This document shows, in pieces, positions 1-64,000 of a stretch of 64,000 nt of DNA. Numbering within the stretch: position 1 is the stretch's first letter; every line of letters starts with the position of its first letter. This stretch comes from Candidatus Terraquivivens tengchongensis (GTDB taxonomy: Archaea > Thermoproteota > Nitrososphaeria_A > Caldarchaeales > Wolframiiraptoraceae). The DNA is taken from contig JALNJZ010000002.1 of the NCBI GenBank assembly GCA_023261845.1, forward strand, positions 136,997 to 200,996. Reading direction: 5' to 3'. The notes under the pieces were generated by a model that did no database searches, had not been told where the DNA came from, and was given only the letters and a program-made list of their open reading frames with translations. The translations under genes were made by a program, and so were the position numbers.

Positions 1-1295
1 GGGATTTCCTGAATGAGCTTGAGAAGGAAGGAGAACTCATTAACATCGTAAGGCCGGTCTCGACGAAGTTTGAGGCAGCTGCGATAATGAAGAAGCTCGA
101 TGGGAAGCCCGTACTCTTCCACAAGCTCAAGGAGTGCGAAGGATTTAAATTGGTTGCAAACGTCTGCGGCAATAGGAGAATTCTTGCAAAAGCCCTAGGT
201 GTAAGTGAAAACGCTATACTCAGGAAGTTGAATGATGCCATAGAAAACCCAAGTAAGGGTGAAATCGTTGAGGATGCACCGTGCCAGCAAGTGGTTGATC
301 GAAAACCTGACTTGAGAAAGTTACCTTTCCTGATCTTTGGCGAGCATGATGGTGGGCCCTACGCTACTGCCAGCATAATCATTGCTTATGACAGGGAGTA
401 TGGCTTTAACGCCAGCTTCCATAGATTGATGCTCATAGATAGGAATAAGGTTGTTGCTAGAATACTTCCAAGACATCTTGATGAGTTTATACGTAGAGGC
501 AACAGAAATGTTGCGATAACTTTCGGGAACCATCCTGCTTTCATGATAGCGGCGGCCGTTAGTTGGAAGATAGGTATTAGCGAGTTGGACATAGCAAACT
601 CGTTAAGAAAGATGAGGTATGCGAGGTGTGTGACGAATGAACTACTCGTGCCCGCAGACTGTGAGGTTGTGATGGAGGGTGTTGTGACGGATGAATTGGC
701 TGATGAGGGTCCAATATTCGACATAACGGGTACGTACGATGTTGTAAGGAAGCAAAGGGTCATCGAGATAGAGTGCGTAACGATGAGACGCGACCCAATA
801 TTTCAAGCAATATTGCTGGCGGGTAGCGAGCACAAAACTTTGATGGGTACGCCGAGGGAGGCGACGATCTATAAGGAGGTCGGGAAGGTCTGCGAGTGCC
901 TAGACGTCAGACTAACACCTGGTGGTTGTAAGTGGCTTCACGCTGTCGTAAAGATAAAGAAAAGACATGATGATGACGGTAGAAAAGCTATAGAGGCGGC
1001 ATTTAGGGGGCATGGTAGCTTAAAACATGTGATCGTAGTTGACGAGGACATAAATATCGATGACCCGGTTGAGTTAGAATGGGCATTAGCAACGAGGGTG
1101 CAACTGGACAAGCGCTTGGTGCTTAAGCCTAATGAGTACGGCTCCTCTTTAGACCCATCCGCTGACCAATACACCCGGAAGACATGTAAGGCTGGAATAG
1201 ATGCTACGCTGCCTTTGGGTGCTGACTTGAAGCTCTTCAAAAAGGCTACAATACCCGGAGAGGAAAGTATAAAGATTGAAGATTACATAAAGTAG
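1..1295 (+). CDS. UbiD-family decarboxylase, 5'-partial; candidate trans-anhydromevalonate-5-phosphate decarboxylase of the archaeal mevalonate pathway
   Basis: The reading frame is open back to base 1 upstream of the listed ATG at 87. The upstream translation DFLNELEKEGELINIV... matches a UbiD N-terminus, and the body has typical UbiD length and motifs. It sits immediately upstream of the AcnX large and small subunit genes. Confidence 0.7.
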   Translation, partial: DFLNELEKEGELINIVRPVSTKFEAAAIMKKLDGKPVLFHKLKECEGFKLVANVCGNRRILAKALGVSENAILRKLNDAIENPSKGEIVEDAPCQQVVDRKPDLRKLPFLIFGEHDGGPYATASIIIAYDREYGFNASFHRLMLIDRNKVVARILPRHLDEFIRRGNRNVAITFGNHPAFMIAAAVSWKIGISELDIANSLRKMRYARCVTNELLVPADCEVVMEGVVTDELADEGPIFDITGTYDVVRKQRVIEIECVTMRRDPIFQAILLAGSEHKTLMGTPREATIYKEVGKVCECLDVRLTPGGCKWLHAVVKIKKRHDDDGRKAIEAAFRGHGSLKHVIVVDEDINIDDPVELEWALATRVQLDKRLVLKPNEYGSSLDPSADQYTRKTCKAGIDATLPLGADLKLFKKATIPGEESIKIEDYIK

Positions 1296-1327
1296 CTAAA
1301 GACAGTAAAACCAATGGTGCAATCAAA

Positions 1328-2509
1328 ATGTATCTTTCAAAAGATGAAGAACGCATGCTGGTTGGCGAATTCGGATACGCCATGCAAAAGGCTATGGAGA
1401 TACTCATAGCGCTTGGAAAAATTTACGACGCCGAGAAGCTAATTCCCATAACGAGCGCCCACATATCAGGCGTATCTTATGCCAACGTGGGCGAAGATGG
1501 ACTAGAGTTTTTAGAAGAACTCGCATCTGATGGTAAAGTTCTCGTAAAGACGACACTCAATCCTGCAGGCATGGATTTGGACAGATGGAGCTTAATGGGT
1601 ATTGATAGAGAATTCGCGGAGAATCAGCTAAGGGTGATAGACGTCTACAGAAAGATGGGTGTAGAGGTAACCTGCACGTGTACGCCATACCTTGTCAACA
1701 ACATGCCCAAACTAGGCGACCACGTCGCATGGAGTGAAAGTTCGGCAGTAGTTTACGCAAATTCCGTCATAGGTGCTAGGACAAATAGGGAGAGCGGAAT
1801 GAGCGCTTTGGCGGCAGCAATAACTGGTAGGACACCTCTTTATGGTCTACACATTAAGGATAACCGTCAACCGACTGTAGAGGTTAGGGTACCGCAGCCA
1901 GATGGAGAGTTCGGGTTTGCTTGTCTCGGTATGGTCATTGGAAGGCTTGTTGGCGATGGTATGCCCTTCATCAAGGGTATGTTTCATGCTGAGCCGGATG
2001 AATTAAAGGCGTTGGGCGCTGCGTTGGCTAGTGTCGGTGGTGTGCCCATGTTTCACATAGAGGGCATAACACCCGAGGCTAATGAATACACAGATCAGTC
2101 TATGGAGAAGCTCGTCGTTACAGAGGCTGACATAATGAGCATCAAGAAGGAGTATACAAGCGAGGCGGATCCGGACTTAATATTTCTTGGATGCCCTCAT
2201 CTCTCACTTACAGAGCTTAAGAAGATCGCATCGGTTTTGATTGGAAAAAAGGTCAGAAAAAAACTCTGGTTATGTTGCTCTAAACACGTCAAATTGGAGG
2301 CGGACAAGTTGGGCATAACACGGGCCTTAGAGGCTGCTGGTGCTACAATTGTATGTGATACTTGCCCGATAGTTGCACCCGTAAGGGATTTGGGCATATC
2401 AGTCGTTGCTACAAACTCGGCTAAAGGAGCATGGTACTCAAGAAACTTAAACAATTTTTCTGTGAAATTGCTCTCGACGGAAGAATGCCTCAGGGAAGCG
2501 ACCGAATGA
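1328..2509 (+). CDS. Aconitase X (AcnX, DUF521) large subunit; putative mevalonate-5-phosphate dehydratase large subunit
   Basis: 393-aa ORF with AcnX-like composition. Its stop overlaps the start of a DUF126-like small subunit gene (ATGA), and it is adjacent to the UbiD gene. Confidence 0.65.
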   Translation: MYLSKDEERMLVGEFGYAMQKAMEILIALGKIYDAEKLIPITSAHISGVSYANVGEDGLEFLEELASDGKVLVKTTLNPAGMDLDRWSLMGIDREFAENQLRVIDVYRKMGVEVTCTCTPYLVNNMPKLGDHVAWSESSAVVYANSVIGARTNRESGMSALAAAITGRTPLYGLHIKDNRQPTVEVRVPQPDGEFGFACLGMVIGRLVGDGMPFIKGMFHAEPDELKALGAALASVGGVPMFHIEGITPEANEYTDQSMEKLVVTEADIMSIKKEYTSEADPDLIFLGCPHLSLTELKKIASVLIGKKVRKKLWLCCSKHVKLEADKLGITRALEAAGATIVCDTCPIVAPVRDLGISVVATNSAKGAWYSRNLNNFSVKLLSTEECLREATE

Positions 2510-2907
2510 ACGCTATTCTAGAGTTAAGGGGCAGGGTTATAAAAGGAGGAAGGGCCGAAGGCGAAGCATTGGTCTCATCGCAACCGATATCCTTCTACGG
2601 AGGCATTGACCCTGACACGGGAATAGTTAGGGAAAAGGGGCATGAGTTGGAAGGCAAGAGCGTAGCCGGAAAGGTTTTAATCTTTCCGCATGGGAAAGGT
2701 TCAACTGTCGGTTCCTACATAATTTACAGGTTGAAGAAAAAGGGCGTAGCACCGAGCGCGATAATAAATCAGAGATGCGAGCCTATAGTTGCCGTTGGTG
2801 CGATAATAAGTGATATACCTACGATTGATTGTGTTGACATCAGCAATTTTAAGAGTGGTGATTGGATAAAAATAGAGGACGGAAAAATAATTGTAGAACG
2901 GCGCTAG
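2506..2907 (+). CDS. AcnX small subunit (DUF126); putative mevalonate-5-phosphate dehydratase small subunit
   Basis: The ATG at 2506 overlaps the stop of the upstream gene. The roughly 134-aa product MNAILELRGRVIKGGRAEGEALVS... is typical of AcnX small subunits. The longer listed ORF beginning at 2431 probably over-extends. Confidence 0.6.
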   Translation: MNAILELRGRVIKGGRAEGEALVSSQPISFYGGIDPDTGIVREKGHELEGKSVAGKVLIFPHGKGSTVGSYIIYRLKKKGVAPSAIINQRCEPIVAVGAIISDIPTIDCVDISNFKSGDWIKIEDGKIIVERR

Positions 2908-4040
2908 AGATCACCTATGAAGAACTCTCTGATCTTTTCAGCTATATAGCGTAAGTCATCAGTGGTTACTTTAGGATGTACTGGCAGGGAGAGCACTTCA
3001 TCAGAAGCCTCTTCGGACACAGGTAATGAACCTCTCTGGTAGCCGTAAAGTCCCATGTAGAGTGGGTGCAGATGAACTGGGTTTGGCCAATAAATTGCCG
3101 CTTCTATACCGTTTTCCGTGAGATATTTTTGGAGCATGTCTCTCGACTTTTTAGACCCACCACCCCTAACTCTTATTGTGTAAACATAATGTGATGGTTT
3201 GACGTAGGAAGGAAAAGTTGGGGTGATGATGCTAGGTATGCCTTCGAGGTAATCCTTCAGGACTTCCGCATTCCTTGCCCTAATGGCATTTAGCTTCTCG
3301 AGCTTCGAAAGTTGTACAAGACCGATCGCGGCCTCAAATTCTGTCATCCTATAGTTCAGCCCGGGTATCACGGCCATATGCGCCTCTTCCTGACCATGTG
3401 TCCTGAAGAGCCTACACTTCCTGGCATACTCGGCGTCATTTGTAGTTATAATTCCGCCCTCGCCAGTAGTCATGTTCTTGCTGGCGAAGAAACTAAAGCA
3501 TCCCATATGACCGATGCTGCCGATCTTTTTACCTTTGTAAAGCGCTCCATGTGCCTGGGCAGCATCTTCGATAACTATCAGCCCTTTATCCTCAGCGATC
3601 TCCATTATAGCATCCATTTCGGCAGGACATCCGTAGACATGCACAGGTATTACCGCCTTCGTGTTATCCGTTATAGCGTCTTGAAACTTTTCAGGATCCA
3701 TGCATAGCGTTTCAGGGTCTACGTCCACGAATACAGGTTTTGCGCCCTGGATAAGTACAACGTTTGCCGTAGCCACAAAAGTCATTGCAGGTATTATGAC
3801 CTCATCACCGTGTCCTATGCCACATGCTGCGAGGGCCGTGTGGAGGGCAGCAGTCCCAGAATTTACAGCAATTGCATACTCAACGCCGATGTATGATGCG
3901 AAACTCCTCTCAAACTCACTAACTCTTTCACCGCTACCGTGCCATGTAGTGAGCATACCCGTCCTGAGAACCTTAGAAACTTCCTCTATCTCTGCTTCAT
4001 CGATTACAGGTTGGTTTATTCGAATCTTTTTATTGACCAA
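2904..4040 (-). CDS. DegT/DnrJ/EryC1/StrS-family PLP-dependent sugar aminotransferase
   Basis: 378 aa with the motif GIGHGDEVIIPAMTFVATANVV..GAKPVFVDVD and PLP-lysine context FSFFASKN. Confidence 0.8.
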   Translation of the reverse strand: MVNKKIRINQPVIDEAEIEEVSKVLRTGMLTTWHGSGERVSEFERSFASYIGVEYAIAVNSGTAALHTALAACGIGHGDEVIIPAMTFVATANVVLIQGAKPVFVDVDPETLCMDPEKFQDAITDNTKAVIPVHVYGCPAEMDAIMEIAEDKGLIVIEDAAQAHGALYKGKKIGSIGHMGCFSFFASKNMTTGEGGIITTNDAEYARKCRLFRTHGQEEAHMAVIPGLNYRMTEFEAAIGLVQLSKLEKLNAIRARNAEVLKDYLEGIPSIITPTFPSYVKPSHYVYTIRVRGGGSKKSRDMLQKYLTENGIEAAIYWPNPVHLHPLYMGLYGYQRGSLPVSEEASDEVLSLPVHPKVTTDDLRYIAEKIREFFIGDL

Positions 4041-4596
4041 GTTCTCTTACACGCCCCAGACAACCTAGTCTAGAGATAGAGTTTCCCCAAATAAATTTAA
4101 GATGAAGCTTGGTTTACAAAATTGTCAATCACAGCGCCGTAGCTCTCGAGAGGTTTTCTGGGCGAAATCAATAATATGTAGGTATGTCCTGCATGTTGTC
4201 TAAGTATTTTAACCTCGACCTGATTGGTTAAATGTAACTAGTACCATCCATAACCTCAAAATTAGATGGGTTATCAAGATTGCGACCATAAATGGTACCA
4301 AAGCGATACAATTTCGATATCCCAAAAATGAGTAACGACAGCAATATCGAGAAGTCCACCTAGACACGTTGAGAAATTGTTGTGATATCACATAATGTTA
4401 TCCATATGTTACATGATCACAAATTCCACGGTTTACTGTTTTGTATTAAAAAACGAGTTAAACAAAGGAGTAAGATGACGTCACATAGCGTCAAGGTGCG
4501 TAATACAAAAAGACTATCGGAGCAACTCTCACAAGAAAATTATTAATTGTACACAATAATTCCAGTTTACAAAAGTGTAGACTAGGGTGATGCAAT

Positions 4597-4980
4597 TTGG
4601 ATGCTACGCTCCTTGATGAGATGAAGCAGTATTGGGAGAATGACGTCATATTCAAGCTACTCAGCGAAAGGTGCTCTCTTACTAAGAAGCAACTCGAGAC
4701 ATTATTGATAGATCTATTCTTGGAAAGCAAGGGCATAAAGCTTCCAGTAGAGGAGAAGGCAAAGCTTCGTGGGGTCTCGAAGGGCTCTTTTTTAAGAACC
4801 AAGAAACAAGCAATAGATAACATAACTAGGTCACTTTACACAGTATTGCTGCTGGGCTATCTTGGTCTTTTTGAATTGCCAACATACTCTTGGTTCTTGG
4901 AAGCCTCTGAGACCCTAAACGGCAGAAATCCCGAAGTAATAGCTAGCCTGCTACTTAGGCTTACGGAGGCGAAAAAGTAA
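4597..4980 (+). CDS. hypothetical protein (possible HTH)
   Basis: 127-aa ORF following a 556-bp AT-rich intergenic region. It is translationally coupled to the next ORF (stop at 4980, start at 4983). Confidence 0.4.
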   Translation: MDATLLDEMKQYWENDVIFKLLSERCSLTKKQLETLLIDLFLESKGIKLPVEEKAKLRGVSKGSFLRTKKQAIDNITRSLYTVLLLGYLGLFELPTYSWFLEASETLNGRNPEVIASLLLRLTEAKK

Positions 4981-4982
4981 AA

Positions 4983-5414
4983 ATGGACACATCAACGGCT
5001 GTCTTTATTGCATTGTTTTTTACACAAACAGCGATATTCTATATGCTATTACGTAGAGCTAGTACGCATACGAGAATGACGTCAAATGATGCAATCACAG
5101 ATGAGCTGGTAAAGATAAAAGAAGCGCTCAGCAATATAGAGAATAGACTAAGTGCATCAAATTGCACGTTTAATGTTCCTGAAAAAGTAACGGAAGATGA
5201 CTTTAACCAAACGTGTTATAGGGTGTTAGAACTTCTAAAAACAGAAGGCCCGTCCTCATCCTCAGAGCTTAGCGTTAAACTCAACCGAAGTCGTGAGCAT
5301 GTTTCCAGAATTTTAAAGAACCTCTATACAAAGGGACTCGTCACAAGGACGGGTAAGCCCTTTAAGTATAGAATAACAGACAAAGGCCTTTTATTTCTGG
5401 AAAACGCTGCATAA
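4983..5414 (+). CDS. membrane-anchored winged-helix (MarR/TrmB-like) DNA-binding protein
   Basis: N-terminal hydrophobic helix (AVFIALFFTQTAIFYMLL) and a C-terminal wHTH-like segment (SSSELSVKLNRSREHVSRILKNLYTKGLV). Confidence 0.45.
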   Translation: MDTSTAVFIALFFTQTAIFYMLLRRASTHTRMTSNDAITDELVKIKEALSNIENRLSASNCTFNVPEKVTEDDFNQTCYRVLELLKTEGPSSSSELSVKLNRSREHVSRILKNLYTKGLVTRTGKPFKYRITDKGLLFLENAA

Positions 5415-5416
5415 GA

Positions 5417-5426
5417 TTTTTTAGAA
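5417..5426 (+). promoter_or_regulatory. TATA-like box (TTTTTAGAAA) about 25-30 nt upstream of the 5S rRNA 5' end
   Basis: Position and composition fit an archaeal TATA box. There is no other support. Confidence 0.3.
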
Positions 5427-5448
5427 AGGGTTTAGCAAGATAAAGTCG

Positions 5449-5567
5449 GCTTGCCGGCCATAGATGGGGGGAAACGCCCGGACCCATTCCGAACCCGGAA
5501 GCTAAGCCCCCATCGCGTGGAAGTAGTCTGGTGCGAGAGCCCAGGCGAGAGCCACGTGCTGGCAAGC
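5449..5567 (+). rRNA. rrf: 5S ribosomal RNA (stand-alone)
   Basis: Conserved 5S motifs (CCGGACCCATTCCGAACCCGGAAGCTAAGCC). Helix I is formed by GCTTGCCGGC at 5449-5458 pairing with GCTGGCAAGC at 5558-5567. Length is 119 nt. Confidence 0.85.
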
Positions 5568-5583
5568 CATTGTCCATTATATT

Positions 5584-7080
5584 TTAACGTTTCATGACCT
5601 GTAACTGTAATGCATAAATCTGTTTTTCGTAAACCCTTCTAATACAGCCTGGGTCTGGCATTAGGTAATCTCCGAAATACCTGTAGGCCCTGGCCCTACA
5701 GCCGCCGCAAATGAACTTATATGAACATATCCCACACCCACCCTTCAGTTTATTCCTGTCCCTAAGCTCGTTAAGAACGCTTGAATTGAGCCATATCTTT
5801 TCGAATCTTTCATGCCTTAGGTTGCCGAGCTTTATTGGCATGAAGACACACGGCTGTACGTCACCCTCAGGACTTATCGCCGCATAAACTCTGCCTGCGC
5901 CGCAACCGCCAATGAACTCTGCAACTTCTGGTGTTATGCCAGGAATATTCGCATAGTGGGTCGTGGGAATTACGGGTTCAATACATGGAATTGTTAGGTT
6001 AGCTGCGCAAATCTCCTTCATAATTTCCTCTTTCATCTCCAGTCCAACTCTAGCAAACTGGGGCGCTGTTGTATAGATTTTTAACTTCTTGTTTTGAAGC
6101 ATGTTGAAAACTAACCTCTTATACAAGTATCTCATAAGTTCTTCCCTTTCATACGGTGACGGGTCATTGTCTAAGATTCCCGTGGCCCTACCAGTCGGTA
6201 TAAAATTAAAACATATGAAATAGTCGGCCCCAAGTTCCTCGACAAAGTCAACCATTTTTTGTACCTCTTGTATGTTATGTTTGGTTACAGTTGTGGCAAC
6301 GCCTACCGTAACGCCCTCTTCTGCCAAGTATTTAATTGCAGAAACCGCTCTGTCCCAGCTATTAGGAATCCCCCTAAACTCGTCGTGCGTTTTTGGGTTT
6401 ATCCCGTCTAGGCTTATTTCTGCATAGTGAATGGTTTTGGCGAGCCTCTTAGCGACATCCTTCGTTATGAGTGTACCATTTGAGGCAATCGTTACATACA
6501 TACCATGATCTCTTGCACTGCTTGCAACCTCGAAGAAATCTTGCCTAACAAGTGGCTCCCCTCCTGAAAATGCAATAGAAGTGACGTCTGCATCTGAAAG
6601 TTCATTAACAACACGAAGCGCCTCGTTTGTCGTAAGCTCCGTTGGTAAGCTTACACTGGCGTTTTGATAACAATGTTTGCATCTAAGGTTGCATCTGTTC
6701 GTAAAGTTCCAAACGACAAAGAGCGGCGCACCTGTGACGAAAGGTTTCGTTGCACCAAACCAGGCCAAACCCTTTATAGTTGACGTCAGCCCCTTTCTCC
6801 AGTACGATACGCTTAAAGCCTTGACCAATGCGTCTTGGTTAGCATTTAGTGCTTTCAAAGTGACAAAAGTAAAAAATTTAAGCGCAGAAACGATTGACGT
6901 ACATACGATGCACTTCTTTTGTTTAATCCCTAAGCATTCATCGAAAAATATGTCTATGGGTCTCTTACCACACCTATTGCATTTTTCTAGACTCTTCTTT
7001 ATTAATGCTCTTGGCTGTGAACTTGAAAGAATAATGCGTATGGCATTGAAGCCAAGCGAAATCGGTACGCTACTCATCAA
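5584..7080 (-). CDS. radical SAM/SPASM-domain protein with N-terminal zinc-ribbon extension
   Basis: Radical SAM CxxxCxxC motif (NFTNRCNLRCKHCY), a C-terminal Cys-rich SPASM region (CGGCRARAYRY..DPGC), and an N-terminal CxxC..CxxC ribbon. Confidence 0.75.
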   Translation of the reverse strand: MMSSVPISLGFNAIRIILSSSQPRALIKKSLEKCNRCGKRPIDIFFDECLGIKQKKCIVCTSIVSALKFFTFVTLKALNANQDALVKALSVSYWRKGLTSTIKGLAWFGATKPFVTGAPLFVVWNFTNRCNLRCKHCYQNASVSLPTELTTNEALRVVNELSDADVTSIAFSGGEPLVRQDFFEVASSARDHGMYVTIASNGTLITKDVAKRLAKTIHYAEISLDGINPKTHDEFRGIPNSWDRAVSAIKYLAEEGVTVGVATTVTKHNIQEVQKMVDFVEELGADYFICFNFIPTGRATGILDNDPSPYEREELMRYLYKRLVFNMLQNKKLKIYTTAPQFARVGLEMKEEIMKEICAANLTIPCIEPVIPTTHYANIPGITPEVAEFIGGCGAGRVYAAISPEGDVQPCVFMPIKLGNLRHERFEKIWLNSSVLNELRDRNKLKGGCGICSYKFICGGCRARAYRYFGDYLMPDPGCIRRVYEKQIYALQLQVMKR

Positions 7081-7160
7081 GTTATTACAGGTTTTAGGAG
7101 TAAAAATAAGTTTTCCATATTTTTTAACGGTGAAAAATCTAATTAAAAAATAGAATGAAA

Positions 7161-7583
7161 TTAAATGATGGTTACGCTCTCTTCACGAAACTCCTTGTTT
7201 TTCTCATCAAAAATCCATGCAGTAACCTCTTTAGCCCCCTTATTATATATGGACACGATAAGGTAGCTCATGGAGGGCCAGGCGACTTCTGCATCGTAGG
7301 CCGACGGTCTTGCGGGGTAGTCAGGATGGGAGTGATACACTCCGATGAGCATCAGTCCGTGCTTTTCAGCATCTTTCTCCACATTGTATATATCTAATGG
7401 GTCAACCACATATCTCCTTCTCCTATCCCCCATGTAAACGTTTTTACTCCTGACAACTTTAGCAATAACTTTTCTTTCGTCTTCCTTTCTTCCTACCAGA
7501 AGCCCACAACACTCTTCAGGATAGGTCTCTAAAGCGTGCCTGATAACCTCATCCAGATCGGCTTTGCTTATTACGAGTGTCAA
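7161..7583 (-). CDS. JAMM/MPN+ metalloprotease (Mec+/QbsD-like, short form)
   Basis: 140 aa with a glutamate in EECCGLLVG and the JAMM motif HSHPDYPARPSAYD. It sits immediately downstream of the CysM-like gene. Confidence 0.8.
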   Translation of the reverse strand: MTLVISKADLDEVIRHALETYPEECCGLLVGRKEDERKVIAKVVRSKNVYMGDRRRRYVVDPLDIYNVEKDAEKHGLMLIGVYHSHPDYPARPSAYDAEVAWPSMSYLIVSIYNKGAKEVTAWIFDEKNKEFREESVTII

Positions 7584-7627
7584 CCCTTTAACGGAATGCT
7601 ACAGTAATATATATTCTAAAATGTGGG

Positions 7628-8608
7628 TTATGTCTGGAACTCTTCCCTCCAGAAGCGCTCCTCAACATATCTCTCGCCTCCGTCAGGAAAGATGACTACC
7701 AACGTCCCCTCCTCTAACTCTCTGGCTATTTTTATACCGGCGGCGAGCGCGGCACCAGACGATATGCCGACAAGCATCCCTTCGACCCTTGCAAGCTTTT
7801 TGACCATCTCATAAGCCTCACTCGTGGATACGCTTATACACATGTCGCTGAAGTTTTCATCATATATCTTCGGTTTGATACTCGTAGCCATATGTTTCAA
7901 CCCCTCAATTCCATGAAAACCTGAATCTGGTTGAACCTCCACGAGCTTTATACCCGGATTAAATTCTTTTAACCTCCTTCCAACCCCCATGAGCGTTCCA
8001 GACGTCCCAACACCAGCAACAAAATGTGTCAACCTTCCATTAGTTTGCTTTATGATCTCAGGACCCGTCGTTGTGTAGTGAGCCAACCAGTTTGCTTCGT
8101 TGTCATATTGATTCGCATAAAAGTATGCTTTTGGATCTTGTTCGTATAGTTCATGGGCTTTTTTAATTGCACCGTTTAACCCGTCAACAGGGTTTGTAAA
8201 TATGACTTCGGCTCCATAGGTCTTCATAATAGCGACCTTCTTAGTGTTAGCGTTCGCTGGAACCAGCATCTTGCATCTATAGCCGAGGGTCGCAGCAATC
8301 ATCGAATAAGAAATTCCCATGTTGCCGGAAGTGGCATCGAGGATTGTTTTGTCAGGTGTTAGAGCCCCGTCCTTTATGGCACTTAAAATTATGTTCAGCG
8401 CAGCCCTGTCCTTGACGGAGCCTCCTGGGTTGAAAAACTCGAGCTTAGCGTAAATCTTAACACGATCCTTTACACCATATTGCGCTGGTAATTTTTCAAT
8501 CCTACAAAGTGGTGTATTGCCGACGAGTTTTAGAGGTTTATCATAAACCCTAAGATGATGCGTATTGTAATCGGCTTGGACCCATGAATTGAGTCGTTTA
8601 ACCGACAC
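7628..8608 (-). CDS. CysM-like PLP-dependent cysteine synthase / O-phosphoserine sulfhydrylase
   Basis: 326 aa with PLP-lysine motif FFNPGGSVKDRAALNII. It has the beta-family PLP fold. At 326 aa it is too short for TrpB. Confidence 0.8.
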   Translation of the reverse strand: MSVKRLNSWVQADYNTHHLRVYDKPLKLVGNTPLCRIEKLPAQYGVKDRVKIYAKLEFFNPGGSVKDRAALNIILSAIKDGALTPDKTILDATSGNMGISYSMIAATLGYRCKMLVPANANTKKVAIMKTYGAEVIFTNPVDGLNGAIKKAHELYEQDPKAYFYANQYDNEANWLAHYTTTGPEIIKQTNGRLTHFVAGVGTSGTLMGVGRRLKEFNPGIKLVEVQPDSGFHGIEGLKHMATSIKPKIYDENFSDMCISVSTSEAYEMVKKLARVEGMLVGISSGAALAAGIKIARELEEGTLVVIFPDGGERYVEERFWREEFQT

Positions 8609-8688
8609 AAAAGACCAGTCGCCTCCTCTTTCATTGAGCCTTTAGCTCTCTGCCTAATAAACATACATTTGACCGAGTTCTGGTCAAT

Positions 8689-8997
8689 TCACCGCTTTTC
8701 AGTAGCTTTTTTCGCTTTCATTTTCATCTCTATGTTGGCAATCTTCTTCTCACACTCAGCTACAACAAACCTCTTTCGCGAGAAGACAAAGTGAAAGGCG
8801 AGTCCTATGCCCCAACCGAATAAAGGCCATACGAACCATATTGTCGCAGGAGATGTATAAAGGTTAATGAATACCAAGAAAACGTTAACTATTATATAGG
8901 AAGCTAAATGGGATAAAAAACCCCGATTGGCCTCCTCTAACTCGAACTCTATCCAAGCTTTCTTAAAATCTTCTAATGCCTCTTCGGATGCGTTCAT
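8689..8997 (-). CDS. small two-transmembrane-helix protein
   Basis: 102 aa with two hydrophobic helices and a charged C-terminus. Confidence 0.4.
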   Translation of the reverse strand: MNASEEALEDFKKAWIEFELEEANRGFLSHLASYIIVNVFLVFINLYTSPATIWFVWPLFGWGIGLAFHFVFSRKRFVVAECEKKIANIEMKMKAKKATEKR

Positions 8998-9069
8998 GAA
9001 ATCTAACAGGAATTAATCGGATAAAAGCCTTCTTGTTTTTATGGGGTATACAAATATTGCCTCCCACCC

Positions 9070-9702
9070 TTACTCATAACCAAATTGATAAAGTATCATA
9101 GAAGAGCTTAGGATTTTTGTTCGCATCTGAGAAGGGAGCAGGAAAGAATCTCCCGGTTTTATGTCACAACTCCTGCCTTCAACTTCGATTGTGCCGTTAC
9201 CTTCGACAACAAAGCATATTAGCTCTTTATCCTGATTGGACGGTATGTATTCTCCGTTAAACTTAACAATATCGTGGAACAAGCGCATATAGTTCGGCGA
9301 GAGCCTCCCATAGAAATTTTGTCCGAGACTCCTGACCCCTTCAAGAGTCTTATACAAATCTCTTCCACCAATCTCATCGATATTGTTAAAGGTTTCTTCA
9401 GGAAAATCTTTCTCGATCAACTCTATGTCTTGGACAAAATCCCATGGTCCAGTCTCTTCAGAGCCGCATACGAATAGGAATTCAACTTCGCACCCCTCTT
9501 TATTTTTGAACCCATGGACCTGCCCTCTCTTTATATAAAGGATATCGGTCTGCGTGGTTCTAGATACTTTACCGTCAAGATAATGTAGCCCGTCTATGTA
9601 TTCCGGTAAAAAGTGGTGCTCATCAAGAAAACGGTGGTAATGAAGTGGAGCTCTATCCTTTACCTTAACAACGTAAAGACCTATGAATTCGCTAGCAATC
9701 AT
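9070..9702 (-). CDS. cupin-domain protein
   Basis: Cupin-like beta-barrel motifs (G.VHGFKNKEGCEVEFLFVCGSEE). Confidence 0.45.
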   Translation of the reverse strand: MIASEFIGLYVVKVKDRAPLHYHRFLDEHHFLPEYIDGLHYLDGKVSRTTQTDILYIKRGQVHGFKNKEGCEVEFLFVCGSEETGPWDFVQDIELIEKDFPEETFNNIDEIGGRDLYKTLEGVRSLGQNFYGRLSPNYMRLFHDIVKFNGEYIPSNQDKELICFVVEGNGTIEVEGRSCDIKPGDSFLLPSQMRTKILSSSMILYQFGYE

Positions 9703-10201
9703 TTTGGTAAAGTGTGAAATGGTGTTCTGGGACGTTTTTCCAGTTAACTATATATGTGCCGTTTCCTAATGTAATTTGTTCGACCGAACTCAGAAAGTTT
9801 TCATGGATGTTTTTTAAGACCGCATGGTCGTCCTTTACAGAAGATAAATCATCCTCAACGAGGTTTAGGGCTTGAACGTATTGATGGAGCATTGGGAAAA
9901 CTCTATGATCTTTATACGCTTGGTGGTATCTTGCAGAGTGTAGCAAGGCAAGCCCCCTGAGAACGGTTTCGATGTCTCGTTTGTGAGCTTGTATCTCGCC
10001 TGCCTCTACCATCTTTTGGATTAGACTCATTATAGGTCTATAAACGTCCAAACTCCTAAAAGCGCTCACATAAAGCCTGGCATATTGAATTTGGTTTTTT
10101 ACAGGCTTTAAGGTCCTAGAATTTACGAATTCTTCCGCAGCCTTTACGACATCCTTAAACTCTGCAGAACCCCTCATCAACGTTAGAATATTTATTGCCA
10201 A
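9692..10201 (-). CDS. hypothetical protein
   Basis: 169-aa ORF in an operon-like arrangement with its neighbours. No family recognised. Confidence 0.4.
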   Translation of the reverse strand: MAINILTLMRGSAEFKDVVKAAEEFVNSRTLKPVKNQIQYARLYVSAFRSLDVYRPIMSLIQKMVEAGEIQAHKRDIETVLRGLALLHSARYHQAYKDHRVFPMLHQYVQALNLVEDDLSSVKDDHAVLKNIHENFLSSVEQITLGNGTYIVNWKNVPEHHFTLYQNDC

Positions 10202-10240
10202 TTAAAAGTGTTTCATGAAAAACAATATAAAAAGAGATAA

Positions 10241-11131
10241 TCAATCAAACTGAACCCTTACGCCCTCTTTTCCACTTCTTATGATTTTCTCGAACTCTTG
10301 CATGATCTTTTTAGTTATCGGTCCTGGTACCCCGTCCCCAATTTGTATTCCGTTTATTTTAACGACTGGCAGTATCTCAGCGCCAGTTCCTGTCAAGAAG
10401 ACTTCCTCTGCAGTAATTAATTCAAAAGGTGTTATGTCCCTTTCTACAATCTCCATTCCGAGTTCACGTATCAACTTCATAACCCTCCTTCTTGTTACGC
10501 CGTCTAGGATGCCCGCTGTTGGTGGCGGTGTAGCTATAGCGCCGTTCTTAACGATGAAAAGGTTTGCCGCCTCTGCCTCCGAAACAAACCCTCTACTATC
10601 AAGCATGATAGCCATATCGGCACCAGCCTCGATTGCCTCTAACTTCGCGAGTATGCTGTTGAGGTAGTTTAACGACTTAACTTCGTGTGTAGTCGCCGAG
10701 ACTGAATCCCTTCTCGTTGATGTTATGATCGCGGATATGCCCCTCTCTTTAGCGACTCCACCTACCAACTGTATCTGCTCAACTATAATTATTATGCTTG
10801 GTTTGGAGCATTTTCTAGGGTCTAGGCCTAAGTCACCTACGCCTCTGGTCACGACGAGTCTAATGTAAGAATCCTTAACACGGTTCCTCTTAACGGTCTC
10901 GACAACGGCAGCTATCATTTCCTCCTTCGAAATGGGTATGTTAAGTTTGATGAACTTTGCTGAGTTGTACAACCTGTCTATGTGTTCCTTTAACAGAAAT
11001 ATTGTGCCATCGTAAACTCTTATACCCTCAAAGACACCGTCCCCATAAAGTAACCCATGGTCGTATACGGAAATTTTTGCCTCAGATTTCGGATAAAACT
11101 TCCCATCAATATAAACTAATGGCTCGCTCAC
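10241..11131 (-). CDS. ilvE: branched-chain amino acid aminotransferase (fold-type IV)
   Basis: 296 aa with class IV aminotransferase signature (YIDGKFYPKSEAKISVYDHGLLYGDGVFEGIRVYDG... SRGFVSEAEAANLFIVKNG). Confidence 0.85.
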   Translation of the reverse strand: MSEPLVYIDGKFYPKSEAKISVYDHGLLYGDGVFEGIRVYDGTIFLLKEHIDRLYNSAKFIKLNIPISKEEMIAAVVETVKRNRVKDSYIRLVVTRGVGDLGLDPRKCSKPSIIIIVEQIQLVGGVAKERGISAIITSTRRDSVSATTHEVKSLNYLNSILAKLEAIEAGADMAIMLDSRGFVSEAEAANLFIVKNGAIATPPPTAGILDGVTRRRVMKLIRELGMEIVERDITPFELITAEEVFLTGTGAEILPVVKINGIQIGDGVPGPITKKIMQEFEKIIRSGKEGVRVQFD

Positions 11132-11259
11132 ATCCGCTCACATATGCTGTTCTTACTTCATGTTATATAAATTGTTACATAACTTTACTACTCGGCCTTA
11201 GTGCAACTTGCATGATGTGCACTTTAAGACTTTTTAAATAATCGTGACAATAAAACGTT

Positions 11260-12060
11260 TTACATAACGCCTGGCGGTACGTCTGTTCTAGTTCTCGGTT
11301 GCTTGAATTCTTCAACTCTCTTAAGCGAGCTAATGTAGAACTCAACCTTCTTTACCTGCTCCTCGAGCCTTGTGTAGTCTAGATGTTCAATCCTCAAAGC
11401 GGCGGAGAGTCTTTTCAACACTTCTATTGAAGCCCTAGGTTGTGCTATATCAGGTCTTTCTATCTCTCCAAGAAAACACACGCCTTCGATATTGCGCTGT
11501 GCTGCCAAACCTAACAATAGGCCGTTAAAGCCAGTTATGTACCCTTCGCCCCTCATTTGTTGTGCCCCATAAGATTCTACCTCCTCGTTAAGCCTAGCGT
11601 CTGTTACAGCATAAAAAACCCTTGGCTCTGGTGCTGATACGCCGGTGTGTGCCGCTCCTAATGTGTATATTCTTCTAACACCTAAACTGACTGCTAAATC
11701 TAACAAATCGTCACACAATTCATACAATACATGGGGGTCCTGAGGCTGATAAAATCCTGTAAAAACAGCAAAATCTCTTCCGCCCCAATACAGTTTGAAA
11801 GAAAACCTTTCAAACTGTATAAGAGAATTTTTGTGAAGGACATATGGTGGCATATAATCTAGTATCTCTGCTATTGGTTCCATCTTCAATTCCTCTATGA
11901 GATATGCTGCTGCAATACCGCCTACGTTGCCCATCCCAGGAAGCGCTGCGACTAACGATTTGACAGTGACTCCCTTTTTCAATACGTTCACTTCCAAGCC
12001 TATCTCGCGCCCTTTAGTAGGAACAACACGCGCTCCTAATAGAGTTTGCCTAAGAACCAC
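11260..12060 (-). CDS. PAC2-family proteasome assembly chaperone-like protein
   Basis: N-terminal LPGMGNVGGIAAAYLIEEL motif and overall length typical of archaeal PAC2/PbaB-type proteins. The true start may be an internal Met. Confidence 0.5.
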   Translation of the reverse strand: MVLRQTLLGARVVPTKGREIGLEVNVLKKGVTVKSLVAALPGMGNVGGIAAAYLIEELKMEPIAEILDYMPPYVLHKNSLIQFERFSFKLYWGGRDFAVFTGFYQPQDPHVLYELCDDLLDLAVSLGVRRIYTLGAAHTGVSAPEPRVFYAVTDARLNEEVESYGAQQMRGEGYITGFNGLLLGLAAQRNIEGVCFLGEIERPDIAQPRASIEVLKRLSAALRIEHLDYTRLEEQVKKVEFYISSLKRVEEFKQPRTRTDVPPGVM

Positions 12061-12103
12061 TCAGCTAACGTTTATTAGACCCTTAACCTAGAAAAATGAT
12101 GAT

Positions 12104-12436
12104 ATGGGGAAAAGGAAAATAGTGTCTGAATCTGACGTCTTGGAAGAGCCGGTGACCCCAGGGCCTGGAGACGTTTATGGTGTTGTCGTAAAGATGTATG
12201 GATATGATAGGGCTTTAGTAGAATGCTCAGATGGAAAGCAAAGGTTATGCAGGATAAAGGGACAACTGAAAAGGAGAATATGGATTAAGGAAGGAGATTT
12301 GGTGTTGGTAAGCCCTTGGGAATTTCAACAAGATAGGGGAGACATTTTTTGGAGGTTTACTAAGAATCAAGCTATAGAATTAGCCAAGCAAGGTGCCTTG
12401 CCTGACTTCCTTAAAGCCAAGATAGAGGCTGGTTAA
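12104..12436 (+). CDS. eif1a: translation initiation factor aIF-1A
   Basis: S1/OB eIF1A signature (GDVYGVVVKMYGYDRALVECSDGKQRLCRIKGQLKRRIWIKEGDLVLV). Confidence 0.9.
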   Translation: MGKRKIVSESDVLEEPVTPGPGDVYGVVVKMYGYDRALVECSDGKQRLCRIKGQLKRRIWIKEGDLVLVSPWEFQQDRGDIFWRFTKNQAIELAKQGALPDFLKAKIEAG

Positions 12437-12589
12437 AAGCTTACGTATGGTGAAGCTTTTCTGAACTCTGATAAAATTGAGAAAAAGCTCAGGAGAAAAG
12501 AATTCAAGGCAGATAGGGAACAAAGATATCTGCATAAAAGGTCAGAACTTGATGAGGTTCTGGAAGAGGTTTTTGATAGACTTACGCTC

Positions 12590-13249
12590 ATGACGATTTA
12601 TGATTTGATGAATGCCGGCGCGCTGTTAGAGTTTTATGGTGTAATTAGCGCTGGAAAGGAGTCGAGGATATATCTAGCAAAAGGTCCTGAGGGTTTCATA
12701 GCCGTAAAGATCTACCTGATAACTAGCGCGGAGTTCAAGAAAACTAGGATGACTTACGTGGCACATGACCCGAGGTTTAAAAGAATTCCGAGCGACTTTA
12801 GGGACTTCATTTATCTTTGGGCAAAGCGCGAATTTGGAAACTTGAAAAAAGCATATGAGGCTGAGGTTCCAGTACCTAAACCATACTTCGTGGAAAATAA
12901 CGTTCTGGGCATGCAATTTCTAGGAAAGAACGGAACAAGGTATCCAACATTGGAAGAGGTTGAATTGGAGCCTAACGATTATGAGAAGATTTATCCGCTG
13001 ATTCTTGAGAATATGAAAAAGCTTTACCAAAAAGCAGACCTGATACATGCAGATATGAGCCAATATAACGTATTTGTTACGGATACCTTATCGATCTACT
13101 TCATAGATTTGTCCCAGGCGGTCCACACTTCGCACCCCTTAGCCGAAGTGTTTTTGGAAAGAGATGTAAAGAACATCACAAAATTTTTCGAGAAAAAAGG
13201 GATTAATGTCAAACCTCCAGAAGAGGTCATTAAGTGGATAAAATCCTAA
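12590..13249 (+). CDS. RIO-type serine/threonine protein kinase (RIO1-like)
   Basis: RIO catalytic motifs (LIHADMSQYNVFV..IYFIDLSQAV). This is the conserved archaeal eIF1A-RIO gene pair. RIO-like sequence continues upstream of the ATG with no canonical start codon (see findings). Confidence 0.8.
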   Translation: MTIYDLMNAGALLEFYGVISAGKESRIYLAKGPEGFIAVKIYLITSAEFKKTRMTYVAHDPRFKRIPSDFRDFIYLWAKREFGNLKKAYEAEVPVPKPYFVENNVLGMQFLGKNGTRYPTLEEVELEPNDYEKIYPLILENMKKLYQKADLIHADMSQYNVFVTDTLSIYFIDLSQAVHTSHPLAEVFLERDVKNITKFFEKKGINVKPPEEVIKWIKS

Positions 13250-13254
13250 AACCT

Positions 13255-14826
13255 TTACGTAAAGCTTTCCTGTTCTTCTAATTTTATCTTTTCCATAATG
13301 TCAGGGGTCACGCCCATCTTTTTCAGAAGCTTCGTAACGTCTGGAGGCTCCTTCCTATCTATGAGCTCTGCTGAAAATTTTGCTATCTTTGGAAGGTATT
13401 TAGCGTATATGCTCAACCTCTTTATTGCGACGGTACGTTTCTCAACTTTTATTAGATAACGCTTAAGCTCTCTGGCACATTCCCTTATTGCGATTATAAG
13501 CTCGCGCTCAATTTCCGGTCTATCGGCTATTGCCTCCTTGCCTACGGTCTTGTAAGGAATTTTCAGAGAACATATATGCGTGACAACAACAAGTGGTGCA
13601 ACTTTTGGGACATTATAATTATTCCAATCAATTCTTTCAGATACTACTTTCCATACAACGTCAGCTCTTTCATCGTAGAGGAGCGGTATTTTATTCGCAA
13701 ACCTGTATATTTGTATATTCTCGCTTGGCGGTATCTTGCCACCATATGCTATTGCAACTTCTACTATGAACGGAAAGCCAGAATAGGACTGTGGTGGTCT
13801 TTGGACAACGTAGAGGAACTCCGGCATCAGTATTGCCCTAATGCCCGCCTCAAGCAAATCCTTGCCTATTGGACTGAGGGGGGTCGGGTCTGGTGCCCTG
13901 AACTTTTTATACCTTTTGATGGCCTCTACGAGCGCAGTAAGCTGATCATGATTTAATTCCTTTGGGTTTGCTGTGTGCGCGAGGCCAGCCAGCTCTAGAA
14001 CTTCTCTTGCAGTTTTAGGGCCAACGCGCTGGAAGCTGGACGTCAAAAAGGATAAAAGAGTTTCAGACTTTGTTGCGGATATCAGCCGCTTCATGGTTTC
14101 TACATCAACTCCTACTGGATGCGGTAGCGCCTCTTTTGGAGGTTCTGGTACCTTTTCGGCAACCCTTGGGAAGTAGTATAACCTGCCCTTAGGGTCGATG
14201 AACGTCAACGAAGCATTCGGGTTTGCAATGGCAGTATTTCTGAAGTACTCGACTATCTTCGCCTTGCTATTGGTGTAATCCGTCTCGAGATAATAATCTA
14301 TTATCGTGCCCCTCCAATTATCGTTATTTTTATGAACTTTATGATCGAGCACTATAGGTTTATTCTCAACGATGTCAATTCTCAAAACGAACTCATGTAT
14401 GTCCCCATCTTTACAGGATATAACAGTCACTGGTCTGTTGGTTGTAATTTGGCCGTACAATAACGCCATTGTACCACCAAGCCCAAAAGTTCCACGCGAT
14501 TGACGGTATCCGTACTTGCTTCCGTAAAATACGGTTGCAAAGGCGTGTGGTATGTGTTCCGCATCAACACCTATCCCGTTATCTTTAACCCTCAACCTGA
14601 AAATTTTAACGTCTTCAGAGCTGCCCTCACCCACCTCTTGTAGCTCAACGATTACCTCAGGTAAAATCCTTCCTACTTCACAGGCATCAAGCGAATTTTC
14701 TACGAGTTCTCTGATTGATGTATAAAGAGAACGGCTAGGATTTGTGAATCCAGCAATATCTCTATTACGGTAAAAGAAATCAGCGGGCGATATTTTCTCG
14801 AATTTTACCTCTGCCAATTTTATCAC
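13255..14826 (-). CDS. top6B: DNA topoisomerase VI subunit B
   Basis: GHKL/Bergerat ATPase motif (SIRELVENSLDACE), transducer domain, 523 aa. Confidence 0.9.
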   Translation of the reverse strand: MIKLAEVKFEKISPADFFYRNRDIAGFTNPSRSLYTSIRELVENSLDACEVGRILPEVIVELQEVGEGSSEDVKIFRLRVKDNGIGVDAEHIPHAFATVFYGSKYGYRQSRGTFGLGGTMALLYGQITTNRPVTVISCKDGDIHEFVLRIDIVENKPIVLDHKVHKNNDNWRGTIIDYYLETDYTNSKAKIVEYFRNTAIANPNASLTFIDPKGRLYYFPRVAEKVPEPPKEALPHPVGVDVETMKRLISATKSETLLSFLTSSFQRVGPKTAREVLELAGLAHTANPKELNHDQLTALVEAIKRYKKFRAPDPTPLSPIGKDLLEAGIRAILMPEFLYVVQRPPQSYSGFPFIVEVAIAYGGKIPPSENIQIYRFANKIPLLYDERADVVWKVVSERIDWNNYNVPKVAPLVVVTHICSLKIPYKTVGKEAIADRPEIERELIIAIRECARELKRYLIKVEKRTVAIKRLSIYAKYLPKIAKFSAELIDRKEPPDVTKLLKKMGVTPDIMEKIKLEEQESFT

Positions 14827-14913
14827 CGTTCTTGGATTTGTATCACGAATATTGTTATAGACTGCTACGCAATTTGTGCACAGCGCCTATTTTATCTTTC
14901 CCTAGGAATAACC

Positions 14914-15510
14914 CTATAGTTTAAATCCAGGCATAAACTTCCCCGCTTTTCTCTTCCGGGCATATTCGTCAAGCATCTTATATGCCACGCTGTGCGGTGA
15001 GCCGGTTATCAGCCTTATCACGGCCTCTTTAGCAGCTTCAACATCCTGAGGATCTCCTATTATCGCTACTGTATCTCCGTATATTGACACTAATGCGTGA
15101 GCATTTTCTTCGATTATTTTTCTCGTCTTTCCTTCAGTTCCTATAAGTCTGGCCCTAACCCTAACCAGGTCATTCACATTCTTGCCGATGAAATCTTCTA
15201 AATGCACGATGTCTAGCACCACATTATCTTCAAAAAGTTTGAATGCCCTTTCTGGTGAAAAGCCTCTTCCTATTGCAACTACAACGTCACGGGCTTTAAA
15301 CATGGCTGCCGGATCTCCTCCTTCGTTTGGGGACTTCGCAAGTTCTATTGATACGACACCATATTTGCTATCAATCGTGAGCTTCACGCCTAGCTTTTCC
15401 TCTATTGTCTTCTTCACAGAACCGTTAACTCCTATCAGTACGCCTATTCGGTCTTTAGGTATGGTTACCGTAAGGATTCCATGCTTCAATTCTGAATTAT
15501 CGGAATACAT
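14914..15510 (-). CDS. KH-domain RNA-binding protein
   Basis: Two KH-like GxxG segments (IGVLIGVNGSVKK; LIGTEGKTRK). Confidence 0.65.
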   Translation of the reverse strand: MYSDNSELKHGILTVTIPKDRIGVLIGVNGSVKKTIEEKLGVKLTIDSKYGVVSIELAKSPNEGGDPAAMFKARDVVVAIGRGFSPERAFKLFEDNVVLDIVHLEDFIGKNVNDLVRVRARLIGTEGKTRKIIEENAHALVSIYGDTVAIIGDPQDVEAAKEAVIRLITGSPHSVAYKMLDEYARKRKAGKFMPGFKL

Positions 15511-15563
15511 TCCGTCATGTTTCCAAGAAATTTAGTATTATATAAACAACAACTTGATTTCCT

Positions 15564-16322
15564 TCAGAAAACGACTTCTGAAGGAAATACGGTTATTCCG
15601 TTTTGTGTTATCTTAAACGGCCTAGGTTGTATGTCATGGTTCACACCTCTCATTTTCTCAATCATTAAAACATAAATGACGCCGCCGACTCTAATAAACC
15701 TCTGTAAAAGTATTACACCATGAGCGACATATTCTTCGATCTGATACTTCCTCTCAATTGACGATTGTGCAAGTTCCGAAATCACCAGTGTCGTGCACTC
15801 AAGTGGAGCGATACCCTGGATTAAGTTAAGTATGCTCTCTCTCCTTTCCACTTCGTCTGGATATTGTAATATGAATGTCGAGAGGGAATCTATAACGAGT
15901 CTTTTAGCATTTACCCTTCTGCATTCCTTTTTTATCTTTTCTATCAAAGATATGAGTTGGAATTCTTTGCTTCCAATCGGTACCTCACCCATCTTGATAC
16001 TCTTCGATATGAAACGTACTGGCGAAGCATCAATTATAGCAATTTTACCCTCTCTCTCCAATTTATCTAAATCCCAACCAAACCTCAGCATGTTAGACTT
16101 AATCATTTCAGGATCTTCTTCAAGAAGCACTAAGACACCATTTTCACCAAATTTAACGGCACCGTTATAAAGGAACTGGACACCAAGTGTCGTCTTACCA
16201 CAACCCGGTGAACCAAGGACTAGCACCATGTATCCTTTTGGTATGCCCTGCCCTTCCAACATAGCATCGATGCCATCTATACCTGTACGGGTGTATGCTC
16301 GCAAACTAATCACCATATACAT
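15564..16322 (-). CDS. KaiC/RadB-like RecA-superfamily ATPase
   Basis: Walker A motif LGSPGCGKTTLGVQFL and a KaiC-like single domain of 252 aa. Confidence 0.75.
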   Translation of the reverse strand: MYMVISLRAYTRTGIDGIDAMLEGQGIPKGYMVLVLGSPGCGKTTLGVQFLYNGAVKFGENGVLVLLEEDPEMIKSNMLRFGWDLDKLEREGKIAIIDASPVRFISKSIKMGEVPIGSKEFQLISLIEKIKKECRRVNAKRLVIDSLSTFILQYPDEVERRESILNLIQGIAPLECTTLVISELAQSSIERKYQIEEYVAHGVILLQRFIRVGGVIYVLMIEKMRGVNHDIQPRPFKITQNGITVFPSEVVF

Positions 16323-16602
16323 ATAAAAGTTATTTTTAAATTTAGCTATTTAACACTACCTCCGCCTAGTCTTTCTTGTGGGCGCTTTTCACACTCATCA
16401 ATATGTTCCTTCTCAAATGGGTACATCTCTACCCCTTCGGACGACCCTCAAGCTCTTTTAATGCATCCGAATTGTCCACTTCAATCACCACTGGCCCGAT
16501 GTAGTCACACGAAGAGCACTGATACAACATTCCTGCATATCCGCCCAAGTATAAATTAATCCTATCGCTTTTGCAGATAGGGCATATTAGGGTTTTCATA
16601 CA

Positions 16603-17046
16603 TCAGAACTCCTCTTTGATCGTAAGAAATGATGCGCATGTCATGCTCTTCCCAACACCTTCAATAGCCCTGAGCTTGTCTATAACGAGCTCGCCTATCG
16701 ATTGTATTGACTCCCCTCTTACCTTCAAAAGTATGTCCCACTCACCGGATATCAGATGAACCTCATGAACGTCGGGCAGTGTTGCTATATATTCACCAAG
16801 CTTTTTTTGAGAAATGTTCGCTCCTGGAAGAAAGGATATTAACACGAACGCCGTCGCTGGCTTGCCGAGCTTCGAGTAATCCGGCATTATGGTGAATTTT
16901 TTAATTATCCCTTTACTCCTTAGCTTCTTTATCCTCTCCTGAACAGTCGTCCTCGGCATGTTGAGCTTCATTGCAAGCTCCGAGACGCTCTGGCTTGCAT
17001 CCTCAATAAGCTCATTTAATATCTTCCAATCTTTTTCGTCCATCAT
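16603..17046 (-). CDS. lrp: Lrp/AsnC-family transcriptional regulator
   Basis: N-terminal HTH (DWKILNELIEDASQSVSELAMKLNMPRTTVQERIKKL) plus a C-terminal RAM domain. Confidence 0.85.
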   Translation of the reverse strand: MMDEKDWKILNELIEDASQSVSELAMKLNMPRTTVQERIKKLRSKGIIKKFTIMPDYSKLGKPATAFVLISFLPGANISQKKLGEYIATLPDVHEVHLISGEWDILLKVRGESIQSIGELVIDKLRAIEGVGKSMTCASFLTIKEEF

Positions 17047-17134
17047 GTCATTATAAAATAATGTTAACGGTTGCTTTTGGTTCTTACTCTTATGATGTTT
17101 ATTCGTTAAGAACTGAATTAAAAGTAAAGGAAGT

Positions 17135-17950
17135 TTAGCTGACGCTGGAGGCCTGTGCCTCCTTCCAGATAAGTATTATTGCATACTCTCTAGGTATGCC
17201 CTTAGACTGCATAATGGTCTCTATATTCCTCTGCAAGGATTCATCAACCCTTGGGCCAAACTTCGCTCCATGCTCTTCTTTTAACTCTTCGTAGAGTTTG
17301 TCAGCAAGCTCGGTGTACGTTGTTAAAGAATAAATTTTTTTCGGCAACTCAGAAATCGTTCTAGCCATTTCTTCCAGTTCTCTAATCTTCTTTTTCTTCT
17401 CAGAAAGTTCTTGCCTAAGGATTGTGACCTTTGCCTCTAAGCTTGCTTTAAGCTCTTGAGGCACGGACACGTTCGAGCTTTCCTTATATTTCAGCGTATC
17501 TAACTCAACGATCGAGATACATAATTCCGTCTCAATATTCGAAAATTCAGTCTCCAATTTGCTCTTAGCCGCATTAATTTTTTCAACTAAAGACGCCGAC
17601 TCACCAACTATTTGCTCCCTCATCGCGTTCCATCTTGCCAAAACCTCTCTAATGGTTGCAATACTGATGTCCTGTTCCAGAAGCATCTTTTGGAATATTT
17701 GCTCCCGTATCTTTACTTCTTGTATCTTTGACATGAGAGCGTCATACCTATCAAAAGCTTCTTTAACTATTGAAACCTCAAGGTCCTTAGGTGGTACGAT
17801 ACTCTCAGGTGGTTTTTCTTGCAACTTTGCTTCTGTTTCTATAGTGCTTACTTCAGGCTCTAGCTGAGGAACTTCCTCTACTATGTCCTTCGGCATTTTT
17901 TCTTCTTTAAACTTTATAACTATCTTTTTTGGCATTATAGAACCTCCCAA
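17135..17950 (-). CDS. coiled-coil protein, function unknown
   Basis: 271 aa, E/K-rich with heptad-like segments. Confidence 0.45.
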   Translation of the reverse strand: MGGSIMPKKIVIKFKEEKMPKDIVEEVPQLEPEVSTIETEAKLQEKPPESIVPPKDLEVSIVKEAFDRYDALMSKIQEVKIREQIFQKMLLEQDISIATIREVLARWNAMREQIVGESASLVEKINAAKSKLETEFSNIETELCISIVELDTLKYKESSNVSVPQELKASLEAKVTILRQELSEKKKKIRELEEMARTISELPKKIYSLTTYTELADKLYEELKEEHGAKFGPRVDESLQRNIETIMQSKGIPREYAIILIWKEAQASSVS

Positions 17951-17985
17951 TCAAATCCCAGTTTTTTAAGAATCCACATATAATT

Positions 17986-18615
17986 TCATCCCTTCTTATT
18001 TGGTAGAAGTTTCTTGGTTTTGCTAAAAAACTTTACTATAGAGTCAATATCAAGCATTTTGGTGGTGCTGCCCTTCGCATCTTCGTTAGTAGCGGGTTTT
18101 TTGGGAATCAAATCAATCATTTGGAGACCGATTAGTGTGCTTTCAAGGACTTTATGCCGCTGTAAACCGAGTGTGAACCTTACGGGCACAACTTTTTCAT
18201 TTTTATCTATTCTAAATACGCCGATCTTGAGGTCCGAAACTTTCCAGCTGGCACTAAATTGCACAGGGTCTATGACCAACGCTATGGCCTTAGGAAACAT
18301 AGCCTGGTAGGCTTTTTGTGTCTCAATATCTATGGGTGACATAAAGACGTTTAAACCGGGATGCGAATGGTACCAGCCAACTATATACAGGTCTGGAATA
18401 TTCTCTACCAAGACTTCGGCAACCAGGGCCATAACGCTCTCCTCAAGCTTAACGTATGCGGGTGAGCTTTGTTGAAGACCCGTAACAGCATCCCAGACTT
18501 CAACAACGTCCGATACGACTTTTCCTACCATTAACCCTGCGACTTCTTGATTAAGGTTGCTAATGGAGTGATGAAGTATCTTACCAAGAGCTAAGGGATA
18601 AATACGTGCCCTCAT
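17986..18615 (-). CDS. Rpn11-like JAMM/MPN+ isopeptidase (putative pro-ubiquitin processing enzyme/deubiquitinase)
   Basis: MPN fold with a glutamate in EVAGLMVGK and the JAMM motif GWYHSHPGLNVFMSPID. Divergently adjacent to the Ub-E2-E1-RING operon. Confidence 0.85.
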   Translation of the reverse strand: MRARIYPLALGKILHHSISNLNQEVAGLMVGKVVSDVVEVWDAVTGLQQSSPAYVKLEESVMALVAEVLVENIPDLYIVGWYHSHPGLNVFMSPIDIETQKAYQAMFPKAIALVIDPVQFSASWKVSDLKIGVFRIDKNEKVVPVRFTLGLQRHKVLESTLIGLQMIDLIPKKPATNEDAKGSTTKMLDIDSIVKFFSKTKKLLPNKKG

Positions 18616-18750
18616 GGAACCTGCATATTAATGCTTAACCATATTAATTAACGTTTGAAACGACCAATGAGGTTGCCAAATAGCCCTTAGCGTAATGCGC
18701 CCAAAATATATGGGAATTCCCGGCGTTGTTTGCACGTAACCCCCAATCGC

Positions 18751-18758
18751 TTTAAAAA
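18751..18758 (+). promoter_or_regulatory. TATA-like element (TTTAAAAA) in the divergent rpn11/ub intergenic region
   Basis: AT-rich box about 50 nt upstream of the Ub ATG. A GGGGG SD-like stretch lies just before the start. Low specificity. Confidence 0.25.
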
Positions 18759-18809
18759 GTTAATACTTAAATACGTTACAAGTAAAGTGCCGATGGGGGT
18801 TAACGACTT

Positions 18810-19091
18810 ATGAAAATCAAAGTTATACCTGCGGTTGGTGGCGGTAGCCCTCTAGAATTGGAGGTATCACCAAACGCAACAATAGGGGCAGTTAAGGCGA
18901 AAATTTGCGCGATTAAGAAACTTCCACCAGACACCACGTACCTAACCTACAAGGGTAGGGCCTTAAAAGAAACGGAAACACTCGCAAACATAGGCATATC
19001 AGAAGGCGACAAATTGGTCATCATAACGAGAACAGTGGGGGGTGACGCTTCTGGAGACCTACTCAGAATTACCCGAACCTCTGTGGAATAA
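18810..19091 (+). CDS. ubiquitin-like beta-grasp protein (pro-ubiquitin with C-terminal extension after Gly-Gly)
   Basis: MKIKVIPAVGGGSPLELEV...KGRALKETETLANIGISEGDKLVIITRTVGG followed by a 15-aa tail DASGDLLRITRTSVE. Length and pattern match ubiquitin. Confidence 0.8.
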   Translation: MKIKVIPAVGGGSPLELEVSPNATIGAVKAKICAIKKLPPDTTYLTYKGRALKETETLANIGISEGDKLVIITRTVGGDASGDLLRITRTSVE

Positions 19092-19557
19092 AAGACTGGC
19101 CGTAGAGTATAGGTTAATGCAGGAGCGTGACCCTCCGTTATTCGATATAGTTGATGGTGATCTGACACACTATACGGGCGTGATAGTAGGCTCCGGATAC
19201 TACGAGGGTGGGTACTTTAAGGTAGAGATAAAAATACCAAGGGCATACCCATACGTGCCGCCTGATGTTGTCTGGCATACAAGGATATGGCATCCCAATT
19301 TCACAGACGAAGTCCCTGCTAGGATATGCGAATCCATTTTCAAAGATGATTGGAGACCTGGATTGTACCTCGTGAACATCATCGAAGCTCTCCAAAATCT
19401 GTTAGCCAACCCAAACCCGGATGATCCGCTCAATTCGATAGCCGCTTATGAAATGAAGTATAGACCTGATGTTTTTTTAAATAGGGTTAGGTACTACATA
19501 CAGTTATACGCAACCCCAGAAAAGCTCTTTGAGAAAAAGTTAAAGTGGCGAATATAG
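19042..19557 (+). CDS. ubiquitin-conjugating enzyme E2 (UBC fold)
   Basis: HPN motif and catalytic Cys (IWHPNFTDEVPARICESI), followed by W.PG...NIIEALQNLLANPNPDDPLN, typical of UBC domains. Confidence 0.85.
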   Translation: MTLLETYSELPEPLWNKRLAVEYRLMQERDPPLFDIVDGDLTHYTGVIVGSGYYEGGYFKVEIKIPRAYPYVPPDVVWHTRIWHPNFTDEVPARICESIFKDDWRPGLYLVNIIEALQNLLANPNPDDPLNSIAAYEMKYRPDVFLNRVRYYIQLYATPEKLFEKKLKWRI

Positions 19558-19717
19558 CTAAAATTTCGTTTTCCACAATCTCGTGGAGCGTAAGATACAG
19601 GAGAGTAGAATTCCTAAAATACATCTACAATGGATATGCACTAAAAGGGTTTACAAGACCCTATTCTAGAGGATAATAAACATTATTATATCGTTTTAGC
19701 AGACTTTCGAGCTGTAA

Positions 19718-20905
19718 ATGGAGCCGTATCTGCTGGAAAGATATGATAGACAGATAAGAATCAGCGGATGGGATCAGTGGAAAGTATCGAACTCAACGGT
19801 CTTAATAGCAGGCGTAGGCGCAACGGGTTGCGAGTTAGCAAAGAACCTTTGCCTTGCAGGAATAGGTAAGCTGATCTTAGTTGACAACGATGTGATCGAG
19901 CTCTCGAACCTTAACCGCCAAATGCTTTTTGACGATTCTGATATAGGTTCACCGAAAGCTATAATTGCCAAAGAGAAGCTCCAGAAGATAAACCCCTATG
20001 TTAAGGTTGATGCTTACTATGAGGACATAAGAAAGTTTGACGAATCTATGTTAAAGAACGTGGATGTGTTTTGTTCTTGTCTAGACAACTGGGCAACGAG
20101 AAGGTGGCTCAACTCGCTTGCCGTCGAGCTTAAGAAACCACTCGTGGATACAGCGATCGAAGGTCTTTATGGGAATGTACAGGTTGTAATACCAGGAGAA
20201 ACCGCATGTCTTGAATGTCATGGTGATGCCTTAATCCCTAAGGACACACAATTGGCTGAATGTACACTTAGAAGGCGTAAGCCAGAGGACTTGGCTGAGG
20301 ACTTAAGGAAAAACAAAATCGAGATGCCCTTTGAACTTGTTAAAGAGCTGTTCTCTATGGGTATAAAAACGATTTATGACCTGAAATATACGCCAATAGA
20401 AAGGTTTCAAAAAGAAGGTAGTAAGATTTCCGAGGAGATACTCAGGATAAGGGATCTTCTAAAGCCCAAGCTACCGGCAATTCAAGGAGGAGCATCGGTC
20501 ATAGCAGGTGTGGCATCTTTAGAGGTACTGAAAATAATACATGGTGGAAGCATTGGAAAGGTAGCGAAGCACCTAATAGTCTACGATGGCGTATCACAAA
20601 GGTTAACTAAGGTCACTCTAAAAAGAAGAGAAGACTGCTTTGTTTGTGGCGATATTATGCAAGGAAAACCAATCGAGATAACGGTTAGTCCTGACGACTA
20701 TATATGGAACTTAAAGGAAAAGATAAGTACGTTATTCAGCATACCAGATCCCGAAATCCAGTATAAAAAGTGGATATTAAAAGACGAACAAAAGTTATCG
20801 GAGATAAACATTAAAAGCGACGACATACTATATATCCACACGAGTAGGCGGTACGTGCCAATACCCATAAAGGTGAGCCTTATTGAAAATAGTAGTGGGA
20901 CATGA
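19718..20905 (+). CDS. ubiquitin-activating E1-like enzyme (ThiF/MoeB/UBA family)
   Basis: RYDRQIR..G...Q.K...STVLIAGVGATGCELAKNL nucleotide-binding motif, catalytic Cys region (VFCSCLDNWATRRWLN) and zinc motifs CLECHGD and CFVCGD. The C-terminal roughly 90 aa may be a UBL domain. Confidence 0.9.
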   Translation: MEPYLLERYDRQIRISGWDQWKVSNSTVLIAGVGATGCELAKNLCLAGIGKLILVDNDVIELSNLNRQMLFDDSDIGSPKAIIAKEKLQKINPYVKVDAYYEDIRKFDESMLKNVDVFCSCLDNWATRRWLNSLAVELKKPLVDTAIEGLYGNVQVVIPGETACLECHGDALIPKDTQLAECTLRRRKPEDLAEDLRKNKIEMPFELVKELFSMGIKTIYDLKYTPIERFQKEGSKISEEILRIRDLLKPKLPAIQGGASVIAGVASLEVLKIIHGGSIGKVAKHLIVYDGVSQRLTKVTLKRREDCFVCGDIMQGKPIEITVSPDDYIWNLKEKISTLFSIPDPEIQYKKWILKDEQKLSEINIKSDDILYIHTSRRYVPIPIKVSLIENSSGT

Positions 20906-21113
20906 GGTTTGTGTGGGCAAGTGGATCTGGACAAAGGTTAAGACTGTGAATAGGGTGTGCCCGGTTTGCACTTCCGAAATTGATGAAGGTGCGGCTACAA
21001 CAACGTGCCCCCATTGTGGTTCCGTGGGTCATAAGGCGTGTTTTGATAGTTGGTTAAGTATAAGGAATGCGTGCCCGATATGTAAGAGACCAGTATTGGA
21101 GATGGTGTTATGA
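20883..21113 (+). CDS. small RING-like zinc-finger protein (candidate E3)
   Basis: 76 aa with the pattern C-x2-C-x12-C-x2-C-x4-H-x2-C-x10-C-x2-C. It overlaps the E1 stop, and its own stop overlaps the next ATG (ATGA). Confidence 0.75.
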   Translation: MKIVVGHEVCVGKWIWTKVKTVNRVCPVCTSEIDEGAATTTCPHCGSVGHKACFDSWLSIRNACPICKRPVLEMVL

Positions 21114-21421
21114 GCGAGGAAGAAGAGTTTGTAATAGATCTCGAGTATGTCGATACGCCTAGCGGAAAAGTGGCATCACTCAACACCGTCAAGAAATTGG
21201 CTGAAGCAATTTCTATAGTTCACGAAGAAGCTGAAAAACTATCAACCAAAGTCCTTTCTCTCGAAAGTAAAATACCTGGTGCTGATTTATTAAATAGGTT
21301 AGAGAGTAGGTTAGCGGCTTTGGAGAAGGGCCAAGATCAGATACTTGCACATATAGACTCGTTAATAGAGGCCTTTAACAGTCTCATAGAAACTTTAGAG
21401 AAAACATTGAGAAAGGATTAA
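21110..21421 (+). CDS. coiled-coil protein, last gene of the Ub operon
   Basis: 103-aa acidic coiled-coil. ATGA overlap with the RING gene indicates co-translation. Confidence 0.45.
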   Translation: MSEEEEFVIDLEYVDTPSGKVASLNTVKKLAEAISIVHEEAEKLSTKVLSLESKIPGADLLNRLESRLAALEKGQDQILAHIDSLIEAFNSLIETLEKTLRKD

Positions 21422-22257
21422 GGAGTAAGTATAGCTTTCCTGAATTCTCCTACCAACTTCTCCAGACTCGCCTTCCGCTCCGTAAGCTCGTTTATATCGT
21501 TTAACAGCTCTGCTTTCTTTACCTCTAACCTAGAAATTTCTTCGCTCATCTCCCGCATCCTATTTTCTAACTCACGTGTCATCTCTTCGCGCTCCTTTAT
21601 TTTCATAAGAGCGTCCGATAACTCCCTCTCCCTTTTTGCGATCCTTTCAAGTCTTATCTCTTTTAGCTTAAACATGCGGTTTATCTTATTTACCTCTTCG
21701 TCAATCTTATGTAGCATTCCCTCTAACGATACCAAGTAACGCTGGGATAGGTCTTTAAGTTCCGCCTCTATTCTGTTTTTCTTCTCTTCGAGCTCCCTAA
21801 CATACGCGTCAAAGTTTGATAATTTATGCTCCTTCTCTTCAAGGTCCGCCTTCCACTTCTTCAACTCGTTTTTGAGAATCTCGAGCTCACTCTTTTCTTT
21901 AATTAACTTCTCTACATCTTCTCTAAGCATTGCTCTTTCTCGTGAGAGCAGCTCTAAAACATCATTAAGACCTTCTTTGATGGAATCGAACCATTCTTTA
22001 TATTCCTTTATAACTTTCAACTCCTTAACGATACTTTCTGCGCTTTCTGCTGCTTCGCTTACTCTTGCTAAGAATTCCTCCGGGAATGTTCTTTCTCGTG
22101 AAAGTTCCTTAACATTTTCTGAAATTTCGATAAGTGTTCTCTCAAGCGAACTAACCCTTCTATCCATTTTCTCTTCGAGTTGGAGCCTAAGTTCCTCTAA
22201 CTCTCTTCTAAACTCATTAAGGATCTCTTCTTTGGACTTTCCTCCAAGAAAACCCAT
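21418..22257 (-). CDS. highly charged coiled-coil protein with PspA/ESCRT-III-like N-terminus
   Basis: 279 aa. The N-terminus MGFLGGKSKEEILNEFRRELEELRLQLEEK resembles the PspA/Vipp1/Snf7 N-terminal helix. The remainder is an E/K/R-rich coiled coil. Confidence 0.45.
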   Translation of the reverse strand: MGFLGGKSKEEILNEFRRELEELRLQLEEKMDRRVSSLERTLIEISENVKELSRERTFPEEFLARVSEAAESAESIVKELKVIKEYKEWFDSIKEGLNDVLELLSRERAMLREDVEKLIKEKSELEILKNELKKWKADLEEKEHKLSNFDAYVRELEEKKNRIEAELKDLSQRYLVSLEGMLHKIDEEVNKINRMFKLKEIRLERIAKRERELSDALMKIKEREEMTRELENRMREMSEEISRLEVKKAELLNDINELTERKASLEKLVGEFRKAILTP

Positions 22258-22382
22258 TTTGGTTCACGAAAGTTTGTATAAAGCTCATATAAAAGCATAC
22301 AGGGCATAAGCGAGGGTTAATTTTAAAATTAAGGTTACAATTAAAATATTTAATAAACAAGAAAAACTAACAAGAAGGTTGA

Positions 22383-23078
22383 GTGGTGGGTTTGGCGGTT
22401 TCATCCCAAGCAGTATTGGGGCGGTTTTTTAAGCTAGCGTTGATTGTGACAGGAATAGGTGCGATCCATATCCTCACGCTATTCATGTCTTGGTACACGG
22501 TCGTGTCAGATACGATAACCACAACCACCATACAGGGATATGCCATCGCTGAGTCTCTTTACATGTCAATCGCAGGGGGTATAGTTTGCGGAATTGCTCT
22601 TATACTGTCCTCCACTTCATCGAATATAATAACTGCGAAGTGGCTCGTCGGAGCTACTGCACTTGTCGGAGCTCTTCTCGCAATAACATCACCAGCTTAT
22701 ACGCACTTCATAGTAATACCTGCGCTACAGGCAAAGGGGTATTTAGAAATAGGAATATTCATGTCATACTTTTCAGCAATAGCGATGTTTGTCCCTGCCG
22801 CCACTATAATAGCAACACCCATTAGGGTCGAAGTAGCACCTCACGTCGGGCCTCCTTATCTTGGGACTTCAGCCCCGATTGTTGAGGAAGCTGTTGAACT
22901 GACACATGTAATCGATATACCTCCCGGTGCTATTTGCGGGATATGTTACCAAGAATTGGACCCAGAAACCACCATGATGTGTAGCAATTGCCAGACGATG
23001 TTTCATAAAGGTTGCATCGATATCTGGGTAAACTTAAACGGTACGTGTCCAAGCTGTAAGAAGCCCGTAGTCAGATAA
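22383..23078 (+). CDS. polytopic membrane protein with C-terminal RING-like zinc finger (candidate membrane-anchored E3)
   Basis: About 5 hydrophobic helices followed by CGICYQELDPETTMMCSNCQTMFHKGCIDIWVNLNGTCPSCKKP, the same C4-H-C3 spacing as the small RING protein. Confidence 0.65.
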   Translation: MVGLAVSSQAVLGRFFKLALIVTGIGAIHILTLFMSWYTVVSDTITTTTIQGYAIAESLYMSIAGGIVCGIALILSSTSSNIITAKWLVGATALVGALLAITSPAYTHFIVIPALQAKGYLEIGIFMSYFSAIAMFVPAATIIATPIRVEVAPHVGPPYLGTSAPIVEEAVELTHVIDIPPGAICGICYQELDPETTMMCSNCQTMFHKGCIDIWVNLNGTCPSCKKPVVR

Positions 23079-23120
23079 ACCTTTTTATATTAAACAAGTA
23101 TTACGTTTACCCTTAGGCGT

Positions 23121-24590
23121 ATGGAATCAACAACCTCGCTATACAACGAGATAGTCAGGCTGGCGCTCGAACGGAACTTCTTCTTCCCATCATCTGAGAT
23201 ATACAGTGATGCACCCGCAGGTTTTTACGAATATGGACCGCTGGCAGTATCGATGAAGAACAAGTACATAGAGATATGGCGAAGAGAACTGATTAGAAGA
23301 GATGAGATGGTGGAGATAGACGGCTCTCAGATAATGCCGAAGAGTGTATTTATAGCATCTGGACATCTTGAAAGCTTCACCGATCCTATAACTAGATGCA
23401 CATCATGTAATGCCATCTTTAGAGCTGATAAACTACTTGAGGAAATCTTAGGATTTTCAGTGTCCGAAAGGCTGGCTACGGAGGAGATGGATAAGCTTAT
23501 CTCAGAACATAATGTAGCCTGTCCAAAGTGCAAAGGCAAACTTGATAAGGTTTCAAAGTTTAACATGATGTTCAAAGTAAACGTTGGCGTGTCAGGAGAT
23601 GAATGTTACCTCAGGCCAGAAACATGCCAGAGCATCTTCGTCGATTTCCTTAGGATTTACAAAACGATGAGAAAGAAACTTCCATTTGCGATCGCACAAT
23701 ACGGTAAAAGTTTCAGGAATGAGATATCGCCCAGACAATCTCTGATTAGGCTTAGAGAGTTCTACCAGGCGGAGATCGAGGTATTCTTTAATCCGAAGAA
23801 GGCTAATGATTTACCAAAAGCACGCGAGTATGAGAATTATGTTTTAAGGTTAAAGCCTTTAGAGAAAGATGAGGTCATTAAAGTTTCTTGCAAAGAGAGT
23901 GTCGAGACGGGTCTCATCTCGAGCATGCTCGTAGCCTATTACCTTGCCCTCATCCAACGTTTCTACCAAATTGTAGGCATTGACATGGAACGATTCAGGT
24001 TAAGACAATTGAGTGACGACGAAAGGGCATTCTATGCGAAGGAGGCATGGGATGTGGAAGTTTTGACGAGCATTGGATGGATAGAGCTTGTTGCCTGTAA
24101 CAACAGGACAGATTACGATCTCTCCGGCCACTCTAGAGTTAGCGGTCAAGATTTGAGCGTTTACGATGACGGTGAGAAAATCATACCACATGTATTCGAA
24201 CTTTCCATGGGGGTTGACAGAAGTCTGTTTTGTATATTAGAGCATAGTTATACAAAAGAAAGCGATAGAACGTTATTGAAGCTTCCGCCTATGCTAGCAC
24301 CAATTCAGGTAGCAGTTTTCCCGCTTGTTACCAAGGATGGTTTAGACAAAAAGGCAATGGAGGTCTACGAAGCACTAAAGCTAGACTTTGATGCCATCTA
24401 TGACGATAGCGGCTCTATAGGCAGGCGCTACAGGAGACAAGACGAAATAGGCACACCGTTTTGCGTGACTATAGATTATCAAACAATGGAAAATGAAACC
24501 GTTACAGTTAGGGATAGAGACACAATGAATCAGGAAAGGGTACCTATCAGGGACCTCAAAAGGTACCTCATGGAAAAGTTAAGATATTGA
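23121..24590 (+). CDS. glyS: glycine--tRNA ligase (archaeal/eukaryal type, class II)
   Basis: RPETCQSIFVDF...KKLPFAIAQYGKSFRNEISPRQSLIRLREFYQAEIE class II motifs. An anticodon-binding domain at the C-terminus. Confidence 0.9.
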   Translation: MESTTSLYNEIVRLALERNFFFPSSEIYSDAPAGFYEYGPLAVSMKNKYIEIWRRELIRRDEMVEIDGSQIMPKSVFIASGHLESFTDPITRCTSCNAIFRADKLLEEILGFSVSERLATEEMDKLISEHNVACPKCKGKLDKVSKFNMMFKVNVGVSGDECYLRPETCQSIFVDFLRIYKTMRKKLPFAIAQYGKSFRNEISPRQSLIRLREFYQAEIEVFFNPKKANDLPKAREYENYVLRLKPLEKDEVIKVSCKESVETGLISSMLVAYYLALIQRFYQIVGIDMERFRLRQLSDDERAFYAKEAWDVEVLTSIGWIELVACNNRTDYDLSGHSRVSGQDLSVYDDGEKIIPHVFELSMGVDRSLFCILEHSYTKESDRTLLKLPPMLAPIQVAVFPLVTKDGLDKKAMEVYEALKLDFDAIYDDSGSIGRRYRRQDEIGTPFCVTIDYQTMENETVTVRDRDTMNQERVPIRDLKRYLMEKLRY

Positions 24591-24637
24591 ACAATTAGGA
24601 TGAGAAAGGTTTAAAGCAATAATGTTTATTCTTAAAT

Positions 24638-25312
24638 GTGAACGACATGACTCTACCAAGGGATAGAGAAGAAGAATATAGTGCCAGGTTGCTCTCGCTA
24701 CTACAAGACCAAATTCGGAAGGTTATGGAGATGTCTAGGGCAGTCCTTTTGATGATAGAGGATATCATGAATGAAGTTCCCCTTAAAGACATAGAGGCCA
24801 GATACGATGCAATCTTGAAACTTGACGATGAAGAACGGAACATTAGAAGGATGATAGAAAAGGACATTGCCAACATAGGTGCACTCCTAACGAGCAAGGA
24901 GGATTTCATAAGACTGATGAATAGTCTCGATAAAATCGCTGACACATCAGAAGGAATTGCTTATAGACTCGTGAGTCTGATAAAGATGAAGTTCAAAATA
25001 AACAAAGACATATTCAAAGGAGTGCTCCAGCTAGGCGAGGCGGTTCATTCGATCCTCGGTAAACTAAGAGAAGCGTTGCTAAGCGTCGCACTTGATTCTG
25101 AGACTTTCATGAAGAAGGTTGCGGAAATAGATAACGCAGAAAGAGAAATAGACGACATATACAGGAATTTAAGCCTTGTAATCCTTCAGAGCGATATGAA
25201 GGTTGGCCATATGTTCCTCATAAGGGAAATAGTGTCTTTGCTCGAAGAGATAGCGGACAAGGCTGAAGAATCCGTCGAAACATTAAGGACGCTCTCACTC
25301 ACGGTGTTTTAG
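24638..25312 (+). CDS. DUF47/PhoU-like helical protein
   Basis: 224-aa all-helical protein resembling the TIGR00153/DUF47 family. Confidence 0.45.
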   Translation: MNDMTLPRDREEEYSARLLSLLQDQIRKVMEMSRAVLLMIEDIMNEVPLKDIEARYDAILKLDDEERNIRRMIEKDIANIGALLTSKEDFIRLMNSLDKIADTSEGIAYRLVSLIKMKFKINKDIFKGVLQLGEAVHSILGKLREALLSVALDSETFMKKVAEIDNAEREIDDIYRNLSLVILQSDMKVGHMFLIREIVSLLEEIADKAEESVETLRTLSLTVF

Positions 25313-25882
25313 TTGACGCATACTTTAAACGATCAAGAGAAGATAGTTGCCGACCTCGTTCAAGACAACATAATAGTGTGGGATGTAAAGAAGGGGAGGG
25401 AGCTCTACAAGTTAGGATGCTACGGAAAACCACTCGGCATACCTAAGCCCAAGAGTTTCGAGTTTGACGCACCACTCATTTTAGACGTGATAGAAGCAGT
25501 TTATTTGGTAGAGAAAGGAATCATCAGCGTTAAGAAAAACAACTCTTTGATGAAGTTGGATGAGCTGATAGAGTACGGAAAGAAGAATTATGAAAGGTTC
25601 GAGGAGAAGTATTTGGTGTACAAAGACCTGAGGGATAGGGGATTCGTGGTCACACCTGGCATAAAGTTCGGAAGCGACTTCGCGGTATACAAGCACGGCC
25701 CAGGAATAGATCATGCGCCCTTCATAGTCCAGGTCAAGCTCGAAGACGACGAGCTTTCGGCCGCGGATCTGATAAGGGCAGGCAGGCTGGCAACTACCGT
25801 CAGGAAGCGCTTCGTCATAGCCGTCCCGAATCTAATGGATAAAAAGGTCACGTACTTGGCGTTTGAGTGGTGGAAGGCTTAG
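25313..25882 (+). CDS. endA: tRNA-splicing endonuclease
   Basis: Catalytic-domain motifs (YKDLRDRGFVV..GIKFGSDFAVYKHGPGIDHAPFIVQV). Confidence 0.85.
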   Translation: MTHTLNDQEKIVADLVQDNIIVWDVKKGRELYKLGCYGKPLGIPKPKSFEFDAPLILDVIEAVYLVEKGIISVKKNNSLMKLDELIEYGKKNYERFEEKYLVYKDLRDRGFVVTPGIKFGSDFAVYKHGPGIDHAPFIVQVKLEDDELSAADLIRAGRLATTVRKRFVIAVPNLMDKKVTYLAFEWWKA

Positions 25883-25907
25883 AGGTCTTTTTGTATTGAT
25901 GAAAAAC

Positions 25908-25981
25908 GGGCCCGGCGGGATTCGAACCCGCGACCCCCGACTTAGAAGGCCGGTGCGCTGTCCATTCTGCGCCACGGGCCC
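25908..25981 (-). tRNA. tRNA-Arg (anticodon TCT)
   Basis: The reverse complement folds as a cloverleaf: acceptor GGGCCCG/CGGGCCC, T-arm GGGTTCGAATCCC, anticodon loop CUUCUAA. 74 nt, no encoded CCA. Confidence 0.8.
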
Positions 25982-26135
25982 TTTTACGTTGCGAAACACA
26001 ATATTTACGCTGTTTATGTTATGATGGTCGCTGCCTTATAAATATCCTTCTATGAACAGTTTTAGATGTTACTTTCTAAAAATTCGGAAAAATTTTGAAA
26101 AAGTTTTTAAGAATTATAAAGGATCAAAGCCCGAG

Positions 26136-26394
26136 ATGACGGATAAACCTGTTATCGAGACAAGATCGTTAGTAAAGATTTATAGAGCTGGTCCAGTCGA
26201 GGTGCCGGCCCTAGGGGATCGTGAAGAACGTAGAACTTCAGCTCTCTATGAGTCCTGTAATTACGCCTGAACTAATCGTAACTGCTTTACTGTTTGCCGT
26301 GTTGATAGGTGCTTTAGCAGGGCTGTTGCCCGCATAGAGGATCACAAAGTTAACACCTGTCAAGCTTTACGATATGAATAACACAATAGTATGA
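26136..26394 (+). pseudogene. remnant of an ABC transporter (ATPase N-terminus fused to FtsX-type permease C-terminus with internal amber)
   Basis: PVIETRSLVKIYRAGPVEVPAL reads as an ABC ATPase N-terminus. The +1 frame downstream reads ...ELIVTALLFAVLIGALAGLLPA*RITKLTPVK, an FtsX-family C-terminus with an in-frame TAG at 26335-26337. Confidence 0.35.
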
Positions 26395-26557
26395 CGATAA
26401 CTCCTCAAAAGCCCCTTAGCAAACTATAAGGTCTGAGTTGGGGCTTTATATATTGAACATTAACTTCAGCCCCAGCTCTTTAATGACCGAATAAACCAGT
26501 TAAAGCAAAGTCCTTTTATACCAAAAGAATTATATAGGTAATACAGATGAAAAAATC

Positions 26558-27397
26558 ATGCCATATTGTCCCAAATGTGGGAGAGAGGTCTCTCCCGAAG
26601 ATTCTTTCTGCAGAAATTGTGGCACCAGTCTGGTTCCTGTTGTTCAATACCCGCCCACACATCCAGTAGTTGCTCCACCACCAAAGTGGAGCAGGAGAAA
26701 ATTCATAGGAGCGGTGGTCGGCATATCAGCTTTGGCTCTGCTTGGGTTTTTTGCGTACCAACAATATGGAAAAGAACTGGAGAAACTTTTTGGTCAGGAG
26801 ACCACGACTACGACAAAGATTGTTACGACTTCGAAGCAGACGACAACAGCCCAACCATATGTTACTACAACAGCTGGCACTACTACAATAACGACCACTA
26901 CTTCACCGTATTCCACTACGACAACAACTACGACGACAACACCTGCTGTAGCATGGCCGAGGGACAAGCCTGAATGGATTGAAAGGGATTGGGAGGAAAC
27001 AGTTTATCCTTACTTGGTTGCATACTGTCAAGCTGAGCGTGAAGCTGTTGAAACTACAGTGGTAAACGAAGGAAATGCTACCGCCTACTTTGCTGTATTA
27101 GAGCTTTATGCTCTAGGAAGATATCGTTTTGATGAACCCAACCGTCATCTAGACCACTCTCTAAGAGAGCTTGTACTCTTAAGACGTTTTTCAGGTATAG
27201 TCCTACATCCTGGAGAGAGAAAGAATTTCCAATTCGTAATAGACGCTCCACCAAAGATTTACGACCCGGTCGTTTGGATATGTTATGACCCAATACTTGA
27301 CCCGAAAGGATTTAGTGTAGATAGTAATGCTGAGCTGAGATCCGTAGTTCAAAACAGACATGTGGTTATACGAGGTCGATACGGAATAATTGGGTGA
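26558..27397 (+). CDS. zinc-ribbon / single-TM / Thr-rich stalk / extracellular-domain protein
   Basis: N-terminal CPKCG..CRNCG, a transmembrane helix FIGAVVGISALALLGFFAY, a roughly 55-aa Thr-rich low-complexity linker, and a C-terminal domain of about 150 aa. Confidence 0.55.
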   Translation: MPYCPKCGREVSPEDSFCRNCGTSLVPVVQYPPTHPVVAPPPKWSRRKFIGAVVGISALALLGFFAYQQYGKELEKLFGQETTTTTKIVTTSKQTTTAQPYVTTTAGTTTITTTTSPYSTTTTTTTTTPAVAWPRDKPEWIERDWEETVYPYLVAYCQAEREAVETTVVNEGNATAYFAVLELYALGRYRFDEPNRHLDHSLRELVLLRRFSGIVLHPGERKNFQFVIDAPPKIYDPVVWICYDPILDPKGFSVDSNAELRSVVQNRHVVIRGRYGIIG

Positions 27398-27403
27398 TTA
27401 TAC

Positions 27404-28195
27404 ATGCCAAGGCAAGCCGTTCATATGATTGTTTTGGACGAAGTCATAAGTAGGCTTAGAGTAAGTACAAACCAAGCTGAAAGAAGGATTGGAGATTTGA
27501 TGTATAGAAATAGACAAGCGGCCGTTCTTGGGTGCATAGGTCCTGATATATTCTACTGTGCCCCAGACTTTAACATGATTGGTAAGTTAAGTAATTTCTA
27601 TAGGAACTTTAACAACATCATAAATTTGTATAATACGATTGACTTAAAAATAAAGGAGGTTTTTACACTCTTAGGAAATCCTGTTGAAAACACTGTTGGA
27701 ACACTTCTGCCCTCAACGGTAGACATGCTCAAAAGGATTATTGAAGAGATAAAGAGGATGGTTGACCTTTTCAGTTCTATGTTAAATAAGGAACTCTTCA
27801 GTGGCGTTATTGACAGATTTAACCTTCTTGACAATTTATCAAGTCTTCCAAATCTAACGCATTTACTGTTTGATGATTTTATGCCTCCTATGCAGCTTGG
27901 TTTTGATGAAAGGCAATGGTACTGGTTTGATATGCTTCATTGTAGAGAAACTGGTACGTTTGCGAGAAATCTAATTAGACTCGCTGGAAACGATGAAACA
28001 AAGCTTGCGTATGCTTATGGGTACCTAACGCATATAGCAACGGATACGGTAGGTCATCCGTTCATAAATCAAATAGTGGGTGGTCCGTATCGTATGCATC
28101 CACAACGCTATACCACATGTGAGATTTTCGTAGATTCTTGGGTTTTCTTTGATCGCTTTGGTGAAAGCATAAATACGGGACTCTTAACCAGCTAA
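27404..28195 (+). CDS. hypothetical protein; probably the N-terminal part of a larger frameshifted gene
   Basis: 263-aa ORF. The +1 frame is open from 28165 and carries 150 codons with no start before the listed downstream ORF. Confidence 0.45.
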   Translation: MPRQAVHMIVLDEVISRLRVSTNQAERRIGDLMYRNRQAAVLGCIGPDIFYCAPDFNMIGKLSNFYRNFNNIINLYNTIDLKIKEVFTLLGNPVENTVGTLLPSTVDMLKRIIEEIKRMVDLFSSMLNKELFSGVIDRFNLLDNLSSLPNLTHLLFDDFMPPMQLGFDERQWYWFDMLHCRETGTFARNLIRLAGNDETKLAYAYGYLTHIATDTVGHPFINQIVGGPYRMHPQRYTTCEIFVDSWVFFDRFGESINTGLLTS

Positions 28196-29223
28196 ACCTC
28201 CCCCAAACCCTTCCAAACGGAATAGCTGATCTTTTACATAGAGCTTTTATAGAGACCTACCAAAACAAATCACATCCATTAAGGATAAACGAAAGCCAAG
28301 GAGGATTCTTAACGATTGATAATATCAGGTCAACATACGATATCTTTAGATTTAACACCGAGGTTCTTGGAGGCATAACCATAAAACCACCTACAGAACC
28401 ATTTAGCGGAGTCCTAGAATTACTAGAAAGGGCACTTGAGAACTTTAAGGGGCCACCATCACCTCCTGAGATTGGAAGACTTTGCAGCATAGAAGAATTC
28501 TTCAGCTCCACGGATTGTATAGAAGGATTTTTCGAATCTATTACGGAATGGCTTGAGTACTTTGGAGAGCTAATTATATGGACAATTGAAACGATATTTT
28601 CTCTGATAGACTTTGTGCTGACAGCTCTGCTAAGCTTACCAATTGCCGTTTTGATGGCTATTCTGTATGGAATTCAATTGGTTATCTATAACCTCTACCG
28701 TCAAGCACGTTCGGTCTTGATGCAAGCTGGACTTCTATGCCCTGAGCCGGATGAGCTACAAACAAGTTATGGGACGAGCCTTGTAACACCTTGCTACTCT
28801 CGTTCATCACCTTTCAAGGGTTATCCACGCGTACACTCCCATTTATTACACAACATTTTATTCCCGAACACAACAGTCGAGGAGCCTGGAACTCTAAGCG
28901 CCTTTTATCAGAGGAATCAGAGTTCTACACCTAGGAAGTTTATTTATGAGGATAGCTTCAGTGAAAGTAACCTGATAGCCTATGCACGTGCTACCAATCC
29001 CAAGGAAACGCGAGATCTCCAAATGAAGGGGCGCTCTATAGGAAATGCTATAAGTTTCTCTTATTGGCTCATCGTAAACTCTTTAAACTCAAATTTAGAG
29101 AGTGTGGTTTACACCAATTGGAACCTGTTTTCTGATAGAGGTTACGGATACAAATGCTGGACAACGAAGCAGAGACTTAGCCATGATAGACCGGTGATGG
29201 TTTTAGACGAGACTTACGTCTGA
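28165..29223 (+). pseudogene. continuation frame of the upstream ORF (frameshift) or a gene with a non-canonical start
   Basis: Open frame from 28165 to 29223. The first ATG is at 28615. The preceding 150 codons have coding-like composition with no ATG, GTG or TTG. Confidence 0.4.
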
Positions 29224-29482
29224 CAAACAATCCCTTGACAATGGTGTTTTAGTTCAACTTGGAAGTTTTGCTGTGGGTATTAGACTTGATTAAATGTCCG
29301 CCTTTTACCAATAAATCTGACACGCTGCAGAATTTCTGCAATAGATATATGATTACTTTTACGCGCTTTTATCAAGCATAACGCGGTACTCGTCAAATAA
29401 AAAATATTCGATGAACATATACGGTATGAGTCATTGATCGCTATCAAACCTATATACTCGATAGTGGTCGGGATGTTTTAAA

Positions 29483-30694
29483 ATGCAGGGCTGGAAGCAT
29501 CATCACACTATATGGCTGACGATGATACTTGGATGGATATCGATATACATGATAAGGATGGCACCCTCAGCCTCTTTGGCAAGCATAAAGCATGAGTTTA
29601 ACCTCTCATACACGGAGGCGGGCCTTCTTGTTACTGCGTATTTCTACACTTATTTCCTTGCACAGTTTCCTTCTGGATGGATGGGCGACAAATTCGGCCG
29701 AAGGCGCGTGCTGAGCTTGTCCAGTGTACTGTGGGGCATATTGTCTATCTTCACTGCCCTCGCAAATAACTTCCATCAACTCCTAGCGACAAGGATGGCA
29801 ACTGGCGTCGCTCAGGGCTTGTACTTCGGTAACGACCGTCCCATAGTCGCGGCATACACGCCGAAAGGTAGTGCTGGAATAAGTCAAGGTATGTCCTTCA
29901 TAGGCATAGGCCTCGGAACGGTCCTCGGTATGTACCTGGGCGGCCTTATAACGTCGTTGATGGGATGGAGGTGGATGTTCATATTCTTCGCTATACCCTC
30001 CTTTATAGTCTCAATCATGATGTTTATGTTGCTCAAGGACGTCCCCTCGAATGGAGACAATGGCTTGAGATCTTTTTCAGAGTTGCTCAGAAATAGAGAC
30101 TTCTTGCTTATGTGCCTCGCTGGCATACCGTGCATATATGCCTTCTGGGTCTTAGCTACATGGGCTCCGACGATGTTCATGGAGATGGGTATAGGTGATA
30201 TCGCTATGTCGTCGTTGCTGGCATCCATCATAGGTATGGCAGCAGTTCCAAGCCTAATATCCATGGGCTACCTGAGCGATGCCCTAAAGAAGAGAGGCAT
30301 AAGGAGGAAGCTGATAACAGTCTTAGATATAACGTTACTATCACTATTCTTATTCCTGTTCAGTTACGCCCTGTCTATAAACTCGAGCCCGATATTGCTG
30401 ATAGCATTTTACGCGGTGATCAGTCTGCTTTACTGGGGTTTCATAGCACCGCTTTACGCCATGCTACAGGAGACAGTTCCTAGCAGACTTCACGGCACAG
30501 CCTTCGGTTTGATGAATGGTATACACTTCACCGGGTCGCTGATATCTCCTTGGCTTACGGGTCTGCTGAGGGACTTGACCGGCAACTTCGTCTGGAGTAT
30601 TTACATACCTGCTACAATGTTGCTGTTCAGCTCCTTGATAATAGCTTCGGTATCACCGGCCTTTAGCTTCAAGGAGAAGACGACAAAACTTTAG
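29483..30694 (+). CDS. MFS transporter
   Basis: 12 predicted TM helices. MFS loop 2-3 motif (GWMGDKFGRRRV). Confidence 0.8.
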   Translation: MQGWKHHHTIWLTMILGWISIYMIRMAPSASLASIKHEFNLSYTEAGLLVTAYFYTYFLAQFPSGWMGDKFGRRRVLSLSSVLWGILSIFTALANNFHQLLATRMATGVAQGLYFGNDRPIVAAYTPKGSAGISQGMSFIGIGLGTVLGMYLGGLITSLMGWRWMFIFFAIPSFIVSIMMFMLLKDVPSNGDNGLRSFSELLRNRDFLLMCLAGIPCIYAFWVLATWAPTMFMEMGIGDIAMSSLLASIIGMAAVPSLISMGYLSDALKKRGIRRKLITVLDITLLSLFLFLFSYALSINSSPILLIAFYAVISLLYWGFIAPLYAMLQETVPSRLHGTAFGLMNGIHFTGSLISPWLTGLLRDLTGNFVWSIYIPATMLLFSSLIIASVSPAFSFKEKTTKL

Positions 30695-30736
30695 CATGTT
30701 AGCGTAAGTTTTATAACTTCCACAAAAAAATTTAAG

Positions 30737-32266
30737 ATGAGAGTCATGTCGGCTGAGGCGAATTATCTTCTTTTAATGCCAGAGCATAAGTATCCCAGAT
30801 GTTTTTGCACCGAAGAAGAAGTAATAATGGCTAAAAGGATACGCGAATTCGTTGACAAAGAAGTCTTGCCCAATAGACAGAATTTAGAGGGTGGGTGGCA
30901 CCGCGATGAAGAGTTAGCACATAAGACGTTATTCGATCTGTATTACAAGTGCCATCAGCTAGGGTTAACTATCTCAAACTTACCAAGCGAATACGGCGGT
31001 CTAGCTTTATCACCAATAGTCAGGTACATGATAAATGAAGAACTGTCCCGTGGCGACGTCGGGTTAGCAACTTTGGTGGGTAAAACGCATTGGATAGCGT
31101 CGTTCATGTACAACAGGGTGCAAGTGAGAGAAGATTTGCTTGAGGAGTTTGCGCCCAAATTGACCAGCAATGTTCCGTACATCACATGCGTAAACATCAG
31201 CGAGCCGGAAGGCGGTGCGAATATAGAAGACCCGGCCTTAGAATTGAGGACCTTGAACACAGTAATCGCCAAAAAGGAAGGGGATTTCTGGGTGTTGAAT
31301 GGGCACAAGATTTGGCCCGGACCTGCCGCCGACCCTTCGTATTGGGATAGGTGGCATGAAAAATGGCCAGATAAGTTTGCCGGTCACCTCGGCTACTGGG
31401 TTGTTGTGACCGAGGATCCTAGCAGAGGTGAGGACGCAGCAGGTATGGTATATCATCCATACAATGCCGAGGGCGTCAGGTTTGGTCTACCATACAAAAA
31501 GTGCGGTCTATGTTGGACTGATGAAAACGTCGAGATATGGTACGAAAACGTTAAGGTTCCAGCCAAGTATAGGGTTGACGTCAAGCCGGGAAATGGTGCC
31601 AAGATAATTCATGGGTATGTTATTGGACCGGGCAGGCTTGCTGCCGCCGCAAGGCTCACGGGAATTGCGACAGCATGTTTGGAGATCGCTCTGGAGTGGA
31701 CAAAGAGCAGACAGATTGCAGGAAAACCCGTAAGGGAGAGGTCATACTTCGCATCCATTCTGGCTGACATGTACAGGATGGTTGACTTAGCTAGACAGTA
31801 TTATCTATCAGTCACTTGGCAACTCATGCACCCCGAGATATATGGTGAATCTTGGGAACCACACATGCTCGCAAAGTTTTCGACGGCGCGCTCTTTCGCT
31901 GGCGAAGCTGCTATGTTCTGCGCAAACAAAGCCATGGAGCTCATGAGCTCGTATGGTTACGTATTCGAGATGAACCTCGAGAAATATTATAGAGATTTCA
32001 AGATCGTGCAAATGTGGCTTGGAGGTGCCCAGAGAGATAGGCTGGATATAGCACAAGGCTTGTATGGCCCGTTCAAGTGGGCTGGTTACGAAGATTGGTT
32101 AAGGGCGAGATGGCCGAAAAAGTTTGCTGACTTAAAGAATATAATCGAAAAGGAGATAGACAAGACACTCAACAGAACCTCGGGAAGTGAAAAAGAAGCT
32201 GAGAAGATAAGGAAAGAGTTAAGCAGGGACATGGAGTACGACATAGACGAGGCGACAAAAGGTTAA
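30737..32266 (+). CDS. acyl-CoA dehydrogenase family protein
   Basis: ACAD N-terminal, middle and C-terminal domain architecture (RIREFVDKEVLP...; YGSSGY-like region MELMSSYGYV). 509 aa. The start may be the internal Met at about 30818. Confidence 0.75.
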   Translation: MRVMSAEANYLLLMPEHKYPRCFCTEEEVIMAKRIREFVDKEVLPNRQNLEGGWHRDEELAHKTLFDLYYKCHQLGLTISNLPSEYGGLALSPIVRYMINEELSRGDVGLATLVGKTHWIASFMYNRVQVREDLLEEFAPKLTSNVPYITCVNISEPEGGANIEDPALELRTLNTVIAKKEGDFWVLNGHKIWPGPAADPSYWDRWHEKWPDKFAGHLGYWVVVTEDPSRGEDAAGMVYHPYNAEGVRFGLPYKKCGLCWTDENVEIWYENVKVPAKYRVDVKPGNGAKIIHGYVIGPGRLAAAARLTGIATACLEIALEWTKSRQIAGKPVRERSYFASILADMYRMVDLARQYYLSVTWQLMHPEIYGESWEPHMLAKFSTARSFAGEAAMFCANKAMELMSSYGYVFEMNLEKYYRDFKIVQMWLGGAQRDRLDIAQGLYGPFKWAGYEDWLRARWPKKFADLKNIIEKEIDKTLNRTSGSEKEAEKIRKELSRDMEYDIDEATKG

Positions 32267-32268
32267 CA

Positions 32269-32787
32269 TCAACCACAACCATATTTCCTTGCCCACCACT
32301 CCGTCCTAAACTCGCTTTTCGAGCAGTAGCTCGTGAGGATCTTAGCATGTCCGTTTTCCAATAATGCCGCATTCAGATTAACCCCTTCACAAATTACCTT
32401 TGCGACGACTCTGTTGTATCTATCATAAGGTTGGCCATCGTCTTGGTCTGCTATAGCATGGGTTCCGATAGCACACACCATTTTCGTGAACTCTTTAGCC
32501 TCATTATAACCCGACTCGTCCTTTTCAGGTGTATTCACTAGTGCGAGTCTTATCCTTATGCCGTCAATCTCTAACGTGTCACCATCTATGACGGCTGTAA
32601 CCCTACCTACGATGCAGAGAGCGCTCCCAGAACATATTTCAGTTTGGGGTGCGGATGTAGTTTGTTCCGTTGTGTTGGAAACAGTGGACTCTATAGCGCC
32701 GGGAATACTGGATGTTATAGCGAACATTATGAGGTATATCGAGCAGGCCAAAATGATGAGAATTGATATCAATTTTACGAGCTTCAT
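32269..32787 (-). CDS. thermonuclease (SNase-like) with N-terminal membrane anchor or signal
   Basis: SNase motifs (VIDGDTLEIDG..IRLALVNTPE...YDRYNRVVAKV) preceded by a hydrophobic N-terminus. Confidence 0.8.
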   Translation of the reverse strand: MKLVKLISILIILACSIYLIMFAITSSIPGAIESTVSNTTEQTTSAPQTEICSGSALCIVGRVTAVIDGDTLEIDGIRIRLALVNTPEKDESGYNEAKEFTKMVCAIGTHAIADQDDGQPYDRYNRVVAKVICEGVNLNAALLENGHAKILTSYCSKSEFRTEWWARKYGCG

Positions 32788-33638
32788 GCGTTCAACACCT
32801 TCTGTGTAACAGGTTCAGGGAAGTCAATGAAATCTGGATTCTTCCATATATAATGCTTTGGTTTCGTCTTGAATAGCGTAATTGCCTCTGCTAAATCTTC
32901 AAGCGAAAACTTCCCCTCTTTTATCCTTCTGGCTAAGCTCGGTTTTGTAAACCTTTCGCTTAATGAATTTTCGATGACCTCCGCAACTTCTTTAATCTGC
33001 TTTTTGCTTAACGCCCTAAGCCAAGATAGGTTATTCTTTTTGCTTTTCGAGAGTTCAACATTTAGCCCCATGCTCTCCAAAAACTCCATCACTCTCTGCT
33101 GCTGTTTATCAAATTCTCTCTCGTATATTATTTCTTTCATGCCAGCATGCTCAAAGAACGGGTTGTACTTTGCCATGACAGCTAACGTCTCGATGTAAGG
33201 AACGTTTACCAAAGGCATGGTCTCCTTAACGAGCTTTACGCCCAAGCCTATGCCGCGATACTTGGGCGCAACGACAACTCTCGCAATTCGTCTAAAGTTA
33301 TCATTTACGTATTTTATTGCTGCTTTGAGCCCATTATGCCGCATCATTTCTCTAATATGTGGTAACGCTATATTTCGCGGTTTTAGATTGAAGTATGACA
33401 AAACATATACTACCACGCCAGCAAGCTCGCCACGTATCTCTGCTTTGAATATGTTGGTAATACCAAACGGCCACGCCCTACAAGATTCTCGTCGACCAAA
33501 ACGGGCGTTGGCGAATACGTTGCCGAGGACATGCTCAACGTCGGCATACTCAATTTGGAAGGTATCGTCCTTACTGGACCAAAAAAGCTTGAGATAGCGA
33601 GCTACCTCAAACAAAAAATGCAGGAGAACTGCAAACAA
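32784..33638 (-). CDS. GNAT-family N-acetyltransferase domain protein
   Basis: Acetyl-CoA binding motif VVAPKYRGIGLGVKLV. The start codon is uncertain. Confidence 0.5.
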   Translation of the reverse strand: MFAVLLHFLFEVARYLKLFWSSKDDTFQIEYADVEHVLGNVFANARFGRRESCRAWPFGITNIFKAEIRGELAGVVVYVLSYFNLKPRNIALPHIREMMRHNGLKAAIKYVNDNFRRIARVVVAPKYRGIGLGVKLVKETMPLVNVPYIETLAVMAKYNPFFEHAGMKEIIYEREFDKQQQRVMEFLESMGLNVELSKSKKNNLSWLRALSKKQIKEVAEVIENSLSERFTKPSLARRIKEGKFSLEDLAEAITLFKTKPKHYIWKNPDFIDFPEPVTQKVLNA

Positions 33639-33921
33639 GACAGCAAGGGGAAATGGTCTGGGACGTCTCGGTTACACATACCATATCCAGAGGACAACGA
33701 GCTCACTAGGAGGATAATCGCCGAGCTAAACGTAGAAAAGTACACGTTGACGAAGGACGGAAACATAAAGTTCTACCATCAAGAGGGCACGCACGACGAT
33801 GTTTTCTGGAGCCTCGCCCTTGCAGTTTATGCGAGTGGAAATGCCTATAGGATGAGTATAACGCCGCTCTAACGATTTAAGAATTGCAAGAAAATGTAGG
33901 GGTGATGAGCATTGGCAAAGT

Positions 33922-35073
33922 TTACATCAAACCGATCTGCTCCGCTATCAGCTGGGAAACGTCGACAACCCTTCTACCATTCTGTTGCGAAGACGCGACC
34001 TGCAATAAGGTTTGAACACACGTCGGACATGCCGTCGTTATCACCTTTGCATTCGTAGATGCAAGCACCTCGAACCTCTTTTTGGATATGCGTTCTGCTG
34101 TGGACGGGTAAGTAACCTTTAGCAGGCCCCCTCCACCGCAGCAATAGAAATATGAACCATTATTTTCAGGATATACTACATTCGCTATGCTACTTAGCAC
34201 ATTCTTTGGTTCCTTTACGATTCCGCATATTCTCGAAAGCTCGCAGGGCTCATGATACGTTACCGTTACGTCTAACCTCGGTATTTTCAGCCTCTCTTTC
34301 TCGAGACAGTTGTTAAGAAATTCCGTGAAATGAAGGACCTCAAAGTTAAGTTTTCTTCCAAGCAGCTTCGGATACTCATACTTCAGAGCTAGGTAACATC
34401 CTGGACATCCGGTAACTACCTTCTTAGAACCAACAGAAGATATTTCCTTGATGTTGTGCTCTGCGAGGCTTTTCGCCTCCTTTAATGCGCCTGCGAGGAC
34501 GAGCGGGTGCCCACAACACCATTCGTCCTTCAATACTGTCCAATCCTCATTTAAATAGTTCAGTATACCCGTCACGGCCTGCGCTATTGTCTGTACCATT
34601 CCTGAAAATGATGTAACGCATCCCACAAAATATACGAGGTCCGCCGAATCTTTGATTTTGACGTCAGCATCTGTGTACATTATCCAATCATTCCTAGATG
34701 CGTTGTCCGCTGTGTAAACGTTCTTATACTCAAGTATTGCGTTGGAAAACCTTTTTATGGTGTCGGGGACCATACCAAGCTCAAAAAGTTTCTGTCTTGC
34801 CAGCAAAGATACCTCTCCTATGTTTATGCCTTGAGGACACTTGTATGCGCAAGAGCAGCACGTAGAACATTTATAGAACTTCTCTGATAACTTGATTGTT
34901 GGTTGCAACTCTCCTTTCATAAGGGCTAAGAAAAGCGTTTTACGTCCGCGTGGGCTAACCGATTCATCATAGTTTTCTACCTCTACAATTGGACATATCG
35001 AGCGACAGAAGCCGCAATGTTCGCAGAAGTTAAGCTTTTTAAGCACGTCTTCCGCAGTAATTTCAAGCGGCAA
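33922..35073 (-). CDS. Fe-S oxidoreductase with two 4Fe-4S ferredoxin motifs and CCG domains (GlcF/GlpC/HdrD-like)
   Basis: CEHCGFCRSICP and CSTCCSCAYKCP motifs, followed by two Cys-rich CCG-type repeats (CCGHP..; CCGGGG). Confidence 0.75.
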   Translation of the reverse strand: MPLEITAEDVLKKLNFCEHCGFCRSICPIVEVENYDESVSPRGRKTLFLALMKGELQPTIKLSEKFYKCSTCCSCAYKCPQGINIGEVSLLARQKLFELGMVPDTIKRFSNAILEYKNVYTADNASRNDWIMYTDADVKIKDSADLVYFVGCVTSFSGMVQTIAQAVTGILNYLNEDWTVLKDEWCCGHPLVLAGALKEAKSLAEHNIKEISSVGSKKVVTGCPGCYLALKYEYPKLLGRKLNFEVLHFTEFLNNCLEKERLKIPRLDVTVTYHEPCELSRICGIVKEPKNVLSSIANVVYPENNGSYFYCCGGGGLLKVTYPSTAERISKKRFEVLASTNAKVITTACPTCVQTLLQVASSQQNGRRVVDVSQLIAEQIGLM

Positions 35074-35107
35074 TTTACGTCACTCATTACTTATGAAAAT
35101 CTTCCAT

Positions 35108-36382
35108 TTAATTTACCTTACTTTTTAGACGATTTATCATCACCGAAAAAGCGAATGAGGTAGCGAACGAAGGAAGGCTTGCACCCAGTTCCGGTATTAA
35201 CGTCACGACCACGATGTAGGCTGCTATACCAAAGAACCAGGCCAGCATGTTATCTAGCCTTATAGCTTTAGCTTTTTCGTAAAACTCCTCCAGCGTGATA
35301 GAAGACCGTCTCCTATTCACAAAGAACTCAGCCGAGACGACGCCGAGAAGTGGGACGAATAGGGCACCTATCATAAGCAGGAAGCTTTCGTACTCTACAA
35401 GAGGAACACTTATGGCAAGCGCTATACTAACGCCGGCCACGAGGGCTATAAACCTCCACTGTCTGACCTTCGGGAATATGTTCTGGAACGAGACGGCGGA
35501 CGAGTATATATCAGCAAAGCAGTTATCAGTCTCGTCGACCAATATAAGCATCAGCGCAACCCATCCAAAGAATAAGGCACCTATGGATGCTACAACATCC
35601 TCTATGCCCAAAAGCACGACTAATGCCGCTCCTAGGACGTAGAACCATGTGTTGGAGATCGTATATCCAGCGACAGTTCCGAAGAATGCTGAGTGAGGCC
35701 TCTTAGCAAACCTGTTATAATCAGATATCAGCGGCCACCACGATATCGGCATGACTATTACGAGGTCCAAAGCAAGGAGCAAAGGTATGGCGCTATCGCT
35801 ACGAGAGAAGACCCAGCTCCAGAAGTCACCAGAACTGAATACATGATAGGTTATCCAGATCGTCGAGCCGTAGACCAACCATATCGCAACCCTCTCCAAC
35901 CACTTCCTTACAACCACCAGAGGTCCGCCGAGCGCAAGTATCATGCACCAGACACCAAAGAAGACAACCCAGAAGCTGTAGGATATTGGGCCGAATATGC
36001 TCGATGTTAGTAGCGTGGCTGCCTGCGCCATTATCATGAGCTCGAATGCAGTCCAGCCTATCAACTGCACGATGTTAAGTGTCGTCGGAAAGTAGGATGC
36101 CTTAATGCCGAGCACAGGCCTTAGGCTTACCATCGTAGGCACACCGTACCTGCTGCCCACGATTCCAGGAAGCGCTAGCATGATGCTGCCTATTATGGAG
36201 CCGAATAACGAAACGAGGAGCACCTCAGAGAATGAGAGACCTTTCAGCAACGAGCCAGCCAAGAGGACGAGTAGCCCGACACCCAAGCTCGACCAAAGGA
36301 CGAAGTAGTCCAAGAATCCGAGAACCTTTGCATCCTTTGGTACAGGTTCAGTTCCCCACTCCGGTGGAAGTTTGACTTTCAT
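35108..36382 (-). CDS. NCS1-like nucleobase/cation symporter family permease
   Basis: 424 aa with about 12 TM helices. Composition and spacing are typical of purine-cytosine or hydroxymethylpyrimidine permeases. Confidence 0.5.
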   Translation of the reverse strand: MKVKLPPEWGTEPVPKDAKVLGFLDYFVLWSSLGVGLLVLLAGSLLKGLSFSEVLLVSLFGSIIGSIMLALPGIVGSRYGVPTMVSLRPVLGIKASYFPTTLNIVQLIGWTAFELMIMAQAATLLTSSIFGPISYSFWVVFFGVWCMILALGGPLVVVRKWLERVAIWLVYGSTIWITYHVFSSGDFWSWVFSRSDSAIPLLLALDLVIVMPISWWPLISDYNRFAKRPHSAFFGTVAGYTISNTWFYVLGAALVVLLGIEDVVASIGALFFGWVALMLILVDETDNCFADIYSSAVSFQNIFPKVRQWRFIALVAGVSIALAISVPLVEYESFLLMIGALFVPLLGVVSAEFFVNRRRSSITLEEFYEKAKAIRLDNMLAWFFGIAAYIVVVTLIPELGASLPSFATSFAFSVMINRLKSKVN

Positions 36383-36484
36383 AGTTTATTCAACGAGACC
36401 GCTACTGTGGGATTGTTATAAATGTTTTAATAAGCGGCTTATTGCAAAAATTGTTTGAAGTTGATACGAACGTGGTAACTGTCT

Positions 36485-37057
36485 TCACTCGACCTTGATG
36501 CTAATACCCTTCGGCTTGCCCTTCTTCTTGTTGAGGACGACCTCCAAGACACCGTTCTTATACGTAGCCTTAGCACCCTCGGACTCAACCTCTTCTGGCA
36601 GCTCAACTTCTTTGTAGTACTTCCTCTCGGGCGTGTCCACCTTTATTATCAACGTCTTCTCGGTAACGTTCAGTTGGATGTCGTTCTTGTCAACACCAGG
36701 CAACTCGGCTACTACCCTTATCACGTTCTCCTCGGGTATGACATCGACCAGAGGCTCCCTCTCGCCCTTGAGTTCTAACGGTCTTCTGCCGAGCCTAGGC
36801 TTTATGTTGCCAAACTCTCTTATGATGGGCCTTCCATCGGGTCCTATTGTGATCGAGTAACCATAAACGAATGGACCTATAATCCTCTCTACGCCCTTCT
36901 CAGTCCTTCTCTCTTTTACGAGTTCTTTGGGAACCATCTCCTCGATCCTCTTGAACTCTTCCTCAAACTCCCTGAAGAAATCCTCCCAGTATCTCTCAAA
37001 AAAGCCGAAAGGGAAGCGTCTAAATCTTCTGAAAAATTCATCCCATTCGTTTGACAA
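36485..37057 (-). CDS. Hsp20/alpha-crystallin small heat-shock protein
   Basis: ACD domain (VDVIPEENVIRVVAELPGVDKNDIQLNV...GVLEVVLNKKK). Confidence 0.85.
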   Translation of the reverse strand: MSNEWDEFFRRFRRFPFGFFERYWEDFFREFEEEFKRIEEMVPKELVKERRTEKGVERIIGPFVYGYSITIGPDGRPIIREFGNIKPRLGRRPLELKGEREPLVDVIPEENVIRVVAELPGVDKNDIQLNVTEKTLIIKVDTPERKYYKEVELPEEVESEGAKATYKNGVLEVVLNKKKGKPKGISIKVE

Positions 37058-37128
37058 AATAAAACCACCTCAAGTTAGTTAAAGTATATCCTCTCGTTAA
37101 TAAATTTAACTTAAAAGCATGAGGCTGC

Positions 37129-38154
37129 CTACCTTATACTGCTCGTCGCTTTAGAGAAGAATATCTTGATGATATCGGCCATCCTAACTTCGACACCTAT
37201 GTGCCCCTCCTCGCGCTTCATGTAGCGAAATACTTTGAGCAACTTTGAGAAGTCTCTGGCAAAGCTAAACCTGCCGCTTATCTTATCCGCAACGACGTCA
37301 AATACTTCTTTGTACGGAGAGAACCTTCTTAGAACCTCTGCGGTATATGCTTCTAGGTCTTGGACGTTCTTCAAGAAAATTTCAGCGCAGTAAAGGCTCG
37401 GTATTATGCCCTCGCCGAGTACGGATAAAACCGTTCCTATGCTTTCGCCAACGCCCACGACCTTTCCGGCGTAGTAAGGCTGACACATCGGTGGCGGTGT
37501 TATCCTAAGAGGTCTGCCGACCCTTTTGACAATCTCGCCTCCATGCTCTCGCATGAAAGCGTCTAAGAAGTATCTCTGCCTTCCAAAGTAGTCCCCGCAA
37601 CCAACATGAGCGTAGGAGTCTCCAAGCGGGAAGAACCAGATGTAGCCAGCATTCATCGGCTTTATGTAAAAGTCATCTATCGGCATCTTGTTATACTTTA
37701 CTTTGTACTCAAGCGTGTGGATTATGTAGTCTTTGCTGAGTTTTGGTAGCAGAGCCCTCGGGAACCCGGTCGAGTCTATTATGAGGTCGTACTCGTCATT
37801 AAGCTGCTCAGTGCTCTTGATGTGAACACCAAACTTTACGTTATGTCCGTCCACCAAGTCCCTTTCAAGGGATAGCTTATCGAACGTACATAGGCCTTTG
37901 AGCTTCATCCAGAAACGCGAGCTTCCGAGGTCAACGCACATCTCCTTGCCTTTGTAGAAGACATAATCTTCAAAGTTCAAGCCGACGGGCGAAAGGAGCT
38001 TCTGCATCTCGCTACCGGAGGTAGCCCACGCACAAGGCGGGTAGTAATCCGCGTAGCTGCACATCTCAAACCCGACGACCTCGTACTCAGTCGAGAGCCT
38101 GGAGACAAGATAGGAGCCTGCCACACCAAGCCCGACGACGGCGATTTTACGCAT
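37129..38154 (-). CDS. FAD-dependent oxidoreductase (geranylgeranyl-reductase-like)
   Basis: N-terminal dinucleotide-binding motif KIAVVGLGVAGSYL. 341 aa. Confidence 0.55.
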   Translation of the reverse strand: MRKIAVVGLGVAGSYLVSRLSTEYEVVGFEMCSYADYYPPCAWATSGSEMQKLLSPVGLNFEDYVFYKGKEMCVDLGSSRFWMKLKGLCTFDKLSLERDLVDGHNVKFGVHIKSTEQLNDEYDLIIDSTGFPRALLPKLSKDYIIHTLEYKVKYNKMPIDDFYIKPMNAGYIWFFPLGDSYAHVGCGDYFGRQRYFLDAFMREHGGEIVKRVGRPLRITPPPMCQPYYAGKVVGVGESIGTVLSVLGEGIIPSLYCAEIFLKNVQDLEAYTAEVLRRFSPYKEVFDVVADKISGRFSFARDFSKLLKVFRYMKREEGHIGVEVRMADIIKIFFSKATSSIR

Positions 38155-38251
38155 GGTCCGGCGTGAAATTATAAATTACCACCTTAAATTTTTAAATCGA
38201 GATAAAACATTTTAATAGACGAATTCCGAGATTACCCCTAGAACTTCATGC

Positions 38252-38338
38252 GGGCCCGTAGCTCAGCATGGTTAGAGCGGCAGTTGTCGGCCGAGGCTCA
38301 TAACCTGTAGGTCCTGGGTTCGAGTCCCAGCGGGCCCA
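38252..38338 (+). tRNA. tRNA-Met/Ile2 (anticodon CAT) with a roughly 12-nt non-canonical intron in the 5' anticodon stem
   Basis: Acceptor GGGCCCG/CGGGCCC+A, D-arm GCTCAGCATGGTTAGAGC, T-arm CTGGGTTCGAGTCCCAG. After excising TTGTCGGCCGAG the anticodon arm becomes GCAGG-CUCAUAA-CCUGU. 87 nt unspliced. Confidence 0.7.
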
Positions 38339-38383
38339 TAACTTCATTATGTTTTTAATGCCGGTCATCTACCTTGACCTTGT

Positions 38384-39147
38384 ATGAAACCTAGTGTTTT
38401 TGTGGGCTGTTGCGGCTGGGCTATAAAGGGTGGTAAGCAAGCATACTATAACCGCCTTAAGACGATAGAGCTCCAGGAGACTTTTTACAAGCTACCAAAG
38501 CTGGATACTGTAAGGAAATGGAAGGAGTCGGCACCAAAGGACTTCATCTTCAATATGAAAGCTTGGCAGGTGGTAACGCACCCCCGAGTAGTGCGACTTG
38601 GAGAAAGGCAGGCATCAAGGTTCCGGAGGGTGTAAAGGAAAATTATGGAAACCTAAAACCAACGAAGGAGAACTTCGAAGCTTGGAACAAGACCGTCGAG
38701 GTGGCGAAAGTTATCGAAGCGGCTGTCGTTGTGGTACAAACACCGCCTTCGTTCGGTTACACCGAGAAGAACTTCGAAAATGTAGATAAGTTCTTCAGCA
38801 AAATACAGCGTGAATGTTTCGAGATAGGCTGGGAGCCAAGGGGCAGCTGGCGCGAGAAGCCGGACGCGGTTAAGGAGCTTTGTGAAAGGCACAGCTTGAT
38901 ACATATAACGGACATATTCCGCTGGAGACCCGTCCGCAAACATAAGTTGTTCTACACAAGGCTGCACGGTATAGGTAGCGGTGAGGTGAACTATTCATAC
39001 AAGTACACGGACGACGACTTGGCCAAGCTGAGGCAGATGGTCGCAGATGAATCAGAAGGTAGGGATGCGTGCTACGTGTTGTTCAACAACATTTCGATGG
39101 CCGACGACGCTTTGAGGTTCAAGCAACTTTTAGAAGCATTTATTTAG
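38384..39147 (+). pseudogene. DUF72-family protein split by a frameshift (near the C5 run at about 38581-38585)
   Basis: The N-terminal frame (GCCGWAIKGG...TFYKLPKLDTVRKWKESAPKDFIFNMKAW) and the C-terminal frame (VVVVQTPPSFGY...) are both DUF72-like but lie in different frames with 118 nt of overlap. Confidence 0.55.
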
Positions 39148-39162
39148 CTGTATGCACGCCTT

Positions 39163-40602
39163 ATGGGAAGGCAAGGATTAATGGCCGAGTACGAAGACCT
39201 AGTCAAAAGGATACTGAGAAGGAGACCGGAGCTTTCCGAGGAAGAGTTAGAGAAGAAGGTAGAGGAGAAACTGAGAAATTCGCCGATGCTTAGCAAGCTT
39301 GGAGCACTTCTGCTCTTGGCAGATGAGTTAGGGGTTCTTGAGACGCCAGGATGTTCTGCATCAACTTTTGATACGAGCGAATTTACAAGAATATCGTCGC
39401 TTGTCTCAGGGCTGAACGACGTCTCGCTCTATGTCAGAATTATAGCAGTCTCACCACTCGTCAGGCTAAACGGTAGGTCCGTCCTAAGGATGAAGGTCGG
39501 CGATGAAACGGGTAAGACATCGGTCGTTGCATGGGAACAGAAGGCGGAGGAGCTAGCGACTATAGGACTATCTCCCGGCATGGTCGTCGTGATTATGCAT
39601 GCCTACACGAGAAGCGGTCCTGATGGCAAACCTGAGATACATATAGGGAAGAATAGCTCAGTAAAGGTCGTTGAAGACTTGGGAACCCTGCCGCATGTCG
39701 AGAGCTTCTTCATTCCGGCAAGCAAGGCCTCAAAAACCGAAACGTTCGATATAAAGGGGACGCTCGTCATGACTGGCGAGCTAAGGTCCATCCAGACAAA
39801 GTCTGGTACGGTGAGCATGGTTGAGGCGTTTCTGGCCGATGAATATGGTGAGGCCATTTTGGTAGCGTGGAGGGATAAGGTGGAGCTGATAACGAATACC
39901 GCGCCCGGAACAGAACTCATGCTAACCGACGTCAGATTCAAGGGAGGACAGCTCCAGACAACCATTAGGACATGTATCGCTAAAGCTGCCAAAAGTAAAC
40001 TGGACCTATCAAAGTTGATGACAGAATCCAAGAGGTTGATGAACAACAAGGTCCTTAGGGTACTTGATGTGATCAAACAACGAGACTTCATAGTGTTCAT
40101 AGTTTCTGAAGGTGTATGGGTTTATAGACTTCTAAGCAGTTCGCTGGTCGGCGTTGATGTTAAGAAAGGTGATGCAATCCGTGTAATCAAAGGCTTCGTG
40201 TCAGAGAGGAATGGCAGGAAGACGATTGTAACACCAGAATATGGGGTAATGGCGGCAACGGATGAAGATGCAAGAAAGGTTCCGATGGTTGATAGAAAGA
40301 GAAGGCTTGCAGATATAAGTGGTGAGGAGTCTGACATAATAGTCGAGGGAATACTTCACACGAAGACCCCGCTGGGAGCTGTCGAGACGAAGTTCGGCAG
40401 GGCTGAAAAGATAAGCTTCTGGTTAAGGGATGGCGAGACTACGGTGCTCTGCTCAGCGTGGAGGTCTAAAGCTAGGGAGATAGATTCCATACCGATAGGT
40501 AAGCGGATTCAGTTGCGCTGGGTCAGGGTCAGGCAGAACGTCTTTGGCGAGCTTGAGATAGCCGTTGAAAAGGATACAAAGGTAGTCGTGCTGGAAGCAT
40601 GA
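39163..40602 (+). CDS. RPA-like multi-OB-fold single-stranded DNA-binding protein
   Basis: N-terminal helical region followed by three segments with OB-fold periodicity (for example SLYVRIIAVSPLVRLNGRSVLRMKVGDETGKTSVVAWE). 479 aa. Confidence 0.5.
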   Translation: MGRQGLMAEYEDLVKRILRRRPELSEEELEKKVEEKLRNSPMLSKLGALLLLADELGVLETPGCSASTFDTSEFTRISSLVSGLNDVSLYVRIIAVSPLVRLNGRSVLRMKVGDETGKTSVVAWEQKAEELATIGLSPGMVVVIMHAYTRSGPDGKPEIHIGKNSSVKVVEDLGTLPHVESFFIPASKASKTETFDIKGTLVMTGELRSIQTKSGTVSMVEAFLADEYGEAILVAWRDKVELITNTAPGTELMLTDVRFKGGQLQTTIRTCIAKAAKSKLDLSKLMTESKRLMNNKVLRVLDVIKQRDFIVFIVSEGVWVYRLLSSSLVGVDVKKGDAIRVIKGFVSERNGRKTIVTPEYGVMAATDEDARKVPMVDRKRRLADISGEESDIIVEGILHTKTPLGAVETKFGRAEKISFWLRDGETTVLCSAWRSKAREIDSIPIGKRIQLRWVRVRQNVFGELEIAVEKDTKVVVLEA

Positions 40603-41240
40603 GACCGATACTCCAAGTCGCTCTGGATTTTACGTCCCTTGAAGAAGCGTTTCGGGTTGCAGAGGCCGCCGTGAACGGAGGCGCTGACTGGCTCGAGATA
40701 GGTACGCCGCTGATAAAGTCCGTGGGAATCAGTGCCGTGAAGACCATAGCAAAACGCTTTCCGAAAATTACAATCGTGGCGGACATGAAGACCGTTGACA
40801 CAGGCTATCTTGAAGCTCGAATGGCAGTAATCCATGGAGCACGCGTAGTTACGGTGTTAGGTCTAGCATCTGACAGGACTATCAAGGAAGCGGCGGATGC
40901 GGCGCATGAATATAACGCCAAACTCATGGTCGACTTGATGCTGGTCAGAGATTTGCGGAAGAGGGCTGAGGAAGTCGTAGCCTTAGGCGCAGACTATGTG
41001 CTGTTGCATATCGGGAAGGACGTACAAAAGGACGGTTTGACACCGCTCACACTGTTAAGGGAAATCGCAAACGCTGTTGACGTTCCTGTTGCGGTCGCGG
41101 GCGGTCTGTCAGCGCTGACAGCTCCGATGGCCGTTAAGGCAGGAGCAAAGATAGTCGTAATCGGTAGTGCTATATCCAGCGCACCAGACCCGGAAACGGC
41201 AACCCGAAAGATCAGGGAAGCGCTGGACTCTGCCATTTAA
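40599..41240 (+). CDS. 3-hexulose-6-phosphate synthase / OMPDC-family (HPS-like)
   Basis: ILQVALDFTSLEEA...LEIGTPLIKSVGISAVKTIAKRFPKITIVADMKTVDTG, an HPS/KGPDC signature. Confidence 0.65.
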   Translation: MRPILQVALDFTSLEEAFRVAEAAVNGGADWLEIGTPLIKSVGISAVKTIAKRFPKITIVADMKTVDTGYLEARMAVIHGARVVTVLGLASDRTIKEAADAAHEYNAKLMVDLMLVRDLRKRAEEVVALGADYVLLHIGKDVQKDGLTPLTLLREIANAVDVPVAVAGGLSALTAPMAVKAGAKIVVIGSAISSAPDPETATRKIREALDSAI

Positions 41241-42088
41241 ATAAAAGAGCGCTGCTCAAGAAGCTTATATGCCTCTTCGTACAACCTCTGCCCGACCTTA
41301 GCCCTACATGTTCTGAAGATTTCTTCGAGCTTATTCACATCTCCCTTCTTGATGAGTTTGACGATTTCGTTAAGTCTTTTCACGTAAAATGAGAAAACTT
41401 GAAACGCATACGGATTCAGCTTGAATGCCGAGATAATAAGCTCAGGACTCTCCGATAGCGACGTTGCCGCCGAAAGTATCTGGAGTTTGAAGGTAGTGCC
41501 CGAGAGTTTCTTTGCTTCTCTGAACATCCCGCTATTCATGTTGAAAATCAGCGATACCGCTAATACATGCGATAGGGAGATGACGTGCGCCATAATCTTG
41601 TCATGCGTCCTCCAATCGACGACGACAAAGTTCGCATCACTGAATAAATTCTTCGCTATGCGAAGCTCAGAACGTCTGCTCTTTATTGGTACCAATGCCA
41701 TGACTTTTCCTTTCATGTCGCTTGCACCAGGTCCAAATAGTGGGTGGACAGAAAGTAGCTTTGCATGTGTGCGCCGCGACCTCTTCAGAACCTTAACTAC
41801 ATGTGCTTTTAATGATGAGACTTCCACGATAACGCTCCCCTGCTTTGCGTACCTTAAAACATCCTTGATGACAGATGCCGTAACAGCCAACGGGACGGCG
41901 ACAAGCGTGACATCCGCATCGTGTACAGCACTCTCGATGTTTCTGCTCATGCTTGCTCCAATTTCTTTTACTAACTTGAATGCTGCGCTTGGCCTTTTAT
42001 CGAAGACTTTCACCTCGTCCCCCCTTTTGTAAAAATAATTAGCAAACCAGCTGCCCATCCTTCCGGCTCCGATAATTGCTGCCTTCAT
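41237..42088 (-). CDS. tyrA: prephenate dehydrogenase
   Basis: N-terminal Rossmann motif MKAAIIGAGRMGSWFA plus the PDH helical domain. Adjacent to a chorismate-mutase fusion gene. Confidence 0.7.
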   Translation of the reverse strand: MKAAIIGAGRMGSWFANYFYKRGDEVKVFDKRPSAAFKLVKEIGASMSRNIESAVHDADVTLVAVPLAVTASVIKDVLRYAKQGSVIVEVSSLKAHVVKVLKRSRRTHAKLLSVHPLFGPGASDMKGKVMALVPIKSRRSELRIAKNLFSDANFVVVDWRTHDKIMAHVISLSHVLAVSLIFNMNSGMFREAKKLSGTTFKLQILSAATSLSESPELIISAFKLNPYAFQVFSFYVKRLNEIVKLIKKGDVNKLEEIFRTCRAKVGQRLYEEAYKLLEQRSFI

Positions 42089-42140
42089 ATGTTTCCAATA
42101 TCTAAAGAGAAATTAAAACTAAATAACTTTCCCTACCGGT

Positions 42141-43553
42141 TTAGGACATGCTACTAAGGAACTCGCCTATCCTCTTTACGCCCTCTAGCAGGACTTCTTT
42201 TGGTTGTCCAAGTGATATCCTAAAGTAGTTGAAATAGTTGCCAAACGCGCCACCAGGTGCTACGCTCACGTTCTTATTCTCTAGGAGCTTCACGGCAAAT
42301 TCCGAGCCATCAACACCTTTTACGTCAATCCTCGGGAAAACGTACATGGCACCATCCGGTTTATAGAACGTTAGGGGTAAGGGCTTAAGAGCCTTACACA
42401 CAGCTTCAGCCCTATCTTTCATCACCTCTGAGTTCTTCTTTGCCTCATCCAAACACTTCAACGCCTCGATGGCGGCATACTGTATGAACTCTGGGATACA
42501 AGTTATTAGTGTGGACTGTATTGTGGCCATCTTGTTCGTTCTATCGAGGTCTGAGATGGTGAACCCAACCCTAAAGCCGGTCATGCCCCAGCTCTTGGAG
42601 AAGGACGATATCAGGACGTAATTCACGTCAGGATAGTTAAGGACCGTGTTGTGCTCCGAGCCTGTAAAATTGTAGTCCGCATAAACCTCATCACTTATCA
42701 ACGTCAGCTTCCTGTCTTGTGCTATCTCTACTATTCCCTTGAACGTCTTTTTGTCTAAAGCCTTGCCGGTTGGGTTGCACGGATAGTTCAGGATTATGGC
42801 CTTCGTGGCCGCGCTTATCTTTTCGTTAAGCTTATCAAGATCTGGCTCCCAACCATCCTCTAACCGTGTCTCCAACACGATTGGCCTCCCACCCACGTAC
42901 CTGACGCAAGGCTTGTAGATTGGCCATGATGGGTCGATAACTATAACCTCATCACCAGGCGATACTGTTGATGCAAGGGCTAAGTATACGCCGAATGCGC
43001 CGCCCACCGTGGCTATCACTTGGTCCGCCCTGGCATCTGCGCCGTACCTCATCTTCACGTAATCGGCGATTGCCTGTCTTAATTCCTGCTTTCCTTTCGG
43101 TTCCGTGTACCTTGACCTCCCTGCCTTCATCTCTTGGTATGCCCTTTCCACAACGGTGTTTGGTGCCCTGAAGTCAGGCTCACCTACGTCCATCCTGATG
43201 ACCTTTACACCTTGCCTCTCGAGGGCCTCCGCCATCCTAGCTATGTCCCTATGCGTAAGGACTTTCCTTTCTGGTGGTTTTGGTTGAACCTTGGTGCACT
43301 CTTCGATGAGTAGCGTTGTTAGCTTTTGTGCAAAATCCTTTTCTATGCCGAGGTTCAGGGCCTCCTTGGTGATAGCTTCTCTTAACGCCCTCTCGATACT
43401 CGGATCCTCAATGCTTAGACCCTTTGCTTGCTTCAGCTTGCCTACCTCAACACAAAGGGACTGCCGCCTTGCGATGAGCCTGAGAATTTCTTTAGTAACC
43501 TCCAAAACTTCACTCCTTAACTTATCAAGCTCGCTCTCTTTCGCACAGGACAT
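42141..43553 (-). CDS. chorismate mutase (AroQ) fused to class-I PLP aminotransferase
   Basis: N-terminal roughly 90 aa forms a CM_2 helical domain (LDKLRSEVLEVTKEILRLIARRQSLCVEVGKLK). The remainder is an aspartate/aromatic aminotransferase with PLP-lysine context SFSKSWGMTGFRVG. Confidence 0.75.
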   Translation of the reverse strand: MSCAKESELDKLRSEVLEVTKEILRLIARRQSLCVEVGKLKQAKGLSIEDPSIERALREAITKEALNLGIEKDFAQKLTTLLIEECTKVQPKPPERKVLTHRDIARMAEALERQGVKVIRMDVGEPDFRAPNTVVERAYQEMKAGRSRYTEPKGKQELRQAIADYVKMRYGADARADQVIATVGGAFGVYLALASTVSPGDEVIVIDPSWPIYKPCVRYVGGRPIVLETRLEDGWEPDLDKLNEKISAATKAIILNYPCNPTGKALDKKTFKGIVEIAQDRKLTLISDEVYADYNFTGSEHNTVLNYPDVNYVLISSFSKSWGMTGFRVGFTISDLDRTNKMATIQSTLITCIPEFIQYAAIEALKCLDEAKKNSEVMKDRAEAVCKALKPLPLTFYKPDGAMYVFPRIDVKGVDGSEFAVKLLENKNVSVAPGGAFGNYFNYFRISLGQPKEVLLEGVKRIGEFLSSMS

Positions 43554-43744
43554 TTTACTTCATGAATAACGGCTAACTCATGTATTTAAACAATAAGCTT
43601 AAATTAACTGAGTTGCTTTCACGTGCGTATTATGAATATTAAACTTTTCTATGAGCGAGCTAAGGAAGCATCTCACCACATTTGAGCAATTGACGCTGGA
43701 ATGTCTAACACGAACTCCCTACGCTTAAGTGTTGTCTTCTATGC

Positions 43745-45892
43745 TCAATGTGATTGTGAAGCGTTCAGTGCTTTCAAAACCACCTTTACATCGGCGGCAA
43801 GGACTGGGGGGTTATAGTCGCCAACGCCGTAAACGAATAGCGGGTTTATATCGACGTCTTCTATCTCTGGGAAATCTTCGGCAAGCTTTGCGATTCTAAT
43901 GATTATCTCCTTAACCTTTTCCTTATCCGAAGGCTTCTCGCCCCTTATGCCCTCGATGAGTTTTGAAGCTTTAGTCTCGTTTATCATCTCTTCTGCATCT
44001 TCCTTTGTTAGCGGCGTGACCCTGAAGGCCACATCTTTGTAAAGCTCTATAAGGGTACCGCCGCTTCCGAACATTATCAATGGACCGAAGGTAGGGTCTC
44101 TATGCATACCTATGGCTGTTTCTCTTCCTTGGGGAACCATCTTCCTAACTATTATTCCTCTTATCTCAGCGTTTGGTGCTTTCTCCTTCACGTTCTTCAT
44201 GATCTTTTCGTATGCCTGCCTTACCTCATCTTGGCTCTTAATGTTGAGTATTATTCCTCCGACATCGACCTTGTGGAGTATGTTTGGAGACTCCACCTCT
44301 AAGACTACGGGGTATCCGACACTATTAGCCGCTTTTACAGCATCTTCTACAGTATTCACTCTAACCTTATCAACTACAGGAATTCCGTACGATTTTGCGA
44401 CCTCAGCCGCCTCAGAGGGTAGGAGTATGTTTCTTTTCTCCTCTATTGCTGCCTTTATTATTTTCTCTGCCCTGCTCTTATCTACCTTAATCTCTTTCAT
44501 GTCCTCTTCTTTGTTTTTCTCCAAGAACCTGCGATACTTTAGTAGTTGACCTATGGCAGAAACTGCCTTCTCAGGTGTATCGTATGCTGGTATGCCGTTC
44601 GAAATGAGCATCCTCATAGCATCCTCGCATTCTTTCCCTCCAATGAAGCATACGGTTATCGGCTTTTCTTTGCCCACAGAACTCTTCGCCCTTATGATAG
44701 CGTTTGCTACATCCGCCGGGTCGGTTTGTGCTGTGTGACAGTATAATATTATAACGTTGTTGACCCTATCATCTTCTAGAAGTGTTTTTAGTGCTCCTTC
44801 GTAATCGCTCGGAGATGCCATTCCAGTTAGGTCGACTGGGTTGTATACGCTACCAAAAGGAGGCATGAACTTCCTAAGCTTCTCTGCTAGGTCATTCGGA
44901 ATATCCATGAGCTTTACTTTAAATTCTTCTGCCGCATCTGTTGCCATAACGCCAGCTCCGCCTCCGTTTGTTAATATTACAGAATTTTCGCCACGGGGTA
45001 GTGGAAGCAAATTAAACGCCACAGCCCAGTCGAAAAGCTCGATTATTGTAGGTGCCCTTATTATCCCCGCTTGTTTAAAAGCTACCTCATAAGCTATGTC
45101 TGAACCAGCTAAGGAACCAGTGTGAGACCTTATTGCCTGTGAAGTTCTTTCTGATTTTCCTGGCTTTAGCACTATTATCGGCTTCTTTTTGCTCACTTTC
45201 TTAGAAACTTCCAGGAACTTTCTTCCATCTTCCACTCCTTCTAAGTATAGGGTTATAACCTTTGTATATTCATCGTCCCCAAAGTATTCTATAAAGTCAA
45301 CTTCGTTTAGGTCTGCTTTATTACCCATGCTGACTAAGTCGGACAGTCCAATTTGCTTTAATGAAGTCCAGCCAGCTAAACCTATTGCCAGAGCTCCGCT
45401 TTGGCTAATGAATGCGATGTTCCCTTCCTTAGGCAATTGCTGTATAAAGCTTGCGTTTACCTTCTTTACGGTATCTGCTACCCCAATTATGTTCGGCCCT
45501 AAAATCCTTGCACTCCCTTTCCTTGCAATTTCAACAAGTTCTAATTCTTCTTTCACATTGCCTATTTCTTTAAAGCCTGCAGAAATTATGGCGATTGCTT
45601 TAACGCCTTTTTCTACGCACTCTCTGAGTACCTGCGGCACTGCTTTTGCTGGAACGGCTATGACCGCTAGGTCAACGTTGTGTGGAACATCTTTGATGGA
45701 CTTGTAGCACTTTAAGCCTAAAATTTCGTCCGCGTTTGGATTTATAGGGAAAACTTTTTCTCTTGAAGGAGAAAATCTCAAGAGGTTCTTTACTATAGCA
45801 TGACCGATTTTATTGGGTTCTCTCGCCGCTCCTATGACGGCTATGCTGTCTGGTCTAAGAAGTTTAGTTATAACTTCACTCTGCTCGCTCAT
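43745..45892 (-). CDS. ADP-forming acetyl/acyl-CoA synthetase (fused alpha and beta)
   Basis: CoA-binding N-terminus (SIAVIGAAREPNKIGH), a succinyl-CoA-synthetase-like domain and a C-terminal ATP-grasp. 715 aa. Confidence 0.85.
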   Translation of the reverse strand: MSEQSEVITKLLRPDSIAVIGAAREPNKIGHAIVKNLLRFSPSREKVFPINPNADEILGLKCYKSIKDVPHNVDLAVIAVPAKAVPQVLRECVEKGVKAIAIISAGFKEIGNVKEELELVEIARKGSARILGPNIIGVADTVKKVNASFIQQLPKEGNIAFISQSGALAIGLAGWTSLKQIGLSDLVSMGNKADLNEVDFIEYFGDDEYTKVITLYLEGVEDGRKFLEVSKKVSKKKPIIVLKPGKSERTSQAIRSHTGSLAGSDIAYEVAFKQAGIIRAPTIIELFDWAVAFNLLPLPRGENSVILTNGGGAGVMATDAAEEFKVKLMDIPNDLAEKLRKFMPPFGSVYNPVDLTGMASPSDYEGALKTLLEDDRVNNVIILYCHTAQTDPADVANAIIRAKSSVGKEKPITVCFIGGKECEDAMRMLISNGIPAYDTPEKAVSAIGQLLKYRRFLEKNKEEDMKEIKVDKSRAEKIIKAAIEEKRNILLPSEAAEVAKSYGIPVVDKVRVNTVEDAVKAANSVGYPVVLEVESPNILHKVDVGGIILNIKSQDEVRQAYEKIMKNVKEKAPNAEIRGIIVRKMVPQGRETAIGMHRDPTFGPLIMFGSGGTLIELYKDVAFRVTPLTKEDAEEMINETKASKLIEGIRGEKPSDKEKVKEIIIRIAKLAEDFPEIEDVDINPLFVYGVGDYNPPVLAADVKVVLKALNASQSH

Positions 45893-46077
45893 TTTTCTTT
45901 TCCCGGGGGATTCTCTGATAAAGGCTTTATTTTAGGACTACTGTGGTATTAATGAGTTAAATATAAGTGTTTCATTTTTCCCGCAAATATGAAGGTTTAT
46001 AGAAACATCTGTACAAAATTTATGCGTACCCATCTTTCGGCGCACTTAACATAAAAATTTGATAAACATTATTAAAT

Positions 46078-46722
46078 ATGCGCTCCGAAATCAACATGGT
46101 GCGCTTGGGAAATACATCGTTGTTGGGAAGAAAAGGAAGGAAAATCTTCGAAGAAGCAACGGGTAAACTCATTGGCTACATGGCCAGACATGATGTAAGT
46201 CCTACCGCATTGAGCTTTTTCGGACTCGCCTTAGCCATCGTATCAGCCGTTCTTTACGTTTTAGCTGCCAACGTACGCGAGTTTATAATCTTGGCAGCCG
46301 TCGTTTTATTAATATCTGGGTTCTTCGACGCAATAGACGGTGCAGTCGCAAGAGCCTCGGGCAAAGTTACCGCCTTTGGCGCGTTCACGGACTCCATGTT
46401 TGACAGGATAGGAGATGCAGCACTAATCATCGCGATAACCCTTGCAGGTTTTTTGAACGTCCTGTTAGGCATGCTCCTGCTGTTATCTTCATACTTGGTA
46501 AGCTACTCGAGGGCAAGGGCGGAGGGCCTCGGCATCGAGATGAAAGGTGTAGGACTCTTTGAGAGGGCTGAGAGAATTCTTGTGATCTTTGCAGCATCTA
46601 TAATTGAATACTTCTTTCCCCGCACCATGATGCTAGTCTCTGCCGTGCTGATAGTGATAAATGTCTTGGTAATCATCCAAAGAGTTTTACACGTGAGGTC
46701 TAAGTTGAAAGAAAAATGCTGA
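46078..46722 (+). CDS. CDP-alcohol phosphatidyltransferase
   Basis: Signature D-G-x2-A-R-x8-G-x3-D-x3-D (FFDAIDGAVARASGKVTAFGAFTDSMFDRIGD) and multiple TM helices. Confidence 0.75.
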   Translation: MRSEINMVRLGNTSLLGRKGRKIFEEATGKLIGYMARHDVSPTALSFFGLALAIVSAVLYVLAANVREFIILAAVVLLISGFFDAIDGAVARASGKVTAFGAFTDSMFDRIGDAALIIAITLAGFLNVLLGMLLLLSSYLVSYSRARAEGLGIEMKGVGLFERAERILVIFAASIIEYFFPRTMMLVSAVLIVINVLVIIQRVLHVRSKLKEKC

Positions 46723-46723
46723 G

Positions 46724-47056
46724 CTAAACGGGAACGAATGTTATTTTACCATCCTTAAATTGCAACTCGTAAATGTAGTTTACCTCGAGCTTCACGTTGA
46801 GCATTTCGTACTCTTCCTCCGTAAGGAAGAGCGTCATCTTCGGTATAATGAGCTCCCTCGCATGAGGTAGCAAGCCCATAGATTGCATCTGAAGGAATAC
46901 GCCCTGCATCAACCTTTGTAGCATTAAAGTCTCCTCAGCAAGCACGCCGGTCCTTTCACTTTGTCGTCTGACCTCGACCAACTCTATTATTCTCCCAGGC
47001 CTACCCGTCTCTGGATCGTTGGTGCTGGAAATCCTGTAAACCTTTACCAGAACCAT
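46724..47056 (-). CDS. hypothetical protein
   Basis: 110-aa ORF between the two acyl-CoA synthetase paralogues. No family recognised. Confidence 0.4.
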   Translation of the reverse strand: MVLVKVYRISSTNDPETGRPGRIIELVEVRRQSERTGVLAEETLMLQRLMQGVFLQMQSMGLLPHARELIIPKMTLFLTEEEYEMLNVKLEVNYIYELQFKDGKITFVPV

Positions 47057-47108
47057 TTGGCAATAAGATGAAGACAGAAGTATATTAGTTTGTCGAGAAT
47101 GTATGCTG

Positions 47109-49199
47109 CTATGCGATATCCCTCTTCAGTAGTATCTTCACGTCAAAGGCCATACAACCACTTTCGTAGACGAATAGTGGGTTTATGTCAACATCGCTTA
47201 TAACATCAAAGTCCAGCGCCAACTGGTTCACCGCTGCCAATACGTTCTTCACGGAGTCCACATCCTTCCGAGGGCCCCTAAAACCTTTCAATACCTGATA
47301 GACCTTCGTCTCACTCATCATCTCATCCACGTCAACATCAGTTAGTGGTGCGACCCTGAAGGACACGTCTTTGTAAAGCTCTACCAGAACACCTCCAGAG
47401 CCGAACATAACGAGCGGTCCAAAAACTTCGTCTCTATGCATCCCCACAGCAACTTGTACACCTTCTTTAACGAACGACCTAACTACGACACCTTCTATCC
47501 TAGCGCCCGGACACCTTTCCACAACGGACTTGATAATTTCATGATAGGCATGCTCCAGCTCTTTACTGTTTTTTATATTGAGCTTTATCGCTCCTATGTC
47601 AGTTTTGTGGAGTACATCTGGGGATTCGACTTCAAGGACAATGGGGTATCCTATACTGTCCGCAAACCCAATAGCCTCTTCCAAGCTTTTTGCGACATTC
47701 TTCTTCGGTGCGGGTATACCATAGAGTCTTGCAACCTCGCACGACTCGGATTGTGTTAAGTTCCTCCCTTCTTTAATGGCTCTTGCTATAATTTCGTGTG
47801 CCCTGTCCTTTTCTCTCTTAACCTCAAGATGCTTGCCCGCCGGTCTGCTCTTATAATAAACGTACTTGTACTTCGTTGCGATAGCTGCTGCCGCCCTTTC
47901 TGGTGTATCAAAGGTAGGTACGCCGTTTTTTATGAGAAACCTTGTAGCATCATCACACTCCTTACCACCTATAAATGCGGAAACAATTGGCTTGTTTTTT
48001 CCCACTTCACTTACGCAGCTTGCTATCGCCTTGGCAACATTCATGGGGTCAAGTGTGGCTGGATGTGAAAAAAGTGTTATAACTACATGAACTCTTTCAT
48101 CTCTCAGTAAGACCGAAAGGGCTCCATAGTATTCTTTCTCCGTGGCCATTCCCGTCAGGTCTATCGGGTTGAGGACCGAGCCGAAACTTGGCATCCACTC
48201 TCTAAGAGCCAAAGCCAAATCATCGGGGATTTCCATCAAATGGAGCCCCAAATCCTCACAAGCATCAGCGCACATTATGCCTACACCGCCACCATTCGTC
48301 ACTATTACAACATTCTCACCCTTTGGGTCTGGTAGCATCGCCAAAGACAATGCGTAGTCAAAAAGCGTTCGTATATCGCTCGCCCTTATGATGCCACACT
48401 GCTTGAACGCTGCATCATAAGCGACGTCTAAGCCTGCTAGCGAGCCGGTATGCGATCTTACAGCCTCAGCCGCCTTTTTTCCCTTCCCCGCCTTCAGAAT
48501 GATTATGGGTTTTTTTCTACAAACTCTCTCGGCAACTTCCATGAACTTTTTCCCATCCTCAACACCCTCCATGTAGAGCGTTATGGCCTTCGTGTGAGGG
48601 TCTTTAGAGAAGAACTCAATAAGCTCACACTCATCTATATCTGCTCTATTCCCCAGGCTTATGATATCTAAAAGACCGATGCCCTTCACTTTAGTCCAAG
48701 TTAGTAGACCTGCCGCTAGGGCACCGCTCTGGGATATCATTACAATCTCTCCCTTCTCTGGAAGATAAGGCAGAAAGCTTGCATTCAAGTTAACTACCGT
48801 ATCTATCAAGCCCACTATGTTAGGTCCTAGAACCCTCACACCGCCTTTTTTTGCAATCTCTACTATCCTCTTCTCAGCCTCAACATTCCCAACCTCTCTA
48901 AAGCCAGATGATATGATGGCCGCAAACTTTACGCCCTTCTCGACACAATCCTCAATAATCTTTGGAACGATGTTAGCAGGTACAGCAATCACCGCCAAGT
49001 CGAGTTCAGATGGTACTTCTTTCAGGTTCGCGTAACACTTGAGACCAAGTATCTCTTCAACATTCGGGTTTATTGGAAAGACCCGCTCCTTCGGAAAACC
49101 GTTATCAATTATGTTTTTAAGTATCACATGGCCGATCTTAGTTGGCTCTCTCGAGGCACCAACGATGGCCACGGTGCGGGGCCTTACGAGGTACTCCAA
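47109..49199 (-). CDS. ADP-forming acetyl/acyl-CoA synthetase, second paralogue
   Basis: Same architecture as 43745-45892 and clearly paralogous (for example VAIVGASREPTKIGH..., MISQSGALAAGL...). 696 aa. Confidence 0.85.
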   Translation of the reverse strand: MEYLVRPRTVAIVGASREPTKIGHVILKNIIDNGFPKERVFPINPNVEEILGLKCYANLKEVPSELDLAVIAVPANIVPKIIEDCVEKGVKFAAIISSGFREVGNVEAEKRIVEIAKKGGVRVLGPNIVGLIDTVVNLNASFLPYLPEKGEIVMISQSGALAAGLLTWTKVKGIGLLDIISLGNRADIDECELIEFFSKDPHTKAITLYMEGVEDGKKFMEVAERVCRKKPIIILKAGKGKKAAEAVRSHTGSLAGLDVAYDAAFKQCGIIRASDIRTLFDYALSLAMLPDPKGENVVIVTNGGGVGIMCADACEDLGLHLMEIPDDLALALREWMPSFGSVLNPIDLTGMATEKEYYGALSVLLRDERVHVVITLFSHPATLDPMNVAKAIASCVSEVGKNKPIVSAFIGGKECDDATRFLIKNGVPTFDTPERAAAAIATKYKYVYYKSRPAGKHLEVKREKDRAHEIIARAIKEGRNLTQSESCEVARLYGIPAPKKNVAKSLEEAIGFADSIGYPIVLEVESPDVLHKTDIGAIKLNIKNSKELEHAYHEIIKSVVERCPGARIEGVVVRSFVKEGVQVAVGMHRDEVFGPLVMFGSGGVLVELYKDVSFRVAPLTDVDVDEMMSETKVYQVLKGFRGPRKDVDSVKNVLAAVNQLALDFDVISDVDINPLFVYESGCMAFDVKILLKRDIA

Positions 49200-49253
49200 T
49201 CCTTTTCACGAAAGTCTGGACGTTTTACGGCTATAAAAACTTCTTAAGGATTT

Positions 49254-49691
49254 TTACTCCTCTCCTCCTCCCGCCTCTTCTTCCAAACTTTCAATGTAAC
49301 GTCTATATTCCTCCGAATCCATTAACTTCTCAAGTTCATTCGGGTCAGAAATCTCTACCTTTACTATCCAACCGTCTTCGTACGGTGAATCGTTTATCAG
49401 CTCCGGTTTATCGATTAGGTTGCTGTTTACCTCAACTATTTTTCCTGTAACTGGAGAATACACTTCCGATACAACCTTCACAGACTCTATCGTACAAAGT
49501 GTATCTCCCTGCTTAAGCTTCTGGTTGACATTCGGCAACTCGAGGTACATTATATCGCGTAGCTTCTTCTGCGCATAGTCCGTTATGCCGATCATCGCTA
49601 TTTTTTTCTTGACTAACTTAATCCACAAGTGGTCCTTGCTGTACATCAAGTCCTCCGGTATTTCAAAACTTTCAGACACGTACGGTTCCAC
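49254..49691 (-). CDS. gcvH: glycine cleavage system H protein
   Basis: Lipoyl-lysine motif (TIESVKVVSEVYSPVTGKIVEVN). Confidence 0.85.
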   Translation of the reverse strand: MEPYVSESFEIPEDLMYSKDHLWIKLVKKKIAMIGITDYAQKKLRDIMYLELPNVNQKLKQGDTLCTIESVKVVSEVYSPVTGKIVEVNSNLIDKPELINDSPYEDGWIVKVEISDPNELEKLMDSEEYRRYIESLEEEAGGGEE

Positions 49692-49737
49692 CTAAAGCGC
49701 CCGCAATAGAATCTTATATTTAAAATTTCCTAAGGCC

Positions 49738-50100
49738 TTACTTTAGCATCTCGCTGAGCCTTTTATACTCGCCCTCCTTATAAAATAGGATCTCGGTCTC
49801 AAGCTTTACCCGCATGCCCAACCTTCTGAATAACTGGAGGAGCGTCCCTCCATCAATCTTATCCTGTAGAGCACCCTTATCCGCCAACTCGACCAGTTTG
49901 TTTATCACAACCTTTGTCTGTTCAGGGTATTGCTCTAGGGCGGCGTTAAGCACTTCTTCTGCCCTATCGCCAAGGAACGGCCTAAGCTTTTCCATGGGTC
50001 CTTCTGCGGTCTTAGTCTGCTCAACCTTTTGAGCACTCTGCATCAGCTGGCGTAACCTTCTCATCTGTATCCTCTTAAGTTCTAGGTCATCTCCGGACAT
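49738..50100 (-). CDS. PDCD5/TFAR19-like dsDNA-binding protein
   Basis: 120-aa helical protein. ELKRIQMRRLRQLMQ...EQTKVVINKLVELADKGAL resembles archaeal PDCD5 homologues. Confidence 0.45.
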   Translation of the reverse strand: MSGDDLELKRIQMRRLRQLMQSAQKVEQTKTAEGPMEKLRPFLGDRAEEVLNAALEQYPEQTKVVINKLVELADKGALQDKIDGGTLLQLFRRLGMRVKLETEILFYKEGEYKRLSEMLK

Positions 50101-50154
50101 AGCTAATACAGAAGTGCCATAATCTGCATATAGACTTTTCCGGCATCTAAAGCT

Positions 50155-51498
50155 CTAAGCGACCTTTTTCATGATGCTCTTAAGCGTGGAGATGTTAGTG
50201 AGGTAGCGTAGTCTCACGCCGATACTGTTCAGTCTCTCCGCCGCACCTTCTTCCCTATCGAATACGACGTAATATGCCAATACCTTTCCGCCTAACTCCG
50301 ACACGGCTTTTACACAAGCTTCCGCAGTCTCGCCCGTCGTCGTCAGGTCGTCAACACATATCACCTTATCGCCGTTTTGCACGACCCCCTCGACCCTCCT
50401 TCCAGTTCCGTAGCCCTTCTCTTTGTGTCTAACGTACACCAGCCCCTTGCATAACCTGTCAGCGACTATCGAGGCTATAGGTATGCCAGCAGTTTCTGTC
50501 GTGGCCACTTTATCGGCGTCCACGTTTCCTTCCATGCTTATCCTCACGAGCATGAGTTCAGCTATCTTACTTCTCGGTTCTGGGTGCGAGTAAAGAGCTC
50601 TAATATCAACATAGTAGTCGCTCTCCTTTCCGCTCGAAAGTATGAATGGCTTGTCTGGTGAGTAGCGGTAGACACCAGGGGTTCTGATAATTTCCAAGGC
50701 GGCATTCATGCGTATCCAAGAATCGGTTAAGGTGTCCCTATACTCGGCCGCCACTTTTTTCGGCTCAGGCGAATCAACAACCGACCTGCCAATGTTCACT
50801 AGCACATTCCAGCCACCATAAATGATTGCCTTCTCCAAGTCGCCGCCCTGCACACCTATGCCAGGGAAGAGGATTATAGGCCCTTCACCAACAACACTCC
50901 TTATGGTGGCTATATCGTTCGCGGAGGCAGTCTCCGTTGCACTGACGACGAGACCGTCTGCTCCAGAAATTTTTGCATCTTCTGCAAGTATTTCAAAAAG
51001 CTTTTTACCACCCATGTCTAGCTTAAACAACCTTGCCGACTCGGGGTTAGATGGTAGGGTTACAGAAAATACGGCAAGCCCTAGGTCATGAGCCGTCTTG
51101 ACAACTTGACCGAGGTTTCCGAATATTGGGTTTACTGTAAGCCCATCATAGCCCATGTCCTTAACTATACTGATGCCCATGGTAGCCGTACTCGTTATGT
51201 CGGATAACTTGCAATCGTATATCGTCAGTGTCCCGAGCGACTTGCAAAGCTGTGTAATCTCTTGGTGGTCCTCCATGCTCAAGTGTCTAGTGTAGTTCTC
51301 GTTCACTTTGAAGGCTATAGCATAGGGCGCCGTCGACTCTACGAGTTGCTCCAACCTCTCTACGTACTCCTTTCTAGATTCTCCCCTCCTCTTCACGTCC
51401 AGTGAAATGCACATTATGCTGCCCTTTTGCCTCCTAAGCTCGGCGTACTTCCTCAAGAACGACATCAGCACACCATCTCTCTGCTCATATGTATGCAA
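50155..51498 (-). CDS. pyrF-pyrE: bifunctional OMP decarboxylase (N-terminal) and orotate phosphoribosyltransferase (C-terminal)
   Basis: The N-terminal roughly 230 aa form an OMPDC TIM barrel (IMCISLDVKRR...). The C-terminal roughly 200 aa form a type-I PRTase with PRPP motif VICVDDLTTTGETA. Confidence 0.75.
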   Translation of the reverse strand: MHTYEQRDGVLMSFLRKYAELRRQKGSIMCISLDVKRRGESRKEYVERLEQLVESTAPYAIAFKVNENYTRHLSMEDHQEITQLCKSLGTLTIYDCKLSDITSTATMGISIVKDMGYDGLTVNPIFGNLGQVVKTAHDLGLAVFSVTLPSNPESARLFKLDMGGKKLFEILAEDAKISGADGLVVSATETASANDIATIRSVVGEGPIILFPGIGVQGGDLEKAIIYGGWNVLVNIGRSVVDSPEPKKVAAEYRDTLTDSWIRMNAALEIIRTPGVYRYSPDKPFILSSGKESDYYVDIRALYSHPEPRSKIAELMLVRISMEGNVDADKVATTETAGIPIASIVADRLCKGLVYVRHKEKGYGTGRRVEGVVQNGDKVICVDDLTTTGETAEACVKAVSELGGKVLAYYVVFDREEGAAERLNSIGVRLRYLTNISTLKSIMKKVA

Positions 51499-51555
51499 GG
51501 TCCTTATATTATCTATGTTGGCATTACGGGACGTTATGTTATCGCAACTTAAGCC

Positions 51556-53004
51556 CTAAGAAACTGGCGACCTACCGAGTCTTACGTTTCTGAGCCTTAT
51601 AGCCGGGCCACCGAACCAGACTGGCATGCTCTGCATAGGCTCGCTCTTACCACAATAGCCAGCATAGAATTTGACATCTTTACCGACGGCATCGATCGAC
51701 GAGTAAAGACCCTTAGTGGTCAACTCGATGGTCGGATTCCTCAGCATGGACTCGAGTTTACCGTTCTTTATCAGATATGCCTCCAGTCCAACGTATCTTT
51801 GATTCCATCTTCTGTCGTCAATGTTCCACTCCATGTATGAGCTTATGTAGACGCCGTATCTGACACCTTCTATCAATTCCTCGAGCGAGTAGTCTCCGGG
51901 CTTCATGTAAGTATTGGCCATACGCACTATCGGCTCGACGCCGTAAAAGCTCGCTCTCGACGATCCGTTGCTGAGCGTGCCAAACTCGGCAGCTGTTTCC
52001 CTATTGTGTAGCAACTCGTTTATCCTTCCTTTATCGATGAGCACTCTCTCCTTAGCCTCGACACATTCGTCATCGTAAAGATAATAGCCGAATGAGTTCG
52101 GTAGCCTAGGATCGTCTACGATAGTAACATGCTCCGAGCCTATGTATTCACCGATAAGCTCACGGGTCACGTAGGTCTCGCCGCCTTGTGCCGCCTCCCT
52201 TCCAAGGACCCTATCGGCCTCTAGGGGATGTCCGGCAGACTCGTGACAGATTATTCCAACGAGCTCAGGTCCCAATACGACATCGAGCGTGTCTGTAGGT
52301 GGCTCTACAGCATCTGTCAGAATCTTGGCTAGCTTCCCCGCCTCTTCTGAAATCCTCTCGTCGAGGAGCCATCTCTCAACCCTTTCCCAGCCTCCAGACT
52401 CTCCTATGTTCTCGAACCTTTGAACGGTTCCCTTTCCAGCCTTCGCCGCGGTCAGCATGTAGGAGAACATGACTCTCGGTATATGGCTATGGATGTTTGA
52501 CCCCTCGGACGTGATTATGTGCTTCTCGGTTATTAAGTAGCCGACGCTTAAAACCCTCGCTGGAAGCTTTACATCGTTTCGAGAAGTTGCTTCAACGCTC
52601 CTATCATCAACATCCTTGAGCAGCTCGACCTTTGAGTCAGGGTCAACATATTCAGGCTTTACCCTCGGCTTAATCGCATAGTTTGCCTTTACAGTCTTTA
52701 CTTCTGCCATTCTGATGGGGCTTTTGACAGCTTTTGAGGAAGCTTTTGCAAGCGTGATAGCTCTAACAACAGCATCTTTTACATCCGCTTTTTTTGTCAG
52801 GTTTGTTGAGGCAAACCCCATGGAGCCGGAAACTATGGCCCTTATAGACAGGCCCCTACTTGCGCCGAACCCAGGCGCCTCGGGCACGCCGTTCCTTAGC
52901 GTGAATTCCTCAAAAATATCCGACTGATACCTTACCTCCGCATAGGAGGCGCCCAGTTTCATAGCATAATTGACTGCATAACTTAGAAGGTCCTCCATCA
53001 CCAT
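51556..53004 (-). CDS. TldD/PmbA-family metallopeptidase
   Basis: 482 aa with a TldD-like conserved C-terminal region (GGETYVTRE...GYCGKSEP). Confidence 0.75.
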   Translation of the reverse strand: MVMEDLLSYAVNYAMKLGASYAEVRYQSDIFEEFTLRNGVPEAPGFGASRGLSIRAIVSGSMGFASTNLTKKADVKDAVVRAITLAKASSKAVKSPIRMAEVKTVKANYAIKPRVKPEYVDPDSKVELLKDVDDRSVEATSRNDVKLPARVLSVGYLITEKHIITSEGSNIHSHIPRVMFSYMLTAAKAGKGTVQRFENIGESGGWERVERWLLDERISEEAGKLAKILTDAVEPPTDTLDVVLGPELVGIICHESAGHPLEADRVLGREAAQGGETYVTRELIGEYIGSEHVTIVDDPRLPNSFGYYLYDDECVEAKERVLIDKGRINELLHNRETAAEFGTLSNGSSRASFYGVEPIVRMANTYMKPGDYSLEELIEGVRYGVYISSYMEWNIDDRRWNQRYVGLEAYLIKNGKLESMLRNPTIELTTKGLYSSIDAVGKDVKFYAGYCGKSEPMQSMPVWFGGPAIRLRNVRLGRSPVS

Positions 53005-53037
53005 GGCTCAACATTCCAAAAAATCTTTAATTAATTT

Positions 53038-53307
53038 TTAAACCCTTTTTGGGAGGAATTTCTCCTGCTCTTTATCCCTTATGCTGAGTATGGCTTGGGC
53101 TCTATGTAGCAACAGCCTAGCTTTTTGGTAGAGGCTCTTAGCCTGCTCCATCTCGCCTTCTGTAAGCTTCTGCTTGAGCATGAAATCTTCCAACTTTGAA
53201 CTTATCTCCTGAAGAATCTCTACCACGAGCTCGAGCCTGCTCTCGCTCTCTACAGACATCTGGCAAAACTTCAGCTCCTCCTCGATGTCTGCCAGCACCG
53301 TACTCAT
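53038..53307 (-). CDS. small helical hypothetical protein
   Basis: 89-aa coiled-coil-like ORF. Weak support. Confidence 0.3.
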   Translation of the reverse strand: MSTVLADIEEELKFCQMSVESESRLELVVEILQEISSKLEDFMLKQKLTEGEMEQAKSLYQKARLLLHRAQAILSIRDKEQEKFLPKRV

Positions 53308-53378
53308 GCGGGTTGACCCACCTTCAGTATAATTTCAAAACGTGTCTATTAAGAGTTTTTCTGATAATGTAACGTGGG

Positions 53379-54149
53379 TTGCAAAGCTTTTATAAACCTG
53401 CCCTATCCATCCTCTGGTTAAGCACGGACATGATAGGCCAACCGCAACACATTAAATCAGCAAAAGGCGAAGTTGCAGAAAGGGTTGTGGTTGCAGGAGA
53501 CCCGGCTAGGGTTGTTCAACTTTCTAGAATGTTAGAAAGACCAAAACTCGTTAATGAAAACCGTGGCTTTTTGACATACACTGGTTACTTTAATGGTACA
53601 CCAATAACGGTTTCTTGTCACGGCGTTGGCGGCCCATCGTCTGCGATAGTTTTTGAGGAGCTTGTCATGTTGGGTGCCAAGGTCGTCGTTAGGCTTGGCA
53701 CGACTGGAGCATTTTTAAAGCACATGAAGATCGGCGAGGTGGTCATTCCGACTGGGGCAGCATACTTAGGGGGAACGCTTGCGCAGTACGTACCCGATGC
53801 CCACATAACCCCTGTTCCTAGCTTTGACGTGACGAATGAGTTGGTTAATACCGCAAGGGAGGAGGGGCTGACGTACCACATCGGGCCTGTATTCTCGAGC
53901 GATGCATTCTACGCTGAGGACCCTGAGTTCGTCAAGAGGTGGTCAAGCAAAGGCTACATATCCGTCGAGATGGAGTGTGCAACACTCTTCGGCCTCGGGA
54001 TGCTACGTGGTGTTAAAACAGGTGCTATGCTCCTCATAAGCGACAACTTGGCAGAGATGACGCCCATGGTAAATGCTGAATATCTTAAGCCATACGTCGA
54101 GAAGGCAGGAAGGGCAGTCTTCAAAGCACTCCTGAGGATAAAGCTCTAA
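53379..54149 (+). CDS. nucleoside phosphorylase, PNP/UDP family 1 (purine/uridine/MTA phosphorylase)
   Basis: VVAGDPARVVQLS...NRGFLTYTGYFNGTPITVSCHGVGGPSSAIVFEEL motif. The start is more likely the internal Met at 53430. Confidence 0.7.
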   Translation: MQSFYKPALSILWLSTDMIGQPQHIKSAKGEVAERVVVAGDPARVVQLSRMLERPKLVNENRGFLTYTGYFNGTPITVSCHGVGGPSSAIVFEELVMLGAKVVVRLGTTGAFLKHMKIGEVVIPTGAAYLGGTLAQYVPDAHITPVPSFDVTNELVNTAREEGLTYHIGPVFSSDAFYAEDPEFVKRWSSKGYISVEMECATLFGLGMLRGVKTGAMLLISDNLAEMTPMVNAEYLKPYVEKAGRAVFKALLRIKL

Positions 54150-54925
54150 GATACGCTCTCCAAAACCGACTTGAGCGACGTCACGAAGTCTGACACTTTT
54201 TTCTTCGCAACACTAGCAGTATTATCCTCTATTATATTGACTAGCTCGCTACCTACGACTATTCCGTCAACCATACCTACTAACGTCTTCGCATAGGACA
54301 GGTCTCTTATACCGAAACCAGCCACCAAAGATGTATTGCCGACCAGCCCCCTGACTCTTGTAATGGACTTAGCAGGATCTATGTAAGCTACTTCGCCCGT
54401 AACCGACGATATGCCGATATAAACAAATACTGGATTGTAGCTCGCCATAATCTTGATTGTATTATCTGGATAATTGTAGCTCGCGAAGAACAGTTTTTCG
54501 AGATTTACGGTGTCGCAGGCTTTTGCATATTCGTCCAAAGCCGAAGGACCAACCATGCCCAAGTCCGGTATTAGCGCACTAGAAGCTCCAGTCTCTGCGA
54601 CCGAATGCATAAACTCCGTTAACTGTCCAGCGGTATTCAGATAACACAACAGTATTTTCGTTGCGTTAACGTTTTTAGCAATATCTAGCGCCATGCCCTT
54701 ATCTATACCCTGCTCCTTTACTCTCCAATAAGATAGCCTTATGCTCGTGCCGTCATAGATGGCGATTTTAGGTGGTATGCCAAGTTCAAGTATATCAGCA
54801 CCAGAACTTTTGAGTATATCACAATATTCCATGAATGCATCAGGTGTCGGATATCCCAAAGTCATGTAGGTTATAAGACATTTCTTCTTTCTCGTAATTT
54901 CTCGTATGTTCAACAAACCTCGCAC
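54146..54925 (-). CDS. trpA: tryptophan synthase alpha subunit
   Basis: TrpA TIM-barrel motifs. Last gene of the trp operon. Confidence 0.8.
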   Translation of the reverse strand: MRGLLNIREITRKKKCLITYMTLGYPTPDAFMEYCDILKSSGADILELGIPPKIAIYDGTSIRLSYWRVKEQGIDKGMALDIAKNVNATKILLCYLNTAGQLTEFMHSVAETGASSALIPDLGMVGPSALDEYAKACDTVNLEKLFFASYNYPDNTIKIMASYNPVFVYIGISSVTGEVAYIDPAKSITRVRGLVGNTSLVAGFGIRDLSYAKTLVGMVDGIVVGSELVNIIEDNTASVAKKKVSDFVTSLKSVLESVS

Positions 54926-55563
54926 CGTTTTGCATTCTTTACGAATTCAAAAATCTTTTTTCTGTCCTTTATACCGGGACTGACCTCTACACCGGACGAT
55001 ACGTCAACGGCATAAGGCCTCACGCTACGTACAGCTTCTGCCACGTTCTCAGGTCTTAGACCGCCAGCAAGTATTACGGGCTTAGGGTAAAGGCACTCAA
55101 CAACCTTTCTACTTATCTCCCAGTCGTGAATCTTACCCTGACCACCGTACCCTCCGACGAGCGAATCAAGCAACAAGGCGTCGAACTCATTTATTGAGTT
55201 TCTCAGAGATTCAACGTCAGAAACTTCATTGACGTTGATCGCCTTTATTAACCTAATATCGGACAACGCATTACGCAACTTTTCGGCACCCGAAAAGTCG
55301 TTACCGTGTATCTGCAATGCAGAAGGTCTAAGCAGGTTACGAACTCTAAGTAGCTCGTCAAAATCTGATGTAACAGTTACTACCACGCTATCTACAAATA
55401 CGGGTACTGTTTTTATCAACTCTTTGGCCCTTTCGTAAGTTAGATTTCTCGGCGATAGTGGTGAGGCTACGACGAATCCTACAGCATCGGCGCCAGCATC
55501 CACAGCATCCATTAGGTCTTGCTCGCGTGTTATGCCGCAGATCTTAACCCTTACATAGGTCAT
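54910..55563 (-). CDS. trpF: phosphoribosylanthranilate isomerase
   Basis: VKICGITREQDLMDAVDAGADAVGFV signature. Confidence 0.8.
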   Translation of the reverse strand: MTYVRVKICGITREQDLMDAVDAGADAVGFVVASPLSPRNLTYERAKELIKTVPVFVDSVVVTVTSDFDELLRVRNLLRPSALQIHGNDFSGAEKLRNALSDIRLIKAINVNEVSDVESLRNSINEFDALLLDSLVGGYGGQGKIHDWEISRKVVECLYPKPVILAGGLRPENVAEAVRSVRPYAVDVSSGVEVSPGIKDRKKIFEFVKNAKRCEVC

Positions 55564-56338
55564 GGCCTCTCACAAGCTCTCTTACGCTACTCTCAATGTT
55601 CGTTGACGTCATTATGAACGTCCCGACCAAGAAAGCATCTGCACCGAGATTTTTCAGGAGAATAACTTGGGCAGGGCTGTTTATACCACTCTCACACACG
55701 ACCAGTTTGCGCTTAACTTTTGCACTCGTAAGTATTCGTTTTGAAATATTGATATCGACCTCCAACATCTCTAAATCACGGTTGTTTATCCCTAGCATGT
55801 CTGCCTCCGTATCCATGCCGGAAAGAAACTCTTCCTCTGTGTGAGTTTCTAAAAGTACTTCAAGACCTAACGAGTGAGCCGTTTTTATCATGTCGTCTAA
55901 ATCTTCATCGCACATGCTCTGGTCGTAAACTTTCTTTATTAGGAGAACAGCGCTCGCTCCTAACCTCGATGCGGCCTCAAGCTGAATACTGCTAACGATT
56001 ACGTCCTTCATAAGTATTGGTATGCTGACAGTTTCTCTAACAGCTCTCAGCTTATCTAACGAGCCATCGAAGAATGTGTTTTCCGTCAAAACCGATATGC
56101 CTACAGCTCCGCCACGTTCCATAGCCTTAGCCATGCTTTTGACGTCTCCATGTATGCGCCTTCCCATGGTTGGCGACGTCAGCTTCAGTTCAGCTATAAT
56201 AGGAATGGCCTTGCAGGCGAGTATCGCCTCTTTTAAGCTCGGAGGTTTTGAAAATGTTGCCGAAGAAGGTACATCATAGTAGCCGTTCTTCACGCGCTTG
56301 ATGGCATTTTCGACCAAAACCTTAAGGAAGTTGGCCAT
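55544..56338 (-). CDS. trpC: indole-3-glycerol-phosphate synthase
   Basis: IGPS TIM barrel (IAELKLTSPTMG...; NNRDLEML..). The start is taken at Met-13 of the listed ORF (56338) to limit overlap with trpD. Confidence 0.8.
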   Translation of the reverse strand: MANFLKVLVENAIKRVKNGYYDVPSSATFSKPPSLKEAILACKAIPIIAELKLTSPTMGRRIHGDVKSMAKAMERGGAVGISVLTENTFFDGSLDKLRAVRETVSIPILMKDVIVSSIQLEAASRLGASAVLLIKKVYDQSMCDEDLDDMIKTAHSLGLEVLLETHTEEEFLSGMDTEADMLGINNRDLEMLEVDINISKRILTSAKVKRKLVVCESGINSPAQVILLKNLGADAFLVGTFIMTSTNIESSVRELVRGHDLCKG

Positions 56339-57392
56339 ATATCTCCTCCATCCTTTCAAGCTTGGATGGATCACCGCTAAGTTTCACCAGCTCCTTCAAC
56401 TTTTTGTACGCCTTGCCACTCTCCAAAGACTCCCTTGCCAGCTCCATACCTTCGAGAAAGCTATCCGCCTGTCCGCCCAATAATATGCCCAAAGCAGCGT
56501 TGACTAAGACAGCATCCTTCTTAGGGCCGCCTTTACCATTCAGAATCATAAAGGCTACTTGTGCCGCCTCCTCTTGTGTCTTAATTTCTAGGTCTTCCCG
56601 TCTGCAAGGCTCAACACCAAAATCTCTTGGTGTCAACTCAAGAATCCTAACATTATTATGCTTCAACCATGCAACCCTTGTTTTACCTATTATCGACACC
56701 TCATCTAAACCGTCAAGACCGTGCACGATGAAGGCCTCTTCGCATCCCAAGTTCATCAACACATATGCTAGCGTATTCATGATTTTATCATCATATACAC
56801 CTAATAGCTGGGCGTTTACGTCGGCTGGATTCGCAAGGGGTCCGAGAATATTGAATACAGTCCTTATTCCCATCTCTTTCCTTACCCGCTGAACGTTTTT
56901 CATAGCCGGGTGGAAATATGGGGCGTACATGAAGCCTATGCCAACAACCTCGATAGCCCTTTCGACCGATTCAGGCTCCTGCTCAAGCCTTAAGCCAAAC
57001 ATTTCAAGCAAATCAGCGCTGCCGCACTTTCCAGAAATTGCTCTGTTCCCATGCTTCGCTACTTTGACACCAGCTCCAGCAACAACGAAGGCCGCAACCG
57101 TGCTTATGTTGAATGTTTTGATCCTATCGCCGCCAGTTCCGCATACATCTATAAGCCTTCCATTTATCTTGGGTTTTACCTTACAACAGTATTCCTTCAT
57201 AACCTTTGTGAAAGCGGTAAGTTCTATAACAGACTCACCCTTCATTCTGATTGCCGTCAAGAAGCTTGCAAGCTGGGCATCAGTAACATTACCATCCATT
57301 ATGCTCCTCATAGCGCTTTCGGCCTCATCGTAGTTTAAGTCGTACCCCTCAACGAGCTTCCTAAGTATCTCCACAAACATATCAAAAACCAT
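56322..57392 (-). CDS. trpD: anthranilate phosphoribosyltransferase
   Basis: GTGGDRIKTFNISTVAAFVVAGAGVKVAKHGNRA signature. Confidence 0.85.
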   Translation of the reverse strand: MVFDMFVEILRKLVEGYDLNYDEAESAMRSIMDGNVTDAQLASFLTAIRMKGESVIELTAFTKVMKEYCCKVKPKINGRLIDVCGTGGDRIKTFNISTVAAFVVAGAGVKVAKHGNRAISGKCGSADLLEMFGLRLEQEPESVERAIEVVGIGFMYAPYFHPAMKNVQRVRKEMGIRTVFNILGPLANPADVNAQLLGVYDDKIMNTLAYVLMNLGCEEAFIVHGLDGLDEVSIIGKTRVAWLKHNNVRILELTPRDFGVEPCRREDLEIKTQEEAAQVAFMILNGKGGPKKDAVLVNAALGILLGGQADSFLEGMELARESLESGKAYKKLKELVKLSGDPSKLERMEEIYGQLP

Positions 57393-57963
57393 CCAAGAAA
57401 TTTTTCAGAATCTTTTTACCATCCTCGCACATCACGGACTCAGGATGGAACTGCACGCCTTCTATAGGATGCTCTATATGGCGAACACCCATTATCTCAT
57501 AGTCATCAATAGATTCAGCCGTAATTACAAGACATGAGGGCAAGGATTTCCTCTCCCCGCAAAGGGAATGGTAGCGGGCAACCCTCAGAGGATTCTTGAC
57601 GTTTTTGAAGAGACCCGTACCGTCATGCCTGATAAGACTAGTCTTTCCATGCATGAGTCTCTTCGCCTTTACAATTTTACCACCGAAGGCATAAATTATG
57701 CTCTGATGCCCTAAGCAAACACCGAGTATAGGTATTTTGGGTCCTAACTCCTTGACTATGTCGATACACGAGCCGACGTACTTCGGGTCTTGGGGAGATC
57801 CAGGACCTGGCGATAAGATTATCCTATCAGGCTCCAGCATTTTAGCACGCTCCAAAGTTATCTCATCATTCCTGTACACAAGAGGTCTGCCGCCCAATTC
57901 ACCGACGTACTGGACTAAGTTGTAAACGAAGGAATCGTAATTATCTATGATGAGAACCCTCAT
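57382..57963 (-). CDS. trpG: anthranilate synthase component II (glutamine amidotransferase)
   Basis: Class-I GATase motifs (ILGVCLGHQ; HPES). Confidence 0.85.
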   Translation of the reverse strand: MRVLIIDNYDSFVYNLVQYVGELGGRPLVYRNDEITLERAKMLEPDRIILSPGPGSPQDPKYVGSCIDIVKELGPKIPILGVCLGHQSIIYAFGGKIVKAKRLMHGKTSLIRHDGTGLFKNVKNPLRVARYHSLCGERKSLPSCLVITAESIDDYEIMGVRHIEHPIEGVQFHPESVMCEDGKKILKNFLDGF

Positions 57964-59276
57964 TTTCCTTCACCACTAGACATCTTCAACGCTTCCACGA
58001 GCGGGGCAAGTTTGTGTTCAGTCTCCATCCATTCGTTTTCAGCCTTTGACTCCGCGACTATACCTGCGCCTGCTTGAATGAATGCTCTACCATTGTTGAT
58101 GAACATCGTCCTAATCGTTATCGCAAAGTTTGAGTTGCCGTTGAATGATATGTAGCCGACCGAGCCAGCGTACGGTCCCCTCCTCGTAGGCTCCAATTCC
58201 TCTATGATCTCCATCGCTCTAACCTTTGGCGCACCCGTTACAGTGCCTGCTGGAAACACGGCTCTAAGCGCGTCGTAGCAATCGCAACCTTCCCTTAGTT
58301 TACCGACAACCCTTGAGACTATGTGAAGCACGTGACTGTACTTGTAGACCTTCTTCAGCTCCGAGACCCGCACGCTACCAAATTTTGAGACCTTGCCTAA
58401 GTCATTCCTCGCAAGGTCGACGAGCATCATGTGCTCAGAAAGTTCTTTTGGGTCATTGAGCAGGTCCTTTCTTAGCATCTTATCGTTTCCGCGTGGTCTT
58501 GTGCCAGCGATGGGCATAGTTTCGACGAAATTACCATGGACCCTAACGAGCGCTTCTGGGCTGGAGCCTATGATGTATCTTTCCCCCATCTTCAAGATGT
58601 ACATATAAGGAGAAGGATTGAGCCCACGTAACGCTGAATAGAACGTAATCACGCTGCCCTTAACGTTAAAACTGTACTTCTTTGATAGGACAACTTGGAA
58701 AGCATCACCGGCGGCTATGTATTCCTTGACAACCTCTACCATTGAGATGAACTTCTCTTTATCAACGTTGGGCCTGAGCTCCGTGTGTAATAGGGGTTGT
58801 TGCTCCGGCTTTTTCACGAGTAAGTGCGTAATCTCATCAAGTCTATCCTCCTTAAGGTAATAGTAGTGTACCCTCCTGTCCTTTCCATTAAATAGTAGGC
58901 CGTCATAGTATGCTCCAAACTCCATGTCTGGAAATCCATGGTCATCGACGGTTTTCTGAGGCAACTTTTCCAAGTACCTGACCAGATCGTATGATACGTA
59001 GCCAACGGCGCCTCCAGCAAATTTTAACTTTGCATGGTTGTGATGTATCTGACCTACAGCTTCTCTCAAAGTTTGCAAGGGCTCCGATGTCCTTTTGCGC
59101 AGTTCGCCCTCGGGCGACTTAATAACGCACACACCATCTTTAACTATAACAGTTTTCAGAGGATTAAAGCCCACTAAGCACTGTTGGGCAATCCTACGCC
59201 TTGAATTTGTAAACTCTATGAGGTATGCATATTCGTAATGCTCGCTCAGGTTTGTGAAAACTTCAATGGGTGACAA
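57960..59276 (-). CDS. trpE: anthranilate synthase component I
   Basis: Chorismate-binding domain ([21 protein letters not shown]..). First gene of the operon. Confidence 0.85.
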
Positions 59277-59539
59277 ATCAGTGTATACGTCTTTAAACCT
59301 TGGCCGTTCGTATGTCTGATCAATGCCAAAGGCACATGCCCCGCAACCTTAGCGTAGTTACGAAGATTGATTGTATTTAATAATTAGTGCACAAAAATGC
59401 TCAACGCAAAATCGAGAATAATGGCCCAGAAAAACGACGTTTAAACCCAAAAGGATCTAAGTTCTTTTTGAATGTACAATTCTGTTACATTAAAAACGGC
59501 TCCATGGTTATGTTTAGATACTGCCCATAGCAGTTATGC

Positions 59540-60526
59540 ATGCGTATGAGAGAGCGGAACACCATAACGGTATGGGTTCCTTCTAGCTCCGCAAACCTCG
59601 GACCAGGTTTCGACGTGCTTTCCATAGCACTTAGAGAACCGTCCCTAAAAGTGAGCCTGTCATTCTGTGGCGGTGATAATATCAAGCTTGTACTCAAAGG
59701 TAAATATGGAGAAACTCTTTGCGCCAGCCCAGAAGTTCACTCCGGATGCAGAGCACTTAGAGCACTCATGAACAAGTACAGCATCAATGAAGGGCTTGAA
59801 ATGGTTGTGTATGTTGACATACCGCCGAAAAAGGGCCTCGGACTTTCTGGTGCAGAGGCCGCTGGTGCCGTAGTCGCATTAAACGAATTGCTTTCCTTGG
59901 CACTATCGAAAGATGAGTTAGTTCACTACGCATCATATGGTGAGCCGGAAGGGCATTTGGATAACGTGTCTGCCTCGGTATGCGGAGGCTTTAACATCGT
60001 GGTAAAAGACTACGTCAGCGGAATGCCGCGCGTTTATAACTTCAGACCACCATCAGACCTTGGCACAGTCGTCATAGTTCCGAATATAGAAAAGAAATCC
60101 ACGGAGGATGCAAGAAAGGCCGTTCCCGCATTCGTCCACAAGAGCGATATGATCGGGAACATTTCCAGAGTTGCTGCAGTATCTGTAGGTTTTGTCACAG
60201 GCGACGTGGAGTGCATTCTGAGAAACATAGCATGGGATACTGTTGTCGAGAGGGCTAGAGCTGATTCTCAGGTGTACGGAAATGGTATAGACTGGCGATT
60301 CTTGGAAGAAGAGAAGCTCTACTTGTTCAAAAAGTACGGCATCGCAGAGACAATAAGCGGTGCTGGCCCCTCAAGGATTTTGTGGTATAGTATATCACGG
60401 CATTCACAGGTGGTAGATGAGGCCTTAGGCTATGTTGTAGACCGTATAAAAGAGCTCGGGTATAGCGTGGAAGGGATTTTCAAGACGTATCCGTCTGGAA
60501 TTGGTGCGTATAAATTATCGGAATGA
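59540..60526 (+). CDS. thrB: GHMP kinase, homoserine-kinase-like
   Basis: ANLGPGFDVLSIAL and PPKKGLGLSGAEAAGAVVALNELL (P-x3-GLGSS-like) motifs. Confidence 0.6.
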   Translation: MRMRERNTITVWVPSSSANLGPGFDVLSIALREPSLKVSLSFCGGDNIKLVLKGKYGETLCASPEVHSGCRALRALMNKYSINEGLEMVVYVDIPPKKGLGLSGAEAAGAVVALNELLSLALSKDELVHYASYGEPEGHLDNVSASVCGGFNIVVKDYVSGMPRVYNFRPPSDLGTVVIVPNIEKKSTEDARKAVPAFVHKSDMIGNISRVAAVSVGFVTGDVECILRNIAWDTVVERARADSQVYGNGIDWRFLEEEKLYLFKKYGIAETISGAGPSRILWYSISRHSQVVDEALGYVVDRIKELGYSVEGIFKTYPSGIGAYKLSE

Positions 60527-60572
60527 TTTAGATAAAATGGTTTATTAATAGGACGTTTTACGTTAAGCCGTC

Positions 60573-60989
60573 ATGCAAGACGACGAGTTAGAAAAAATAA
60601 AGCAACGTAAACTTGCCGAGCTTATGAAGAAAATATCAGGAATAAAGGGTGGCTTTGTAACACAGACACCTTCTGAGCCCGTTACGCTTACCGATGAAAA
60701 TTTTGATAGTTTTATCTCGAGTAACAGGCTTGCTGTCGTAGACTTTTGGGCGGAATGGTGCGCGCCTTGCAGGATGCTCGCACCAGTTATTAAAGAACTC
60801 GCAAAGGAATACGCCGGGAAGATAACCTTCGGGAAGCTCAACGTGGACGAGAATCCAAAGACCGTTATGAAGTTTGGGATAATGAGTATACCGACCCTAA
60901 TAGTTTTTAAAGATGGGCAGCCGGTTGACATGATAATCGGTGCGGTGCCGAAAAGGCAGATAGAAGTGAGACTAAATAGGTACATTTAA
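60573..60989 (+). CDS. trxA: thioredoxin
   Basis: WAEWCAPCRMLAP active site. Thioredoxin fold with a roughly 30-aa N-terminal extension. Confidence 0.8.
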   Translation: MQDDELEKIKQRKLAELMKKISGIKGGFVTQTPSEPVTLTDENFDSFISSNRLAVVDFWAEWCAPCRMLAPVIKELAKEYAGKITFGKLNVDENPKTVMKFGIMSIPTLIVFKDGQPVDMIIGAVPKRQIEVRLNRYI

Positions 60990-61053
60990 AGCAGCATATC
61001 CTTGGAGAAGTGATAATCAAAAAACCCTTTAATAGGTAGTCCGTGCCTCATAT

Positions 61054-62019
61054 TTGGTCAGAACAGAAAAGGCTGGTAGCAAAAATTTGGCCTCACCGGC
61101 ATGGACCGATCTACTTAAGTACGTGGAAACAGCAAGGGCAGAGATAGACAGGAAGCTCCTAGAGAAGATTAATAACAGGAGCGATAGGATAGTTATAAAA
61201 AATGTACTATCCGGTGGGAAGAGATTAAGACCTGTGTTGCTTCTGCTTGCTTACGATACCCTTGGGGGTAAAGATAGAGATGCGGCACTTGATGTTGCCT
61301 GTGCTTTAGAGCTTGCACATAACGCGAGCTTGATTCATGACGACATAATTGACGGTGATATCGAGAGAAGGGGTAAACCAGCGCTTTGGAGACAGATAGG
61401 GGTGGTGAATGCGATCATACAGGGGCACAGGATGATTAATCTTGCTTTTCAGACAGTACTCGACAAGGGAATCGAACTTGCTAAGATATTCCTCAAGGCA
61501 TGGAATGACGCCTCCGCAGGGGTTCTGGAAGAGATATTTTCAGGAGAGCCGTTCTCCAAGAAGCTTTATGCGAAGATAGTCAAAGAGAAGACTGCTTCAC
61601 TTTTTGCGGCAGCGACCGAAAGTGCTGCGGTGCTCGCACATTCTGACGAGAAGGTAAGAGAGCTGATGAGGAAGTATGGTGAGATGGTTGGTATGGCGTA
61701 TCAGCTTGCGGACGACTACGTCGAAATAGTGAAGGGCAGAAGAAACTTAAACTTTCCTATCTTCATACTTAGACAACTCGAGGAGACAATAAAGCAACTT
61801 TATGTGGCAACGAAAACTGGAAACATTCGTGCGATTTCACCAAAAACTTTATTCAATGTAAAAAAAGTAGACGGCATATTCTTAAAGGAGATCAGGGATT
61901 ATGTAATGAGGGCAAAAGAAATAGCATCCAATCCAGCGATACCAGACTCCCGCTATAAAGTTATGTTAGCAGAGTTTCCAAAATACTGCGTCAATTCTAT
62001 GCTAAATGAGTTAAGATAG
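61054..62019 (+). CDS. trans-polyprenyl diphosphate synthase (GGPP synthase-like)
   Basis: First DDxxD motif (LIHDDIIDGD) and second aspartate motif (QLADDYVEI). Confidence 0.85.
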   Translation: MVRTEKAGSKNLASPAWTDLLKYVETARAEIDRKLLEKINNRSDRIVIKNVLSGGKRLRPVLLLLAYDTLGGKDRDAALDVACALELAHNASLIHDDIIDGDIERRGKPALWRQIGVVNAIIQGHRMINLAFQTVLDKGIELAKIFLKAWNDASAGVLEEIFSGEPFSKKLYAKIVKEKTASLFAAATESAAVLAHSDEKVRELMRKYGEMVGMAYQLADDYVEIVKGRRNLNFPIFILRQLEETIKQLYVATKTGNIRAISPKTLFNVKKVDGIFLKEIRDYVMRAKEIASNPAIPDSRYKVMLAEFPKYCVNSMLNELR

Positions 62020-62508
62020 TTTTGTTCTCTTTTTAAAGAATCTCTTTTCTATCTCCTCTAGCTTTTTTATGTTCTCTTCCTCGGATGGGTCGAATGTTGT
62101 TGAGAACCATGCATCCAGTATATCTTTTGCTTTTTCCTCGGTCGTCTCGGAAAGACTCATCACCAAAATGTTGGGCTTGTTCCATTTTCGCGCACCCTTA
62201 GCAATTTCACTGCTGCTACACAGGGCTGCCCTTATGCCCGGAACCTTATTGGCCGCTATCGTTACGCCAGTACCAGTCCAGCAGAATAATATTCCTTCGT
62301 CCACTTCTCCCTTCAGGATACTCTCAGCAACTTCAACGGCAACATCCGGCCATGAAGCTACGTTCCTAGCAAGGGCACCGCAAAGCTTGACAGTATGTCC
62401 CCTCTTTTTCAGCTCTTCAACGACAAAGTCTGTCAATTTAGTCCTTTCATCACTCCCTACAGCTATCCTCATATCATATTTGAAAATCGAGCGAGCAATA
62501 TTTAGCAT
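62011..62508 (-). CDS. rpiB: RpiB/LacA/LacB-family sugar-phosphate isomerase
   Basis: MRIAVGSDERTKLTDFVVEELKKRGHTV... N-terminal pattern. 165 aa. Confidence 0.55.
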   Translation of the reverse strand: MLNIARSIFKYDMRIAVGSDERTKLTDFVVEELKKRGHTVKLCGALARNVASWPDVAVEVAESILKGEVDEGILFCWTGTGVTIAANKVPGIRAALCSSSEIAKGARKWNKPNILVMSLSETTEEKAKDILDAWFSTTFDPSEEENIKKLEEIEKRFFKKRTKLS

Positions 62509-62856
62509 TTAATTAATTTTCTTAAGTAGTGCCTTTAACGTACCCGAGATCTTTCTAACATCCAAAGATGTGCTCTCTCCTCCGACGTTATTGACCATGG
62601 CGATGGCCGCTACAAGAGTTCTAACCTGCTTCGAGTTACACCTTATCACGATACCATCTAAATCCTTTTGAATCCTGACCAAGTATGGGTTAACGTCTGC
62701 ATAACCCAACGTACCGACGAGATACTGAAGACTTGACAGTATAGCCTTCCATATTTCAGATTTATCAAGCTTAACATCTCTCGGAAAGTGTCTCACGAAA
62801 ACGTAGCGGTATTTAGCCTTCAGCAAGCCATACGCCCTCCTGTACCATCTTGCCAA
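62509..62856 (-). CDS. RNase P protein subunit Pop5
   Basis: Roughly 115 aa with a Pop5-like pattern (RYVFVRHFPRD...DGIVIRCNSKQVRTLVAAIAMV). Paired with rpp30 as in the conserved archaeal cluster. Confidence 0.55.
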   Translation of the reverse strand: MARWYRRAYGLLKAKYRYVFVRHFPRDVKLDKSEIWKAILSSLQYLVGTLGYADVNPYLVRIQKDLDGIVIRCNSKQVRTLVAAIAMVNNVGGESTSLDVRKISGTLKALLKKIN

Positions 62857-63490
62857 GTAGCTTAGCTCTGTTTCTAAGCAGTATGTTTAATGGTATGGTT
62901 GAGAGCGCATCAAGCGAACGTTCGAAGTTAAGGCCAAGCGCATTGACAATACACGAAACATCGAAAGGCCCCCTCTGCTCCACGGGGTTAGAGGCACATG
63001 AAGAAAATACGAGACTCAGGTCTTTCATATCGATTAAACGTACAATGCTCCTCATCTTCTGGAGCGCAACCCTATCAGAAATTGTGTCAATAAGTGTAAG
63101 CTCTATTGAGTTTCGTGTTACAGACAGCATGTGCCTATCGAAGCTCATGAAACCGTTTGGTCTAAATACGACGGTGTCAACCCTTCCGTCCCTTAAGGCC
63201 ACCAAGGCCGCATCCCTTGTTAGACAATACACAGTTAACACATCATAAGAGTGTCTGAACTTGGCTGCCGCCTTGAGTACATCGCCCCTTGTCTTAGCAG
63301 ATACAACTGCTTTGCTGTAAATCTCTAAGCCATATTCCTTGGCACTACTCTTTAATTCTTCGAGCATAGGTTTAGGTGCCTCCACGACGAGCGTCGAGTA
63401 TCCTAAATCAAATGCCCTCTTACACATCTCCTTCGCAACGTTGACATCAGGAGGTCTTATCCAAAAATCGACGAACGTCCTCTTACCCAC
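62813..63490 (-). CDS. RNase P protein subunit Rpp30 (TIM-barrel p30)
   Basis: 225 aa. N-terminus FVDFWIRPPDVNVAKEMCKRAFDLGYSTLVV is typical of Rpp30. Adjacent to pop5. Confidence 0.6.
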   Translation of the reverse strand: MGKRTFVDFWIRPPDVNVAKEMCKRAFDLGYSTLVVEAPKPMLEELKSSAKEYGLEIYSKAVVSAKTRGDVLKAAAKFRHSYDVLTVYCLTRDAALVALRDGRVDTVVFRPNGFMSFDRHMLSVTRNSIELTLIDTISDRVALQKMRSIVRLIDMKDLSLVFSSCASNPVEQRGPFDVSCIVNALGLNFERSLDALSTIPLNILLRNRAKLLGKMVQEGVWLAEG

Positions 63491-63492
63491 AA

Positions 63493-63906
63493 TTATACAC
63501 CCAGCTTATCCTTCAAAGCGTTTAAACTTCCAGCAATCCTGATCTCGAGCTTTATAGCATCGCTGTCTGAGAGCCTTAAGCTTCCGAGGTATGCGCTTTG
63601 CTTATCAAGCCTTACGTAAAGTATACTTTCCTGCCCTTTTTCTTCGAACGCCTCAGAGACCAACGTGGACTTCTCGATAACGCTTAAACATTTCTCTAGT
63701 TTATCCAGCACTGCCTTGGCTTGGTCCTCGTCATTTAACTCTAAGGTTAACAGCACTATGGGGTCCCCATAATGGCCGATCAGTTGTTCCCTCTTAAGCT
63801 TCCCCTTCTCTATACTGCCCAAAACATTCTCAAGAGCTTTTAGCACCTTCTTCTCGTCTTCAGTGGCATGACATATAACCCTGGCGGTTACGCCCAAAAC
63901 CCTCAT
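63493..63906 (-). CDS. conserved archaeal protein (DUF54/UPF0201-like) linked to RNase P genes
   Basis: 137-aa ORF immediately upstream of rpp30 on the same strand. Family assignment is tentative. Confidence 0.3.
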   Translation of the reverse strand: MRVLGVTARVICHATEDEKKVLKALENVLGSIEKGKLKREQLIGHYGDPIVLLTLELNDEDQAKAVLDKLEKCLSVIEKSTLVSEAFEEKGQESILYVRLDKQSAYLGSLRLSDSDAIKLEIRIAGSLNALKDKLGV

Positions 63907-64000
63907 AGCCAGACTATGTAAGGGTAGAAGCTGCTGATAAGCTTATTAAATGGAATCAGCACCAGACCTACAAACGGTTGAGTACAGGCATGACGGGTCT

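Follow-up and report, generated by a model that had tools for sequence, protein, structure and literature searches.

A five-gene ubiquitylation cassette, encoding an Rpn11-like JAMM protease, a pro-ubiquitin, an E2, an E1 and a small RING finger protein (srfp), is present in a stretch of 64,000 nucleotides from Candidatus Terraquivivens tengchongensis (the window). The set is complete and all reading frames are intact, as established from the ORF list, the DNA and the residue positions. Its gene order and orientation equal those of the Caldiarchaeum subterraneum operon CSUB_C1473-C1477 (Nunoura 2011, PMC3082918), as an earlier note on this DNA had proposed. Very probably the cassette is carried on the chromosome of a Terraquivivens-like member of the Caldarchaeales, was inherited vertically, serves as its ubiquitylation system and has a one-to-one orthologue of each gene in CSUB_C1473-C1477. 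The note's central claim, that the genes form an E1/E2/RING-E3 cassette of the C. subterraneum type and that a divergently encoded Rpn11 homologue trims pro-ubiquitin, held in all tests run. The cassette is real and resembles its eukaryotic counterparts but, as a straightforward orthologue of a known system, is not new. The C. subterraneum system was described and, in 2017-2018, reconstituted in vitro (PMC3082918, PMC5654768, PMC6043591), and the system has been reported across aigarchaeal genomes generally (PMC6053391, PMC4571572); the novelty had therefore been overstated.

Profile searches recovered the JAB, ubiquitin, UQ_con, ThiF and zf-RING_2 domains in the five proteins, all well above the Pfam cut-offs (E-values 1e-10 to 1e-62), and each catalytic or metal-binding residue was found. 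Neither such E-values nor the agreement with solved structures could be expected by chance. The nearest genomes belong to Candidatus Terraquivivens, of the Caldarchaeales (formerly Aigarchaeota); E1 identities are 86-92% (T. yellowstonensis 92%, T. tikiterensis 86%). Gene order is identical to that of the window in both and in a locus of the genus Caldarchaeum (L023), whose JAMM protein gives a near-identical alignment with CsRpn11 (3e-103). A joining of different contigs is excluded, as the order is repeated in more than 15 independent assemblies and GC content is even over the cassette region (0.41-0.43). In more than 10 species the flanks consist of the same housekeeping genes (topoisomerase VI B, KH protein, aminoacyl-tRNA synthetase, tRNA endonuclease).

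Table 1. Features of the cassette and adjoining genes (window positions).
Feature	Position	Strand	Basis
271-aa protein, helical coiled-coil-like middle	17135..17950	-	Just downstream of JAMM gene
Rpn11-like JAMM/MPN+ metalloprotease, 209 aa	17986..18615	-	Pfam JAB 9.9e-20; PDB 6fju CsRpn11; motif
Divergent intergenic region, A/T-rich promoter-like boxes for JAMM gene (-) and Ub-E2 unit (+)	18616..18809	.	Conservation
Pro-ubiquitin, 93 aa	18810..19091	+	Pfam ubiquitin 2.2e-12; CsUb structures
UBC-fold E2, 171 aa, GTG start on Ub G78/D79 codons	19042..19557	+	UQ_con 4.6e-28; UBE2K 4.2e-26
E2-E1 spacer, 160 bp, with TATA-like box	19558..19717	.	Conservation
E1 ubiquitin-activating enzyme, 395 aa	19718..20905	+	ThiF 1.7e-62; ubiquitin domain 2.3e-7; Uba1, UBA3 matches
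Small RING finger protein srfp, 76 aa, TTG start, E3	20883..21113	+	zf-RING_2 2.3e-10
103-aa coiled-coil protein	21110..21421	+	ATGA-coupled to srfp; BLAST homologues
279-aa coiled-coil protein	21418..22257	-	Convergent with 103-aa gene, stop codons overlap 4 nt
Membrane protein, four predicted helices, C-terminal RING paralogous to srfp	22383..23078	+	zf-RING_2 2.4e-9

Domains and catalytic residues of the five proteins

All motifs that the earlier note had read from the sequence were located. In the divergently encoded protease the JAMM motif is complete (E24, then H83-x-H85-x7-S93-x2-D96). Residues 1-170 match the CsRpn11 structure at 3.9e-59, and the match to eukaryotic Rpn11 reaches 6e-19. 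By analogy, the protein is probably both the pro-ubiquitin processing enzyme and a deubiquitylase.

Mature ubiquitin comprises residues 1-78 (18810-19043) and ends in ...RTVGG at G77-G78, followed by the 15-aa tail DASGDLLRITRTSVE, encoded by 19044-19088. It matches the CsUb structures 2mqj and 6fj7 at 7.5e-39 and 2.1e-38, respectively. Residues K4, T46, K53 and K68, whose roles in CsUb have been described (PMC5654768), are conserved. The tail is not conserved among the orthologues and is restricted to loci with an overlap between the E2 gene and the 3' end of the ubiquitin gene.

The E2 contains HPN (84-86), Cys96 in RICES and NPNPDDP (123-129); HPN and Cys96 align with HPN and the active-site Cys of UBE2K. 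Its N-terminal helix, ELPEPLWxKRLAxEY, is kept in all orthologues, and the GTG at 19042 is the sole start upstream of it. Loop 4 carries P70-Y71. Loop 7 reads W-R-P-G, whereas Caldarchaeum, including C. subterraneum, has W-S-P-S; since a bulky substitution at the loop-7 serine impaired the C. subterraneum reaction (PMC5654768), the details of the E2-E3 contact may not be the same.

The E1 consists of an adenylation domain, a helical Cys domain with C182, a zinc site formed by two CxxC pairs, and a C-terminal ubiquitin-fold domain (residues 314-377 in Pfam). Its motifs are RYDRQ (8-12), GVGATG (32-37), CLEC (164-167), Cys182 in AECTLRR and CFVC (307-310). Matches to Uba1 and UBA3 reach 8.7e-41 and 1.1e-33, and in the alignment the counterpart of Cys182 is the Cys in ...PLCTLRS of yeast Uba1. 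Among 19 orthologues 76 alignment columns are invariant, including all motif and catalytic residues. The AF2 model (pLDDT 84.5, pTM 0.82) superposes best on UBA3 (3gzn_B, TM 0.71) over its full length, the ubiquitin-fold domain included.

In srfp the RING ligands run from C26 to C67 (C26-x2-C29-x12-C42-x2-C45-x4-H50-x2-C53-x10-C64-x2-C67), a C4HC3 pattern that differs from the textbook C3H2C3. Among 22 sequences the eight ligands are invariant and W57 nearly so. The TTG start is preceded by AGGTGA 8 nt upstream.

Gene junctions and linked genes

The four plus-strand genes had been described as coupled throughout by overlapping stop and start codons. This does not hold for all of them: the genes of ubiquitin/E2 overlap by 50 nt and those of E1/RING by 23 nt, but E2 and E1 are 160 bp apart, and the sole ATGA-type junction is the 4-nt overlap of the RING gene with the next reading frame. 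In the spacer a TATA-like box, TTATTATAT, lies at 19683-19691, 27-35 nt upstream of the E1 ATG, and conservation of the final ~40 nt extends to T. yellowstonensis and T. tikiterensis. No Rfam family or repeat was found in the spacer. In T. tikiterensis a 2-kb insertion parts E2 from E1, with the TATA-like box before E1 still kept. Moreover, Shine-Dalgarno-like motifs precede internal genes only, and E1 has none. For these reasons the plus-strand genes appear to be expressed not as one operon but as two units, ubiquitin-E2 and E1-srfp-103-aa gene; the 103-aa gene probably belongs to the E1-srfp unit, and the spacer element may be a promoter. The same function is suggested for the boxes in the divergent intergenic region, where mean column identity among three Terraquivivens genomes is 85% and the invariant blocks include TAATTAACGTTTGA and AAAAGTTAATA.TTAAATA.

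The additional linked genes mentioned in the earlier note are present, but they are not peculiar to the window: they also flank the operon in the Caldarchaeum locus L023. Of the 14 srfp-bearing loci checked, all but L010, a short contig, have a BLAST homologue of the 103-aa gene after srfp. The protein has a conserved N-terminal motif (Y13..T16-P17-x-G19) followed by a coiled coil, and a Pfam search gave only generic coiled-coil matches. Likewise, the 279-aa gene has a homologue at the same position in each srfp-bearing locus with sequence there, and its product matches only generic coiled-coil profiles, with no specific family found. The membrane protein has four hydrophobic segments and a positive N-terminus, and its RING shows srfp-like ligand spacing (C185...C225) plus I187, W215 and K226. 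About 13 full-length clusters at 50% identity were found for it among 1.84 billion representatives. It is a candidate for a second, membrane-anchored E3. As far as the contigs reach, srfp is always accompanied by the coupled 103-aa gene, the convergent 279-aa gene and the four-helix membrane RING protein, a linkage for which we found no description in the literature searched.

On the other side of the cassette, the 271-aa gene adjoins the JAMM gene in L001, L003, L018, L020, L022 and L023, and lies at most 10 kb away in L006 and L013-L015. Its product has conserved ends (N-terminal MPKKIVIK, C-terminal GIPREYA..LWK) and gave no match in a family search.

Known systems and alternative readings

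In C. subterraneum, reconstituted by Hennell James 2017 (PMC5654768) and with Rpn11/Ub structures by Fuchs 2018 (PMC6043591), the same five genes stand in the same order and orientation. Ubiquitin is likewise a precursor with a tail beyond GG, although of 9 aa and unrelated sequence. The RING ligand pattern is shared (C-x2-C-x11-C-x2-C-x4-H-x2-C-x10-C-x2-C); the first gap, x12 in srfp, is x11 there and in the membrane RING of the window. Residues defined by mutagenesis in C. subterraneum (E2 loop-4 P-Y; srfp I30, W58, R69; Ub T46; PMC5654768) have conserved counterparts in the window (P70-Y71; V28, W57, K68; T46). The E2-E1 spacer with its own promoter-like box is unlike C. subterraneum. Identities to the Caldarchaeum-genus orthologues, as members of another genus, are moderate: E1 46%, E2 65%, ubiquitin 77%, JAMM 58% and srfp about 42%.

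Asgard clusters (Promethearchaeota/Lokiarchaeia and relatives) also encode ubiquitin, a UBC E2, E1 and RING together, consecutively as RING-RING-Ub-E2-E1 in the Promethearchaeota loci L025 and L026. However, their E1 is about 34% identical to that of the window, most loci have a longer E1 and an E2 on the opposite strand 2-4 kb away, and the E2 has the eukaryote-like HPN...ICL spacing. No coiled-coil, membrane-RING or adjacent JAMM genes were detected in the Asgard loci compared. With the eukaryotic cascade (UBA3/NAE, Uba1, UBE2K/UBE2N, RING-H2 E3s, Rpn11/CSN5) the window shares folds and catalytic residues. It differs in that the E1 is one 395-aa chain with one adenylation domain and a small helical Cys domain, presumably working as a homodimer and not as a pseudo-dimer or heterodimer. 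The E2 has two more residues between HPN and Cys, and CES for CLD; ligand 4 of the RING is Cys, followed by x4-His; and the JAMM protein stands alone rather than in a proteasome lid.

Possibly, though we lean against it, the module is wider than five genes and includes the two coiled-coil proteins and the membrane RING paralogue. Its main task would then be ubiquitylation with the cell membrane as site or target, or with the coiled-coil proteins themselves as targets, instead of general soluble protein turnover. This reading is compatible with the preferred one and widens it. Each linked gene has a homologue at an equal relative position in every srfp locus, as far as the contigs reach; the set is complete in 9/9 loci with enough sequence, and seven Calditenuaceae-type loci, which retain Ub-E2-E1, have none of it within 10 kb. 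In the membrane RING all eight ligands are kept, as are the three positions for E2 contact and linchpin, and from four helices and a positive N-terminus it is predicted to face the cytoplasm. Further, the C. subterraneum cascade modified in vitro the coiled-coil lysines of a surrogate Rad50 substrate (PMC5654768). The case is nevertheless one of linkage, and the housekeeping flanks (aminoacyl-tRNA synthetase, PhoU-like, tRNA endonuclease) are equally syntenic, so that a stable chromosome may account for some of the conserved order. The generic nature of the coiled-coil matches and the poor model of the membrane protein (pLDDT 51.6) also weigh against it.

It is very unlikely, and largely refuted, that the locus encodes a sulfur-carrier or SAMP-type system (ThiS/MoaD-like modifier with a ThiF/MoeB/UbaA adenylyltransferase) lacking a true E2/E3 cascade. 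Sampylation and bacterial ThiF/MoeB systems share a homologous adenylation domain and a beta-grasp modifier ending in GG, and this domain of the E1 matches the NCBIfam ThiF, MoeB and SAMP-activating UbaA models at 1e-29 to 1e-42. However, no NCBIfam model reaches its curated cut-off (ThiF 137 versus 275 bits, UbaA 102 versus 450), and E. coli ThiF and MoeB structures match the E1 model over the adenylation domain only (TMq about 0.54), whereas UBA3 matches full-length, with catalytic-Cys and ubiquitin-fold domains. As to the modifier, its match is to ubiquitin and not to ThiS or MoaD. Next to it are genes for a UBC E2 (HPN and Cys present), a RING and an Rpn11-like JAMM, and the sulfur-carrier and SAMP-type systems lack an E2, a RING and a ubiquitin-fold domain.

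That the locus is a mobile module for antiviral defence, akin to the bacterial ubiquitin-like ones (CBASS Cap2/Cap3-like or Bil-like), is extremely improbable. Such modules do combine an E1-like adenylation domain with a JAB protease, and PADLOC v2 (2023), from which the newest Bil models may be missing, gave weak matches of its 'E1-E2' (Cap2-type) models to the E1 (4e-20) and of JAB models to the protease (1.5e-5). The E1 matches are limited to the adenylation core (residues about 14-167), however, and PADLOC gave none for E2, ubiquitin or either RING. In CBASS Cap2/Cap3 and related systems, which are found in defence islands, E1 and E2 are fused and there is no RING; in the present locus each of the two has its own gene, in the constant housekeeping neighbourhood and with no defence or mobile flanks in the window. 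Contamination with eukaryotic DNA, a chimeric assembly or a remnant that has decayed and lost its function, considered only for the eukaryotic look of the proteins, has a vanishingly small probability: we found no evidence for it, and the overlapping genes with Shine-Dalgarno-like motifs, the uniform GC, the repetition across assemblies, the intact frames and the invariant catalytic residues all argue against it.

Proposed cascade

Genes for the proteasome or Cdc48 are absent from the window, and the context therefore gives no hint of a degradative outcome. By analogy with the reconstituted orthologues (PMC5654768, PMC6043591), the domains and residues of the chromosomal ubiquitylation system would act as follows. 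The JAMM zinc protease would cut the 93-aa pro-ubiquitin after G78, removing the tail. The E1 would adenylate G78 with Mg-ATP (GVGATG loop, R11, N64/R67, K80, D123), hold ubiquitin as a thioester on C182 and recruit the E2 through its C-terminal ubiquitin-fold domain. Ubiquitin would then move to C96 of the E2, beside the HPN motif. With two zinc sites formed by its C4HC3 ligands, srfp would dock on the E2 via V28 and W57 and, with K68 as linchpin, stimulate transfer to substrate lysines and to those of ubiquitin itself (K4, K53 and K68 being conserved). Finally, conjugates would be removed by the same JAMM protease.

Gene content and conservation of the cassette

Six genes are closely packed within positions 17986-21421, as revealed by the ORF listing and the DNA itself. 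The earlier note had interpreted this region as a complete eukaryote-type ubiquitylation cassette. The observation is confirmed because the Pfam matches of all five cassette proteins are well above the curated cut-offs: JAB, ubiquitin, UQ_con, ThiF and zf-RING_2 were all recovered with E-values far beyond chance, and all motifs were found at the expected positions. The match of the E2 protein covers positions 1-139 of the 140 positions of the UQ_con profile. The sixth gene of the span, which the note left undiscussed, codes for a coiled-coil protein of 103 residues.

Features of the ubiquitylation cassette and its neighbouring genes (window positions; E-values refer to Pfam)
Feature	Length	Position	Strand	Motifs and profile matches
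271-aa protein	271 aa	17135-17950	-	MPKKIVIK N-terminus
JAMM/MPN+ protease	209 aa	17986-18615	-	E24, H83-x-H85-x7-S93-x2-D96; JAB 9.9e-20
Divergent intergenic region	194 bp	between JAMM and ubiquitin genes		
Ubiquitin	93 aa	18810-19091	+	G77-G78, then 15-aa tail DASGDLLRITRTSVE; ubiquitin 2.2e-12
E2	171 aa	19042-19557	+	HPN 84-86, Cys96 in RICES, NPNPDDP; UQ_con 4.6e-28
E2-E1 spacer	160 bp	19558-19717		
TATA-like box		19683-19691		TTATTATAT, 27-35 nt upstream of E1 ATG
E1	395 aa	19718-20905	+	RYDRQ, GVGATG, CLEC, Cys182 in AECTLRR, CFVC; ThiF 1.7e-62
Ubiquitin-family domain of E1		residues 314-377		2.3e-7
Small RING finger protein (srfp)	76 aa	20883-21113	+	zf-RING_2 2.3e-10
Coiled-coil ORF	103 aa	21110-21421	+	Y-x2-T-P-x-G
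Coiled-coil protein	279 aa	21418-22257	-	MGFLGGK N-terminus
Membrane RING protein		22383-23078	+	C4HC3 RING at the C-terminus

Among the 697 homologues retrieved with the E1 protein (E<=1e-10), the closest that bears a name is from Candidatus Terraquivivens tikiterensis (86% identity), and the proteins from Caldiarchaeum subterraneum and Caldarchaeum spp. are 47-53% identical. A scan of species-representative genomes revealed an E1 with 92% identity in Ca. Terraquivivens yellowstonensis. To survey the gene neighbourhood, all window proteins were compared by tblastn with 82 fetched loci. The identical arrangement is common to about 15 Caldarchaeales species: the genes for the 271-aa protein and the JAMM protease on the minus strand, those for ubiquitin, E2, E1, srfp and the 103-aa protein on the plus strand, the 279-aa gene on the minus strand, the membrane RING gene on the plus strand, and then genes for an aminoacyl-tRNA synthetase, a PhoU-like protein and a tRNA endonuclease. 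In one of these loci, L023, the encoded JAMM protein aligns almost identically (3e-103) with the crystallised Rpn11 homologue of C. subterraneum (CsRpn11), so that this locus represents the genus Caldarchaeum. The JAMM protein of the window matches CsRpn11 (6fju) at 3.9e-59, and its ubiquitin matches the C. subterraneum protein (2mqj, 6fj7) at about 1e-38. The GC content is even across the region, and the neighbours are ordinary housekeeping and metabolic genes. Together with the conserved gene order this excludes a mis-join of contigs, and mis-assembly, contamination and an origin from a mobile island can be set aside.

The reading as an E1/E2/RING-E3 system of the C. subterraneum or aigarchaeal ‘Cluster I’ type with a divergent Rpn11 homologue is thus supported by domains, residues and synteny, and the system is already known. 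Its discovery in C. subterraneum dates from 2011 (PMC3082918); reconstitution followed in 2017 (PMC5654768) and structural dissection in 2018 (PMC6043591). Operons of this kind have been described in multiple aigarchaeal genomes (PMC4571572; PMC4327156) and in each of the six genomes covered by a survey from 2018 (PMC6053391), and a cultivated relative with the operon, Wolframiiraptor, exists (PMC9246946). The window carries the orthologous locus of a sister genus with public assemblies. It differs from the C. subterraneum operon in a ubiquitin tail of 15 rather than 9 residues, in the presence of a spacer between the E2 and E1 genes, and in loop 7 of E2 (WRPG instead of WSPS). These differences are ordinary orthologue-level variation; among Caldarchaeales, loop 7 occurs as WSP, WRP, WKP, WYP and WHP.

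Proteasome and Cdc48 genes were sought across the window, and only ordinary metabolic genes turned up. Among the other features are two paralogous genes for ADP-forming acyl-CoA synthetases (CoA-binding and ATP-grasp_5 domains; 43745-45892 and 47109-49199, both on the minus strand), which are 1.2 kb apart. The tRNA-splicing endonuclease gene (25313-25882) adjoins a tRNA-Arg(TCT) gene (25907-25981, minus strand). A second tRNA gene of 87 nt (38252-38338) has an irregular anticodon loop according to ARAGORN and may hold an intron. A 5S rRNA gene is located at 5450-5567.

Catalytic and metal-binding residues

The catalytic cysteines of E2 and E1, on which the cassette interpretation depends, withstood careful alignment. 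E2 (IWHPNFTDEVPARICESIFKDDW) was aligned to UBE2K using HMMER, and both the HPN motif and the active-site cysteine coincide. The protein combines the UBC fold, the HPN motif and the catalytic cysteine with a conserved, putatively E1/E3-binding N-terminal helix. All Caldarchaeales E2 proteins share the sequence HPNF(T/S)D..PAR(I/V)CES (window 19291-19335, residues 84-98), in which the gap from HPN to Cys is two residues longer than in the Asgard/eukaryotic form HPNI...ICL(D/G)IL.

In E1, LAECTLRR is aligned to IPLCTLRS of yeast Uba1, the cysteine of which is the catalytic residue of Uba1. Invariant in 19 E1 orthologues (46-86% identity) are R8, Y9, R11, Q12, G32, G34, G37, D56, N64, R67, K80 and D123, as well as C164, C167, C182, C307 and C310. 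The helical Cys domain further contains an invariant G-I-K-T-x2-D-x2-Y stretch (K217, T218, D221, Y224; window 20351-20392, residues ~212-225), which resembles a helix-hairpin-helix and gives a weak Pfam match to IMS_HHH_1 (0.054).

An AlphaFold model of E1, built on the alignment of the 19 orthologues (pLDDT 84.5, pTM 0.82), comprises a Rossmann-type adenylation domain, an insertion of ~80 residues that is entirely helical and bears C182, and a beta-grasp domain at the C-terminus. Its closest solved structure is UBA3, the catalytic subunit of the NEDD8 E1 (3gzn_B, E 1.7e-27, TM 0.71/0.66), followed by the SUMO E1; ThiF and MoeB reach the adenylation core only. UBA3 was also the top structural homologue reported for the C. 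subterraneum E1 by its authors (PMC5654768). With its invariant residues, ubiquitin domain and UBA3-like model, the protein is an E1 of the C. subterraneum operon type. It does not reach any NCBIfam equivalog cut-off for a strict identity as ThiF (137 versus 275 bits), MoeB (122 versus 377), UbaA (102 versus 450) or eukaryotic Ube1.

The adenylation core would also fit a bacterial antiviral ubiquitin-like system of the CBASS Cap2/Cap3 type, since the PADLOC models ‘E1-E2’ and ‘JAB’ match this part of E1 (4e-20) and, weakly, the JAB domain. However, the E1 match is limited to the core, and E2, ubiquitin and the RING proteins have no PADLOC match. In addition, E1 and E2 are encoded by separate genes rather than fused, and the locus lies in conserved housekeeping synteny, so we rejected this explanation. 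A sulfur-carrier or SAMP-type system does not agree with an E1 that fails the NCBIfam cut-offs of ThiF, MoeB and UbaA alike and is encoded together with an E2, a RING protein and an Rpn11-like protease.

The srfp ligands are arranged as C-x2-C-x11/12-C-x2-C-x4-H-x2-C-x10-C-x2-C, and the E2-contact residues are present. The ligands C26, C29, C42, C45, H50, C53, C64 and C67 are invariant in 15 srfp sequences and seven membrane-RING paralogues, and W57 is nearly so. This spacing deviates from canonical RING-H2 (C3H2C3) and RING-HC (C3HC4) fingers. The fourth ligand is Cys45, at x2, and the fifth is His50, after x4, whereas His44 of the CPHC sequence is replaced by Y, F, N, A or S in orthologues. 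The signature is thus C4HC3 with x2/x4 spacings and not textbook C3H2C3, a departure already noted in the published C. subterraneum work. srfp nevertheless passes the zf-RING_2 profile (41 bits, cut-off 27.3), and its C. subterraneum orthologue is a proven E3. By analogy, srfp should work like a RING despite its C4HC3 signature.

Mutagenesis in C. subterraneum revealed the importance of the P-Y pair in E2 loop 4, of I30, W58 and R69 in srfp, and of T46 in ubiquitin (PMC5654768). The counterparts in the window are P70-Y71 in E2, V28, W57 and K68 in srfp, and T46 in ubiquitin. The three lysines of C. subterraneum ubiquitin that are modified in vitro, K4, K53 and K68 (PMC5654768), are also present.

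The JAMM protease has the MPN+ catalytic motif of Rpn11 from the eukaryotic proteasome lid and matches Rpn11 chains (6e-19) over residues 5-122; the similarity to the eukaryotic protein stops at about residue 122. In the lid, Rpn11 has an obligate Rpn8 partner and C-terminal helices for its incorporation. Pfam revealed no further MPN gene in the cluster, and CsRpn11 is reported to be active on its own.

Because of this orthology, the mechanism shown for C. subterraneum is the most likely one here, and while domains, residues and synteny are seen in the locus, we infer every activity by orthology. The JAMM protease would trim the ubiquitin precursor after Gly-Gly; the untrimmed form could not be activated. 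E1 would then adenylate ubiquitin and form a thioester with it, after which E2 would be charged. The RING protein would be needed for substrate modification and chain formation, and the JAMM protease would also strip conjugates. Experiments with the C. subterraneum proteins have demonstrated cleavage of the tail, thioester formation on E1 and E2, conjugation that depends on the RING protein, and deconjugation (PMC5654768, PMC6043591).

Gene junctions and the ubiquitin tail

All four plus-strand ORFs had been described as translationally coupled by overlapping stop and start codons. As a statement on all four ORFs this is wrong. The ubiquitin and E2 genes overlap by 50 nt, with the GTG start of E2 on the G78/D79 codons of ubiquitin, and the E1 and srfp genes overlap by 23 nt; the E2 and E1 genes are separated by the 160-bp spacer. 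srfp and the 103-aa ORF are joined by an ATGA junction. Shine-Dalgarno-like motifs precede the internal genes for E2, srfp (AGGTGA, 8 nt upstream of TTG) and the 103-aa protein, and none was found before the E1 or JAMM gene. The E2 start must be GTG 19042, because the helix ELPEPLWxKRLAxEY, kept in every orthologue, requires it and no other start is available upstream. A start at ATG 19117, which would give the same length as the 146-aa protein called in T. tikiterensis, was rejected because it would delete this helix. The TTG start of srfp at 20883 is supported by an N-terminus (M-K/R-I...G-x-W) conserved across orthologues.

The spacer between E2 and E1 contains the TATA-like box, and its last ~40 nt are conserved in T. 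yellowstonensis as well as in T. tikiterensis. A reading of the spacer as an RNA gene or a repeat was rejected: it has no Rfam match, and apart from these promoter-proximal 40 nt no repeat of it was found in the window or the related loci. In T. tikiterensis (L001, 5990-8000), the E2 and E1 genes are split by a 2-kb insertion that contains opposite-strand fragments of a CitMHS transporter and a TnpB-like (Cas12f1-like_TNB) remnant, so that E1 must have its own promoter there. Together with the distribution of the Shine-Dalgarno-like motifs, the conserved box and the insertion suggest that the plus strand is transcribed as two units, one with Ub-E2 and one with E1, srfp and the 103-aa gene, and that the cluster would tolerate splitting.

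The tail following Gly-Gly was compared between the window and the loci L001 and L003-L024. Among Caldarchaeales it is absent (0 aa) in nine species and is 1, 7-9, 15 or 20 residues long in others. Tails of at least 7 residues are confined to, and found in all of, the loci whose E2 frame is already open upstream of the ubiquitin stop codon. Where the E2 start codon was located (window, L003, L004 and L023), the two ORFs do overlap, in four of four loci. In the window, the whole tail is encoded within the overlap (19042-19091). Across species, the E2 frame is conserved and the tail frame is not. As the tail tracks the overlap and only the E2 frame is conserved, the propeptide looks like a by-product of the overlap between the genes and less like a regulatory element that has been conserved. 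Rpn11-dependent maturation would then be needed in some lineages only: many relatives lack the tail to which the obligatory Rpn11 processing in C. subterraneum is due.

Genes linked to the small RING finger protein

The srfp gene is never found alone. As far as the contigs reach, it is followed by homologues (BLAST) of the 103-aa, 279-aa and membrane RING genes, and the set is complete in all nine loci with enough sequence. Of the 14 srfp-bearing loci checked, only L010, a short contig, has no 103-aa homologue behind srfp. Conversely, none of the four genes was found within 10 kb in seven Calditenuaceae-type loci which keep Ub-E2-E1. In these loci (L016-L019, L021, L022 and L024), the JAMM and 271-aa genes are sometimes retained. 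In L017, the genes behind E1 code for exosome subunits and for a different protein of 187 aa, the N-terminal region of which is helical.

The 103-aa protein has an acidic N-terminus, the conserved Y-x2-T-P-x-G motif and then a coiled coil; it gave no family match. The 279-aa gene is convergent with it, the stop codons overlapping by 4 nt. The conserved N-terminus of its product, M-G/S-x-F/L-x-G/S-K, is reminiscent of ESCRT-III/CHMP N-termini. An ESCRT-III-like identity is unsupported, as 12 orthologues match only generic coiled-coil families and neither the Snf7 nor the PspA profile. Profile searches, including NCBIfam, revealed nothing specific for the coiled-coil proteins. Paralogy of the 103-aa and 279-aa proteins was likewise rejected, the hhalign probability of 50% over 37 columns reflecting coiled-coil similarity only. 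The 271-aa gene directly follows the JAMM gene, and in 10 other loci it either adjoins the cluster or is at most 10 kb away from it. Its product, which gave no family match, starts with a conserved N-terminus, continues with a variable acidic/proline linker and a helical region, and has GIPREYA..LWK as its conserved C-terminal sequence.

The membrane RING gene keeps its place two genes downstream of srfp. Its product combines four hydrophobic helices with a RING at the C-terminus that is paralogous to that of srfp, with the same ligand spacing and with I187, W215 and K226 at the E2-contact and linchpin positions. It is a candidate membrane-anchored E3. Its AlphaFold model (pLDDT 51.6) is too poor for use. 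A word-indexed homologue search found only nine close relatives. The family size had to be obtained by an exhaustive profile search of 1.84 billion representatives, in which the full-length members form about 13 clusters (50% identity). Full-length members were observed only in Caldarchaeales loci. Domain surveys count several zf-RING_2 genes in aigarchaeotes (PMC4327156). No description of the membrane RING architecture or its linkage to srfp was found in the searched papers, which is weak evidence given incomplete coverage and the exclusion of figures.

Tentatively, these genes may form an extended module inherited in most Caldarchaeales, in which srfp would work with the translationally coupled 103-aa partner, the membrane RING protein would serve the same E2 as a further E3 anchored in the membrane, and the neighbouring coiled-coil proteins would be adaptors or natural substrates; we regard this as possible but rather doubtful. 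If true, it would mean membrane-associated ubiquitylation in a non-Asgard archaeon.

Among prokaryotic relatives of the eukaryotic ubiquitin system, the one to which the cassette belongs is the best characterised. One more intact orthologue leaves prior knowledge unchanged and confirms a stable, vertically inherited trait of Caldarchaeales. The comparison adds the two putative expression units, a ubiquitin tail tied to the gene overlap, and the strict co-occurrence of the RING E3 with the membrane RING and coiled-coil proteins. The physiological substrates of archaeal ubiquitylation are stated to be unknown (PMC5654768), and the linked membrane RING and coiled-coil genes provide concrete candidates for its substrates or adaptors.

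Follow-up and report, generated by a model that had tools for sequence, protein, structure and literature searches.

The ubiquitin ORF in the window (the whole analyzed stretch of 64,000 nucleotides) runs past the codons for its Gly-Gly motif, and the downstream E2 gene begins in the coding region of the resulting tail. This arrangement raises the question of whether the tail is a selected control point for ubiquitin activation, as the original prediction held, or a consequence of the overlap between two adjacent genes.

Organization of the ubiquitin locus

The 93-codon ORF at positions 18810 to 19091 (plus strand) encodes a product that matches the Pfam ubiquitin family (PF00240; 2e-12). Direct reading of this ORF bears out the predicted 15-residue tail after the Gly-Gly of residues 77 and 78. 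The E2 ORF opens 3' of a TAA at positions 19024 to 19026, in frame +1 relative to the ubiquitin ORF, and, when counted from position 19042, it overlaps the latter by 50 nt. A candidate E2 start does lie at the predicted position in another frame, but the codon at 19042 to 19044 is GTG and not ATG; two of its bases are the last two of Gly78, and the third is the first of Asp79. The Pfam UBC domain starts at E2 residue 18 (position 19093), just beyond the ubiquitin stop codon, and the overlap therefore holds only the N-terminal E2 segment that precedes the domain. The JAMM protease gene is encoded divergently, as predicted. The coordinates of all features are given in Table 1.

Table 1. Features of the ubiquitin locus in the window
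Feature	Position	Strand	Basis or remark
Rpn11-type JAMM metalloprotease, divergent from ubiquitin	17986-18615	-	Pfam JAB, 1e-19; CsRpn11 match
Mature ubiquitin-like modifier, residues 1 to 78, ending in TVGG	18810-19043	+	Pfam ubiquitin; CsUb match
Gly77-Gly78 codons, GGG GGT	19038-19043	+	Read from sequence; predicted cleavage after 19043
15-codon tail DASGDLLRITRTSVE (19044-19088) and TAA (19089-19091)	19044-19091	+	Ubiquitin frame across the E2 5' coding region
E2 (UBC), counted from GTG, the only canonical start	19042-19557	+	Pfam UQ_con, 5e-28
CTG at the conserved "NTG GAG" site, alternative E2 start	19051-19053	+	Homologous codons in relatives
E1, ThiF adenylation domain and C-terminal ubiquitin-fold domain	19718-20905	+	Pfam ThiF, 2e-62
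Small RING finger protein (E3-like), TTG start	20883-21113	+	Pfam zf-RING_2, 2e-10
Conserved ORF, 103 aa, ATG start, no significant Pfam match	21110-21421	+	

The genes for ubiquitin, E2, E1, and the RING protein follow each other in this order, and the synteny is common to loci L001 to L007. Its genes and their order identify the locus as a Caldiarchaeum-type operon for eukaryote-type ubiquitylation, from a Terraquivivens-like archaeon; its nearest genomic relatives are metagenome-assembled genomes (MAGs) named Candidatus Terraquivivens, of the order Caldarchaeales (formerly "Aigarchaeota"). With it, the ubiquitin systems of archaea that are thought to predate eukaryotic ubiquitylation gain a Terraquivivens-type member. 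Residues 314 to 377 of the E1 match the Pfam ubiquitin family (2e-7), and this C-terminal domain resembles the E2-recruiting ubiquitin-fold domain of eukaryotic E1 enzymes. The TTG start of the RING gene lies 23 nt inside the 3' end of the E1 gene, and the identical overlap was called in L001. The chain of overlaps goes on with the 103-aa ORF, the ATG of which overlaps the RING stop codon by 4 nt.

The gene set, the gene order, and the divergent Rpn11 gene are shared with the operon of Caldiarchaeum subterraneum (Csub_C1473 to C1477), in which ubiquitin also ends in TVGG at residues 77 and 78, followed by a short tail. For that operon, nine residues after the Gly-Gly of the ubiquitin-like protein and partial overlap of the five cluster genes have been described (Nunoura 2011, PMC3082918). 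Unlike in C. subterraneum, the E1 gene of the window is set off from the E2 gene by a spacer of 160 nt (19558 to 19717). This spacer is AT rich and is all that lies between the two genes; it is thus likely that ubiquitin-E2 is transcribed as one unit and E1-RING as another in the window. Between E2 and E1, several Terraquivivens relatives have a gene of the AIM24 family on the opposite strand (3764 to 4435 in L001; 3787 to 4458 in L003 and L004); this insert is absent from the window and from its closest relative, L057. A scan of positions 18500 to 21500 for bacterial-type promoters and terminators, which is ill suited to archaea, returned counts at or below the level of shuffled sequences.

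The window protein shares the beta-grasp fold and the C-terminal Gly-Gly with the SAMP/MoaD-type ubiquitin-like proteins, some of which have C-terminal extensions that are removed by a JAMM protease (the systems have JAMM1 proteases). It matches Pfam ubiquitin and not ThiS/MoaD, however, and its locus contains an E2 and a RING E3, whereas SAMP systems have neither. We therefore rejected a SAMP/MoaD/ThiS-type assignment: only ubiquitin-family Pfam matches were obtained, and the E2 and RING genes are present.

Two further genes near the operon deserve mention. A 271-aa protein without a Pfam match is encoded directly downstream of the JAMM gene (17135 to 17950, minus strand), and genes for proteins of 266 to 268 aa, also without a domain match, occupy the equivalent position beside JAB in L001, L003, and L005; the 271-aa neighbor may be a partner, so far uncharacterized, with which the Rpn11 homologue acts. 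Another RING-H2 protein, 231 aa long, is encoded at 22383 to 23078 (plus strand), with a zf-RING_2 match (2e-9) at its C terminus. Its N-terminal two-thirds is hydrophobic and membrane spanning in appearance, so that the operon may have an E3 anchored in the membrane encoded close to it.

Predicted processing of the ubiquitin precursor

The window ubiquitin matches C. subterraneum ubiquitin (CsUb, 2MQJ) with an E value of 7.5e-39 (~1e-38 for the 2MQJ and 6FJ7 matches), and the JAMM protein matches CsRpn11 (PDB 6FJU) over residues 1 to 169 (E value, 1.7e-58). The catalytic HxHx7Sx2D motif of the JAMM protein is present: GWYHSHPGLNVFMSPID aligns with CsRpn11, with GWYHSHPGL..SP.D conserved. In the AlphaFold (AF2) model, residues 1 to 76 of the ubiquitin adopt the beta-grasp fold (pLDDT, ~90), while residues 77 to 93 are predicted to be disordered (pLDDT, <50).

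That pro-ubiquitin can be matured by a free Rpn11 has already been demonstrated biochemically for C. subterraneum, which belongs to a sister genus. Its Rpn11 homologue strips the nine residues CGEPIRRAA and exposes TVGG; pro-ubiquitin in its full-length form was not activated by E1, and cleaved or Gly-Gly-truncated forms were active (Hennell James 2017, PMC5654768). Cleavage exactly after Gly78 was confirmed, and the Rpn11-ubiquitin complex was solved (Fuchs 2018, PMC6043591). CsRpn11 and CsJAMM did not cross-react (PMC6043591), and CsRpn11 also cleaves linear ubiquitin fusions such as Ub-GFP (PMC5654768, PMC6043591). By analogy, the neighboring JAMM protein of the window is the expected tail-processing enzyme and deubiquitylase, and the uncut window precursor would be blocked from activation by E1. 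The obligatory processing by JAMM that had been proposed is thus supported by homology to the C. subterraneum proteins (PMC5654768, PMC6043591) and carried over to this locus by analogy, and the published precursor-and-protease mechanism appears to be right in kind here.

The residues that follow Gly-Gly matter for the known enzyme. Among variants of the C. subterraneum precursor (CsUb-pre), C79G and E81W were cleaved faster, whereas C79E (a change at P1') and G80W were not cleaved (PMC6043591). The window tail is unrelated to CGEPIRRAA, and its P1' residue is Asp79 instead of the cysteine of C. subterraneum. Efficient cleavage of the window tail is therefore not guaranteed, given that C79E abolished the processing of CsUb-pre (PMC6043591). 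Natural P1' residues elsewhere include proline (L029, tail PDRAC), tyrosine (L024 and L025, YGEPIRRAA), and phenylalanine (L020 and L028). Set against the finding that bulky or acidic residues substituted early in the tail stop cleavage by CsRpn11 (C79E and G80W), these residues suggest either that Rpn11 orthologues vary in their tolerance or that some precursors mature poorly.

Eukaryotic ubiquitin precursors (polyubiquitin, fusions of ubiquitin to ribosomal proteins, NEDD8, and SUMO) likewise carry residues after Gly-Gly that a protease removes before E1 acts; polyubiquitin has one extra C-terminal residue, and NEDD8 and SUMO have tails. Their processing is carried out by cysteine-protease deubiquitylases and ULPs, whereas a free Rpn11-type JAMM metalloprotease would be expected to act in the window, by analogy with C. 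subterraneum. In contrast to the eukaryotic precursors, the window tail results from overlap with the next gene of the operon, and the protein has neither a fusion partner nor polyubiquitin repeats.

Variation and origin of the tail

Searching with the protein and scanning a single genome for each species yielded 49 species-level loci, plus further contigs. Gly-Gly is found at residues 77 and 78 in every one of the 49 species. The tail lengths in these species are 0, 1, 2, 4 to 10, 15, 18, and 20 residues, and the longest tail, of 23 residues, occurs in one metagenomic variant. A tail is kept in 34 species, in 2 of which it consists of a single residue, and is lacking in 15. Tail sequences are unrelated from genus to genus. 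In L005, an example of the tail-less state, the junction reads GGC GGC TAA tccc TTG, and mature ubiquitin is encoded directly. In a neighbor-joining tree of ubiquitin and E2, the tail-less state appears in at least three separate clades.

The position of the E2 start varies much less: it lies between -1 and +9 nt from the last base of the Gly-Gly codons in 43 of the 49 species. In about 30 species, the ubiquitin and E2 genes genuinely overlap; in the rest, the stop codon comes right after Gly-Gly and E2 starts a few nucleotides on. In five species, the E2 gene is 126 to 210 nt away from ubiquitin. A 214-kb JGI metagenome contig (Ga0209394_1000010; L061) has the same sequence as the window across the ubiquitin-E2 junction. 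A pattern scan of metagenomes for Terraquivivens-type junctions found three loci only, namely, L061 and two duplicates of known variants, and so added no variant that would bear on the choice between GTG and CTG as the E2 start.

Eight Terraquivivens-like loci were compared codon by codon across the overlap. In the E2 frame, there were 121 synonymous and 44 nonsynonymous pairwise codon differences, versus 15 synonymous and 160 nonsynonymous differences in the tail frame, and variable residues numbered 4 of 14 in E2 and 11 of 14 in the tail. No purifying selection on the tail frame was seen in the codon differences of these eight loci. The length of the tail follows the choice of E2 codons. In L010 and L059, the tails are of 10 aa: an E2 proline codon is CCT, and CCT GAA gives TGA in the ubiquitin frame. 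In the window, this proline is encoded by CCC, a synonymous codon, so the ubiquitin frame continues to a TAA within the E2 codons AAT AAA, giving the 15-aa tail. Furthermore, a 1-nt insertion after the Gly-Gly codons in T. ruidianensis and T. tikiterensis, found in three independent assemblies, produces a wholly different tail, GRLWRPTQSYLNLYGIRG, and the E2 N terminus (SLEAYSELPE.LWNKRL) is kept despite this insertion.

We also compared the tail with chance expectation. In the -1 frame of the long ORFs of the window, at least 15 codons are open at 34% of positions (median, 9 codons). Read-through of at least 15 codons thus has a chance of 0.34, and the length of the tail is unremarkable. A stop directly after Gly-Gly is found in 15 of the 49 species versus ~7% expected by chance. 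Since the immediate stop is commoner than chance, selection seems sometimes to favor the tail-less form, and whether a gene has a tail would not be entirely neutral. Taken together, the codon, frame, length, and disorder data point to a tolerated by-product of a ubiquitin ORF that enters the 5' end of the E2 gene, and the tail is best read, from these sequence comparisons, as such a by-product rather than as a selected control point.

The model that we consider likely is as follows. Ubiquitin would be translated as a 93-residue precursor, and its disordered 15-residue tail would have to be removed after Gly78 before E1 could adenylate the C terminus, the neighboring Rpn11-type JAMM protein being the expected remover. 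The E2 initiation site would be set directly against the Gly-Gly codons, and these probably act as its ribosome-binding site too. With no stop after Gly-Gly in the Terraquivivens-like lineage, the ubiquitin frame would run through the 5' region of E2 as far as a chance TAA. Such a tail could be tolerated because Rpn11, needed anyway for deubiquitylation, trims anything that follows Gly-Gly. Most likely, then, the tail is not a designed pro-peptide.

The strongest competing explanation takes the tail to be a regulatory pro-peptide under selection, the presence and P1'/P2' residues of which set Rpn11-dependent maturation and so gate the entry of ubiquitin into the E1-E2-E3 cascade. The inertness of the uncut C. 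subterraneum precursor towards E1 fits this reading, as does the strong effect of the post-Gly-Gly residues on the rate of CsRpn11, and the Asp at P1' in the window could slow cleavage, given the block by C79E. The persistence of tails in 34 of 49 species would also allow for some benefit, e.g., delayed activation. However, 15 species in at least three clades encode mature ubiquitin directly, the tail sequence lacks conservation from one genus to another and moves to a different frame through a 1-nt indel, and the excess of nonsynonymous differences lies in the tail frame. In addition, sites that are synonymous in E2 set the tail length, which is at chance expectation. A regulatory pro-peptide is thus unlikely, and the built-in control point of the original prediction was not borne out.

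The gene pair resembles overlapping (overprinted) neighbors in prokaryotic operons, in which the second gene starts within the ORF of the first and one frame is constrained while the other drifts. The overlap here is longer (41 to 50 nt) than the usual 1 to 4 nt. An overprinted peptide that is removed after translation has a sequence that is nearly free to vary. The useful part of the comparison is that the tails look like evolutionary noise from gene overlap that is tolerated via trimming by the deubiquitylase. This suggests a simple route to a precursor ubiquitin before any regulatory role and is a caution against taking each tail as a sign of regulation.

Start of the E2 gene and its possible coupling to ubiquitin

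Across genera, the E2 N terminus is encoded by "NTG GAG" (ATG, TTG, or GTG followed by Glu), located 2 to 8 nt after the Gly-Gly codons. The E2 ATG of L024 and L025, two MAGs similar to C. subterraneum, is at +2, inside tail codons 1 and 2, so that E2 starts directly after Gly-Gly there too. Compared with C. subterraneum, the window has ~7 extra nucleotides between the Gly-Gly codons and the NTG GAG site, the site itself is CTG, and there is a new in-frame GTG upstream. The CTG at 19051 is homologous to the NTG of the other genera and lies 5 nt downstream of GGTGA (19041 to 19045). The homologous codon is TTG in L057, the closest relative, the ubiquitin of which is 96% identical and which has no in-frame GTG upstream; it is TTG in L059 too. 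All seven nucleotides between the Gly-Gly codons and the NTG GAG codon vary among close relatives, and the in-frame GTG at -1 is retained in six of six CTG lineages with an intact frame. Taken from these comparisons, E2 would start either at GTG 19042 or at CTG 19051, both of which are inside the tail-coding stretch. An ATG at ~19117 was rejected as the start: it lies inside the conserved N-terminal helix of the UBC domain and is ATA in L003 and L010.

The Gly-Gly codons are part of a G-rich run, GGGGGGTGA (19037 to 19045), that has the look of a Shine-Dalgarno sequence of the archaeal kind, placed for E2. Motifs of the type GGTGA(T) or GAGGTG are found 5 to 9 nt upstream of several operon-internal genes in the window, a pattern that does not single out either of the two candidate E2 starts, and GTG 19042 is itself inside the GGTGA motif. 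The Gly-Gly codons probably double as the E2 ribosome-binding site, a suggestion that is confounded by the fact that glycine codons are G rich by necessity.

Because the E2 start keeps its place against the Gly-Gly codons across species, cotranslation of ubiquitin and E2 is plausible. The tight translational coupling that had been proposed is therefore in keeping with the start position in 43 of 49 species, but the five species with a distant E2 gene and the length of the overlap weigh against it. An overlap of 41 to 50 nt exceeds typical reinitiation distances, and the 4-nt gap of the tail-less relatives would suit termination-reinitiation better. Nor did folding of the junction reveal a special RNA structure (z = 0.18).

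A more elaborate possibility is that E2 starts at CTG 19051 by means of a Shine-Dalgarno sequence formed by the Val-Gly-Gly codons and that the tail, its first residues being set by the spacer, tunes Rpn11-dependent maturation, thereby linking the output of ubiquitin and E2. If this were true, the invariant ubiquitin C terminus would double as the E2 ribosome-binding site, and the E2 proteins of T. ruidianensis and T. tikiterensis would be entirely reliant on CTG. We regard this combined scheme as doubtful, to about the same degree as the regulatory pro-peptide, and we favor the by-product model.

A further model, which we regard as very improbable, has ribosomes shift frame at the G run, so that ubiquitin and E2 emerge as a single polypeptide that Rpn11 then cuts after Gly-Gly to free both, in analogy with the eukaryotic fusions of ubiquitin to ribosomal proteins. 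CsRpn11 does cut linear fusions such as Ub-GFP, and E2 of T. ruidianensis and T. tikiterensis has no canonical start in frame. However, the shift needed differs among relatives (+1 in the window and -1 in L003 and L012), a fusion is impossible in the tail-less species, where a stop follows Gly-Gly, and, at the conserved site, an unambiguous ATG, GTG, or TTG precedes GAG in most species. Moreover, a canonical slippery heptamer is absent, and folding of positions 19000 to 19120 gave no RNA structure that could stimulate frameshifting or mask the E2 start (z = 0.18, similar to shuffled sequences).

A sequencing or assembly artefact, with the true ubiquitin stop right after Gly-Gly, is scarcely credible: the Gly-Gly codons do fall within six consecutive G residues, an indel-prone homopolymer in some sequencing technologies, but the frame and the 15-codon tail with its overlap recur in six or more assemblies made independently from different samples (L001, L002, L008, L009, L057, and L058), no stop in any frame right after Gly-Gly could be exposed by a 1-nt error with E2 intact, and the experimentally studied C. 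subterraneum homologue is likewise tailed.

The E2 genes of T. ruidianensis and T. tikiterensis (L003/L011, L004, and L012; 3234 to 3260) are a separate observation. These E2 proteins are full length and 90% to 95% identical to the window E2, and the 1-nt insertion places their frame at +2, in which the conserved N-terminal helix is not preceded by any ATG, GTG, or TTG. Gene callers shortened them to 123 to 136 aa. The sole candidate start is a CTG located 7 nt behind GGAGGTG or GGGGGTG, making either CTG initiation or recoding possible in these species.
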